This document shows positions 1-64,000 of a DNA stretch of 64,000 nt, piece after piece. Below the pieces are notes generated by a model. It worked only from the letters and a program-made list of their open reading frames with translations, had not been told where the DNA came from and did not search any database. Both the position numbers and the translations under genes were made by a program. Positions within the stretch are counted from its first letter, which is position 1; each line of letters opens with the position of its first letter. The DNA comes from Escherichia coli (GTDB taxonomy: Bacteria > Pseudomonadota > Gammaproteobacteria > Enterobacterales > Enterobacteriaceae): assembly GCF_003019035.1 (NCBI RefSeq), contig NZ_CP027447.1; one strand, 5' to 3'.

Positions 1-1395
1 AACCAGCGTGTCATCGAGGGAGAAAAGCAGCGTTTTGTTTTGCATCGCCAGCGACACGCGGAAAAAATAATCCGACATTAATTGATCGGGTTGCGCCGCC
101 TGCGCTTTCGGATACTGGCCGTATCGGGAACTCACTTCGCGACGCCAGATTTGCGCTTCGCCCTGCTGAGTCCGGTTTACCGGCAAAACACCTTCTGGCG
201 CTTTGCTTTCGTGCGCACCAATATTTTGCGTAAACAGTTTTCCTGGCAATTGCACTTGTTCGGCAGAACCATCAAACTGACCGACAAACAGCGGAGTTTG
301 CAATTTTGAATCTTCATACCAGCACAGCCCCGCGCCACCGTCTAACGCCCCGTTGAGCTTGTCGTTTTCCTGGCTGATGTGGGAAAGCATCTCTTCAGCA
401 ATACCATGTGAATAAGGCACCGCCACACAGAAGCTGGCCCCTGCAGGCATACTGTTCCATACCGGCGTAAAATCGAAACTGGCATCTACGCTTGCGGATT
501 CATCATTTAACGCTAGAAAACTGTGCCAGCCGTCGTTGCTCATTTCGAAGCGTACGCCAGCAAAAGAAGGCATTAATCGCTGGTAGCCAAACCCCAGCAA
601 CCTGGCGCTGACCACGATGCGCTGGCGTACTGGCGTTTTTTCAGCAGCACGCTCTTCCAGGCCAAAGCTGGCTTGCCAGCGTTTTTTACCGCTCAACAAA
701 TCACTTGCGATCGCCGTGGCTTCGGTATCCTGCTGATCATCTTTAAACAGCATATCCGTGCTGGAAAATACCAGCATCTTGTCCTGATAAGTTGCGAACA
801 TCAGGGCGTTATTGCCGTTATAGCGCAACTGATAAACCGGGATGGTTTCACTATTTAGCTTAATACTACTGATTTCCGTTTTACTTAACTGGCTGTCGCT
901 GGTAGCGGCAAACAGCAATGGCTCCAGCAGCTTGCTTAAACCACTGCGCTGGATCAGCACCATATAATGAGAAAGATGGCCTTGTTTATCGTGCCATAGC
1001 GCCGCCTGCGCGGGCTGATCTAAGAGTGACGAAAAGAGCTTATCTTTTAGTGTGAGATCGTGTTCGTAGACAATGCGGCGAATGCTGCCTTCAATGCCCA
1101 GACGATCGGCATGATTCTGATAATAGAAAACGAAATCTTCACTCAGAACATCGTGGAGAAACGGAATGGTAAGGAGGTCTTTGGGAAGCTGGCTCAGAGA
1201 GTCGCTGTCGAGAAAGAGGTCCGGCTCATTGAGATCGATTTGCAGATTGTTGTGCACCACCAGCGGCGACAACGTTTTTTCTGGCCCACTGCCAGCATAT
1301 TGCAACGCCCAGACGCCAGCGGAAAGCAGTACTATTGCGCCCAAACCTACAAGACCATAGAACCGCCAGCCTTTCGCCTTTTTTTCACCACTCAT
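1..1395 (-). CDS. yfaA: DUF2138-family protein YfaA-like; N-terminal ~465 codons, 3' end lies beyond window start
   Basis: Minus-strand frame opens at ATG 1393-1395 (MSGEKKAKGWRFYGLVGLGAIVLLSAGVWALQYAGSGPEKTLSPL) with AAGGA Shine-Dalgarno upstream. The ORF track shows no minus-strand ORF closing in 1-1400, consistent with a frame running off the window edge. Identity is from recollection of YfaA and its position next to gyrA. Confidence 0.6.
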   Translation of the reverse strand, partial: MSGEKKAKGWRFYGLVGLGAIVLLSAGVWALQYAGSGPEKTLSPLVVHNNLQIDLNEPDLFLDSDSLSQLPKDLLTIPFLHDVLSEDFVFYYQNHADRLGIEGSIRRIVYEHDLTLKDKLFSSLLDQPAQAALWHDKQGHLSHYMVLIQRSGLSKLLEPLLFAATSDSQLSKTEISSIKLNSETIPVYQLRYNGNNALMFATYQDKMLVFSSTDMLFKDDQQDTEATAIASDLLSGKKRWQASFGLEERAAEKTPVRQRIVVSARLLGFGYQRLMPSFAGVRFEMSNDGWHSFLALNDESASVDASFDFTPVWNSMPAGASFCVAVPYSHGIAEEMLSHISQENDKLNGALDGGAGLCWYEDSKLQTPLFVGQFDGSAEQVQLPGKLFTQNIGAHESKAPEGVLPVNRTQQGEAQIWRREVSSRYGQYPKAQAAQPDQLMSDYFFRVSLAMQNKTLLFSLDDTLV

Positions 1396-1543
1396 TGCCA
1401 CATTCCTTGTGTAAAGCCAGCCATTTTTTACGAGCACAGCAAAACTTTACCGCGCCCTAATACGACAAAAGCCCAGACTTTGCAGCCTGGACTTTTCAAT
1501 TCAAACAAGGGAGATATCTCCCTTTTGGCATGAAGACGTAAAA

Positions 1544-4171
1544 TTATTCTTCTTCTGGCTCGTCGTCAACGTCCACTTCCGGAGCGATTTCATCGTCCCC
1601 TTCCGCGGCACTGCCGTCGATGGTATCCAGATCTTCCTCGTCAACCGGTTCAGCAACACGTTGCAGACCCACTACGTTTTCATCTTCCGCAGTACGGATG
1701 AGGATCACACCCTGGGTGTTACGGCCCACGATGCTGATTTCTGAAACGCGAGTACGTACCAGCGTACCGGCATCGGTGATCATCATGATCTGGTCGCAGT
1801 CATCTACCTGCACTGCGCCAACCACTAAACCGTTACGTTCGGTAACCTTGATGGAAATAACCCCTTTCGTCGCACGCGACTTGGTTGGGTATTCCGCCAC
1901 TGCGGTACGTTTACCATAACCGTTCTGCGTTGCGGTGAGGATTGCGCCATCACCACGAGGTACGATCAGAGAGACGACTTTATCGCCTTCGCCTAAACGA
2001 ATACCGCGAACACCGGTGGTGTTGCAGCCCATCGCACGGACAGAAGACTCTTTAAAGCGCACCACTTTACCTTCAGCGGAGAACAGCATTACTTCATCTT
2101 CGCCACTGGTCAGGTCAACGCCGATCAGCTCATCGCCTTCAACCAGTTTGATCGCCACTTTACCGGCAGTACGCAGACGGTTGAATTCGGTGAGGACGGT
2201 TTTCTTCACAGTTCCGTTAGCGGTCGCCATGAAGACTTTCACGCCTTCTTCAAACTCGGTCACTGGCAGGATCGCAGTGATACGTTCGTCTTGCTCCAGC
2301 GGCAGCAGGTTGACGATCGGACGACCGCGCGCGCCACGAGTAGCTTCTGGCAACTGGTAGACCTTCATCGAATAGACGCGACCACGGCTGGAGAAGCACA
2401 GAATATGGTCGTGGGTATTCGCCACCAGCAGTCGGTCGATAAAGTCTTCTTCTTTAATACGTGCGGCAGATTTACCTTTACCGCCACGACGCTGCGCTTC
2501 GTATTCAGAAAGCGGCTGATACTTCACGTAGCCCTGGTGAGAGAGCGTCACGACCACATCTTCCTGGGTGATCAGATCTTCCAGGTTGATGTCTGCGCTG
2601 TTGGCGGTGATTTCAGTACGACGTTTGTCACCGAACTGTTCACGAACCAGCTCCAGCTCTTCGCGGATCACTTCCATCAGACGATCGGCGCTACCAAGAA
2701 TACGCAACAGTTCCGCGATCTGATCCAGCAGCTCTTTGTATTCGTCGAGCAGTTTTTCGTGCTCAAGGCCGGTCAGTTTCTGCAGACGCAGATCCAGAAT
2801 CGCCTGAGCTTGCTGTTCGGTCAGGTAGTACAGACCATCGCGCACGCCGAACTCTGGCTCCAGCCATTCCGGACGCGCAGCATCGTCGCCAGCACGTTCC
2901 AGCATCGCGGCAACGTTGCCCAGCTGCCACGGATTAGCAACCAGCGCGGTTTTCGCTTCTGCAGGCGTCGGCGCATGACGGATCAGTTCGATGATCGGGT
3001 CAATGTTCGCCAGCGCCACGGCTAATGCTTCAAGGATATGAGCACGATCGCGAGCTTTACGCAGTTCGAAAATAGTACGACGGGTCACCACTTCACGGCG
3101 GTGACGAACAAACGCCGCGATGATGTCTTTCAGGTTCATGATCTTCGGCTGACCATGGTGCAATGCCACCATGTTAATACCGAAAGAAACCTGCAACTGG
3201 GTCTGGGAGTAGAGGTTGTTGAGCACCACTTCACCGACCGCATCGCGTTTCACTTCAATCACGATGCGCATACCGTCTTTGTCAGACTCGTCACGCAGCG
3301 CGCTGATACCTTCCACGCGTTTTTCTTTTACCAGTTCCGCAATCTTCTCGATCAGGCGCGCTTTGTTCACCTGATACGGAATTTCATGGACGATAATGGT
3401 TTCACGTCCGGTTTTGGCGTCAACTTCCACTTCAGCACGGGCGCGGATATATACCTTGCCGCGACCGGTACGGTAAGCTTCTTCAATACCGCGACGACCA
3501 TTAATGATTGCCGCCGTCGGGAAGTCCGGCCCAGGAATGTGTTCCATCAGCCCTTCAATGCTGATGTCTTCATCATCGATATACGCCAGACAACCGTTGA
3601 TAACTTCCGTCAGGTTGTGCGGCGGGATGTTGGTTGCCATACCTACGGCGATACCGGAGGAACCGTTCACCAGCAGGTTAGGAATTTTGGTTGGCATGAC
3701 GTCCGGAATTTTTTCCGTGCCGTCATAGTTATCAACGAAATCGACCGTCTCTTTTTCGAGATCGGCCATCAGTTCATGGGCAATTTTCGCCAGACGGATT
3801 TCCGTATAACGCATTGCCGCCGCAGAGTCGCCGTCGATGGAACCGAAGTTACCCTGACCGTCTACCAGCATGTAACGCAGCGAGAATGGCTGCGCCATAC
3901 GGACGATCGTGTCATAAACCGCCGAGTCACCATGGGGATGGTATTTACCGATTACGTCACCAACGACACGGGCAGATTTTTTATAGGCTTTGTTCCAGTC
4001 ATTGCCTAGTACGTTCATGGCGTAAAGTACGCGACGGTGTACCGGCTTCAGGCCATCTCGGACATCCGGCAGCGCACGGCCAACAATGACCGACATCGCA
4101 TAATCCAGATAGGAGCTCTTCAGCTCTTCCTCAATGTTGACCGGTGTAATTTCTCTCGCAAGGTCGCTCAT
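1544..4171 (-). CDS. gyrA: DNA gyrase subunit A
   Basis: 875-aa ORF with the canonical E. coli GyrA sequence ([47 protein letters not shown]; active-site region; acidic C-terminal tail). QRDR reads [11 protein letters not shown], i.e. Ser83 and Asp87. Confidence 0.97.
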
Positions 4172-4384
4172 CTAACCGCTATCCCTCTACTGTATCCCGG
4201 ATTCAAAGGTCGGAGATTATAACACAATCGCTTGCGGACGGGTAAACGTAATGCAGGCTTCCGGGCGCTGTAGATCTACTGCGTTTTACCCCACCGCCAG
4301 CACACATCGCGCTGGCGGTGAACGACAAAGGAACAAAGACCGCAACACGCTTCCTGTGCCTCAATAAACACCAGAAATAATGGC

Positions 4385-4548
4385 TATACTCGTCATACTT
4401 CAAGTTGCATGTGCTGCGTCTGCGGGTTATTCGGCCCATCCATGGGCCTCACCCCTTACGGGGCCGCTGCAAGCAGCGTTCAAATCCGCTCCATGCGGAT
4501 TTGTCGCTCACCCCAGTCACTTACTTATGTAAGCTCCTTGGGATTCAC
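4385..4548. repeat. ERIC (enterobacterial repetitive intergenic consensus / IRU) element
   Basis: Both classic ERIC ends are present: actcgtcatacttcaagttgcatgtgctgcg at the left, and cgctcaccccagtcacttacttatgtaagctccttgggattcac at the right. The right end contains the complements of the standard ERIC2 and ERIC1R primer sequences. It is intergenic, between the gyrA promoter region and the island. Confidence 0.8.
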
Positions 4549-4599
4549 TCGCTTGTCGCCTTCCTGCAACTCGAATTATTTAGAGTATATAAATCGCCG

Positions 4600-5802
4600 T
4601 TATTTGATCACATAGGCAAGATATTGTTGTACGATTTCATCGTTTAATTCCTGACCAAGCCCAGGCAACTCTGGCGCGACATAATAGCCATTCTCGGGTT
4701 GATAATCGTAAGTACAAAGTTCCCGAATACATGCTTTCATCGCATTGGTATGATGTTCATGAATAATAAAGTTAGGTATTGCAGTTTCCATATGCAGCGC
4801 CGCTACTGTTGAAACAGGCCCGCCACAAACATGTACCTGAACGGTTGTGTCATATATATTGGCATAATCACAAATTTTCTTTCCCTCTGTAATGCCACCA
4901 CAAAGACACAAATCAGGTTGAGCTACCGCAATTGATTGTTTTTCCAGTAAATCACGATATCCCCAGCGAGTATAAGAACGCTCACCTGTTGCTATCGGAA
5001 TCGATGTTGAACGGGCAACTTTCTGCATATTATCCGAATTTAATGGATGAATTGGCTCCTCATAGAGAAAAATACGATATTTCTCTATTGCTTTGGCAAA
5101 CTGGATCGCTGAATTTGTTCCTAGAAGAGAATGAATCTCTACAATAATATCAGCATCGTCGCCCATTGCTTCACGCATAGCGGCAATTCTTGTCTCGCCC
5201 ATTTTTAATTGTTCGGCCAGTAATAAGCCAGAGTAATTTCTATTTTTGTTCTGAAAGACACAATCGCCGCCATGCAGATCGATTTCAAGCGGATCAACTT
5301 TTATCGCATTATAACCTTCTGCAATAGCGGCACGCGCTGCCTCTGCATACTCTTCAGGCGTTACTAATATTTGCCTTTTTTCGCCCCAACCAAATTGTAA
5401 CTGACTGGCGTAAGTTCTCAATTTATCGTTAGTCTTTCCCCCCAGTAGTTGATAAACCGGCACGTTTAAATATTTACCTTTAATATCCCATAAGGCAATA
5501 TCAATAGCGCTCATACCTGCGTAAAAAACATTACCACCGCCCATTCCCCAAAATGTTTTCCTGAAGAGGAATTCCCAAATCTTCTCAATGTTCAACGGAT
5601 CTTCACCAATGATGAGAGGGGCTAAATCTCTGATAATACCAACACCAGATTTTGCACCTGCGCCATAGGCTAATCCTACTTCGCCAACACCACTTATTCC
5701 AGCATCGGTATTAACCCGAATAAGTACTGGATTATAAGAGGCCATAGTTTGATCTCTTTTTTTGAGTTCGCAGTCAAAAATTTCTACAGATGTAATCTTC
5801 AT
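4600..5802 (-). CDS. Enolase-superfamily acid-sugar dehydratase (mandelate racemase/muconate lactonizing enzyme fold; D-galactonate/D-mannonate dehydratase-like)
   Basis: ORF 4600-5814; preferred start is the second ATG at 5802 (MKITSVEIF...), which has a GAGG Shine-Dalgarno 6 nt upstream. Motifs such as AIDIALWDIKGKYLNVPVYQLLGG and GERSYTRWGYRDLLEKQSIAVAQPDLCLCGGITEGKKI resemble DgoD/RspA/RhmD-type dehydratases. Substrate cannot be assigned. Confidence 0.8.
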   Translation of the reverse strand: MKITSVEIFDCELKKRDQTMASYNPVLIRVNTDAGISGVGEVGLAYGAGAKSGVGIIRDLAPLIIGEDPLNIEKIWEFLFRKTFWGMGGGNVFYAGMSAIDIALWDIKGKYLNVPVYQLLGGKTNDKLRTYASQLQFGWGEKRQILVTPEEYAEAARAAIAEGYNAIKVDPLEIDLHGGDCVFQNKNRNYSGLLLAEQLKMGETRIAAMREAMGDDADIIVEIHSLLGTNSAIQFAKAIEKYRIFLYEEPIHPLNSDNMQKVARSTSIPIATGERSYTRWGYRDLLEKQSIAVAQPDLCLCGGITEGKKICDYANIYDTTVQVHVCGGPVSTVAALHMETAIPNFIIHEHHTNAMKACIRELCTYDYQPENGYYVAPELPGLGQELNDEIVQQYLAYVIK

Positions 5803-5814
5803 AAATAACCTCAT

Positions 5815-7143
5815 TTATTTAGCATGTGAAATAACATTGTCTTTCTGGGCGTTATCTTTTTTATTATCAATTTTCATTGATAACAAAATAGCTACGGCGA
5901 TAAAGCAAAGAATCGCCTCAACAATAAATATCCCCGTGGCTCCATAATGTGTAGAAACATAGCCAAGTGATTTATTGATCAGAAAACCACCCAAACTTGA
6001 ACAAGAGTTAATAAACGCAATACTGATTGCCAGGCCTGATGGTGAAAGTAAAGCTGAGGGTAAAGCCCAGTACGGACCGTAATAACTGAGAATGCCTACA
6101 CCGTATAATGTTAATCCCATCATGCGCAGCGTCATCGAAGGTACAAGTGCGATCATTAAAAAACCGCAACCTGCAACCAACATCGGTAGTGCGGCATGCC
6201 ATTTCCTTTCATTCTTTTTATCGGAATGCCATCCCCATAATGGCATACTGAACATCGCGAAAATAAACGGAATACTCATAATCAAACCGACATCGGTATC
6301 TGTGAAATCCGATGAAAATCCTTTAACCAACCCCGGTAACCAGTAATTTGCCGCCAACGCCGCTGCCTGAATAAACATATAAGCAAATGAGAGTTGTAGT
6401 AATACTGGATTTTTAATGATTGACAGAAAAGATGCATTTGTATTTTTATTTAATGCTGCGGCTTTTTCGTTATCAGAATTAAGTTTATCGACCAATGCGG
6501 TGACTTGCGATGGTGTAAGCCAGCGGGCTTTTTCCGGACGATCTGGCAGTAAATAAAAGGTCAGCGCCCCCAATAACACCGTAGGAATGCCTTCAATAGC
6601 AAAAAGCCAGCGCCATCCTTCATAGTTACCGGTATTCATATGTTCAATAATCCAACCAGACATTGGTGCCGCCAGCACAGATGCAACTGCGATTGATAAC
6701 ATAAAAAAGCTATTCACTTTTCCACGTTCACGCGCCGGGAACCAACATGCCAGGTAGTAAACCATGCCAGGGAAAAAACCCGCTTCAAATATTCCCAAAA
6801 AGACCCGAGCGAGCAATATATGCTGGGTGTCTTTGGCAAAGAAAATTAACGTTGTTACTGTTCCCCAACCAACAATAATGGCGCTAATCCATTTTCTTGC
6901 ACCTAACTTTTGCAATCCAATACTGCTCGGAATTTGAAAAATCAAATAGGACACAAAAAATATTGAAGATATATTAGCAAAATCCTCTGGAGTAATACCA
7001 AGGGATTCATTCATGCGTAAAGCGGCAAATCCGATGTTAACACGATCCATATAGTTAAAAAAATACAGAATAAATGCTAACGGAATAATCTTCCTTTTCA
7101 CAATAGAAATGGCGTCATACAAATCTTTCTGAGGACTGCTCAT
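5815..7143 (-). CDS. MFS transporter, anion:cation symporter (ACS) family, putative sugar-acid permease
   Basis: 442-aa ORF with good SD (AAAGGTGA). Hydrophobic multi-helix protein with ACS signature regions ([33 protein letters not shown]) paralogous to RhmT in this window. Its stop abuts the dehydratase start. Confidence 0.85.
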   Translation of the reverse strand: MSSPQKDLYDAISIVKRKIIPLAFILYFFNYMDRVNIGFAALRMNESLGITPEDFANISSIFFVSYLIFQIPSSIGLQKLGARKWISAIIVGWGTVTTLIFFAKDTQHILLARVFLGIFEAGFFPGMVYYLACWFPARERGKVNSFFMLSIAVASVLAAPMSGWIIEHMNTGNYEGWRWLFAIEGIPTVLLGALTFYLLPDRPEKARWLTPSQVTALVDKLNSDNEKAAALNKNTNASFLSIIKNPVLLQLSFAYMFIQAAALAANYWLPGLVKGFSSDFTDTDVGLIMSIPFIFAMFSMPLWGWHSDKKNERKWHAALPMLVAGCGFLMIALVPSMTLRMMGLTLYGVGILSYYGPYWALPSALLSPSGLAISIAFINSCSSLGGFLINKSLGYVSTHYGATGIFIVEAILCFIAVAILLSMKIDNKKDNAQKDNVISHAK

Positions 7144-7233
7144 TTTGTTTCACCTTTTGTGCTTCAATGAATAAGAGTACTGCCCGAAGTGGATATTACG
7201 TAAAAAATAATCCAGTTCAAAAGGTGATGTGTT

Positions 7234-7249
7234 ATATCTGATATATCAG
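7234..7249. promoter_or_regulatory. Candidate operator 1 in the divergent MFS/GntR promoter region; contains the perfect 12-bp palindrome CTGATATATCAG
   Basis: atatctgatatat at 7234-7246, with the palindrome ctgatatatcag at 7238-7249. The same 13-mer recurs at 7304-7316. Located between divergent genes, one of which is a GntR regulator. Confidence 0.5.
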
Positions 7250-7303
7250 CTTGATCATTGATTGAAACACTAAGCTACAACAATAAGATATATCATTTTT
7301 GTC

Positions 7304-7316
7304 ATATCTGATATAT
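7304..7316. promoter_or_regulatory. Candidate operator 2 (second copy of ATATCTGATATAT)
   Basis: Exact 13-bp direct repeat of the 7234-7246 motif, 70 bp downstream and about 65 bp upstream of the GntR start codon. Confidence 0.45.
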
Positions 7317-7380
7317 TAGACACCTTCATTGATAAAATGATTACATATAATGGACCAGCAGCTTAATAAGGGGCAAAGGA

Positions 7381-8079
7381 ATGAGAGATAAAGCGAAACG
7401 TGACTTAAGTCACATATCAATTGAGATACCAAAATCCGTAACACAGGTCATCAAAGAAAAAATCAGGGATATGATAATTCATGGCGATCTCAGTCTTGGG
7501 CAACCGATAAGTGAAAATGAACTTTCGAATATCCTGGCGGTAAGTAAAACACCTATTCGTGAAGCTTTTATTTTACTTAGTCACAATGAAAATCTGATCA
7601 ATATCATTCCACGCAGCGGAACATTCGTTTTTTCCGTAACAGATAAAGATATTAATGACCTCATAAAAATGCGAGTAATTCTGGAGCAGGGTGCAATTCG
7701 TGAAGCAATGGAAAAGAATGAAAACAATGTCATCATTGAATTAAGTAGCATACTATCAAAATCAGCAAAAATTAATGCCGAGCGTGATACTCAGGCTTAT
7801 CTTAAATTGGATCATGATTTTCATTATGTGTTTGTTAAATACGCTGCTAATAAATACATCTCTCAGGCACACCAATTGATATCCGCACGTTTACTTGCTA
7901 TTCGTTATCGACTGGATTTCACTACGGAATATATTACCAATTCAAATCGTGGCCATGCCACTATTTTAGATATGCTAAAAAATAATAACGTTGAAGGTGT
8001 TTGTAATTTTATTACTCATCACGTAAGTAGTGGATTTACCGAGCGTGCACGAAAAATTCTCTCGTTATCTACACAGTAA
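7381..8079 (+). CDS. GntR-family (FadR/FCD-type) transcriptional regulator
   Basis: 232-aa ORF with an N-terminal winged-HTH pattern (LSLGQPISENELSNILAVSKTPIREAF) and a helical C-terminal ligand-binding-like domain. Divergent to the transporter-dehydratase pair; AGGGG SD 8 nt upstream. Confidence 0.8.
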   Translation: MRDKAKRDLSHISIEIPKSVTQVIKEKIRDMIIHGDLSLGQPISENELSNILAVSKTPIREAFILLSHNENLINIIPRSGTFVFSVTDKDINDLIKMRVILEQGAIREAMEKNENNVIIELSSILSKSAKINAERDTQAYLKLDHDFHYVFVKYAANKYISQAHQLISARLLAIRYRLDFTTEYITNSNRGHATILDMLKNNNVEGVCNFITHHVSSGFTERARKILSLSTQ

Positions 8080-8156
8080 AATGTGAATGAGTTTATAACA
8101 CTGGCACTTTTCACCTGCTATACTGCCCGACAACCTTTATAGACTCTTATGTAACA

Positions 8157-8879
8157 ATGAACACTGAAAATCTCCTTAAAAACAATAACGTAGACCACGA
8201 AGAGATCGCTAAATTTGAAGCCGTCGCCTCCCGCTGGTGGGATCTTGAAGGTGAGTTCAAACCGCTGCACCGCATTAACCCGCTGCGTCTGGGCTATATT
8301 GCCGAGCGTGCTGGCGGTTTATTTGGCAAAAAGGTGCTCGATGTCGGTTGTGGCGGCGGCATTCTGGCCGAGAGTATGGCGCGCGAAGGCGCGACGGTGA
8401 CCGGTCTGGATATGGGCTTTGAGCCATTGCAGGTGGCAAAGTTGCACGCGCTGGAAAGTGGCATTCAGGTAGAGTACGTGCAGGAAACCGTGGAAGAGCA
8501 CGCGGCAAAACATGCCGGGCAGTATGACGTGGTGACCTGCATGGAGATGCTGGAGCACGTGCCCGATCCGCAGTCAGTGGTCAGAGCCTGTGCGCAACTG
8601 GTGAAACCGGGCGGCGATGTCTTTTTCTCGACGCTTAACCGCAACGGCAAGTCATGGCTGATGGCGGTAGTCGGCGCAGAATATATTTTGCGCATGGTGC
8701 CTAAAGGTACACATGATGTGAAGAAGTTTATTAAACCGGCAGAATTGCTGGGCTGGGTGGATCAGACAAGCCTTAAAGAGCGGCATATGACTGGGCTGCA
8801 TTACAACCCGATCACTAATTCCTTTAAGCTCGGCCCCGGCGTGGATGTGAACTATATGCTGCATACGCAGAATAAGTGA
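8157..8879 (+). CDS. ubiG: Bifunctional 3-demethylubiquinone-9 3-O-methyltransferase / 2-polyprenyl-6-hydroxyphenol methylase
   Basis: 240-aa ORF with SAM-binding motif [13 protein letters not shown] and an otherwise UbiG-typical sequence ([46 protein letters not shown]). Confidence 0.95.
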
Positions 8880-8914
8880 GGTTGTTGTTTGGATTCAGCC
8901 GACGACCGAGCCAA

Positions 8915-8996
8915 GCCTGATGCGACGCTTGCCGCGTCTTATCAGGCCTACAAATGCTCCCGTAGGCCAGATAAGGCGTTTACGCCGCATCCGGCA
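8915..8996. repeat. REP/BIME element (two inverted REP units)
   Basis: gcctgatgcgacgcttgccgcgtcttatcaggcctac followed by the inverted unit gtaggccagataaggcgtttacgccgcatccggca, lying between convergent ubiG and yfaL. Confidence 0.8.
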
Positions 8997-9017
8997 ACAG
9001 TGCCGGTCAGACAGCGA

Positions 9018-12000
9018 TTACCATTTCACTGTCATCGACAAAAACCCTGCCGTCTGGGCAAAATCATCACTCCCTTTCTGCCACGCCACGCTACCACGCA
9101 GCGAAACTCGCTGACTGATATTGCCCGTTATTCCCACTTTTATTTCACCCCGTTGCTTCACCGCATCGTCACTGATAGTGCTGCCATCTTCTTCAATTTC
9201 CGTCGCATGGGGATCGTGATAATAATTCAGATCTAATGTTGGTATGACACCAACCGCGGTACGCCATTCGCTGTGTAAACCCAGCCGCGTTTGAATATCA
9301 TCACCCTGCGATTGTGACACCCGCGCATGGTTAGCAGCGGTGAAATCATCCTGCTGCACGCCCTGATAAATCACCTGCGCCTGTGGTTCAATCACCACTC
9401 CATGCCCCGGTAACCACTGATACCCGGCTTCCAGCGAGGCGATAATCCCCGATGAGTGGTAATGATCCGCGCCATCTTCATGTTCGGAAACATCATTGTT
9501 AAACCACGCGTATTGCAGCCAGCTATCCAGCCAGGCCCCCTGCTTCTGATTACCGTGCTGGAACCAGCTTGAGGTCAGACCAACGGCATAACCGTGGTTC
9601 TGGTTATCGGCGCGAGTTCCGGTCATATTCGAGCGGCTGTCGCCCTGGTTATCACTGTAGCCACCAACCGCCCCAAGCATCCACTCGCCATCCATGCCCC
9701 AGCGCCCGCTAAACAAGTCGCCGCTAAGCTGCACCGTAGAAGTGTCTTCATGCTGAGCCAGTTGCCCCGCTGCTGTGTAATGATAATCTCCGCCGATAAC
9801 ACGTAAATTCAGCGTCTGACCATCGCCACCAGCGTGATCGCGTCGCTCCATCACAAATGCCTGATTTGCCGCACGTAGGTTATTGAGATAGCCACCAACT
9901 TTGGCATTCAGCACCGGCTGGTAGGCAGGCGTAGGGGCTGGAGCCGGGTCGGGTGTTGGATCAGGATCCGGCGTAGGATCAGGATCTGGAGTCGGGTCTG
10001 GATCGGGCGGCGATGGTGGCGTTACTTCTTGCGATCGCAGATACCAGTCGTTGTTATCTTCCACCAGCGTGTAGTCATACGCTCCCATATTGACGTAGCC
10101 GCTGCCCGCCAGACTGAACTGCGCATTGTTTTGAAATTGCGTTGGATCGGCTGCGAAATCAACCACTTTAATGCCCGTAGATGTCGGCTCACCAATACCC
10201 GTAATGGGATTAATTACCACGGTCGTGTTGCCAGCAGTATTACCGTTCAACACCAGTTGGTCGCTTGCCGAGTCATCGCCGTTTAATTCGCTGTCGAGAA
10301 ACAACGTACCGCCACCGGTGTAATCACCGTTTACCGTGAGCGTGTCGCCAGCAACGCCATTTTGCAGACTGACAGCACCGGAAGTATTAGTTAGATCACC
10401 ATTGACCGTCACGTCTGAAAGATAAGTCAGGCTGTCAGTTTCAAGGTTGGTATTAAGCTCGCCTGTCAGCGTCACACCATCGGTGGCATTCACCAACGTA
10501 CCGTCGCCGCTAAACAGCGAGGCATCCAGCGCCTGGTTCGTATCCTGCTGCGTCAATCGCAACACAGTACCATCGGTTATGTCGATATCGCCGCCAGAGG
10601 TGGCATCGATTGAACGAATATCCTGATTTTGCCCGGTTTCAAAAACACCGTCTTCCCCCACCCACAGTGAAGAAACATAAGGAATAATATTCTCCGCTTC
10701 ACCTTTTAGCGTTCCGTCCTCCACACGTACCGCAGACGTCGCAGTGCCGCTGGCGGTCAACTCCAGCGTCCCGCCGCCACTTTTAGTCAACGTGCTTACG
10801 CTATCCAGTTGTTGCCCGGTACTATCCGCCATCAACCCGCCCCATTGCGTATCTACGCCATCCTCAACGTGTATTTCGCCATCAGCGCGCATTTCAATAT
10901 TCCTGCCCTGACCTGTTGTAGCCGAGCGAGTGTCAACATCAGTCGTCACATCCATTTCACTGTGTTGTTGGGGATCTGTGAAGATCACTGAACGGTTGTA
11001 ACTTGTGTCCCCCAATTGCGAATTATCGCTGACTTCAAGCGTACCGGAGGCGATTTGCGTATTACCGAGATAACCGTTGTTATTCGCCAGCGTTACGCGC
11101 TGATCCCCCGCATTAATGACGACATAAACGCCATTCTGGCTGGCATCACTGCCGCCAATATGTAAATCATCGCCACTGCTGATATCAACGACATCATTAC
11201 TACCAATCACTGTCCCCCCGCTGCCGCTGATTTGCAGACCGTCATTGTATGAGCTATCGCCATCCCAGGTGGTGAAATCAGAGAGATCCAATACTCCGCC
11301 ATTTAGCACGATCGATTGCGGATCGCTCTGCATTGCCCGTAAATCGGCCTGATTCCCCGCCAGCGACAATACGGCGTTATCTTCCACCACAATATCGCCG
11401 GTTAATGCCATCGACTGCGCCCCTGTCAGGAGATAGCTGCCATCTTGCGCTACCGTCAACTGTCCTTCACCCTGAATCGAGCCGGAAAAACCGCCCTGGT
11501 TTACGGTAACATTGCCGCCTGCGTCGATATTCAAAATGCCATTAGCAAAACCGGTTAATGAGTGCACAAACGTTTGTTGTGTATTGCCAACATTCAGTTC
11601 TGCCTGATACTCAGAATGAACAGTGCTGCCGACCATCAGACCAAAGCAATCCTGCGGATCGCTCTGACAGTGCGTGTCGCCGACATTCATTAACTCATCG
11701 CTGCGCCCCAACGTCACCTCGCCATTCTGGATACTCATCTCGCCGGTAAACGCATTATTGTCGGCATTGAGGACTAACTCTCCCGCTCCCTCTTTAACGA
11801 TGACTCCCGTTCCGGCAAGAGAATCAATCGCGCCATCGTTGCTGGTATTGCCTATTACCAGCGTTTTATCGGCGGCAATGTTAAATTCAGCCACACTATG
11901 ACCGATATACATAAAGCCCCCCGCCGCTGCCGTCGCCGAATGGTCATATCCCGAGGCGCTGTTATTTTCATCAATCATCACACCATTGTTTTGGTCATAA

Positions 12001-12782
12001 TTATCATCAACAGAAATATCAATAAGATACGGGGATGTGGTGCTGCTGGTATAAATTGCTCCGCCATAACCTTCTGCATAGTTATTGGTAAAGGAGGTAT
12101 TATTAATTATCGTTTTTCCTGAAAGATGTGTGTTATCCGTACTATTATCCGTAACATCAATGGCACCGCCGTCCCCATCACTATAGCTGGTTGATGTATA
12201 TGCCTGATTATTATCAAAAATGACATCACTTAAATAAATATCATTATTGATAGAATAAATAGCGCCACCTTTACCATCATTGGCGATATTATTCGCAAAT
12301 ATTGCATTAGTGATATTTAAATCCATATCACCGGCATCGTTTGTTCCCGCAGAATAGATTGCTCCGCCATAGCCTCCTGCAACGTTACTGTCGAAAATAA
12401 CATTCGCAAGATTTATCATTGAGTTTTCTTTAGCAAAGATAGCTCCGCCATTATTATATTCGCCACTAATCGAGTTATTAGCAAACAGGGTCATCCCTGT
12501 TTCATTTTGTGGTGATATCGTAAATTCAGCACTTTGCTGCAAAAATACGGCGCCACCGCTGGCATTATTGGCCATACCCGAAAAAATCACCCATTGCCCA
12601 TCGGCGATGCTCCAGTCCTGCGTAATGCCTGAAAGGCTTTGCCTGCTGGCCTGACAACTCGCTTTGATATCATATCCCTGGCATGAATCCAAAACCTCCG
12701 CGACACTGTTAACAGAGAAAAGAGATGCAATCATTGACGGGAGTAAAGATAAATACTCCTTGCGTAGAAAAATAATCCGCAT
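9018..12782 (-). CDS. yfaL: Autotransporter adhesin (AIDA-I type, YfaL/EhaC)
   Basis: 1254-aa ORF with signal peptide, a long Gly/Asn/Thr-rich beta-helix passenger domain, a Pro-rich linker (PPSPPDPDPTPDPDPTPDPDPTPDPAPAPTP) and a C-terminal beta-barrel translocator ending in W. Confidence 0.9.
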   Translation of the reverse strand: MRIIFLRKEYLSLLPSMIASLFSVNSVAEVLDSCQGYDIKASCQASRQSLSGITQDWSIADGQWVIFSGMANNASGGAVFLQQSAEFTISPQNETGMTLFANNSISGEYNNGGAIFAKENSMINLANVIFDSNVAGGYGGAIYSAGTNDAGDMDLNITNAIFANNIANDGKGGAIYSINNDIYLSDVIFDNNQAYTSTSYSDGDGGAIDVTDNSTDNTHLSGKTIINNTSFTNNYAEGYGGAIYTSSTTSPYLIDISVDDNYDQNNGVMIDENNSASGYDHSATAAAGGFMYIGHSVAEFNIAADKTLVIGNTSNDGAIDSLAGTGVIVKEGAGELVLNADNNAFTGEMSIQNGEVTLGRSDELMNVGDTHCQSDPQDCFGLMVGSTVHSEYQAELNVGNTQQTFVHSLTGFANGILNIDAGGNVTVNQGGFSGSIQGEGQLTVAQDGSYLLTGAQSMALTGDIVVEDNAVLSLAGNQADLRAMQSDPQSIVLNGGVLDLSDFTTWDGDSSYNDGLQISGSGGTVIGSNDVVDISSGDDLHIGGSDASQNGVYVVINAGDQRVTLANNNGYLGNTQIASGTLEVSDNSQLGDTSYNRSVIFTDPQQHSEMDVTTDVDTRSATTGQGRNIEMRADGEIHVEDGVDTQWGGLMADSTGQQLDSVSTLTKSGGGTLELTASGTATSAVRVEDGTLKGEAENIIPYVSSLWVGEDGVFETGQNQDIRSIDATSGGDIDITDGTVLRLTQQDTNQALDASLFSGDGTLVNATDGVTLTGELNTNLETDSLTYLSDVTVNGDLTNTSGAVSLQNGVAGDTLTVNGDYTGGGTLFLDSELNGDDSASDQLVLNGNTAGNTTVVINPITGIGEPTSTGIKVVDFAADPTQFQNNAQFSLAGSGYVNMGAYDYTLVEDNNDWYLRSQEVTPPSPPDPDPTPDPDPTPDPDPTPDPAPAPTPAYQPVLNAKVGGYLNNLRAANQAFVMERRDHAGGDGQTLNLRVIGGDYHYTAAGQLAQHEDTSTVQLSGDLFSGRWGMDGEWMLGAVGGYSDNQGDSRSNMTGTRADNQNHGYAVGLTSSWFQHGNQKQGAWLDSWLQYAWFNNDVSEHEDGADHYHSSGIIASLEAGYQWLPGHGVVIEPQAQVIYQGVQQDDFTAANHARVSQSQGDDIQTRLGLHSEWRTAVGVIPTLDLNYYHDPHATEIEEDGSTISDDAVKQRGEIKVGITGNISQRVSLRGSVAWQKGSDDFAQTAGFLSMTVKW
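9933..10015. repeat. Short tandem repeat inside yfaL encoding the (PDPDPT)n linker
   Basis: Repeating ggatcaggatc / ggatctggagtcgggtctggatc units on the plus strand, corresponding to the PDPDPTPDPDPTPDPDPTPDP linker on the coding strand. Confidence 0.6.
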
Positions 12783-13315
12783 ATTAATCTGACCATCATT
12801 TTCTATAAGACGGCATATTTAATCGCATTATACGATATGGGTTATTTTTCTTTTGTAAATTGTTCAACCCGGTGCAATGGCTATTTTGTTATTATTTCAT
12901 GAATAATATCAGTGCGTCATAATTCAAGTTAATCACCTTAAGGGATATCAGTTATGTTTAAACTGAATTAAAGTAATGAATAATTTTCTTATAATATAAG
13001 GTAAATTAACAAAATGGCTTCGCATTTAACAACAACCGAAGAGAAAACAACCATTTCGACATCAACAATCGCTTACATTCGCTTATATATTGACCATAAC
13101 TGATACATCAGATTATGTGATGACTCGTGCTTAGATCAATTTTTGCAATCATTAGCCAAAAGATTAATAAACCATCTATATCAATTTATCTAACCTATTC
13201 TTCCGTTCAAGAAATCGCCGAACAGTTATTTTTAACAAATTTTTCTCTTCCCATTGACTTTCCCGGACACCTTGTCTGACCTAAGGTGCGCGAAAGCCAC
13301 TTTTTCCTTCCTGAG

Positions 13316-13324
13316 TTATCCACA
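13316..13324 (+). promoter_or_regulatory. DnaA box (TTATCCACA) in the nrdAB promoter region
   Basis: Perfect 9-mer consensus ttatccaca about 150 bp upstream of the nrdA start. Confidence 0.6.
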
Positions 13325-13353
13325 AAGTTATGCACTTGCAAGAGGGCCATTTT

Positions 13354-13400
13354 CACACTATCTTGCAGTGAATCCCAAACATACCCCCTATATATAGTGT
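13354..13400 (+). promoter_or_regulatory. Tandem NrdR-box-like palindromes upstream of nrdA
   Basis: cacactatcttgcagtg (13354-13370) and ccctatatatagtgt (13385-13400) resemble the 16-bp NrdR consensus; centres are about 31 bp apart (three helical turns). Confidence 0.55.
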
Positions 13401-13477
13401 TCTAAGCAGCTTCCCTCACTACAGGTAGTCTGCATGAAACTATTGCGGAAAGAATTCCAAAAACAGGTACGACATAC

Positions 13478-15763
13478 ATGAATCAGAATCTGCTGGTGAC
13501 AAAGCGCGACGGTAGCACAGAGCGCATCAATCTCGACAAAATCCATCGCGTTCTGGATTGGGCGGCAGAAGGACTGCATAACGTTTCGATTTCCCAGGTC
13601 GAACTGCGCTCCCACATTCAGTTTTATGACGGTATCAAGACCTCTGACATCCACGAAACCATTATCAAGGCTGCCGCAGACCTGATCTCCCGTGATGCGC
13701 CGGATTATCAGTATCTCGCCGCGCGCCTGGCGATCTTCCACCTGCGTAAAAAAGCCTACGGCCAGTTTGAGCCGCCTGCGCTGTACGACCACGTGGTGAA
13801 AATGGTCGAGATGGGCAAATACGATAATCATCTGCTGGAAGACTACACGGAAGAAGAGTTCAAGCAGATGGACACGTTTATCGATCACGACCGTGATATG
13901 ACCTTCTCTTATGCTGCCGTTAAGCAGCTGGAAGGCAAATATCTGGTGCAGAACCGTGTGACCGGCGAAATCTACGAAAGCGCCCAGTTCCTTTATATTC
14001 TGGTTGCCGCGTGCCTGTTCTCGAACTACCCGCGTGAAACGCGCCTGCAATACGTGAAGCGTTTTTACGACGCGGTTTCCACATTTAAAATTTCGCTGCC
14101 GACGCCAATCATGTCCGGCGTGCGTACCCCGACTCGTCAGTTCAGCTCCTGCGTACTGATCGAGTGCGGCGACAGCCTGGATTCCATCAACGCCACCTCC
14201 AGCGCGATTGTTAAATACGTTTCCCAGCGTGCCGGGATCGGCATCAACGCCGGGCGTATTCGTGCGCTGGGTAGCCCGATTCGCGGTGGCGAAGCGTTCC
14301 ATACCGGTTGTATTCCGTTCTATAAGCATTTCCAGACAGCGGTGAAATCCTGCTCTCAGGGCGGTGTGCGTGGCGGTGCGGCTACGCTGTTCTACCCGAT
14401 GTGGCATCTGGAAGTTGAAAGCCTGCTGGTGTTGAAAAACAACCGTGGGGTGGAAGGCAACCGCGTGCGTCATATGGACTACGGGGTACAAATCAACAAA
14501 CTGATGTATACCCGTCTGCTGAAAGGTGAAGATATCACTCTGTTCAGCCCGTCCGACGTACCGGGGTTGTACGACGCGTTCTTCGCCGATCAGGAAGAGT
14601 TTGAACGCCTGTATACCAAATATGAGAAAGACGACAGCATCCGCAAGCAGCGTGTGAAAGCCGTTGAGCTGTTCTCGCTGATGATGCAGGAACGTGCGTC
14701 TACCGGTCGTATCTATATTCAGAACGTTGACCACTGCAATACCCATAGCCCGTTTGATCCGGTCATCGCGCCAGTGCGCCAGTCTAACCTGTGCCTGGAA
14801 ATCGCCCTGCCGACCAAACCGCTGAACGACGTCAACGACGAGAACGGTGAAATCGCGCTGTGTACGCTGTCTGCTTTCAACCTGGGCGCAATTAACAGCC
14901 TGGATGAACTGGAAGAGCTGGCAATTCTGGCGGTTCGCGCACTCGACGCACTGCTGGATTATCAGGATTACCCGATCCCGGCCGCTAAACGTGGAGCGAT
15001 GGGGCGTCGTACGCTGGGTATTGGTGTGATCAACTTCGCTTACTACCTGGCGAAGCACGGTAAACGCTACTCCGACGGCAGCGCCAACAACCTGACGCAT
15101 AAAACCTTCGAAGCCATTCAGTATTACCTGCTGAAAGCGTCTAATGAGCTGGCGAAAGAGCAAGGCGCGTGCCCGTGGTTTAACGAAACCACTTACGCGA
15201 AAGGGATCCTGCCGATCGATACCTATAAGAAAGATCTGGATGCCATCGCTAATGAGCCGCTGCATTACGACTGGGAAGCACTGCGTGAGTCAATCAAAAC
15301 GCACGGCCTGCGTAACTCCACGCTTTCTGCTCTGATGCCGTCAGAGACTTCTTCGCAGATCTCTAACGCCACTAACGGTATTGAACCGCCGCGTGGTTAC
15401 GTCAGCATCAAAGCGTCGAAAGACGGTATTCTGCGCCAGGTGGTGCCGGACTACGAGCATCTGCACGACGCCTATGAGCTGCTGTGGGAAATGCCGGGTA
15501 ACGATGGCTATCTGCAACTGGTGGGTATCATGCAGAAATTTATCGATCAGTCGATCTCTGCTAACACCAACTACGATCCATCACGTTTCCCGTCAGGAAA
15601 AGTGCCGATGCAGCAGTTGCTGAAAGACCTGCTCACCGCCTACAAATTCGGGGTCAAAACGCTGTATTATCAGAACACCCGTGACGGTGCTGAAGACGCA
15701 CAAGACGATCTGGTGCCGTCAATCCAGGACGATGGCTGCGAAAGCGGCGCATGTAAGATCTGA
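13478..15763 (+). CDS. nrdA: Ribonucleoside-diphosphate reductase 1 alpha subunit
   Basis: 761-aa ORF with ATP-cone N-terminus (MNQNLLVTKRDGSTERINLDKIHRVLDWAAEG) and the class Ia RNR catalytic core. Confidence 0.97.
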   Translation: MNQNLLVTKRDGSTERINLDKIHRVLDWAAEGLHNVSISQVELRSHIQFYDGIKTSDIHETIIKAAADLISRDAPDYQYLAARLAIFHLRKKAYGQFEPPALYDHVVKMVEMGKYDNHLLEDYTEEEFKQMDTFIDHDRDMTFSYAAVKQLEGKYLVQNRVTGEIYESAQFLYILVAACLFSNYPRETRLQYVKRFYDAVSTFKISLPTPIMSGVRTPTRQFSSCVLIECGDSLDSINATSSAIVKYVSQRAGIGINAGRIRALGSPIRGGEAFHTGCIPFYKHFQTAVKSCSQGGVRGGAATLFYPMWHLEVESLLVLKNNRGVEGNRVRHMDYGVQINKLMYTRLLKGEDITLFSPSDVPGLYDAFFADQEEFERLYTKYEKDDSIRKQRVKAVELFSLMMQERASTGRIYIQNVDHCNTHSPFDPVIAPVRQSNLCLEIALPTKPLNDVNDENGEIALCTLSAFNLGAINSLDELEELAILAVRALDALLDYQDYPIPAAKRGAMGRRTLGIGVINFAYYLAKHGKRYSDGSANNLTHKTFEAIQYYLLKASNELAKEQGACPWFNETTYAKGILPIDTYKKDLDAIANEPLHYDWEALRESIKTHGLRNSTLSALMPSETSSQISNATNGIEPPRGYVSIKASKDGILRQVVPDYEHLHDAYELLWEMPGNDGYLQLVGIMQKFIDQSISANTNYDPSRFPSGKVPMQQLLKDLLTAYKFGVKTLYYQNTRDGAEDAQDDLVPSIQDDGCESGACKI

Positions 15764-15770
15764 TTTTGAG

Positions 15771-15886
15771 ATGCCGGATGCGGCGTGAACGCCTTATCTG
15801 GCCTACGGCTCGGTTTGTAGGCCTGATAAGACGCGCCAGCGTCGCATCAGGCACAGGATGCGGCGTAAAATGCCTTATCCGGCATT
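15771..15886. repeat. REP/BIME cluster in the nrdA-nrdB intergenic region
   Basis: Three REP-like units: gatgccggatgcggcgtgaacgccttatctggcctac, gtaggcctgataagacgcgccagcgtcgcatcaggc and ggatgcggcgtaaaatgccttatccggca. Confidence 0.8.
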
Positions 15887-15908
15887 AAACTCCCAACAGG
15901 ACACATTC

Positions 15909-17039
15909 ATGGCATATACCACCTTTTCACAGACGAAAAATGATCAGCTGAAAGAACCGATGTTCTTTGGTCAGCCGGTCAACGTGGCTCGCTACGATCA
16001 GCAAAAATATGACATCTTCGAAAAGCTGATCGAAAAGCAGCTCTCTTTCTTCTGGCGTCCGGAAGAAGTTGACGTTTCTCGTGACCGTATCGATTACCAG
16101 GCACTACCTGAACACGAAAAACACATCTTTATCAGCAACCTGAAATATCAGACGCTGCTGGACTCCATTCAGGGTCGCAGCCCGAACGTGGCACTGCTGC
16201 CGCTGATCTCGATCCCGGAACTGGAAACCTGGGTAGAAACCTGGGCGTTCTCAGAAACGATTCATTCCCGCTCCTATACCCATATCATCCGTAATATCGT
16301 TAACGATCCGTCGGTTGTGTTTGACGATATCGTCACTAACGAGCAGATCCAGAAACGTGCGGAAGGGATCTCCAGCTATTACGATGAACTGATCGAAATG
16401 ACCAGCTACTGGCATCTGCTGGGCGAAGGCACCCACACCGTCAACGGTAAAACCGTGACCGTTAGCCTACGTGAGCTGAAGAAAAAACTGTATCTCTGCC
16501 TGATGAGCGTTAACGCGCTGGAAGCGATTCGTTTCTATGTCAGCTTTGCTTGTTCTTTCGCATTTGCGGAACGCGAACTGATGGAAGGCAACGCCAAGAT
16601 TATTCGCTTGATTGCCCGTGACGAAGCCCTACACCTGACCGGCACCCAGCATATGCTGAATCTGCTGCGCAGCGGCGCGGATGATCCGGAGATGGCGGAA
16701 ATTGCCGAAGAATGTAAGCAGGAGTGCTATGACCTGTTTGTCCAGGCGGCACAGCAAGAGAAAGACTGGGCGGATTATCTGTTCCGTGATGGTTCGATGA
16801 TTGGTCTGAATAAAGACATCCTCTGCCAGTACGTTGAATACATCACCAATATCCGTATGCAGGCAGTCGGTTTGGATCTGCCGTTCCAGACGCGCTCCAA
16901 CCCGATCCCGTGGATCAACACCTGGCTGGTGTCTGATAACGTGCAGGTTGCTCCGCAGGAAGTGGAAGTCAGTTCTTATCTGGTCGGTCAGATTGACGCG
17001 GAAGTGGACACCGACGATTTGAGTAACTTCCAGCTCTGA
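15909..17039 (+). CDS. nrdB: Ribonucleoside-diphosphate reductase 1 beta subunit
   Basis: ORF 15858-17039. Preferred start is ATG 15909 ([37 protein letters not shown]), giving 376 aa; di-iron/tyrosyl-radical protein sequence. Confidence 0.95.
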
Positions 17040-17293
17040 TGGCCCGCGTTACCCTGCGCATTACTGGCACACAACTGCTGTGCCAGGATGAACACCCTTC
17101 CCTTCTGGCGGCGCTGGAATCCCACAATGTGGCGGTTGAGTACCAGTGCCGCGAAGGTTACTGCGGCTCCTGTCGCACCCGACTGGTCGCAGGCCAGGTG
17201 GACTGGATTGCCGAACCGTTAGCTTTTATTCAGCCGGGGGAAATTTTGCCCTGTTGTTGCCGGGCAAAAGGCGATATTGAAATCGAGATGTGA
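17039..17293 (+). CDS. yfaE: 2Fe-2S ferredoxin involved in NrdB cofactor maintenance
   Basis: 84-aa ORF with cysteine ligands (CREGYCGSCR ... CCC). Its start overlaps the nrdB stop (TGATG). Confidence 0.9.
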   Translation: MARVTLRITGTQLLCQDEHPSLLAALESHNVAVEYQCREGYCGSCRTRLVAGQVDWIAEPLAFIQPGEILPCCCRAKGDIEIEM

Positions 17294-17304
17294 ATTGGTT
17301 TTAA

Positions 17305-17342
17305 CGCCAGATACGACGCTTATACGTCTTATCTGGCCTACA
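17305..17342. repeat. REP-like palindromic unit
   Basis: cgccagatacgacgcttatacgtcttatctggcctaca between convergent yfaE and inaA. Confidence 0.6.
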
Positions 17343-17346
17343 ACGA

Positions 17347-17997
17347 TTACATAGCGTAGTAATATGCTTTCACCTGCTCCCAGTCCGCTTTGGGGATCGG
17401 CTCCAGATATTTTTCCAGCTGGCGGAAGTCATGATTAATCGCTTTATCACGACGCAAGCGGCGACGACTTTTCTCCAGGTCAAGAAATCCAGCTTCTGCC
17501 TTACCTTCTGTTTTCACATAGATATGGCGAACATAACAACAGCCATGCTGACGATTAACGCTATGCATTTTCTTAAACGCCAGCGCCACTGCTTTCAACA
17601 TGGCTTGCCGTACTTCGTCAGAATAAGGCGATACTGCATGCCGGGCATACCAGTCAGCAATGCTGATGAACCCCGCCATATCTTCAGTCACCAGCAACGC
17701 GCGCCATTCCCCCTCAATTTTCACCGCTTCACCAAAAACGATCTTCGGCACGATGACACCAGCCCGTTCCAGTTCTTTAATTACCGCAACCTCACGGACA
17801 ATCGTTGGTCGACCGAACGGATAACGTACGGAATGAAACAGATGATGCGTCATGCGCTTTACATATAGCTTTTTGCCGTTGCGCTCGACGCATTGCACCC
17901 CGCTCATACCATTACGGCGATAGTTAGGCTCTTCAACCCAGTCGCCCTCTGTTGCCCACCAGTGATTAAATTCGTCGTGCTTTGCTGAAACTGCCAT
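17347..17997 (-). CDS. inaA: Acid-inducible Kdo/WaaP-family kinase-like protein InaA
   Basis: 216-aa ORF (MAVSAKHDEFNHWWATEGDWVEEPNYRRNGMSGVQCVERNGKKLYVKRM) in the expected genomic position. Confidence 0.9.
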   Translation of the reverse strand: MAVSAKHDEFNHWWATEGDWVEEPNYRRNGMSGVQCVERNGKKLYVKRMTHHLFHSVRYPFGRPTIVREVAVIKELERAGVIVPKIVFGEAVKIEGEWRALLVTEDMAGFISIADWYARHAVSPYSDEVRQAMLKAVALAFKKMHSVNRQHGCCYVRHIYVKTEGKAEAGFLDLEKSRRRLRRDKAINHDFRQLEKYLEPIPKADWEQVKAYYYAM

Positions 17998-18077
17998 ACC
18001 CTATCGCCTGTCATTTTTTATTTACGACAATGACTATAGGTGGTTACCTGCGAAAAATCTTAATGAAACGTGTCGTA

Positions 18078-19268
18078 TTAATGAATTTCTTTTGCCGCTA
18101 CTAGCATGACACCGCTTTTGCCCTTCATTTGCAGCGCATAGACTCCACCAGCCACTACCACTAATAGTGCACCCAGCAGATAAATCATTCGGTAGCCAGT
18201 ATGTGCAACCATCATCCCCATCACACAGGCTCCCAGCGCCAGGCCTGCATCCATCGCATTGAAGAAGAGGGAGTTTGCGACACCGATTTTATGCGGTTCC
18301 ACTGAACTGATAATCTGCGTCTGAAAAACTGGCGTCACGGAACCATACCCGATACCAATCAACGCGCCAGAAACAACCATCATTATGCTTCCCTGGGTGT
18401 AGCCGAGAACCACCAGTCCAACCGTAAAGAACACAAGGCAAGGGTAAACCACATATTTCGGTCCTTTTTTGTCGCAGACATTGCCGGTAAAGGTACGGCA
18501 GATCATCAGGAAGATAGCGTAGCAAAGCAGGAAATTACTGGCTGCCGACATCAGGTTAAGTTCGCGTGCATAAAGCGCCAGAAAAGCAGAAACCCCGGCA
18601 TACGAAAAGGTCATAAAAAAGGTGACCATCGCAAATGGCAACGCCGCGCGATCGAACATGGCGGCGAAGCCCATTTTCGGCGTTGAACCATCAGCATGGC
18701 TGATAACCGGCGGCACTGTCATAATCAGCGACAGAATAATCCCCACCGCTGCCACGCCGGTGCATAACCAGAAAGCCATATTAAAGGCCTCCCAGCGCGC
18801 CATATTCAGGCCAATCCACGGCCCGACCACCATTGCCAGCCCCATTGCCAGAGAGAAAAAACTGATGCCCTCCCCACGTCGGGAGGCCGGGATCAGCCGC
18901 GCGGAAATCGTTCCTTTTACCGTAGTGATAACCCCGAAGGTAATACCATGAAGCACCCGAATAAAAAGCAGTGATTCAATTGAGTGGCAAAAAGGATACA
19001 GCGCAGTGACCACCAAGAAGGCCAGAGAAGAGAGCCCCAGAATAGTTTTATTCGAATATTTGCCCACCCATTGCCCGGCAAAGGGGCGAATAACAATGGC
19101 GGCAATTAAAAATAAAGTCACCAACAAACCTGCTTTATCAGGAGAGGCATGCAAGCGGTCTGAGATATAAATTGGCAACAATGTTAGTAAAACATAAAAG
19201 ACGAAGAAAATAATAAAACTGATGATGGTTATTGCCCAAAAATCCTTCGTCCATAACTTCTCTTTCAT
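18078..19268 (-). CDS. MFS transporter (12-TM, drug/metabolite:H+ antiporter-like)
   Basis: 396-aa highly hydrophobic ORF with MFS loop motifs (GQWVGKYSNK, RLIPASRRGEG). Divergent from a LysR regulator. Confidence 0.8.
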   Translation of the reverse strand: MKEKLWTKDFWAITIISFIIFFVFYVLLTLLPIYISDRLHASPDKAGLLVTLFLIAAIVIRPFAGQWVGKYSNKTILGLSSLAFLVVTALYPFCHSIESLLFIRVLHGITFGVITTVKGTISARLIPASRRGEGISFFSLAMGLAMVVGPWIGLNMARWEAFNMAFWLCTGVAAVGIILSLIMTVPPVISHADGSTPKMGFAAMFDRAALPFAMVTFFMTFSYAGVSAFLALYARELNLMSAASNFLLCYAIFLMICRTFTGNVCDKKGPKYVVYPCLVFFTVGLVVLGYTQGSIMMVVSGALIGIGYGSVTPVFQTQIISSVEPHKIGVANSLFFNAMDAGLALGACVMGMMVAHTGYRMIYLLGALLVVVAGGVYALQMKGKSGVMLVAAKEIH

Positions 19269-19419
19269 ACCCTACCGCCTGTCAGGATGACGCACGCAGA
19301 CAACACTCCCGTTACTGCGGTTGCGTCAAATTGTGATGTACTTTGCAGAACAGAAGTATAAATGGCGGCATGCTATTAGAGAAATTAATCGTTTTAATAT
19401 TATTGATTAGCAAACTCTA

Positions 19420-20319
19420 ATGACTCTTACCCAAATAAATTCTTTACTCGCCGTGCTGGATTACGGTGGCTTTACTGAAGCCAGCAAGCGATTGTTCATG
19501 ACGCAGTCGGCGGTAAGTCAGGCAATTGCTGCCCTCGAACAAGAACTTGGCGTGAATATACTGTTACGCGATCGCCGTAAAGCTATACAACTGACCTCTG
19601 CAGGTCACCGCATTATGCATCATCTGCGCGCCATTAATCGGGAAGTGAACGCAGTAAAAGAGATAGCCGAGCAGGAAAAGCAGAACCCTCAAAGAACGCT
19701 GAGACTTGGTTGTTTCCCCAGCGTCTGCGCCTGTATCTTACCGGCTGTGATTCGCTACTTTGAAATTCATCATCCGAATATAAAAATTATTCCTTTTGAG
19801 GAAAATAGCACAGCGATTATTGATTCCCTTCAGAATGAATCCATTGATGCCGGTTTTGTTCATTTTCCGGTGAGCGGAATGTACTCCGTGCCCATTTATC
19901 AGGATAAATTCACCGTAGTGTTACCGCCCAACCATGCTCTGGCAAAAAACAGCACTATTACAGTGGAAGAGTTAATGGGTGAACCATTAATTATTAGTAA
20001 AGGACGCTATGAATTAAGCATTATGGCACTATTTAAAGAAAAGAATATTACCCCACAGATAAAATATGAATTTAATCACCCGGATACAGCGATCAGTTTT
20101 ATTCGACAGGGATTAGGCATCGCCTTATTACCAGAGTTAACGCTGAAAACCATTGCAGATGAATTGTGTTCCGTTCCTCTCGAACCAACCTTCTATCGAC
20201 AGATTTCGTTGCTGACTAAAGAAAAGCCGGTAGAAGGCAGTCCACTGTTTTTACTACAAATGTGCACAGAACAATTAGTGGAGAGTGGAAAATTTGATAT
20301 GAGACAGGATGGCGCATGA
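19420..20319 (+). CDS. LysR-family transcriptional regulator
   Basis: 299-aa ORF with N-terminal HTH (GGFTEASKRLFMTQSAVSQAIAALEQELGVNILLRDRRK) and a LysR substrate-binding domain. As I recall, K-12 has only the pseudogene fragment yfaH at this position. Confidence 0.8.
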   Translation: MTLTQINSLLAVLDYGGFTEASKRLFMTQSAVSQAIAALEQELGVNILLRDRRKAIQLTSAGHRIMHHLRAINREVNAVKEIAEQEKQNPQRTLRLGCFPSVCACILPAVIRYFEIHHPNIKIIPFEENSTAIIDSLQNESIDAGFVHFPVSGMYSVPIYQDKFTVVLPPNHALAKNSTITVEELMGEPLIISKGRYELSIMALFKEKNITPQIKYEFNHPDTAISFIRQGLGIALLPELTLKTIADELCSVPLEPTFYRQISLLTKEKPVEGSPLFLLQMCTEQLVESGKFDMRQDGA

Positions 20320-20338
20320 ACGCCATCCTGCAGTAGCA

Positions 20339-21415
20339 TTACTCTTTATTAAGGAATTTTACTGCCTTATCAGGGAAATCAGTAAACAGCCCATTTACAC
20401 CCGCTTTGTTATACAGAGCATCATATAACTGATTCACATCAGTAGTGTATTCAGGCAGCTTATCTGACCGCACGGTGTAAGGATGTACTACCAGTTTATT
20501 CTGCTGAGCATCCTGCACCATGCCAGTGAGTTTGATATTACCCGGCTGCGATGTCTCCTCAATCAACATATGGTAATCCGGACCAATACCATCAGCATAT
20601 TCCGCCACCTGTTTCATGGCCCCCGGCGTAAACATCCAGTCGTAGTTGTAATTAACCCAGCTTCCGTCCGGTTGTTTCTGCTGAGTTTCGTTCCAGTCGG
20701 TATAGGCAATCAGCTGTACCAGATTGAGGTCCATGCCCATTTTAGGTTCCAGCTCATTCTTAATACGCTTCAGTTCATCGGCATCAAAACATTGCAAATA
20801 AACTTTGTCGTCCTTATCGGTGTAACCATATTTCTTCAGCACTTCCAGCGTTTTTGCCGCAATATCCTTCCCCTCCTGATGATGGAACCACGGCGCTTTA
20901 ATTTCTGGATAGATACCGATATTTTTCCCGGTAGAGTGATTTAACCCCTGAACAAATTCAATCTCTTCTTCGAAAGTGTGTACCCGGAAGTCAGATTTAC
21001 CCATCGGGAAACGCCCCGGATAAGTCTGTACTTTCTTACCGTTTTCAATATCGAAACCTTCGGTAAATTTCAGTGACTTAATTTCATCGAGCGTGAAATC
21101 TATCGCGTAGTAACGACCGTCTTTGCGCGCCCGATCCGGGAAACGATCGGCAACATCAGTAACACGATCGAGATAATGGTCATGCAGAACAACCAGATGG
21201 TCGTCTTTGGTCATCACCAAATCCTGTTCCAGATAATCCGCTCCCTGCGCATACGCCATCGCTTTTGCTGGCAGCGTATGCTCCGGCAAATATCCACTGG
21301 CACCGCGATGGGCGATGACTATTTTTTCGTTGCTGTCCGCCGCCATTGCACTGCTTCCCATGATCATTCCACTCATCATGATCGCCATGCTAAGGTTTTT
21401 CAGCGTCAATTTCAT
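20339..21415 (-). CDS. glpQ: Periplasmic glycerophosphodiester phosphodiesterase
   Basis: ORF 20339-21472. Preferred start is ATG 21415 (MKLTLKNLSMAIMMSGMIMGSSAMAADSNEKIVIAHRGASGYLPEHTL), giving 358 aa with a signal peptide. Confidence 0.95.
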   Translation of the reverse strand: MKLTLKNLSMAIMMSGMIMGSSAMAADSNEKIVIAHRGASGYLPEHTLPAKAMAYAQGADYLEQDLVMTKDDHLVVLHDHYLDRVTDVADRFPDRARKDGRYYAIDFTLDEIKSLKFTEGFDIENGKKVQTYPGRFPMGKSDFRVHTFEEEIEFVQGLNHSTGKNIGIYPEIKAPWFHHQEGKDIAAKTLEVLKKYGYTDKDDKVYLQCFDADELKRIKNELEPKMGMDLNLVQLIAYTDWNETQQKQPDGSWVNYNYDWMFTPGAMKQVAEYADGIGPDYHMLIEETSQPGNIKLTGMVQDAQQNKLVVHPYTVRSDKLPEYTTDVNQLYDALYNKAGVNGLFTDFPDKAVKFLNKE

Positions 21416-21419
21416 GCCA

Positions 21420-22778
21420 TTAGCCTCCGTTGCGTTTTTGCAGTAATTCCTGATGGCGACGTTTTTCGCCAATCATCACAACAATCAACAAGATAACCGC
21501 CAGAATGCTGCCGCCAATCATTACCATAAAGCCGCCATCCCAGCCGAAGAAGTCCACGGTGTAGCCAACAATCGCGCTCGCCGCCACCGAACCGCCCAGG
21601 TAACCAAACAGCCCGGTAAAGCCCGCTGCCGTACCTGCCGCTTTTTTCGGTGCCAGTTCCAGCGCATGCAGACCGATCAGCATCACAGGGCCGTAGATCA
21701 GGAAGCCGATAACAATCATACAAATCATATCTACGGTTGGGTTACCTGCCGGGTTCATCCAGTAAACGATAGTCGCGATGGTCACCAGTGTCATAAAGAA
21801 GACGCCGGTGGCCCCACGGTTGCCACGGAAGACTTTATCCGACATCCAGCCGCACAGCAGGGTGCCCGGAATGCCCGCATACTCATAGAAGAAGTAGGCC
21901 CAGGAGGATTTATCCAGCGCGAAGTGTTTCACCTCTTTCAGATAAGTCGGTGACCAGTCGAGGATGCCGTAACGCAGCAGATAAACGAACACGTTGGCGA
22001 TAGCGATGTACCACAGCAGTTTGTTCGGCAGCACGTACTGCATGAAGATTTGCTTCGCCGTCAGCTCCTGTTCCGCTTTTTCGTTATAGTCGTCCGGATA
22101 ATCATTTTTGTACTCTTCGATCGGCGGCAGGCCACAGGATTGCGGGGTATCGCGCATCATCGCAAAGGCGAACAGTGCCACCAGAATGGCGCAGAAAGCG
22201 GGCATATAGAGCGCCGCGTGCCAGTCATTGAACCAGGCCATCCCCAGCAGGAACAGCAGCGGCGGAATACCACCACCGACGTTGTGCGCACAGTTCCACA
22301 CTGACACAATGCCGCCACGTTCTTTCTGCGACCACCAGTGCACCATAGTACGACCGCACGGCGGCCATCCCATCCCCTGGAACCAACCGCAGAGGAACAA
22401 CAGTACAAACATCACCGCGATGCTCGACGTCGCCCACGGCACAAAGCCCATAAACAACATCACTGCCGCCGCCAGAATCAAACCTGCGGGCAGGAAAACG
22501 CGCGGATTCGAGCGATCCGATACCGAACCCATGATGAATTTCGAAAATCCATAAGCAATCGAGATCCCCGAAAGGGCAAAACCTAAATCACCGCGTGAGA
22601 ATCCCTGCTCAACCAGATAAGGCATAGCGAGCGCAAAGTTCTTACGAACCAAATAGTAAGCAGCATAGCCAAAGAATATCCCCAGGAAAATTTGCCAGCG
22701 CAATCGACGATAAGTCGGATCGATCTCCGCGGCAGGTAAGCGCGCTTTGTGTGGCGCTGGTTTAAAAATACTCAACAT
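21420..22778 (-). CDS. glpT: Glycerol-3-phosphate:phosphate antiporter
   Basis: 452-aa MFS protein ([48 protein letters not shown]). Confidence 0.96.
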
Positions 22779-22888
22779 TGATAGCCTCCGTGGCCCGTGG
22801 TCTTATTTATGATTAACAGCCTGATTCAGTGGGAGAACCTGCCGTTTCTTGAGTTGCCGCGATGTTAAGAAAACATTCATAAATTAAA

Positions 22889-22904
22889 TGTGAATTACCG
22901 CACA
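22889..22904. promoter_or_regulatory. CRP-binding-site-like motif in the divergent glpTQ / glpACB control region
   Basis: tgtgaattaccgcaca matches TGTGA-N6-TCACA at 4 of 5 positions in the second half-site. GlpR-operator-like repeats (atgttcagaatgacgcat, tgagcgaatatgcgcgaaat) lie nearby. Confidence 0.5.
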
Positions 22905-23050
22905 CATTATTAAATACGATGGTTTAAATGTTCAGAATGACGCATGAAATCACGTTTCACTTTCGAATTGTGAGCGAATATGCGCGAAATCAAACAATTC
23001 ATGTTTTTACTATGGCTAAATGGTAAAAAACGAACTTCAGAGGGATAACA

Positions 23051-27115
<4,065 letters not shown>

Positions 27116-27126
27116 ACTCCTTTCTG

Positions 27127-27160
27127 ATGCCCGGTAAGCATGTTGTTACCGGGCATTTTT
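27127..27160 (+). terminator. Rho-independent terminator downstream of glpC
   Basis: Stem atgcccggtaa / ttaccgggcat with an 8-nt loop, followed by TTTT. Confidence 0.7.
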
Positions 27161-27307
27161 GCGTACACGATTCCGTGCCCAATGTATACGTTGCAACGCA
27201 GTGAAAATTCCTCTGAAAACGTCTCGCAAAGGCTGAAACTGGCAGATGTCAAAGGCCCGGGATAACCGTAATGTCGCGTCATCATAAATATCAGGTGACG
27301 GACAACC

Positions 27308-28222
27308 ATGACCGAATCAACAACCTCCTCCCCGCATGATGCGGTATTTAAAACCTTTATGTTCACACCCGAAACCGCACGGGATTTTCTGGAAATACAT
27401 CTACCAGAGCCGCTGCGCAAGCTTTGCAACCTGCAAACCTTACGCCTGGAACCCACCAGTTTTATTGAAAAAAGTTTACGCGCTTACTACTCGGATGTTT
27501 TGTGGTCTGTGGAAACCAGCGACGGTGACGGCTATATCTACTGCGTGATTGAACATCAAAGCTCTGCAGAAAAGAATATGGCTTTTCGGCTAATGCGCTA
27601 TGCCACTGCCGCCATGCAACGTCATCTGGACAAAGGCTATGACAGAGTCCCGCTGGTGGTACCATTGCTGTTTTATCATGGCGAAACCTCGCCCTACCCG
27701 TACTCACTCAACTGGCTGGATGAGTTTGACGATCCGCAACTTGCCCGGCAGTTGTACACCGAAGCTTTTCCGTTGGTGGATATCACCATCGTACCTGACG
27801 ATGAGATCATGCAACATCGGCGTATAGCTCTGCTGGAACTGATTCAAAAGCATATTCGCGACCGCGATTTAATCGGTATGGTCGACAGGATCACCACGCT
27901 TTTGGTTAGAGGCTTCACTAATGACAGCCAGCTACAAACACTGTTTAATTATCTGCTGCAATGCGGCGATACCTCCCGTTTCACCCGTTTTATTCAGGAG
28001 ATTGCCGAACGTTCACCACTACAAAAGGAGAGATTAATGACTATTGCTGAACGGCTACGGCAGGAAGGACATCAAATTGGCTGGCAGGAGGGTAAATTAG
28101 AAGGCATGCATGAACAAGCCATTAAAATTGCCTTGCGCATGCTGGAACAGGGCATTGATCGTGACCAGGTGCTCGCGGCCACTCAGCTAAGCGAAGCCGA
28201 TCTGGCAGCGAATAACCACTAA
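27308..28222 (+). CDS. yfaD: Rpn-family recombination-promoting nuclease (YhgA-like, PD-(D/E)XK, transposase_31 fold)
   Basis: 304-aa ORF ([36 protein letters not shown] ... YSDVLWSV ... YCVIEHQS) typical of the RpnA-E family. No flanking inverted repeats seen. Confidence 0.85.
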
Positions 28223-28262
28223 TTAACACAGGCCCACAGCCGATCCCCATGGGCCTTTGATA

Positions 28263-29066
28263 TCAATAACTACCTTTTACGCGTGGCCCATTTTTGCCTG
28301 ATTCAAACATCGCCAGTCGTTGATCCAGGGCATCGCTGTAGAGCATCGTGTCAACGCCAACAGCGACAAAGTTCGCTCCCCACGCCAGGCATTGCTGCGC
28401 CATATCAGGAGCCACAGCCAGAAAACCAGCAGCTTTACCCGCAGCACGGATCCGCCGAATACTGGTTTCAATAATTCGCTGCACTTCCGGGTGCCCGGCG
28501 TTATCCGGGTAGCCCAACGACGCAGAAAGATCCGCAGGTCCAATAAACACGCCATCAATCCCTTCGACGTCGAGGATTTCGTCCAGGTTATCCAGTGCCG
28601 TCTTACTTTCCACCTGCACCAACAGACAAAGCGAATCGTTGACGTGCGCCATGTAATTCTCAATGCGTCCCCAGCGAGCAGCCCGTGCCACACTGGCCCC
28701 AACACCACGCTCACCGTAGGGAGGATAGCGCGTGGCAGACACCACCTGACGTGCCTGATCGGCAGTATCGACCATCGGGATCAGTAGAGTTTGCGCGCCA
28801 ATATCCAGGACTTGTTTAATCAGCGACTTACTGGCTTCCACCGGACGGATCACGGGTTGGCTGGCATAGGGCGCTACCGCCTGTAGCTGGTGATAAAGAT
28901 CCTGAATGGTGTTTGGCGCGTGCTCCCCGTCAATCAGCAACCAGTCATAACCGGAGGTGGCGGCAATTTCTGCCATATAAGAAGTAGTCGAGCTTAACCA
29001 CAGACCAATTTGCACTTCGCCCTTGCGTAAACGTTCTTTAAAGGGATTGCTTAATAATGCGTTCAT
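28263..29066 (-). CDS. rhmA: 2-keto-3-deoxy-L-rhamnonate aldolase
   Basis: ORF 28263-29369. Preferred start is ATG 29066 ([26 protein letters not shown]), giving 267 aa; HpcH/HpaI aldolase family. Confidence 0.9.
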
Positions 29067-29083
29067 CGTGTTCCTTAACCTAT

Positions 29084-30373
29084 TTAATGATGTGCCACGT
29101 CGGTCTGCGCAACAGTGCGATTTACACGCAGAGTGAAAATAATCAGCGAACCGATGACCGCCACCGCTGCCAGCGTCAGTAATCCCGCCGCATCGCTGGA
29201 AAATAACGTTTCTGCTTTCACGCGCAGGATCGGGGCAATAAACCCGCCCACTGCACCAAACAGGTTTACAAAACCAATCCCCGCAGCCAGCGCCGTACCG
29301 GAAAGCAGTTGTGTCGGCATCGTCCAGAACACCGGCTGCACGGCAATAAACCCGATGGCTGCAACACACAGCGCTACGATCGCCAGTACTGGAGAAAGCA
29401 GCCCGGACAGACCAATACCAATGCCCGCCGCCAGTAATGTCAGCGCTGCGACATTACGCCGTTCGCCGGTTTTATCGGAATAGCGCGGAATAAGCCAGGT
29501 TCCAAACAAGGCCGCAACCCACGGAATGGCGGTGACCACCGACGCCGTAAAGCCCACTTTTGTCCCCAGCAATGCAGCAACCTGGGTCGGCAGGAAGAAA
29601 ATTAATCCGTAAACCGCTACCTGAATGGTCAGGTAGATAATCGCCAGTTGCCAGACTCGCCCATTACGCAGCGCATCGCTCAGTCGGGAAGTCACTTTCT
29701 GTTGTTCTTCACTTGCCAGTTGGTTGATAAGCAACGTTTTTTCTTCTTTACTCAGAAAACGTGCCTGCTCCGGTGTGTCATCAAGCCAAAAGAATGTGAA
29801 TACCCCAGCGCCGACTGCCAACAATCCTTCAATAACAAACATCCAGAACCAGCCGGGATGCCCCATAAATCCATGCATCTCCAGCAGCGCGCCAGAAAGC
29901 GGTGATCCCAGTGTTAACGCCAGCGGTGCGCCCATATAGAACAGCCCCATAATGCTGGCGCGATTACGCTGCGGAAACCATTGCGAGGTGAGATAAATCA
30001 TACCAGGGAAAAACCCAGCCTCCGCAGCACCAAGCAGAGTGCGAACAATCAGAAATTTCGCTTCAGTATCGGCCCATGCCATGGCAGCCGAAAGAAATCC
30101 CCACAGCAGTGTTGTCGTACCAATCCAGGTTCTTGCCCCCAGTTTGCGCATCAAAAGATTCGCCGGAACCCCCAGAAACGCGTATACCACAAAGAAAATG
30201 CCTGCTCCCAGCGCATAAGCTTCATTACTCAGCCCGGTATCAATCTGGTAGGTCTGTTTGGCAAAACCAATATTCGAACGGTCGAGAAACGCCAGCACAT
30301 ACAGCGCCAACATAAACGGAATTAAACGCGCGCGGTTTTTCTTCACCACGGCGTCAAGCAAAGCGGTGCTCAT
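29084..30373 (-). CDS. rhmT: L-rhamnonate transporter (MFS, ACS family)
   Basis: ORF 29084-30412. Preferred start is ATG 30373 ([38 protein letters not shown]), giving 429 aa. Confidence 0.9.
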
Positions 30374-30429
30374 AAAAAGCTCCTTAGAATATGTGGGCGT
30401 TACCGTTGTCACAGCAACGCCCGGAGTGA

Positions 30430-31635
30430 TTAGTGGCTGTAGGGGCGTTTCAAATTGCAGTCACGATTGAGTTCGACGCCGAAACCGGGTTTATCAAGCA
30501 CTGATTTATGAATACGACCATTCACCGGAACCGGCTCATTAAGCAGAATCGGATCAAATTGCGGACGCATCGTTGAACAATCCGGGCTGGTCATCAGGAA
30601 TTCACTGAATGGCGTATTGGTGAAGGTGATCACCGCATGGTGGGAGTAAACAGACGAACCGTGCGGCACCACCAGTTGCCCTCTGGATTTGGCGATTGCG
30701 GCAATTTCCACCAGCGTGGTTAAGCCACCGCACCAGCCAACATCCGGCTGCATAATGTCGATACCGGTTTCTGAAAGCGTACGGAAAGATTGCAATGTGC
30801 CGTGGTGCTCACCGCTGGTGACCATCATCCCCGCTGGTGCGTTGCGTTTCAGTTCGCGATAACCTTCATACTGCTGTGGCGGCAGGCACTCTTCGATCCA
30901 TTTCAGGTTATAGGGCGCGCAAGCGTGGGCCAGTTTGGTGGCATAGTTCACGTCCTGACTCATCCAGCAGTCGAGCATTAACCAGAAATCCTCACCGCAT
31001 TTTTCACGCATATCCGCGACCATAGCGGCATCTTTGCGGATCCCCGCATCGCCATCATGTGGCCCCCAGTGCGTCGGCATTTTGCCACCGATAAAGCCCA
31101 TCTCTTTTGCCAGATCCGGACGCGCACCTGTGGCGTAGAACTGAATCTCATCACGAACCGCGCCGCCTAAAAGTTTATAAACCGGAAGCCCAACCACTTT
31201 GCCGAACAGATCCCACAGAGCCAGATCGACACAGGAAATCGTATTCATCACCAGGCCACCAGAGCCGGAGTAATACAGGGTGGCATTGAGCATTTGATCG
31301 TGGATCAGTTTGATATCACTGACACATTTACCCTCAATGAAACGGTTAAGGTGTTTTTCGACAATAAAACAGCCCATTTCACCGGCTGTCGAAACGGCGA
31401 ATCCGGTCTGGCCGTTTTCTGCTTCGACTTCAACAATCAACGTGCCAAGAACGTTAATGCCAAATGACTGGCGTGACTGCTCATAATCGCGGTATTTACT
31501 CATCGGGGTGGCAATATGATCGTCAATCCAGTGATTCGCCCCCTGGTCGTGATAATCACCGCCGCCAGCGCCTTTTTCTGCTGTCGCACCGCCAGTAAAC
31601 CAGGCGCGAACCTGTTTGATTTTTGGTAGGGTCAT
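30430..31635 (-). CDS. rhmD: L-rhamnonate dehydratase (enolase superfamily)
   Basis: ORF 30430-31647. Preferred start is ATG 31635 ([13 protein letters not shown]) with GGAG SD, giving 401 aa. Confidence 0.92.
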
Positions 31636-31649
31636 GCTGTTCTCCATTG

Positions 31650-32432
31650 TTATGAGGCCTGTAAGTCAAAGGGACTTTTCCATCCCAACAGACGTGAAAT
31701 ATCCCTGGCGCAGGCAATGGCCTTGCCCGCCAGATAATCACGGTATTCTTCATTGATTTGTAAGCGGGTACCGACCACCGAGATCGCAGCGGTAAGCTCG
31801 TTATTGGCGTTAAACACCGGCGCAGCGACACAACGGACATCGGCGTAATCTTCGCCGTTGTCATAGCTCCAGCCCTGACGGCGAATACGCGCCAGTTCTT
31901 CGTGAAGTTGCTGTGGATGAGTAATCGTTGTGGGTGTCGCCTGCTCCCAGATCAGCCCTTCGATAATACTTTGCTGTACAGCTGCAGGTTGCCAGGCAAG
32001 CAGGCATTTCCCGATGCCGGAGCGATAAAGCGAAAGGCTTTTTCCTTCATGGGAACGCACGCTGATAGTGGCTGATGACTCCACTTTCAAAATGTAATAA
32101 GCGCTGCCGTTATCAATAATCCCCAGGTGACATAACAGCCCGGTGGTATCCATCAGTTGCGTCAAACGCGGTCGAGCCAGTTCCCGGAGATCCATCTTGC
32201 TTAACGCATGACCGGAAAGCTCCACCAGCTTGGTCCACAAACAAAAATTTTCCTGGTGATCAAGGCTAAGAAAACGCTGACGCCTGAGTTCATTAAGCAG
32301 CAAATAGGCCGTGCTTTTAGGGATCCCCAATGTGTCAATGATCGTCGCAGCACTACAGGGGCCAATGCGGGCAATCAAATTGAGAATATCAATAGCCCGT
32401 GTCAGGGCGGGAACTTTGCTTGATTCCAACAT
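31650..32432 (-). CDS. rhmR: IclR-family transcriptional regulator of the rhm operon
   Basis: 260-aa ORF with N-terminal HTH ([41 protein letters not shown]) and an IclR effector domain. Confidence 0.9.
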
Positions 32433-32651
32433 ACTGGACTCCAGTCTTAGATACTGGAATCAGTCTCGTTGCTCAGGGGGAGTAAAATTGTGAAGCGCAT
32501 CAAATCCCGCTCCTCGTCCAGCGGACTGGAGAAATTACGCACAAATTTGTGAATCAGCGCACGGATTTTTTCTTATTGAGTACAACAGGTTGGACAAATT
32601 TTGCCGGAGGGGGAATGTGCCGGTGCAGTAAACCGGCACAGAGTGGCGGAA

Positions 32652-33854
32652 TCAGACAGATAAGGTCATGGACTCAACAACCTCAATCCAGCCATGCTCA
32701 CTGGCGATGTCCTGGCCGTTTAACCAACGGCGCAGCATATTCAGTGCCATCATTGCGCACACTTCCTGACGGATAGCCAGGCTGTAGCGCGTAGTGCTGA
32801 AACGCACACGCAGAGCGAAAGTGCCGTCTGGCGTGGCTAGCGCAAAGTTGAGATGCTCGTTCTCGAAACCCGAAACAGCCAGTGCCAGCCCGGCAAAATG
32901 GTTGGCCCGCCGTTCTGTCATCCAGTGCGCAGTTTGCGCCAGGGTTTCTTCCTGTGAAGGAACCACTTCACACGCCAGCAATGGAGCACCTGCGCGAGAA
33001 AGTTGCAAAGCCAATAAACCGCCGGTGAATTGCTCGCTCAACGTCAGGCTGAACTGGCGGTTTTGCAATTCGCGACTGATCTGCGCGGGCAGTCCTTCGG
33101 TGCCTTCGAAAATCACGCTCTGTCCGGCAACTCGTTTAACGTCCAGCCACAGTTTTTCCATCGCCTGTTGCTCGCTTGCCGGTCCGGTGAGCTTCAGTTC
33201 GATGATCGGCATTGAGGAGCGATAGCCCATTGTTACGCCCGGCGGCAGTTGTAGAGTGTCCAGGCTTTGTGCCAGATCGCTTTCCGAACGACCAAAGGTA
33301 GTCAAACGCAGACAAACCGGCGGCTGCGGTAAAGAAAAACGCTCGCGCAAGCGCGGCAGGATTTCGTGCTCGACCATCACCTTAAATTCTGACGGTACGC
33401 CGGGAGTAAAGAACATCAGGCAACGATTAAGCTGCACGGCAAAACCACAGGCGGTGCCTACCGGGTTATTGATAAATTCAGCACTGGCAGGCAGCTCCGC
33501 TTGTTTACGGTTGCTCGGTGCCATTACTCGTCCACGTTCGTGGAAATAGCGTTCCATCTCTTTGAGCCAGGCCTCATGCAGCACCAGGCCTTCACCTTTT
33601 GCTGTCGCAGCGGCGAGTGCGCTTAAATCATCGCTGGTCGGTCCCAGCCCGCCGTTAACGATCAGCACATCGGCGTGCTGACTACGTTCGCGAAGAATGG
33701 TGACTAAGTCATCAAGGTTATCCCCCACCGTATTGCGGCGAGATAATGGCAGCCCCTGATGAAAGAAAAAATCGGCCAGCCAGGCAGCGTTAGTGTCAAC
33801 GATTTGCCCGTGTAACACTTCATCCCCGGTGGATAACATTTCCACTTTTAACAT
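32652..33854 (-). CDS. yfaY: CinA-family protein (MoCF-binding domain)
   Basis: 400-aa ORF (MLKVEMLSTGDEVLHGQIVDTNAAWLADFF ... LIVNGGLGPTSDD). Confidence 0.88.
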   Translation of the reverse strand: MLKVEMLSTGDEVLHGQIVDTNAAWLADFFFHQGLPLSRRNTVGDNLDDLVTILRERSQHADVLIVNGGLGPTSDDLSALAAATAKGEGLVLHEAWLKEMERYFHERGRVMAPSNRKQAELPASAEFINNPVGTACGFAVQLNRCLMFFTPGVPSEFKVMVEHEILPRLRERFSLPQPPVCLRLTTFGRSESDLAQSLDTLQLPPGVTMGYRSSMPIIELKLTGPASEQQAMEKLWLDVKRVAGQSVIFEGTEGLPAQISRELQNRQFSLTLSEQFTGGLLALQLSRAGAPLLACEVVPSQEETLAQTAHWMTERRANHFAGLALAVSGFENEHLNFALATPDGTFALRVRFSTTRYSLAIRQEVCAMMALNMLRRWLNGQDIASEHGWIEVVESMTLSV

Positions 33855-33953
33855 GGTTATCTCCTGCTTTTGTTATCGAATCACTATAACGCAAAGGGAG
33901 ATAAGGCGTAGCAAGAAACTGAATGGCGCGGCAGAATGCCGCGCCGGAAGGGA

Positions 33954-34496
33954 TCAGAAACTGGCGTTAACCCCCACATACGGGCCGTCAGCCACGGCGT
34001 TGTCGCGGTTACCGTCTTTACCCGACAGATTCAGGTAGCGATAGCCCGCCTCAATACTGACTGGACGCATAATGGTGTAACGCGCGCCAGCATTCGCTTC
34101 CTCATAACTTTGAATACCGCTGGAGAGCGAATCCGGAGAGTAGTAATACTCGCCAAACAGACGGAAACTGTTGCCAATTTTCCACTGCAAACCACCTCCT
34201 ACCGCTGCGGCATAACCTTCATCGCCGTAATTCGGGTTGGTGTAAACGCCTTTTCCGCCAACGGTCGCCATTAACGGCCCGAGAGGCAGATTCAACCCCA
34301 GCCCCACGCCCGCGACGTCACCGTCGTCGTCGTTATGTGTCCAGTTACCGCTTAACGCCAGGCCCGTCGATTCAGTCCCAAAACCGACACCAATATTGGT
34401 GTATTCTTTACCCGCCTGACCGCTGATGCTCATTGCATTGACCGATGCAGAAACCAACAGCATTCCGGCCAGACCTGCTAGCGCAATTTTTTTCAT
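33954..34496 (-). CDS. yfaZ: Outer-membrane beta-barrel protein YfaZ
   Basis: 180-aa ORF with signal peptide (MKKIALAGLAGMLLVSASVNA), Gly/Tyr-rich beta strands and a C-terminal aromatic residue (F). Confidence 0.88.
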   Translation of the reverse strand: MKKIALAGLAGMLLVSASVNAMSISGQAGKEYTNIGVGFGTESTGLALSGNWTHNDDDGDVAGVGLGLNLPLGPLMATVGGKGVYTNPNYGDEGYAAAVGGGLQWKIGNSFRLFGEYYYSPDSLSSGIQSYEEANAGARYTIMRPVSIEAGYRYLNLSGKDGNRDNAVADGPYVGVNASF

Positions 34497-34773
34497 ATCC
34501 CCTTTCCCACAAGCAATTAATCAAAATTCCCAAAGCTGCGGGATTGTACTGCCTGGCACAGAGGATTCAATGAGCGAAAAAAGGGATCTAGTCACTTATT
34601 GTAACTAAATACTTCTTAAATAATTAAACGCCGAAAAAATAAACACACTTTATCGATACACACAAAAATAATAATAAGTACAGTTATCATCGCAAAAGAG
34701 ATTACTGTCACTTTCACATATTTCTGAGTTACCGTATTCTCATGGTTTCTTTTTATTTATAAGGAATACCCCT

Positions 34774-35199
34774 GTGCGACAACGGACTATTGTATGCCCT
34801 TTGATTCAAAATGATGGTGCTTATTTGCTGTGTAAAATGGCCGACGATCGCGGCGTTTTCCCCGGTCAATGGGCGCTTTCGGGTGGCGGCGTAGAGCCTG
34901 GCGAACGAATTGAAGAGGCACTACGCCGCGAAATTCGCGAAGAACTGGGAGAACAGCTGCTTTTGACAGAAATCACGCCGTGGACCTTCAGCGATGATAT
35001 TCGCACCAAGACGTATGCAGATGGTCGCAAGGAAGAGATTTATATGATTTACCTGATTTTTGACTGCGTTTCTGCCAACCGAGAAGTGAAAATAAACGAA
35101 GAGTTTCAGGACTACGCGTGGGTAAAACCTGAAGATCTGGCGCACTATGATTTGAATGTCGCCACCCGAAAAACGTTACGTTTGAAAGGTCTTCTGTAA
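34774..35199 (+). CDS. nudI: Nudix hydrolase (nucleoside triphosphatase NudI)
   Basis: 141-aa ORF with Nudix box [24 protein letters not shown]. Confidence 0.92.
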
Positions 35200-35237
35200 T
35201 AATGATGACAGCCATTACTGGCTGTCAGATTGAAAAT

Positions 35238-35840
35238 TTAGTGGTTAACGAATTCCCCATCCAGATAAACTTTGCCTTTTTCCACATGCATGACTAAACC
35301 ATCCAGATAATCAGGTTTAAATGTCGCATCACGCTTATCTTTAGCAATATATGTCAGGCAATGATTATGGGTGAAAATAACGATATTTTTATCAGGCGCT
35401 TTGCTTTGTAAGTCTTTAATTGCACTATAGATCTCATTACCGCACTGAAGAAGTCGTTTATCTACCGTCAGCTTTTTACCCGCTGAAAACCAGGTCGCCG
35501 ACTGAATGGTCCGGACGGTATTACTGGAATAAAGATCGAAATCAGGGATATCAGCACTAAAAGCGTTGCCCAGTTCACGGGCATCCTGGGTACCTTTGAC
35601 CGTAATACCTGTTTTATCTGACAAGCATTGATTGGTTGAACGATCGCAACGTTCAGCATGGCGAAACAAAACGACAACCGGATGCTGCTGTGCCAGTCTG
35701 GCCAGCGTTTTATTGTCGATACGTGGCAAACCATTGCTACTCCAGGCGGCATGAGTACCCAGTCCGGCAATTGCAGCGAGCGCCAGTAAAATGATGAAAT
35801 ATTTTTTTGACTTCAACGAAGAGCGGCAAAAAGCTAACAC
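35238..35840 (-). CDS. ais: Lipopolysaccharide core heptose(II)-phosphate phosphatase-like, aluminium-inducible protein Ais
   Basis: ORF 35238-35897. Preferred start is GTG at 35840 ([23 protein letters not shown]...), with a GGTGGAG SD upstream, giving 200 aa; histidine-phosphatase RHAE motif. Confidence 0.85.
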
Positions 35841-36032
35841 GTAAACTCCACCTATAGACAAGCGCAACCAGACAATTACCGTGAAATTGAGCGACATTTC
35901 TGGCGATAATTAGCAGTTGGTGTAATATTAAAAATCCTACGATGCCGGCAAAATGCCTCAAAATTTTGCCAAATGCAAAGCCTAAATAAGAAAAAATATA
36001 AAAATTTCAATATTTACGTCTAATATTAGTTT

Positions 36033-36049
36033 CTTAAGGTTAAGTTAAT
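36033..36049 (+). promoter_or_regulatory. PmrA (BasR) box upstream of arnB
   Basis: cttaag-gttaa-gttaat: two hexamer half-sites separated by 5 bp (consensus CTTAAT-N5-CTTAAT), about 95 bp upstream of the arnB start. Confidence 0.7.
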
Positions 36050-36129
36050 ATTCTATCCTTAAAATTTCGCTCCAAATGGCAAAATATACACAACACTCTT
36101 TATAGCAAATATAAGTGGACAGGTATTCA

Positions 36130-37287
36130 ATGGCGGAAGGAAAAGCAATGTCAGAATTTTTGCCTTTTTCGCGACCAGCAATGGGCGTAGAGGAACTCGC
36201 TGCAGTTAAAGAGGTTCTCGAATCCGGTTGGATCACAACCGGTCCGAAGAATCAGGCGCTTGAACAAGCCTTTTGCCAGTTGACGGGAAATCAGCATGCC
36301 ATCGCGGTCAGTTCAGCCACCGCCGGAATGCATATCACGCTAATGGCGTTGGAAATTGGCAAGGGCGATGAAGTGATTACGCCTTCCATGACCTGGGTTT
36401 CAACCCTCAATATGATTTCCTTGCTGGGTGCAACGCCGGTAATGGTGGATGTCGACCGCGATACGCTGATGGTCACGCCTGAAGCGATCGAGTCAGCCAT
36501 TACGCCACGCACTAAAGCCATCATTCCGGTGCATTATGCCGGTGCGCCAGCAGATATTGACGCCATTCGCGCCATTGGCGAACGTTACGGCATCGCAGTT
36601 ATCGAAGATGCTGCCCATGCCGTCGGTACGTATTACAAAGGGCGACATATTGGCGCAAAAGGTACCGCTATTTTTTCATTTCATGCCATTAAAAATATTA
36701 CCTGTGCTGAAGGTGGCCTGATTGTAACTGATAATGAAAACCTTGCCCGCCAGCTACGGATGCTGAAATTTCACGGTCTGGGTGTCGATGCCTATGACAG
36801 ACAAACCTGGGGCCGTGCACCGCAAGCTGAAGTCTTAACACCGGGCTATAAGTACAATCTGACCGATATTAACGCCGCGATTGCCCTGACCCAGTTAGCC
36901 AAATTAGAGCACCTCAACACCCGTCGGCGCGAAATTGCCCAGCAATATCAGCAAGCACTGGCAGCTCTCCCCTTTCAGCCATTAAGCCTTCCCGCCTGGC
37001 CGCACGTTCACGCCTGGCATCTGTTTATTATTCGTGTCGATGAACAACGTTGTGGTATCAGTCGCGATGCGTTGATGGAAGCGTTAAAAGAAAGAGGCAT
37101 TGGTACCGGGTTACATTTCCGCGCCGCTCACACACAAAAATATTATCGCGAGCGTTGTCCCACGCTGTCGTTACCGAATACCGAATGGAATAGCGAACGC
37201 ATCTGTTCGTTGCCGCTGTTCCCGGATATGACCACCGCCGATGCCGACCGCGTCATCACAGCCCTTCAGCAACTCGCAGGACAATAA
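36130..37287 (+). CDS. arnB: UDP-4-amino-4-deoxy-L-arabinose--oxoglutarate aminotransferase
   Basis: ORF from GTG 36115. ATG 36130 gives 385 aa ([10 protein letters not shown]...); an alternative ATG at 36148 has a stronger AAGGA SD. DegT/ArnB PLP aminotransferase. Confidence 0.93.
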
Positions 37288-38258
<971 letters not shown>

Positions 38259-38259
<1 letters not shown>

Positions 38260-40241
38260 TGAAAACCGTCGTTTTTGCCTACCACGATATGGGATGCCTC
38301 GGTATTGAAGCCCTGCTGGCTGCCGGTTACGAAATTAGCGCCATTTTTACCCATACCGATAATCCCGGTGAAAAAGCCTTTTATGGTTCGGTGGCTCGTC
38401 TGGCGGCGGAAAAAGGCATTCCGGTTTATGCGCCGGATAACGTTAATCATCCGCTGTGGGTGGAACGTATTGCCCAACTCTCACCAGAGGTGATTTTCTC
38501 TTTTTATTATCGCCATCTTATTTGCGACGAGATTTTGCAGCTCGCTCCCGCAGGTGCATTTAATCTGCATGGTTCGCTGTTACCAAAATATCGTGGTCGC
38601 GCGCCGCTGAACTGGGTGCTGGTGAACGGTGAAACGGAAACTGGCGTTACATTGCACCGAATGGTGAAACGTGCCGATGCCGGGGCCATTGTGGCGCAAC
38701 TGCGCATTGCCATTGCGCCAGACGATATCGCCATTACGCTGCATCATAAGTTATGTCATGCCGCGCGCCAGCTACTGGAGCAGACATTACCCGCCATTAA
38801 ACACGGTAATATTCTGGAAATCGCCCAGCGCGAAAACGAAGCCACCTGTTTTGGTCGCAGAACACCGAAAGACAGTTTCCTCGAATGGCATAAACCGGCA
38901 TCCGTGCTGCACAACATGGTGCGTGCCGTTGCCGATCCGTGGCCGGGTGCCTTCAGCTATGTTGGTAATCAGAAATTTACCGTCTGGTCGTCACGCGTGC
39001 ATTCTCATGCGCCCGCAGCACAACCGGGGAGCGTGATTTCTGTTGCGCCACTGCTGATTGCCTGTGGCGATGGCGCGCTGGAAATCGTCACTGGACAGGC
39101 GGGCGACGGCATTACTATGCAGGGCTCGCAATTAGCGCAGACGCTGGGCCTGGTGCAAGGTTCACGCTTGAATAGCCAGCCTGCCTGTGCCGCCCGACGC
39201 CGTACCCGGGTACTCATCCTCGGGGTGAATGGCTTTATTGGCAACCATCTGACAGAACGCCTGCTGCGCGAAGATCATTATGAAGTTTACGGTCTGGATA
39301 TTGGCAGCGATGCGATAAGCCGTTTTCTGAATCATCCGCATTTTCACTTTGTCGAAGGCGATATCAGTATTCATTCCGAATGGATTGAGTATCACGTCAA
39401 AAAATGTGATGTCGTCTTGCCTTTGGTGGCGATAGCCACGCCGATTGAATATACCCGCAACCCGCTGCGCGTATTTGAACTCGATTTCGAAGAGAATCTG
39501 CGCATTATCCGCTACTGCGTGAAGTACCGTAAGCGAATCATCTTCCCGTCGACTTCAGAAGTTTATGGGATGTGTAGCGATAAATACTTCGATGAGGACC
39601 ATTCTAATTTAATCGTCGGCCCGGTGAATAAACCACGCTGGATTTATTCGGTGTCTAAACAATTACTTGATCGAGTGATCTGGGCCTATGGCGAAAAAGA
39701 AGGTTTACAGTTCACCCTCTTCCGCCCGTTTAACTGGATGGGGCCACGACTGGATAACCTTAATGCAGCGCGAATTGGCAGCTCCCGCGCTATTACGCAA
39801 CTCATTCTCAATCTGGTAGAAGGTTCACCGATTAAGCTGATTGATGGCGGAAAACAAAAACGCTGCTTTACTGATATTCGGGATGGTATCGAGGCGTTAT
39901 ACCGCATTATCGAAAATGCGGGAAATCGCTGCGATGGCGAAATTATCAACATTGGCAATCCTGAGAACGAAGCGAGCATTGAAGAACTGGGGGAGATGCT
40001 GCTGGCGAGCTTCGAAAAACATCCGCTGCGCCATTACTTCCCACCGTTTGCGGGCTTTCGTGTTGTCGAAAGTAGCAGCTACTACGGCAAAGGATATCAG
40101 GACGTAGAGCATCGTAAACCGAGCATCCGCAATGCCCGCCGCTGCCTGGACTGGGAACCGAAAATTGATATGCAGGAAACCATCGACGAAACGCTGGATT
40201 TCTTCCTGCGCACCGTTGATCTTACGGATAAACCATCATGA
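38259..40241 (+). CDS. arnA: Bifunctional UDP-glucuronic acid decarboxylase / UDP-Ara4N formyltransferase
   Basis: 660-aa ORF with an N-terminal formyltransferase domain and a C-terminal SDR decarboxylase domain ([14 protein letters not shown]); ATGA overlap with arnC. Confidence 0.96.
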
Positions 40242-41128
40242 CCAAAGTCGGCTTACGCATTGATGTCGATACCTTTCGTGGCACCCGTGAAGGCGTGCCG
40301 CGTCTGCTGGAAATCTTGAGTAAGCATAATATTCAGGCCAGCATTTTTTTCAGCGTCGGCCCGGACAATATGGGCCGCCATCTCTGGCGACTGGTGAAGC
40401 CACAGTTTTTGTGGAAGATGCTGCGCTCAAACGCGGCATCGCTTTATGGCTGGGATATTTTACTGGCAGGTACGGCCTGGCCAGGTAAAGAGATTGGTCA
40501 TGCCAATGCCGATATCATTCGTGAAGCGGCTAAATACCACGAAGTCGGCCTGCACGCCTGGGATCACCACGCCTGGCAAGCCCATAGCGGCAACTGGGAT
40601 CGGCAAACGATGGTCGACGATATTGCACGAGGCCTTCGTACCCTGGAAGAGATTATCGGCCAACCAATAACCTGCTCCGCTGCCGCTGGCTGGCGTGCCG
40701 ACCAACAGGTGATCGAAGCAAAAGAAGGGTTCCATTTGCGCTACAACAGCGATTGTCGTGGGGTGATGCCGTTTCGTCCCTTGCTCGACTCAGGAAAACC
40801 CGGCACTGCGCAAATCCCGGTGACCTTACCCACCTGGGATGAAGTGATTGGTCGGGATGTGAAAGCAGAAGATTTTAACGGTTGGTTACTCAACCGCATC
40901 CAGCGAGATAAAGGCACGCCGGTTTACACCATTCATGCCGAAGTTGAAGGCTGCGCTTATCAGCATAATTTTGTGGATCTCCTGAAACGCGCAGCTCAGG
41001 AAGGCGTGACATTTTGCCCTTTAAGCGAACTGTTATCAGGGATGTTGCCGCTCGGACAAGTTGTTCGCGGAAATATTGCCGGACGTGAAGGCTGGCTGGG
41101 TTGCCAACAAATTGCGGGTAGTCGCTGA
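40238..41128 (+). CDS. arnD: 4-deoxy-4-formamido-L-arabinose-phosphoundecaprenol deformylase
   Basis: 296-aa polysaccharide-deacetylase-family ORF; overlaps the arnA stop. Confidence 0.94.
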
Positions 41129-42780
41129 TGAAATCGGTACGTTACCTTATCGGCCTCTTCGCGTTTATTGCCTGCTATTACCTGTTACCGATCAGCACGC
41201 GTCTGCTATGGCAACCCGATGAAACGCGTTATGCGGAAATCAGTCGGGAAATGCTGGCTTCCGGCGACTGGATTGTGCCTCATCTGTTAGGGCTACGTTA
41301 TTTCGAAAAACCCATTGCCGGATACTGGATTAACAGCATTGGGCAATGGCTATTTGGCGCGAATAACTTTGGTGTGCGGGCAGGCGTTATCTTTGCGACC
41401 CTGTTAACTGCCGCGCTGGTGATCTGGTTTACTCTGCGCTTATGGCGCGATAAACGTCTGGCACTACTCGCCGCTGTCATTTATCTCTCGCTGCTTATTG
41501 TCTACGCCATCGGCACTTATGCCGTGCTCGATCCGTTTATTGCCTTCTGGCTGGTGGCGGGAATGTGTAGCTTCTGGCTGGCAATGCAGGCACAGACGTG
41601 GAAAGGCAAAAGCGCGGGATTTTTACTGCTGGGAATCACCTGCGGCATGGGGGTGATGACCAAAGGTTTTCTCGCCCTTGCCGTGCCGGTATTAAGCGTG
41701 CTTCCATGGGTTGCAACGCAAAAACGCTGGAAAGATCTCTTTATTTACGGCTGGCTGGCGGTTATCAGTTGCGTACTGACGGTTCTCCCCTGGGGACTGG
41801 CGATAGCGCAGCGGGAGCCTGACTTCTGGCACTATTTTTTCTGGGTTGAGCATATTCAACGCTTTGCAATGGATGATGCTCAGCATAGAGCTCCGTTCTG
41901 GTACTACTTGCCGGTCATCATTGCCGGTAGCCTGCCGTGGCTGGGATTACTCCCCGGAGCACTGTACGCAGGCTGGAAAAACCGCAAGCATTCCGCAACC
42001 GTCTATTTGTTGAGCTGGACGATAATGCCGCTGCTGTTTTTCTCCGTCGCTAAAGGCAAATTGCCCACCTATATTCTTTCCTGCTTTGCACCTCTGGCAA
42101 TGCTGATGGCGCATTACGCTTTGCTGGCAGCAAAAAATAATCCTCTGGCGCTGCGGATTAATGGCTGGATTAACATCGCTTTTGGTGTCACTGGCATTAT
42201 TGCCACATTTGTGGTCTCCCCATGGGGACCAATGAACACGCCAGTGTGGCAAACCTTCGAGAGCTATAAAGTCTTTTGTGCCTGGTCGATTTTTTCGCTA
42301 TGGGCATTTTTCGGCTGGTACACCTTAACAAACGTCGAAAAGACCTGGTCTTTTGCCGCGCTTTGCCCGCTGGGGCTGGCGTTGCTGGTAGGATTTTCAA
42401 TTCCTGACAGAGTCATGGAAGGAAAACATCCGCAATTTTTTGTCGAGATGACACAAGAATCACTTCAGCCAAGCCGCTATATTCTTACTGATAGCGTCGG
42501 TGTTGCCGCAGGTCTGGCATGGAGCCTGCAACGCGATGACATCATCATGTATCGCCAGACAGGTGAGTTGAAATACGGCCTTAATTATCCGGATGCGAAA
42601 GGGAGATTTGTCAGCGGTGATGAGTTCGCAAACTGGCTTAATCAACATCGTCAGGAGGGGATTATTACACTCGTACTTTCGGTTGACCGCGATGAAGATA
42701 TCAACAGTCTCGCCATTCCGCCCGCAGATGCCATCGATCGTCAGGAGCGTCTGGTGCTGATTCAGTATCGTCCCAAATGA
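41128..42780 (+). CDS. arnT: Undecaprenyl phosphate-alpha-4-amino-4-deoxy-L-arabinose arabinosyl transferase
   Basis: 550-aa polytopic membrane glycosyltransferase (GT83). Confidence 0.95.
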
Positions 42781-43112
42781 TCTGGCTAACATTAGTCTTT
42801 GCCAGCTTGCTTAGCGTTGCCGGGCAGTTGTGTCAGAAACAGGCAACCTGCTTTGTGGCGATAAACAAACGGCGCAAACATATCGTGCTGTGGCTGGGAC
42901 TGGCGCTGGCTTGTCTTGGTCTTGCCATGGTGCTCTGGCTGCTGGTCTTGCAGAACGTACCGGTAGGCATTGCCTACCCGATGTTAAGTCTGAATTTTGT
43001 CTGGGTGACGCTGGCTGCAGTAAAACTGTGGCACGAACCGGTATCGCCGCGTCACTGGTGTGGGGTGGCGTTCATTATTGGTGGCATTGTGATCCTCGGG
43101 AGTACCGTGTAA
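42777..43112 (+). CDS. arnE: Undecaprenyl-phosphate-Ara4N flippase subunit ArnE
   Basis: 111-aa 4-TM small multidrug resistance-like protein; overlaps the arnT stop. Confidence 0.9.
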
Positions 43113-43498
43113 TGGGCCTGATGTGGGGATTATTCAGCGTCATTATCGCCTCCGCTGCGCAATTAAGCCTGGGTTTTGCGGCGAGTCATCTGCCGCCGAT
43201 GACGCACTTATGGGATTTTATCGCGGCGCTGTTAGCTTTTGGCCTGGATGCCCGGATACTGTTACTCGGGCTGCTGGGTTATCTGCTTTCCGTTTTTTGT
43301 TGGTATAAAACACTACATAAACTTGCACTAAGCAAAGCCTATGCCTTGCTCAGTATGAGTTATGTGCTGGTATGGATTGCTTCAATGGTACTTCCCGGCT
43401 GGGAAGGAACTTTTTCGCTGAAAGCACTACTGGGAGTAGCCTGTATTATGAGCGGGTTGATGCTGATTTTCCTGCCCACGACAAAACAACGTTACTGA
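43112..43498 (+). CDS. arnF: Undecaprenyl-phosphate-Ara4N flippase subunit ArnF
   Basis: 128-aa ORF starting [23 protein letters not shown], read in a frame inside the track ORF 42830-43498; TAATG overlap with arnE. Confidence 0.88.
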
Positions 43499-43758
43499 GT
43501 TTTCCCTGCCACTTTACACTGCCGTTCCCACTCATCGGGGCTGTAGCTGCTTGCCGAGAGGACTTTCACCGTATGCAGCTTTTCACGATTAATACAATAA
43601 AGCGCATTCTGCAAAGGCGAGAGTAAATCCCCCACTTTCACGGCGAAGTCACTCTTCACTTCGGCAATCATTTTTATCGTGCCACCAGCATCACAAAGCT
43701 TAAGTACATGTCTGTTATCTTGTTTATCACAGCATGACTTTTTAACCAGCCATTCCAT
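43492..43758 (-). CDS. pmrD: Signal transduction connector protein PmrD
   Basis: ORF 43492-43788. Preferred start is ATG 43758 ([26 protein letters not shown]), giving 88 aa; convergent with arnF and overlapping its 3' end by 7 nt. Confidence 0.9.
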
Positions 43759-43867
43759 TGCACCACCCTGTTTGATAAGAATTTTCACATTAATTTACAG
43801 ATTAACAGATAAACCTATTATCAACGGCAATGGAATGGCAAAATTGCGAAGTGAAACTAATGATTTC

Positions 43868-45223
43868 TTAATCCTGGCGTTGCACCCACTCTTTTAGCGC
43901 CCGACGTGAAATTTTAATACCGCCGTTTTTCAGTTCTGATGGTAACGTTAACCAACGCACCGGTTGCTGAAAACGAGCCAACTTGTCTTTCACCCATTCG
44001 TCAAGATCAACGGTTTGCTGGTCATACTCCACCACCGCTACCGGCCGATGACCAAACTCCTTGTCGGCAACGGGGACGATAAACACCTGCAAAACCGCAG
44101 GATGTGCAGCAATAACGCGCTCGACTTCTTCCGGCTGAATACCCTCACCGCCACTGAAGAATAGATTGTCTAAACGTCCGACAATGGTCAGCTTGCCATT
44201 ATGCATCTCACCGCGATCGCGCGTGGCGTACCAGCCTTCGTCATTAACCAGTGGAACCCGTTGCCCGTTACGCCAGTAACCTTCTGCCATACTGGCAGCC
44301 CGCAGCCACACTTCATCATTAACGATTTTCACTTCCCGACCCGGCAGCGGCGAACCAACGTCCGCCAGGCCGTCGGCTTCTTTCGCACACACCGTGGAGG
44401 CAAACTCGGTCAGACCATAGCCGCAAAAGCAACGAATCCCCTGCTCGCGCGCCTGTTCCGTCAACTCGACCGGGATAGCCGCGCCGCCAAGTAAAACCGC
44501 TTTCAGGGAAACGGAACTACGGTTAACCAGCAAACGCCAGAGTTGTGTTGGCACCAGTGAAGCGTGAGTACAGCCTGCCAGCATTTGCTCCAGGGGCTGT
44601 TTATCACGTACCGTCATCCGCGCACCAGCGTATAACCAGCGCCACATAATCCCCTGACCGGAGACGTGAAACAGCGGTAAAGAGAGCAACCAGTCATCGT
44701 GCTCGCCAAACGGTATCAGCGATAACACACCTTGCGCACTGGCAAGATGGGCCTGATAAGTATGAACAGCGGCTTTCGGCAAACCGGTAGAGCCGGAGGT
44801 CAACGTCATTGAGCACAGACGCGTCGGCTGCCACGCAGCGGCATGTGCGCCTTCAACCAGCTGAATGTGCAGCGACGTTAACGCCGGAAACGTGTTTTCC
44901 CCATCCGGCACCAGCGCAAATTGCAGCGTCAGATTGGGCAGCAATTCCTCAAGCAACGGTTGCGGCAGTTGAGGGTTCACGGGCAGCACCCGCGCCCCGC
45001 ATTGCAGTAACGCCAGCCAAGCGAGCAGCGTTTGCGGCGTATTCCACGCCCGCAACATCACGCCGCTGCCCTCAACAACGCCCTGTGCCACAAAGCCGGA
45101 GGCTAATTCATCGACGCGAGCACAAAGCTCGCGCCAGTTAAGTTGCTCGTCATTAAGACGTAAGGCGATGGCTTCTCCCCGCACTTGCCGCCAGTGGCGC
45201 CACGGCCAGTCAGAGAAGATCAT
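43868..45223 (-). CDS. menE: o-Succinylbenzoate--CoA ligase
   Basis: 451-aa ANL-superfamily ORF with AMP-binding motif ([12 protein letters not shown]). Confidence 0.95.
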
Positions 45224-46182
45224 AACAGCCGCTCCAGTGCATCAACTTCCACTAACGGCAGTGGGCTCCCCGGCCAGCGACGAACCTGCTGCGCCTGCAT
45301 CAGATCCAGCGTGTCCAGCCCCGGAATGGTGTCTGGCGTTAACCAGGCGGCAATCCGCGCCAGTTGCGTTAAGCCTAAGCTCGACTCAATAGAAGAACTG
45401 ATCACCGCCGTCAGCCCCAACGCGTGCGCCGCCTGCACCTGCTCGCGTACTTTATCCAGGCTGCCCGTAAGCGTGGGTTTGATAACTACCGCGCGCACAC
45501 CTTTTTCCGCCACAAAGGCAAAATCCGGCTCACGCAGGCTTTCATCCCAGGCAATGGCAATGCCGGTTTCACGGGCAAACGCACGCGAATCATCGCGGGT
45601 TTTGCACGGCTCTTCGAGAAAAGCAATGCGGTGGCGATAATCCGGGTTAACGTATTTGGCAAACTGCTGGCCTTTCAGCGGTGTCCAGGCGCGATTCGCG
45701 TCAAGACGCAAATGCAGATCCGGAATTGCCTCCAGCAACAGATTCACCACCATGCCGTCGCGCACGGCTTCGTACAATCCCACTTTGACCTTCGCCACTT
45801 TCTCGCCCGGCATATCGGCAAGTTTGAGGATCAGATCGTCCGGATCGCCATTACACAGCGGTGCCGCACGGTAGTTGGCTGCTTGCGGCAACGCATCGGT
45901 CAGTTCTGCCAATGCACAGCTTACGCCAAAGGCCACGGAAGGCATCTGCGGTAGCTCGCAATCGCCTGCCAGCCAGTTATTTACCCAGGCAAGCAGCACG
46001 CTTTGCGCCTCTTCCCAGGTTTCCTGGCTGAAGCCCGGCAGTGGGGAGATCTCCCCCCACCCTTCGCGCTCGCCCTCACGCAGGCAAACGTACAGCCCGT
46101 CGCGGGTTTTTAACCGCCTGTCGCGCAGAACCACCCCCGCGTCCATGGGGATCTGCCAGCGGTATACCTGCGCGCTACGCAT
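45220..46182 (-). CDS. menC: o-Succinylbenzoate synthase (enolase superfamily)
   Basis: 320-aa ORF ([54 protein letters not shown]). Confidence 0.95.
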
Positions 46183-47039
46183 TACGGATTCCGTTTAAAT
46201 TTGCTGAAGTCAGGCTGACGTTTCTGGTTGAAGGCGTTGCGACCTTCCTGACCTTCTTCCGTCATGTAGAACAGCATGGTGGCGTTGCCCGCCAGCTCCT
46301 GCAGACCTGCCTGACCGTCACAGTCGGCGTTCAGTGCAGCTTTCAGGCAGCGCAGCGCCATCGGGCTGTTTTGCAGCATTTCACGGCACCAGCGCACGGT
46401 TTCTTTTTCCAGATCCGCCAGCGGTACCACGGTGTTTACAAGGCCCATATCCAGCGCCTGTTTCGCGTCGTACTGACGGCACAGGAACCAGATTTCACGC
46501 GCTTTTTTCTGTCCGACGATGCGCGCCATGTAGGAAGCGCCCCAGCCGCCGTCGAAGGAACCGACTTTCGGGCCAGTCTGACCGAAGATGGCATTATCTG
46601 CCGCGATAGTCAGGTCGCACATCATGTGCAGAACGTGACCGCCGCCGATGGAGTAGCCAGCCACCATCGCGACAACCGGTTTCGGACAGGTACGGATCTG
46701 ACGCTGGAAGTCCAGCACGTTCAGGTGATGTACGCCGGAATCATCTTTATAGCCGCCGTAATCGCCACGCACTTTCTGGTCACCACCGGAGCAGAACGCT
46801 TTATCGCCTGCACCAGTCAGAATGATCACGCCGATGTTGTCGTCATAACGCGCATCCGCCAGCGCCTGGATCATCTCTTTTACCGTCAGAGGACGGAAGG
46901 CATTGCGCACCTGCGGACGATTAATGGTGATTTTTGCGATACCGTCGGTGGATTTTTCATAACGAATGTCCTCAAAACCTTCGGAGCAGTCGTGCCATTC
47001 AACCGGTGCGTAAAGCATTGCTTCATCAGGATAAATCAT
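46182..47039 (-). CDS. menB: 1,4-dihydroxy-2-naphthoyl-CoA synthase
   Basis: 285-aa crotonase-fold ORF ([42 protein letters not shown]). Confidence 0.96.
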
Positions 47040-47053
47040 ATTGTGTCCTTTAG

Positions 47054-47812
47054 TCAGAAACGCAAGATCTGCGCCAGACTTGCGATTACGCCAGCGGGAT
47101 TTTCCCGGTGCGCGTTATGTCCGGCGCGAGGAATGACATGGCATTCGGCAGCCAGTTCCGCCGCCAGAGCGCGGAATTTGCTGTCACGTTCACCACATAA
47201 ATAATAAAACGCAAATGTGCGGGCGCTAAGGTTAGCACGTAAATCGGGCTGGACGGCGAGAGAAGTCGCCTCCAGCATGGCGGCAAGCGTTGCGCCATTA
47301 TTGTTGCTGCGCAGCGCAACCAGCTCCCGGCGTTGTTCGTCATTGAGTGAGGCAAAAACAGGCTGTTGATACCAATCAGCAAATACCGCCGTTAACGGTT
47401 CTGTGCGAAAACGCTGCGCCCATTGGCGATCGGAACGCTGACGTTGCGTGCGTTGTTCAGCATTTTGCAACCCAGGATGCCCGCCTTCGACAACAACCCC
47501 ACAAAGCCCCGCCAGCCCCTGGCAAGCCGCCATCATCGCCACCCGTCCGCCAAGCGAGTACCCCACCAGCCAGAAGTCAAGGATGTTGTAACTAACCAAG
47601 GTTTTACACAGTAAGCCGGTGACATCATCAAATCCATCGACGCTAATCGCCGCCGAACCACCGTGACCAGGGAGATCAACATACAACCGTGAGTAGTCGG
47701 CAAACACCTCGCCCACTTCTTGCCATTCATGGCAATCGCCGGAAAAACCGTGCAAAAACACCAGCCAGGGTAAACCTGGTTTACCGTGTTTTGCCTGCGC
47801 GTGCAGGATCAT
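47054..47812 (-). CDS. menH: 2-succinyl-6-hydroxy-2,4-cyclohexadiene-1-carboxylate synthase (alpha/beta hydrolase)
   Basis: 252-aa ORF with GYSLGGR nucleophile-elbow motif. Confidence 0.93.
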
Positions 47813-49479
47813 AAATGGCTTACCTGCGCCAGCAGTTGCTGGAGGGTTTGCGCACCATCGGTGTCGTTAACCACCATTTCAATTACCGTGGTGGTCGGCG
47901 TGCGCCAGGCGTCGGCAAGTGCCGTTTCAAGTTCCTGCCAGTTTTGCGGACGATGATATTTCAGCTCGAACATCGCGGCGGCGTGCTCAAAATGGACGTT
48001 TTGCGGCATCAGGTAAAAACGCTCGCGCTCGCTTTTCGGCGTTGGCAACAGCGAAAAAATTTGCCCGCCGTTGTTGTTCACCACAATTAATACCAGCGGC
48101 GCGGAAACCTGGCGCAATAATGCCAGCGCGTTGAGATCGTAAAGTGCGGAGAGATCGCCCACAATCGCCAGCGTCGGTTTGCCGCTGGCCCGCTGAACGC
48201 CGGCGGCAGTCGAGAGCAGCCCGTCGATACCGCTGGCACCACGGTTGCTGTACACCGGGTAACCTGCCGGAAGTTGCGAAAGCGCATCAATCAGACGCAC
48301 CACCAGGCTGTTACCGACAAACAATTGCCCCTGTTCAGGCAAGTAGTCGCTGATGCGATGCGCCAGTTGCGCTTCGCCAAACGCATCGCGACGGGCAATA
48401 ACCGCCTGCATTGCCTGTTCCGCCAGGCGCGGGATTTCAACGCACCAGGGCTGGCGTTTTTCTGCCGGATGCAGCTCCAGCCAGTCGGCAATATTGGCAA
48501 TTAAGCGACGTCCGCGATGATGTGCCGGATCAAGTCGCCCTTCGATGTCATCAACAATCCAGTACTCTTCCGGTTCACAGCTTGCCTGCCATTGCAGGAG
48601 CCGTTTGCCCGTCAGGCTGCTTCCCAGTTGCACCACAATTTGCGCCTGTTGCAGTTCGCTGGTCGCTTTGGCATTGCCTAACCAGAGATCGGCACACGGC
48701 AGCGGCTGTCCGGTTTGCGACAGCACATCGCCAATCAGCGGCCAGCCAAGAGTTTGCGCCCACAGTGCGACTTTTTTGCCTTCTTCCGCACTCATGCGCC
48801 CGGCAACCACCACGCCGCGCTTTTGTCGCCAGAAGAACCAGTCGCGCTGTTTTTCACTTTCCAGACGAGGCGCTTCACGCAGCCACGGCTTATCGTCCTG
48901 CCACCAGTCGCCCAGACGCTGTTGCCAGCTAAGCCCGGTGTCGTCCATTTCGCCATACAGCGGTTCGGCAAACGGACAGTTGATATGGACTCCACCAGCA
49001 TGAAGCGTACCGAGAGCGTGGTCGATGGTAGAAACCAGCCAACGTGCGGGGATATCCTGGGTCGGGCGCGGCAATGAAATACTGTGCGTGGGGTGAGAGG
49101 CGAACATTCCCGGCTGACGAATCGCCTGATTCGCGCCGCAGTCAATGAGCTCCGGCGGGCGATCGGCGGTTAACAGGATCAGTTTTTCTCCGGTTAACCC
49201 GGCTTCAATCAGTGCCGGATAGAGATTTGCTACCGCCGTGCCGGAGGTCACAATCACAGCCACCGGCTGCTTGCTGACTTTCGCCAGCCCCAGCGCCAGA
49301 TGCCCCAGTCCACGCTCATCGAAATGGGTGTGGTGAATGAATGCGGAATTCTCCGCCGCCGCTAACGTTAACGGTGTAGAACGCGAGCCAGGGGCGATAC
49401 AGATGTGTCTGACGCCGTGACGCGTTAATGCTTCCAGAATGACCGCCGCCCAGCGTCGGTTAAATGCGCTTACTGACAT
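47809..49479 (-). CDS. menD: 2-succinyl-5-enolpyruvyl-6-hydroxy-3-cyclohexene-1-carboxylate synthase (ThDP-dependent)
   Basis: ORF 47809-49830. Preferred start is ATG 49479 ([42 protein letters not shown]), giving 556 aa; the longer ORF-track start runs antisense into menF. Confidence 0.93.
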
Positions 49480-49567
49480 GAGTTTGTCCGGTATCAATAT
49501 TGCGGCTAAGTATAAGGAGCTACAAAAATAGATTATTGATATGAATCGGTAATGATGCGACTCATTA

Positions 49568-59339: not shown

Positions 59340-61181
59340 TCAACGCAGTACCATCAACAGTGCCAGCACCACGACCGCACCGATGCTCATGGATGCCACA
59401 TACCAGCGCAGATAACCGTTCTCGCTTAACAGCAGACCTTTACCTGCAAAGCGGGAAAGGACAGCCGGGATGTTCATCATTGAGTTCAGCGGATCGCGTT
59501 TCAGCAACCAGGCAATACCCAGGAACGGCTTGACGAACACTTTGTCGTACAGCCAGTCAAAGCCCCAGGCGTTGTACCACCAGGTGCCTAGCAGACGGCC
59601 CGGCGCACTGTTGGCGATGGAGGTCACCAGAGTACGTTTACCCAGCCACAGCCAGGCTGCCAGCAGAATGCCGACCACCGCGACCACACCAGAGGTAATT
59701 TCCAGGGTCAACATGCTGCCGTGCGCCAGCTCCGTCGTTTGCGGAAGTACGCCCTGCAGCGGCGGTACAATCAGTGCGCCAACGAAGGTGGAAAGGATCA
59801 GCAGCACAATCAGCGGCAGGCTGTGAGTTACCCCTTTCACGGCGTGAGCGTGAATTTGTTCTTTTCCGTGGAAGACGATGAAAATCATACGGAAGGTGTA
59901 GAGCGAGGTCATAAACGCACCGACCAGACCTGCCACCATCAGATTGATATGACCATTCGCCATCGCACCCGCGAGGATCTCATCCTTACTGAAGAAGCCC
60001 GCAGTGACCAGCGGCAGTGCCGACAGTGCTGCGCCGCCCACCAAGAAGCAGAGATAAACCAGCGGAATAGATTTACGCAGACCGCCCATCTTGAAGATGT
60101 TCTGTTCGTGATGGCAGGCCAGAATGACGGAACCGGATGCCAGGAACAGCAGCGCTTTAAAGAACGCGTGAGTCATCAAGTGGAAAATCGCCGCATCCCA
60201 TGCCTGCACGCCAAGCGCGAGGAACATGTAGCCAATCTGGCTCATGGTAGAGTAAGCGAGAACACGTTTGATATCGGTCTGTACCAGCGCGGCAAAACCG
60301 GCCAGCAGCAGCGTAACCGCCCCAACAATGCCCACCAGATGCAGAACTTCCGGCGTCATCAGGAACAGGCCGTGGGTACGGGCGATCAGGTAGACACCCG
60401 CGGTTACCATCGTTGCGGCGTGGATCAGCGCGGAGACAGGCGTCGGGCCCGCCATCGCGTCGGCAAGCCATGTCTGCAACGGCAACTGCGCAGATTTACC
60501 GACCGCACCGCCCAGCAGCATCAGCGTCGCCCACATCAGCATGTTATTGCCATCAGCAAAGTGCGCTGGTGCCAGTTCCACCATTTCGCGGAAGTTCAGG
60601 GTGCCCAGTTCGTTGTAGAGAATGAACAGCGCGAAAGCGAGGAACACGTCACCCACACGGGTCACGACGAACGCTTTCATTGCCGCTGCGCCATTCTTCG
60701 GATCGGTGTAATAGAAACCGATCAGCAGATAGGAGCACAGGCCCACGCCTTCCCAGCCGAGGTACATCAGCAGCAGGTTGTCGGCAAGCACCAGAACCAC
60801 CATGCTGGCGATGAACAGGTTAGTGTAGGCGAAGAAGCGAGAGTAGCCCTCTTCACCGCGCATGTACCAGGAGGCGTACATGTGGATCAGGAAACCCACA
60901 CCTGTGACCACCGAGAGCATAGTCAGCGACAGGCCGTCCAGCACCAGGTTAAAACCGATGTTAAAGTCGCCTACCGACATCCACGTCCACAGCGGCTGGC
61001 TGTATGCCTGCTCGCCGTTAGCGAAGAAGTCGACGCCAATAAAGGCAGTTACCAGCGCCGCCAGGCCTACAGAGCCAACGCCCACGATCGCCGAGACGTT
61101 TTCAGACCAGCGCCCACGGGAGAACGCCAGCAGGACGAAGCCAATCAATGGCAAAATAATGGTTAAGGCAAGCATGTTCAT
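59340..61181 (-). CDS. nuoL: NADH-quinone oxidoreductase subunit L
   Basis: 613-aa antiporter-like subunit with C-terminal long-helix region. Confidence 0.96.
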
Positions 61182-61480
61182 CCGCGCATCTCACTTACTG
61201 AATCGATGTTCAGGTTCTGGCGACGACGGTGAAGTTGCAGCAGCAGCGCAAGGCCGATACTCGCTTCTGCCGCCGCGAGGCTGATAGCGAGAATGTACAT
61301 CACCTGACCGTCGGTCTGGCCCCAGTAGCTTCCGGCGACCACAAAGGCCAGCGCGGAGGCGTTAATCATGATTTCCAGACCAATCAGCATAAACAGCAGA
61401 TTGCGACGGATAACCAGACCAGTTAAGCCAAGAACGAATAAGATTGCCGCGAGGATCAGTCCATGTTGTAAGGGGATCAT
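61178..61480 (-). CDS. nuoK: NADH-quinone oxidoreductase subunit K
   Basis: 100-aa 3-TM subunit ([41 protein letters not shown]). Confidence 0.95.
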
Positions 61481-62031
61481 GCGTGCTCCTCCGTTTTTCT
61501 TTTCGCGCTGTCGTCTTTACGATTGCTCAGCACTTCACCCGCACGCTCTTCACGACCAACGTGGAAGGCCACAACCAGACCCGCGAGCAGCAGCATAGAA
61601 GCCAGTTCCACCGCCAGTACGTAAGGCCCGAACAGCGTAATACCCACTGCTTTAGCACTGATTGGCGTACCGTCGATACCCTGATCATTAACACCAAGGA
61701 TGGCGTAAACAATCACCACCAGCATGATGGCCGACAAAATTGCCGGACCAATCCACACCTGCGGTTTCAGCCACTGGCGTTCCTGTTCGATTTCTGAACC
61801 GCCCAGGTTGAGCATCATCACCACGAACACGAACAGCACCATAATGGCACCCGCGTAGACGATAATTTCCAGCGCACCGGCGAAGTAAGCGCCCAGTGAG
61901 AAGAACACCCCAGAAATCGCCAGCAGCGAAATAATCAGGTACAGCAGTGCGTGTACCGGATTGGTATGGGTGATCACTCGCAAGGTCGCAAGTATGGCTA
62001 TCAGGCCACAGATATAAAAAGCGAACTCCAT
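61477..62031 (-). CDS. nuoJ: NADH-quinone oxidoreductase subunit J
   Basis: 184-aa membrane subunit ([33 protein letters not shown]). Confidence 0.95.
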
Positions 62032-62042
62032 TGCCCCTCTCC

Positions 62043-62585
62043 TTACGGTAACAGGCTCTTGACGTCGATAGGCTTGGCTTCGTTCTCTGCTTCACCCTTA
62101 TCTTTGCCGTCGATTGCCATACCTGCCATCCGGTAGAAGTTATATTCCGGGTATTTGCCCGGACCGGAGATCAGCAGATCCTCTTTTTCGTAAACCAGAT
62201 CCTGGCGCTTGTATTCCCCCATTTCGAAATCCGGGGTTAACTGAATCGCCGTGGTCGGACAGGCTTCTTCGCACAGACCACAGAAAATGCAGCGTGAGAA
62301 GTTGATGCGGAAAAATTCCGGATACCAGCGACCGTCTTTGGTTTCTGCCTTTTGCAGCGAGATACAGCCGACCGGGCAGGCTACCGCACAGAGGTTACAG
62401 GCTACGCAACGCTCTTCGCCGTCCGGGTCGCGGGTCAGAACGATACGACCACGATAACGGGGCGGCAGATAGACCGGCTCTTCCGGGTACATTCGCGTTT
62501 CGCGTTTGGCGAACGCGTGCAGGCCGATCATCCAGATACTACGAACCTGGGTGCCGAAACCTACTAACAATTCTTTTAAGGTCAT
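62043..62585 (-). CDS. nuoI: NADH-quinone oxidoreductase subunit I (2x[4Fe-4S] ferredoxin)
   Basis: 180-aa ORF with two CxxCxxCxxxCP motifs ([24 protein letters not shown]). Confidence 0.96.
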
Positions 62586-62599
62586 GGTCTTATTGCCCC

Positions 62600-63577
62600 T
62601 TATTGCGCCTGCCAGAGAATGACAGCCGCCGTTACCAGCAAGTTGATCAGCGTCAGCGGCAGGCAGATTTTCCAGCCGAAGGACATTACCTGGTCATAAC
62701 GCGGACGCGGTAACGACGCACGAATCAAAATGAACATCATCATAAAGAACGCGGTTTTCAGCGCGAACCAGATGAATGGCGGTAACAACGGGCCTTGCCA
62801 GCCACCGAAGAACAGCGTCACCATCAGTGCAGAGATGGTCACAATCCCGATGTACTCACCCACGAAGAACAGACCGAACTTCATACCGGAATATTCAATG
62901 TGGTAACCATCCGCCAGTTCCTGCTCGGCTTCCGGCTGGTCAAACGGGTGACGGTGACACACCGCCACGCCCGCGATGGCAAAGGTAATAAAACCAAAGA
63001 ATTGCGGGATGACGTTCCACACATGCGCCTGGCTGTTGACGATGTCGGTCATGTTGAATGAACCGGCTTGCGCCACCACGCCCATCAGGGAAAGCCCGAG
63101 GAACACTTCGTAGCTCAGGGTCTGCGCAGAAGCACGCATCGCGCCCAGCAGCGAGTATTTGTTGTTACTTGACCAGCCCGCAAACAGCACCGCGTAAACC
63201 GCCAGACCGGCCATCATCAGGAAGAACAAAATCCCGATGTTCAGGTCGGCAACCACCCAACCCGGACTGACTGGCACAATCGCAAAGGCCAGCAGCAGCG
63301 AGGTAAAGGCAATCATCGGTGCCAGGGTAAAGATGACGCGATCCGAGAATTTCGGGATCCAGTCTTCTTTAAAGAACATTTTGATCATGTCCGCAACCAG
63401 CTGGAGCGAACCGCCCCAGCCAACACGGTTAGGTCCGTAACGGTTCTGGAACAGCCCCAGCAGGCGACGTTCGCCAAAGCTCATGAATGCCCCACAGGTG
63501 ACTACCACCAGCAGGATAACCACCGCTTTGAGGATGGTCAGCAGGATCTCAATCAGTTCCGGTGATATCCAACTCAT
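62600..63577 (-). CDS. nuoH: NADH-quinone oxidoreductase subunit H
   Basis: 325-aa membrane subunit ([56 protein letters not shown]). Confidence 0.96.
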
Positions 63578-64000
63578 TGTTGTGCCTCCTTGAGATCCTC
63601 AAGATGCGCGCCCGCCAGCACCGGAGCAATGCCGGACATACCCATCGGCAAGCCCACCTGCCCTGCCGTCAGCCCTTCGGCGATTTCAACCGGCAGCGTG
63701 ACCGTGTTGCCATCGTAACTAAAGGAGACGCGTGTACCCGCATTCACACCCAACTTCGCGGCATCCGCTGGGTTGAGTTTGATGTATGGCTGTGGCATAC
63801 GGCTCTGGAAGACCGGAGCTCGCTGTGACAATTCATCGCTGCCAAACAGGTGGTAGTACGGCGCGATACGCCATTTCCCGTCCTGCGGCTGGAAGCGTGC
63901 CGGTACGCTGGTGAAGTAATCCAGACCATTTTCGCTGGTTTCAAACAGACGCACGCCCGGATCGCCAAAGCGCAGTTTGCCGCCCACTTCGTCCTGGAAT
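63574..64000 (-). CDS. nuoG: NADH-quinone oxidoreductase subunit G, C-terminal part (5' end beyond window)
   Basis: Minus-strand frame ending at 63574 encodes a NuoG-like C-terminus (...[44 protein letters not shown]). Its stop overlaps the nuoH start, and the frame is open to the window edge. Confidence 0.9.

Follow-up and report, generated by a model that had tools for sequence, protein, structure and literature searches.

A stretch of 64,000 nucleotides of Escherichia coli DNA, referred to here as the window, contains the divergent intergenic region between yfaL and nrdA. The 818 bases around the nrdAB control region match the chromosome of E. coli strain 1190 with 100% identity, and the RefSeq annotation of that strain gives the gene order gyrA-ubiG-yfaL-ypaB-nrdA-nrdB-yfaE-inaA. 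Because yfaL starts at position 12782 on the minus strand and nrdA starts at position 13478 on the plus strand, the regulatory sites described below lie within 695 bp of intergenic DNA. Beyond inaA, from about 18078–19268 onward (L001 11296–12818), the annotation of the identical strain lists an MFS transporter and a divergent LysR-family regulator. The features of the control region, in order from yfaL to nrdA, are as follows:

12782, minus strand: start of yfaL
13207–13350, minus strand: ypaB, an open reading frame of 47 codons annotated in RefSeq, spanning the inverted repeat, both DnaA boxes, and the -35 hexamer
13258–13296, no strand assigned: imperfect inverted repeat just upstream of the DnaA boxes, with a single-stranded DNA fold of -7.2 kcal/mol (z = -2.0)
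13316–13324, plus strand: DnaA box 1, TTATCCACA, a perfect match to the 9-mer consensus TTWTNCACA, the same in K-12
13328–13336, plus strand: DnaA box 2, TTATGCACT, with one mismatch to TTWTNCACA, at position 9
13336–13341, plus strand: putative -35 hexamer, TTGCAA, 17 bp before TATCTT
13353–13368, no strand assigned: NrdR box 0, TCACACTATCTTGCAG, the historically annotated upstream box, in the register of the oligonucleotides in PMC12176259
13359–13364, plus strand: putative -10 hexamer, TATCTT, within NrdR box 0 and separated from TTGCAA by a 17-bp spacer
13369–13477, plus strand: 5' leader of the nrdAB mRNA, approximate, with a predicted start coordinate; about 109 nt, 41% GC, holding NrdR boxes 1 and 2
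13385–13400, no strand assigned: NrdR box 1, CCCCTATATATAGTGT, with 6 of 6 critical positions
13416–13431, no strand assigned: NrdR box 2, TCACTACAGGTAGTCT (K-12 allele GTACTACAGGTAGTCT), with a central AG, 15 bp after box 1
13478–15763, plus strand: nrdA coding sequence, class Ia ribonucleotide reductase alpha subunit, 761 amino acids, with the ATG at 13478

The presence of the motifs, their coordinates, their statistics, and their conservation were determined here, and the binding constants and regulatory effects are taken from published papers. Of 5426 complete E. coli genomes, 5425 carry the core of the control region (13300–13445) in the chromosome at an identity of at least 95%. Compared with K-12 MG1655 the core is 97.9% identical, with three substitutions in 146 bp. 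The DnaA boxes, the -35 hexamer, box 0, box 1, and positions 3–16 of box 2 are the same in the window and in K-12. One substitution lies at 13347 in the spacer between the -35 and -10 hexamers, with a C in the window and a T in K-12. Positions 1 and 2 of box 2 (13416–13417) read TC in the window and in Escherichia albertii, GT in K-12, and GC in another locus (L003). These allele differences within E. coli spare every position that is critical for NrdR or DnaA. The AT-rich upstream part of the intergenic region (12783–13250, 29.5% GC) is far more variable among E. coli than the core promoter. A search with the 818-bp query returned about 1260 records in the identity bands from 80 to 95%, and with the 146-bp core query the chromosomal copies were all at or above about 95%.

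The promoter hexamers were placed by hand and by the wording of the published papers, according to which the -10 region and the transcription start site lie under box 0 (preprint 10.64898/2026.05.11.724285). With this placement, transcription would start at about 13368–13371. The nrdA promoter was missed by a simple sigma-70 scan of the intergenic region, as TTGCAA and TATCTT fit just 8 of the 12 consensus positions. A scan of the whole 64-kb window against Rfam gave no match, so the leader contains no known RNA element.

A preliminary description of this DNA had recognized an nrdAB control region with a perfect DnaA box and two palindromes resembling NrdR boxes within 170 bp upstream of nrdA. 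All of these are present, with the DnaA box starting 162 bp upstream of the ATG, and the identification of the region agrees with its identity to strain 1190 (100%) and, across the core, to K-12. The same description had set the sites in a long AT-rich leader, which does not hold. The DnaA boxes are upstream of the -35 hexamer and untranscribed, the leader itself has a GC content of 41%, and the AT-rich stretch is at 12783–13250. It had also called on the sites as support for the nrdA start codon. The start codon is right, since it opens the annotated NrdA of 761 residues and an ATG is conserved at this point in all 77 loci compared below, but the regulatory sites add little to the assignment.

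DnaA box 1 at 13316–13324 is the sole perfect copy of TTATCCACA in the 64 kb. A single copy is no excess over chance, as 0.43 copies are expected and at least one is present in 36 of 100 shuffled sequences. DnaA box 2 has the same orientation as box 1 and follows it by 3 bp, so that the two boxes form a 12-bp direct repeat; DnaA box 2 ends in a T with which the -35 hexamer begins. Among 25 matches in the window to the relaxed motif TTWTNCACN, this tandem is the sole close pair. Such close pairs are expected 0.19 times per 64 kb, and 17% of the null sequences have at least one. By themselves, counts within the window are therefore no proof of function. DnaA box 2 is kept in E. albertii, in the Pseudocitrobacter metagenome bin (L014), and in the copy of this region in phages P1 and P7. 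On a broader scale, 75 of 77 loci of the Enterobacterales have a perfect TTATCCACA in the 260 bp before nrdA, and its place relative to the promoter varies with the architecture of the region.

According to a review (PMC8203912), the nrdAB promoter has three DnaA boxes, of which two bind DnaA with either nucleotide and the third is specific for DnaA-ATP. DnaA-ADP or a low level of DnaA-ATP at the high affinity boxes stabilizes RNA polymerase at nrdAB, and a high level of DnaA-ATP represses the operon, presumably through exclusion of the polymerase (PMC8203912). A second source agrees that oligomers of ATP-DnaA hinder the loading of polymerase at nrdAB. For the action of DnaA at this promoter the review cites Augustin 1994 and Olliver 2010. 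What DnaA controls at nrdAB seems to be the level of expression and not its timing (PMC8203912). Of the cell-cycle and dNTP-responsive control that had been ascribed to the region, regulation by DnaA through boxes in this promoter region is backed by the review, and cell-cycle control through DnaA is debated (PMC8203912). The imperfect inverted repeat at 13258–13296 is a candidate for the "45 bp inverted repeat" published as an nrd cell-cycle element, although this equation is our own.

Part of the region has a second life on phage-plasmids. P7-like phage-plasmids carry about 115 bp that match window positions 13241–13354 nearly base for base. Within the phage copy are the inverted repeat, the two DnaA boxes, and the -35 hexamer. 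Its similarity stops exactly at the start of box 0, and neither NrdR boxes nor an nrd gene follow downstream. The copy occurs in about 235 E. coli plasmid records (P1/P7-like phage-plasmids), at up to 96.8% identity. Matches to window positions 13241–13354 are located at:

L083, 2420–2562
L002, 3001–3115
L085, 1214–1269
L086, 614–669

The high identity of the copy is to E. coli in particular, which suggests that the phage captured it from its host. The plasmid copies of the DnaA box module were considered as a new observation and set aside, as they are already annotated in the phage P1/P7 records. GenBank entry M95666 labels the copy "nrdA-like promoter" with a dnaA box, and AF234172 notes the likeness to the DnaA box region of E. 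coli. As for ypaB, it may be a mere open frame over regulatory DNA; open reading frames named "Upf" are similarly placed over the P1 copy.

The names box 0, box 1, and box 2 for the NrdR sites follow the renaming by Rozman Grinberg et al. (FEBS J 2025, PMC12176259); the pair of boxes 0 and 1 had been annotated in 2005–2007. The critical positions of an NrdR box are C4, A6, A8, T9, T11, and G13, according to a preprint by the same group (10.64898/2026.05.11.724285). Box 1 has all six. Box 0 has five of six, with a C in place of the A at position 6, and it overlaps the -10 hexamer. Box 2 likewise has five of six, as C4, A6, A8, T11, and G13 are present and position 9 is a G instead of a T. On the six critical positions alone, boxes 0 and 2 are therefore equal. 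Between C4 and G13 of box 2 the AT content is 63%, which is the reported lower limit (10.64898/2026.05.11.724285). Boxes 0 and 1 are separated by a linker of 16 bp (13369–13384), and their centers are 32 bp apart in the published register, or about 30.5 bp if the longer palindrome TCAC...GTGA is taken for box 0. The linker between boxes 1 and 2 is 15 bp (13401–13415). Both lengths fit NrdR operators, whose linkers measure 15–16 or 26–27 bp. Box 1 ends 78 bp and box 2 ends 47 bp upstream of the nrdA ATG.

The boxes were scored with a position weight matrix (PWM), a small and symmetrized one built from the four E. coli boxes outside nrdAB, those of nrdHIEF and nrdDG, with sequences from PMC12176259. 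Over approximately 64,000 positions of the window, box 1 ranks first with a score of 16.9 and box 2 ranks third with 11.2. Box 0 scores 7.8 and ranks 17th; 23.5 sites of this score are expected by chance, so that as a single site it is at chance level. A scan for pairs at a spacing of 31–32 bp places boxes 1 and 2 first, with a score of 28.1, and boxes 0 and 1 second of about 64,000, with 24.7. Both pair scores exceed 21.6, the maximum in 100 null sequences of 64 kb. A minimal rule, which asks for C4 and G13, at least five of the six critical positions, and at least 63% AT, has no discriminating power. It selects 140 sites in the window against 148 expected, it cannot tell box 0 from box 2, and it yields chance pairs at 31 or 32 bp in 53% of shuffled sequences.

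Published binding data separate the two pairs clearly. E. coli NrdR loaded with ATP and dATP bound a probe with boxes 0 and 1 with a KD above 6000 nM, in effect without specificity, and a probe with boxes 1 and 2 of K-12 with a KD of 113 nM, values measured in vitro on K-12 oligonucleotides of 57–58 bp, from which box 2 of the window differs at positions 1 and 2 (PMC12176259). The edge positions of the boxes are reported to have little effect on NrdR binding. In an older gel shift with a 185-bp fragment, mutation of box 0 had no effect and binding was lost when box 1 was mutated (as reported in PMC12176259). The weakness of box 0 has been put down to its C6, and the change C6A raised the affinity about 10-fold (10.64898/2026.05.11.724285). 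Positions 8 and 9 are reported not to be strictly required. The central AT is dispensable, which explains why box 2 works with a central AG (10.64898/2026.05.11.724285).

The pair of boxes 1 and 2 resembles the other NrdR operators of E. coli. Those of nrdHIEF and nrdDG likewise consist of two 16-bp boxes with C4, A6, T11, and G13 and a linker of 15 bp, and their affinities for NrdR with ATP and dATP, 138 and 160 nM, respectively, are close to that of boxes 1 and 2 (PMC12176259). In both of these operators each box has a central AT, in contrast to box 2 of nrdAB with its central AG and its 63% AT between C4 and G13. The nrdAB pair also differs in sitting downstream of the transcription start.

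Together, the scores and the published data change the reading of the two palindromes in the preliminary description. The downstream palindrome (13385–13400) is confirmed as an NrdR box, being the top match to the PWM in the window and experimentally bound. The upstream palindrome (13353–13368) is no longer regarded as a true NrdR box, given the KD above 6000 nM for its pairing with box 1, its C6, and its PWM score at chance level. A PWM scan and a comparison with published maps, the checks that had been proposed, therefore uphold box 1 and go against box 0. The interval that had been marked, 13316–13400, holds box 1, but the partner of box 1, box 2, starts 16 bp past its end.

The architecture was then compared across relatives by a scan for NrdA in species-representative genomes. 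This gave 80 loci from Enterobacteriaceae, Erwiniaceae, and Hafnia, and 77 of them had enough upstream sequence. Four loci share the architecture of the window, here called type E: the window itself, another E. coli, E. albertii, and a metagenome bin of Pseudocitrobacter. Reading toward nrdA, a type E region has the DnaA boxes first, then the -35 hexamer and boxes 0, 1, and 2, and yfaL is upstream in all. Box 1 is invariant across these loci, and three in-phase boxes, at distances of 32 and 31 bp, are present in four of four. In E. coli, E. albertii, and L014, box 2 has retained C4, A6, T11, and G13, and the sequence has diverged in the 15-bp linker before it and in the flank after it. This pattern in three diverged lineages is the footprint that would be expected of a functional site.

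A second architecture, type S, is found in 72 loci, including Salmonella, Citrobacter, Klebsiella, Enterobacter, Kosakonia, Pantoea, and Erwinia. Only from about 18 bp before the ATG onward is the DNA of type S similar to that of E. coli. The type S promoter, CTTGTAC ... TAGAAT, is unlike that of E. coli. It is followed by an upstream NrdR box, ACTCACCATATAGCGT or variants of it, then a linker and CCCCTAYATATAGTRT, with a start-to-start distance of 32 bp in 71 loci and 31 bp in one; the Salmonella-type pair is ACTCACCATATAGCGT-N16-CCCCTAYATATAGTAT. The strong box of type S, CCCCTAyATATAGTrT, is similar to box 1 and has all six critical positions in 72 of 72 loci. In the upstream box, C4, A8, T9, T11, and G13 are present in all 72 loci and C6 in 71, and positions 10, 12, and 14–16 are variable. 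The PWM score of this upstream box is about 11, compared with 7.8 for box 0 of E. coli. At the position of box 2, the type S loci have nothing box-like (mean PWM score -3.9, maximum 6.9).

The DnaA boxes have a different place as well. In type S they are downstream of the NrdR boxes, in the leader, in contrast to E. coli, where they are upstream of the -35 hexamer. A perfect TTATCCACA adjoins the downstream NrdR box of type S, and as a rule it recurs, inverted, about 30 bp farther on. The single Hafnia locus resembles type E, with a DnaA box upstream, followed by GAACACTATCTTGTTA and, 32 bp later, by ACACCACATCTTGTGT. The layout of E. coli is therefore atypical, since the 72 other loci have no box 2 and have their DnaA boxes downstream of the NrdR boxes. 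The E. coli sites in the nrdAB control region are all already in the literature, and the only modestly fresh point is their layout compared with that of the relatives.

Based on these observations, the nrdAB control region very probably combines regulation by DnaA through the tandem boxes with regulation by NrdR through boxes 1 and 2, with box 0 adding little or nothing to binding in vitro. In this arrangement, two DnaA boxes of the same orientation would adjoin and touch a weak sigma-70 promoter (TTGCAA, 17-bp spacer, TATCTT). When DnaA-ATP is low, DnaA at the high affinity boxes would help RNA polymerase, as the literature describes. When DnaA-ATP is high, oligomers spreading over the promoter would block the polymerase, and dNTP synthesis would be tied to the state of replication initiation. 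The pair bound by NrdR in E. coli would be box 1 (13385–13400) and box 2 (13416–13431). As these two boxes are in the early transcribed region, binding of NrdR should repress the operon at high levels of dATP. Loaded with ATP alone, NrdR assembles into oligomers or filaments that leave the DNA unbound, and repression is lifted. A transcription start near 13368–13371 puts boxes 1 and 2 at about +15 to +63, so that bound NrdR would block open-complex formation, promoter escape, or early elongation; the mode of repression is presumably steric.

From the comparison of the loci, box 0 is best read as a degenerate counterpart of the upstream NrdR box of other Enterobacterales and not as a random look-alike. 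It also supplies the putative -10 hexamer, it has drifted farther from the consensus than the type S box, and by published measurement it no longer supports binding together with box 1. Box 2 reads as a lineage-specific box that has replaced box 0 as the partner of box 1.

To write off box 0 may nevertheless be too strong for the situation in vivo, because the upstream box is conserved in type S and its mutation has an effect in Salmonella. There, mutating either NrdR box raised the expression of nrdAB, and only the mutant of the downstream box equalled an nrdR deletion. It is unlikely, but deserves consideration, that box 0 contributes in vivo, for example on supercoiled DNA or through higher NrdR oligomers. 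We are similarly doubtful that box 0 is the ortholog of a family-wide upstream half with C6 that is still at work in vivo, in an operator of three in-phase boxes, 0-1-2, with graded or alternative occupancy across the -10 hexamer and the early transcribed region. If that were true, the Escherichia promoter would have been rearranged, the DnaA boxes having moved from a site downstream of the NrdR boxes to one ahead of the -35 hexamer, and box 2 having newly arisen in their former place.

A three-box operator would have boxes 0, 1, and 2 used jointly or in alternation in vivo, for instance by two NrdR tetramers or a higher oligomer on supercoiled DNA, with box 0 being a deliberately weak site that overlaps the -10 hexamer. 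The three in-phase boxes of all four type E loci are in line with this, as is the ability of NrdR to form higher oligomers (PMC12176259). Moreover, C6 is retained in 71 of 72 type S loci and in all of type E, and so steady a presence of a weakening base suggests selection. Within type E, however, a role as the -10 region and transcription start would suffice to explain why box 0 is conserved, and the gel shift with the 185-bp fragment argues that box 0 is dispensable for binding (PMC12176259). On balance we regard such an operator as quite unlikely.

The annotation of 2005–2007, which the preliminary description followed, makes boxes 0 and 1 the operator, with NrdR covering the -10 hexamer and the transcription start. 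This pair has the canonical linker of 16 bp and a pair score (24.7) above all nulls, and given box 1, the chance that a fixed offset from it carries a site of 7.8 or more is about 4e-4 per position. An upstream box is also kept at -32 (-31 in one locus) in 72 of 72 type S loci, and its mutation derepresses nrdAB in Salmonella. The direct measurements point the other way: NrdR prefers boxes 1 and 2 (113 nM) to boxes 0 and 1 (>6000 nM), and mutation of box 0, unlike that of box 1, left binding to the 185-bp fragment unaffected (both in PMC12176259). In addition, box 0 carries a C at critical position 6, where an A gives about 10-fold more affinity (10.64898/2026.05.11.724285), and its single-site PWM score is at chance level. 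An operator of boxes 0 and 1 in E. coli is therefore very unlikely.

That the motifs are chance matches, or are conserved through the ypaB frame and not through regulator binding, is hardly credible: a single TTATCCACA does arise in 36 of 100 shuffles and the RefSeq annotation of ypaB covers the DnaA boxes, but the NrdR boxes are outside ypaB, the 9-mer is kept in 75 of 77 loci, including type S, where the flanking sequence and hence ypaB are non-homologous, and DnaA acts through the boxes of the nrdAB promoter (PMC8203912). ypaB was accordingly rejected as the reason for conservation, since it leaves the NrdR boxes uncovered and the 9-mer is kept in loci without a homologous ypaB.

The preferred reading, with DnaA at the tandem boxes and NrdR at boxes 1 and 2, also holds a lesson for annotation. 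The textbook NrdR pair of nrdAB has been revised, and a reading of the motifs by the textbook pair marks boxes 0 and 1 and misses box 2. NrdR is under exploration as an antibacterial target. Through this region the supply of dNTPs is coupled to replication initiation, by DnaA, and to the balance of dATP and ATP, by NrdR. As the arrangement of sites in E. coli is unusual compared with that of its close relatives, conclusions on the interplay of DnaA and NrdR may not carry over to Salmonella, Klebsiella, and Enterobacter.

Follow-up and report, generated by a model that had tools for sequence, protein, structure and literature searches.

The K-12 pseudogene yfaH is what a single deletion has left of a two-gene unit. 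The stretch of Escherichia coli DNA analysed here (64,000 nucleotides, hereafter the window) carries that unit entire between inaA and glpQ, as a gene for a transporter of the major facilitator superfamily (MFS) and, divergent from it, a full-length yfaH coding for a LysR-type transcriptional regulator (LTTR). K-12 lost the pair by one microhomology-mediated deletion of 1,879 bp. Comparison of sequences across genera further shows that Enterobacteriaceae ancestrally had the pair between yfaE/inaA and glpQ, that it has been kept there under purifying selection, and that the K-12 state is derived. As for the way the unit works, we favour with moderate confidence a regulator that would activate the transporter gene while repressing its own, together with a DHA1-like transporter that would act as a proton-coupled exporter.

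The local gene order is nrdA-nrdB-yfaE-inaA-[MFS, LysR]-glpQ-glpT-glpA (Table 1). Both open reading frames are real genes, not chance ones, because they match Pfam domains. The first-pass annotation of this DNA had given the limits of the two frames, their head-to-head layout, the 151-bp gap between them and their flanks inaA and glpQ, and all of this proved exact. It had also described both frames as uninterrupted. This holds for the transporter gene, which is free of lesions, and for both domains of the regulator, but not for the 3' end of yfaH, which is shifted by the loss of one nucleotide. Between the convergent yfaH and glpQ, a hairpin is likely to be a bidirectional terminator. An Rfam search returned only two sub-threshold chance matches. 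A human commensal isolate, E. coli SCU-301, matches the window here with 100% identity.

Table 1. Features of the inaA-glpQ interval and its flanks, in window coordinates.
Feature	Position	Strand	Remarks
inaA	17347-17997	minus	flank
MFS transporter gene	18078..19268	(-)	396 aa, ATG start; orthologue of O157 Sakai ECs_3121
Segment missing in K-12	18185..20063		1,879 bp; BLAST end points and junction sequences
Divergent control region	19269..19419		151 bp, common to the MFS and LysR genes
Conserved TGCGTCAAATTGTGAT	19322..19337		invariant TGTGA; fixed spacing from the dyad
Conserved GTATAAA	19356..19362		possible lysR -10 or activation-site element; Escherichia, Salmonella, Citrobacter, partly elsewhere
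Most conserved intergenic block, ATTAGAGAAATTAATCGTTTTAATATTATTGATTAG	19375..19410		candidate YfaH recognition site; near-invariant from Escherichia to Leminorella
Perfect dyad ATTAA-N5-TTAAT	19384..19398		operator-like; contains T-N11-A at 19385-19397; invariant across most genera
LysR-type regulator gene yfaH, full length	19420..20319	(+)	299 aa here, ATG start
A4 run	20289..20292	(+)	A5 in K-12, O157 and cryptic-clade alleles; sequence comparison
Hairpin between convergent lysR and glpQ	20305..20330		10-bp stem; RNA fold -19.6 kcal/mol, z = -3.6
glpQ	20339-21415	minus	flank

Origin of the K-12 remnant and ancestry of the pair

The interval between inaA and glpQ, 2,341 bp long in the window, measures 462 bp in MG1655, where the pseudogene yfaH (b2238) is the only annotated feature. 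The first-pass annotation had described just this, a lone yfaH remnant in a much shorter interval, and it was right. The alignment with MG1655 that it proposed could be carried to the end points, and it resolves the difference into a single deletion. Its junction falls within CAGATAAA, a microhomology of which the window has copies at 18177-18184 and 20056-20063. Codons 1-361 of the MFS gene, the whole control region and yfaH codons 1 to about 214 were removed. The K-12 derivative strain used for the comparison has an inaA-glpQ interval identical to that of MG1655, and PGAP marks both fragments that remain in it, of 105 nt for the MFS gene and 243 nt for the LysR gene, as 'missing N-terminus'. 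Ungapped piecewise identities were unusable because of 1-nt indels, and they were excluded. What is known in K-12 as the protein YfaH is the C-terminal fragment (last 68 codons) of the window's regulator, since the NCBIfam model of that 68-aa protein, NF007272, matches residues 226-291 of the regulator over model positions 2-67 with 139.6 bits, for a cut-off of 139. The K-12 pseudogene is thus given a precise origin, in an event that also took the MFS gene and the common promoter region. K-12 being a natural double null, it makes a clean host for expression of the pair and substrate screening.

To place the unit in a wider context, the MFS protein was scanned against a one-genome-per-species collection, which gave 38 loci whose neighbours were compared by tblastn. 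The LysR gene adjoins the MFS gene divergently in 22 of the 22 enterobacterial loci extracted, which cover 10 or more genera. Within Escherichia and Salmonella the carriers are E. whittamii, two other non-coli Escherichia species and S. enterica subsp. arizonae and diarizonae; elsewhere they comprise at least six Citrobacter, three Kluyvera, Klebsiella spallanzanii, Superficieibacter, Phytobacter, Pluralibacter, Pseudocitrobacter and Leminorella. On one side, nearly all pair-carrying taxa have yfaE-nrdB, and on the other Escherichia, Salmonella, most Citrobacter and Pluralibacter have glpQ-glpT. Protein identity to the window ranges from 79 to 97% for the transporter and from 61 to 95% for the regulator. 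MFS orthologues are 396 aa long in most genera, with dN/dS of 0.05-0.09; those of the regulator have 292 aa (289 in one case), with dN/dS of 0.05-0.22. It is because of this synteny across genera, and of dN/dS values that stay within 0.05-0.22 for the two genes, that the pair is taken as ancestral. The same divergent arrangement between yfaE/nrdB and glpQ-glpT in other genera bears out the proposal, made at first reading, that the window displays the undeleted ancestral state. In Kluyvera and Klebsiella the regulator abuts open reading frames of glpABC size, a resemblance judged by size, not homology.

The transporter and its likely direction

The assignment of the transporter to the MFS follows from its sequence, with Pfam MFS_1 matching residues 14-346 at 2e-45 and with 12 hydrophobic segments by the Kyte-Doolittle method, a crude one, hence about 12 transmembrane (TM) segments. 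Of the motifs expected in such proteins, motif A (DHA1 pattern GxLxDRxGRK) is degenerate in loop 2-3, AGQWVGKYSNK, and good in loop 8-9, GNVCDKKGPK. A sequence resembling the antiporter motif C (GxxxGPxxGG), GLAMVVGPWIG, is present in TM5 with the GP plus one G. The best full-length profile matches, spanning residues 10-380, are the YfcJ-type PRK05122 (109.3 bits, cut-off 374) and the YhhS-type PRK12382 (85.1 bits, cut-off 364), in neither of which the subfamily score is reached, and the staphylopine (metallophore) exporter CntE (73 bits, cut-off 235). A multidrug-resistance superfamily model is also among the best curated matches, below its cut-off. The YfcJ/YhhS-type proteins and CntE share with the window's protein a 12-TM efflux-type architecture, at scores far below the cut-offs, and we place it as a sister lineage of theirs, not as a member. 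Among solved structures its closest relatives, at low similarity, are NorA, a DHA1 multidrug exporter of Staphylococcus aureus (2e-13, over the N-terminal six helices), and SotB, a sugar efflux protein (7e-5, full length); nothing ties the window's transporter to quinolones or sugars.

Export is the direction to which most of this points, and we consider it the probable one. Four elements argue for it: the curated family matches, the relatedness to NorA and SotB, the motif C-like GP of TM5, and neighbourhoods that comprise no catabolic gene beside the pair in any genus (about 25 loci). Since the family matches fall far below their cut-offs, both the export direction and the substrate class depend on weak similarity. 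The degenerate motif A of loop 2-3 also tells against this reading. An importer, with YfaH sensing an external nutrient or metabolite and switching on its uptake, is an unlikely alternative with some arguments of its own. MFS_1 takes in importers and exporters alike, and the C-terminal half of the protein weakly matches symporter families for aromatic acids, sialate, galactonate and lactate. CynR and HcaR, moreover, are among the better matches of the regulator, and CynR with cynX and HcaR with hcaT are parallels of the uptake type. These hints have to be weighed against best matches over the full length, and nearest solved structures, that are exporters, and against loci where the lack of a catabolic enzyme gene would be unusual for an uptake regulon.

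The regulator and its candidate operator

YfaH as encoded in the window combines an N-terminal winged helix-turn-helix (Pfam HTH_1, residues 3-63, full model, 1.2e-17) with an effector domain resembling periplasmic binding proteins (LysR_substrate, residues 88-268, 6.4e-37), and among solved structures CysB and BenM come closest to it. These two domains, a length of about 300 aa and a divergent target preceded by a dyad all mark it, at the level of sequence, as an LTTR. When compared with the named equivalogs GltC, CidR, AlsR, CynR, HcaR, CysB and OxyR, it reaches the NCBIfam cut-off of none, the best scores being 129.8 bits vs 350 for GltC, 125.7 vs 415 for CidR and 119.6 vs 277 for CynR.

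LTTRs are expected to recognize T-N11-A boxes, and a search for these in the control region had been suggested. One such box does lie within a conserved dyad; the bare motif search, by contrast, was uninformative (3,837 occurrences vs 3,855 expected). As the bare motif is no commoner than chance, we turned to cross-genus footprinting, with an alignment of this intergenic region from 23 taxa. The block that stands out contains the perfect dyad ATTAA-N5-TTAAT, whose centre precedes the lysR ATG by 29 bp and the MFS ATG by 123 bp. Of the two inverted repeats in the intergenic region that have 5-bp arms, it alone is conserved across genera. The pattern is also rare, with two occurrences in 64 kb for 0.13 expected; the second, at 53758-53772, was rejected as another operator, since it falls within a coding sequence rich in AT and probably reflects base composition. 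The GTATAAA and TGCGTCAAATTGTGAT blocks keep a constant distance from the dyad, and the stretch from the conserved blocks to the MFS start codon differs between taxa in both its length and its content, as expected of a 5' leader. All three blocks are kept in the E. coli allele of LR-48-type strains, which has a LysR gene of only about 75% identity. Conservation, fixed spacing and rarity together make of the 36-bp block with its dyad a candidate operator.

On the minus strand, CACAAT (19335 to 19330) may serve as the -10 element of the MFS gene. The dyad centre would then be near -68, where LTTR recognition sites canonically lie. A scan for consensus sigma-70 promoters found none in the intergenic region 19269..19419, so that we infer both where the promoters lie and the '-68' geometry.

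The mechanism that we hold to be the most likely can be pictured as follows. YfaH would bind as an LTTR tetramer to the dyad and the adjoining conserved bases. This site would precede a weak MFS promoter, located near 19330, by some 65-70 bp. On the lysR side it would either immediately precede the promoter and leader or overlap them, a position from which YfaH would repress its own gene. With a small-molecule effector bound, it would activate the transporter gene, and the product, a proton-coupled exporter of the DHA1/YfcJ-YhhS type, would expel the effector compound or its relative. In the LysR family, a regulator divergent from its target and subject to autorepression is an established architecture. 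E. coli has other divergent LysR/MFS pairs, PunR-PunC (YdhB-YdhC) and YnfL-YnfM, of a type with a short common control region bearing a T-N11-A dyad, and AaeR-AaeXAB is a LysR-activated efflux system, even though AaeAB is not an MFS pump. The logic expected here is theirs, effector-dependent activation of a pump with autorepression of the regulator. The likeness does not extend to orthology, and none of the three is among the qualifying profile matches.

Retention, loss and decay in E. coli

Of the complete E. coli genomes surveyed (5,426 in all), 3,132 have the K-12-type junction, 1,057 have a B2-type interval (as in NC101) where a 102-bp filler contains no gene, and 1,216 have at least 80% coverage of the segment deleted in K-12 and hence keep the pair. 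The three states sum to 5,405 genomes, and about 78% of complete genomes are without the unit. The B2 filler was considered as a decayed remnant of the pair and rejected as such, having no significant similarity to the window, to the divergent allele or to the outgroups; loss in B2 therefore follows from outgroup parsimony only. The exact layout of the window, with the pair and without a further insertion of 1.7 kb, is found in 483 genomes. That insertion, which carries a gene for a 356-aa hypothetical protein (Sakai ECs_3123), sits between the LysR stop and the hairpin, directly upstream of the latter in O157-type strains, and it is present in 1,053 genomes. Because cryptic clades and E. whittamii are without it, the 1.7-kb segment is best seen as a later insertion. 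The reverse polarity, in which the window would have arisen by deletion from the three-gene O157 state, was discarded, as the cryptic clades, E. whittamii and K-12 share the two-gene junction.

Where the pair is retained it is often broken, by IS1 or IS5 insertions or, in LR-48, by an internal stop in the MFS gene. A TTG-to-TAG nonsense change at Leu25, within the HTH of the regulator, leads gene callers to propose a 266-aa protein; in the assembly collection it is listed in 9,110 index blocks. The pair was thus lost or inactivated repeatedly in E. coli, in at least five independent events, and this repeated loss implies that the unit is dispensable in the species.

This raises the question of whether the unit of the window is itself on its way out. 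The loss of one A changes the penultimate codon of yfaH, turning the ending ...SGKI*, which the orthologues that were read have in this or a similar form, into ...SGKFDMRQDGA*, with a 7-aa extension that runs into the terminator hairpin. If this frameshift were the first lesion of a pseudogene, the pair would be inactive. The at least five inactivations elsewhere in the species (K-12 deletion, B2 gap, Leu25 stop, IS1/IS5, LR-48 MFS stop) lend some colour to the idea, which we nevertheless regard as rather improbable, a little more so than import. Both LysR domains and the operator-like dyad are intact, with only the last residue changed and the 7-aa tail added; the transporter has its 396 aa without lesion and a dN/dS of 0.05 against the O157 allele; and the 299-aa form of YfaH recurs as the same allele on 181 contigs (at least 1,000 contigs have the 292-aa form). 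Because the change falls past both domains, the tail is probably tolerated, and the regulator of this strain probably still functions.

A bolder construction sees in the pair an inducible system dedicated to the export or detoxification of a niche-specific compound, with its repeated destruction reflecting selection against carriage, not drift, and the LR-48-type allele a switch in effector specificity. This would be a long shot. In LR-48-type strains the yfaH allele is deeply divergent, at about 75% nucleotide identity, and a search of 5.8 billion proteins for its donor found no closer relative.

The intact pair is an ordinary and already annotated one that belongs to no named equivalog, and its novelty was overrated at first reading: O157 Sakai has both genes intact (ECs_3121 and ECs_3122, about 98% identical in protein to the window's pair, same locus and arrangement), and 1,216 of the 5,426 complete genomes have the pair. 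Sakai differs from the window by its 1.7-kb insertion with ECs_3123 between yfaH and glpQ and by a YfaH of 292 aa. Its annotation calls ECs_3121 an 'antibiotic efflux protein' and ECs_3122 'yfaH, transcriptional regulator', and RefSeq has generic names for both genes in more than 1,000 genomes. The substrate had been described as unassigned, and this agrees with the public record, where the sources say only 'MFS transporter' and 'LysR family transcriptional regulator' and where we found no paper giving a function for yfaH or ECs3121-3123. What is added here is an exact map of the deletion, the population frequencies together with the independent inactivations listed above, and one specific operator candidate; beyond bookkeeping, the significance is small.

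That the pair might be a horizontally acquired islet of some E. coli, the K-12 state being the original one, is scarcely credible: the G+C content of the MFS gene (0.49), the LysR gene (0.43) and the intergenic region (0.42) is lower than the average of the window (0.51) and two Firmicutes have an MFS protein 55% identical to the window's, but K-12 keeps the 3' ends of both genes around a clean junction and the pair is syntenic across genera, which together refute this origin for E. coli, and a transfer involving Firmicutes, if any, would predate the diversification of the family. The neighbours of the Firmicute homologues are inconsistent (a radical-SAM maturase, two-component systems, USP, SDR) and were set aside as clues to the substrate. 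A distant divergent pair exists in Neobacillus species, with 34% identity for the MFS protein and about 36% for the regulator.

Neighbours and relatives of the transporter pair

Comparison of the window with loci L007-L027 (homologous regions extracted from other genomes, enterobacterial relatives included) placed inaA (window 17347-17997) next to the MFS transporter gene only in the Escherichia loci and in a single locus of Pseudocitrobacter. Elsewhere (Salmonella arizonae and diarizonae, Citrobacter, Kluyvera, Klebsiella and others), yfaE is directly abutted by the stop codon of the transporter gene. Because of this distribution of gene neighbours, it is inaA, rather than the transporter and its divergent LysR-type regulator YfaH, that looks like the later arrival at the site. 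Further afield, the MFS proteins of two Firmicutes, Desulfosporosinus sp. FKB (L029) and Bacillus sp. EB600 (L030), share 55% identity with the transporter of enterobacteria, while identity in other Bacillota, at 30-35%, is far below that value. This likeness, together with the sub-genomic G+C content of the pair (0.43-0.49), hints at an old inter-phylum transfer. A 3.5-kb contig labelled as a metagenome-assembled genome of Collinsella sp. (L031) contains glpQ, the 356-aa gene of the 1.7-kb insertion described below, yfaH and the transporter gene; its proteins are 93-100% identical to those of the yfaH locus in E. coli, and it is almost certainly an E. coli contig mis-binned into an actinobacterial assembly.

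Features of the yfaH locus and its variants (L-numbers, extracted homologous loci)
Feature	Source	Position	Remark
yfaH Leu25 nonsense allele		L047:2423-3301	also L048, L049
Divergent intergenic region and yfaH allele	E. coli LR-48	L043:4070-5112	corresponds to window 19200-20380
102-bp filler	E. coli NC101 (B2)	L004:2299-2400	occupies place of pair
AT-rich 1.7-kb insertion	O157:H7 Z1813	L003:4495-6215	insertion point at window ~20306
Near-identical second dyad copy ATTAATAGTTTTAAT	window	53758-53772	14/15 bases

Alleles of yfaH and its control region

One allele of yfaH that has been sampled very widely, with entries in 9,110 index blocks and the label Shigella sonnei in one source, has TAG in place of the TTG codon for Leu25, within the helix-turn-helix; gene callers start it at Met27 and report an intact-looking 266-aa 'LysR family regulator'. 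Another allele, that of LR-48, is present in approximately 99 E. coli genomes. Across the intergenic region and the yfaH gene its DNA identity to every lineage sampled (E. coli, cryptic clades, Salmonella and Citrobacter) is only about 75%, with flanks 96-99% identical; its protein forms a separate cluster, the nearest others reaching at most 84%, and in LR-48 itself the adjoining transporter gene contains an internal stop. In Citrobacter sp. Res13 and wls619 (L008, L010), a 56-bp insertion separates the conserved TGTGAT and GTATAAA blocks, which would break the distances that the conserved control-region elements otherwise keep constant. The candidate YfaH operator, the dyad ATTAA-N5-TTAAT, has its second copy inside an AT-rich 405-aa reading frame (52936-54153) downstream of an elaC/rbn-like gene; this copy is probably a chance product of base composition rather than an operator.

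Filler and insertion next to glpQ

The filler stands where the pair would be in 1,057 B2-type genomes; it was not significantly similar to either the pair or the outgroups, and it includes the terminator hairpin in a diverged form. The 1.7-kb insertion, found in 1,053 of 5,426 E. coli genomes and in no other species, has the stop codon of yfaH on one side and the glpQ terminator hairpin on the other. It encodes a 356-aa hypothetical protein (Sakai ECs_3123) without a match in NCBIfam or PADLOC. Some genomes that bear it also have the K-12-type deletion, which removes most of the pair, and there the insertion is itself interrupted by IS1 (KFu023, L044).
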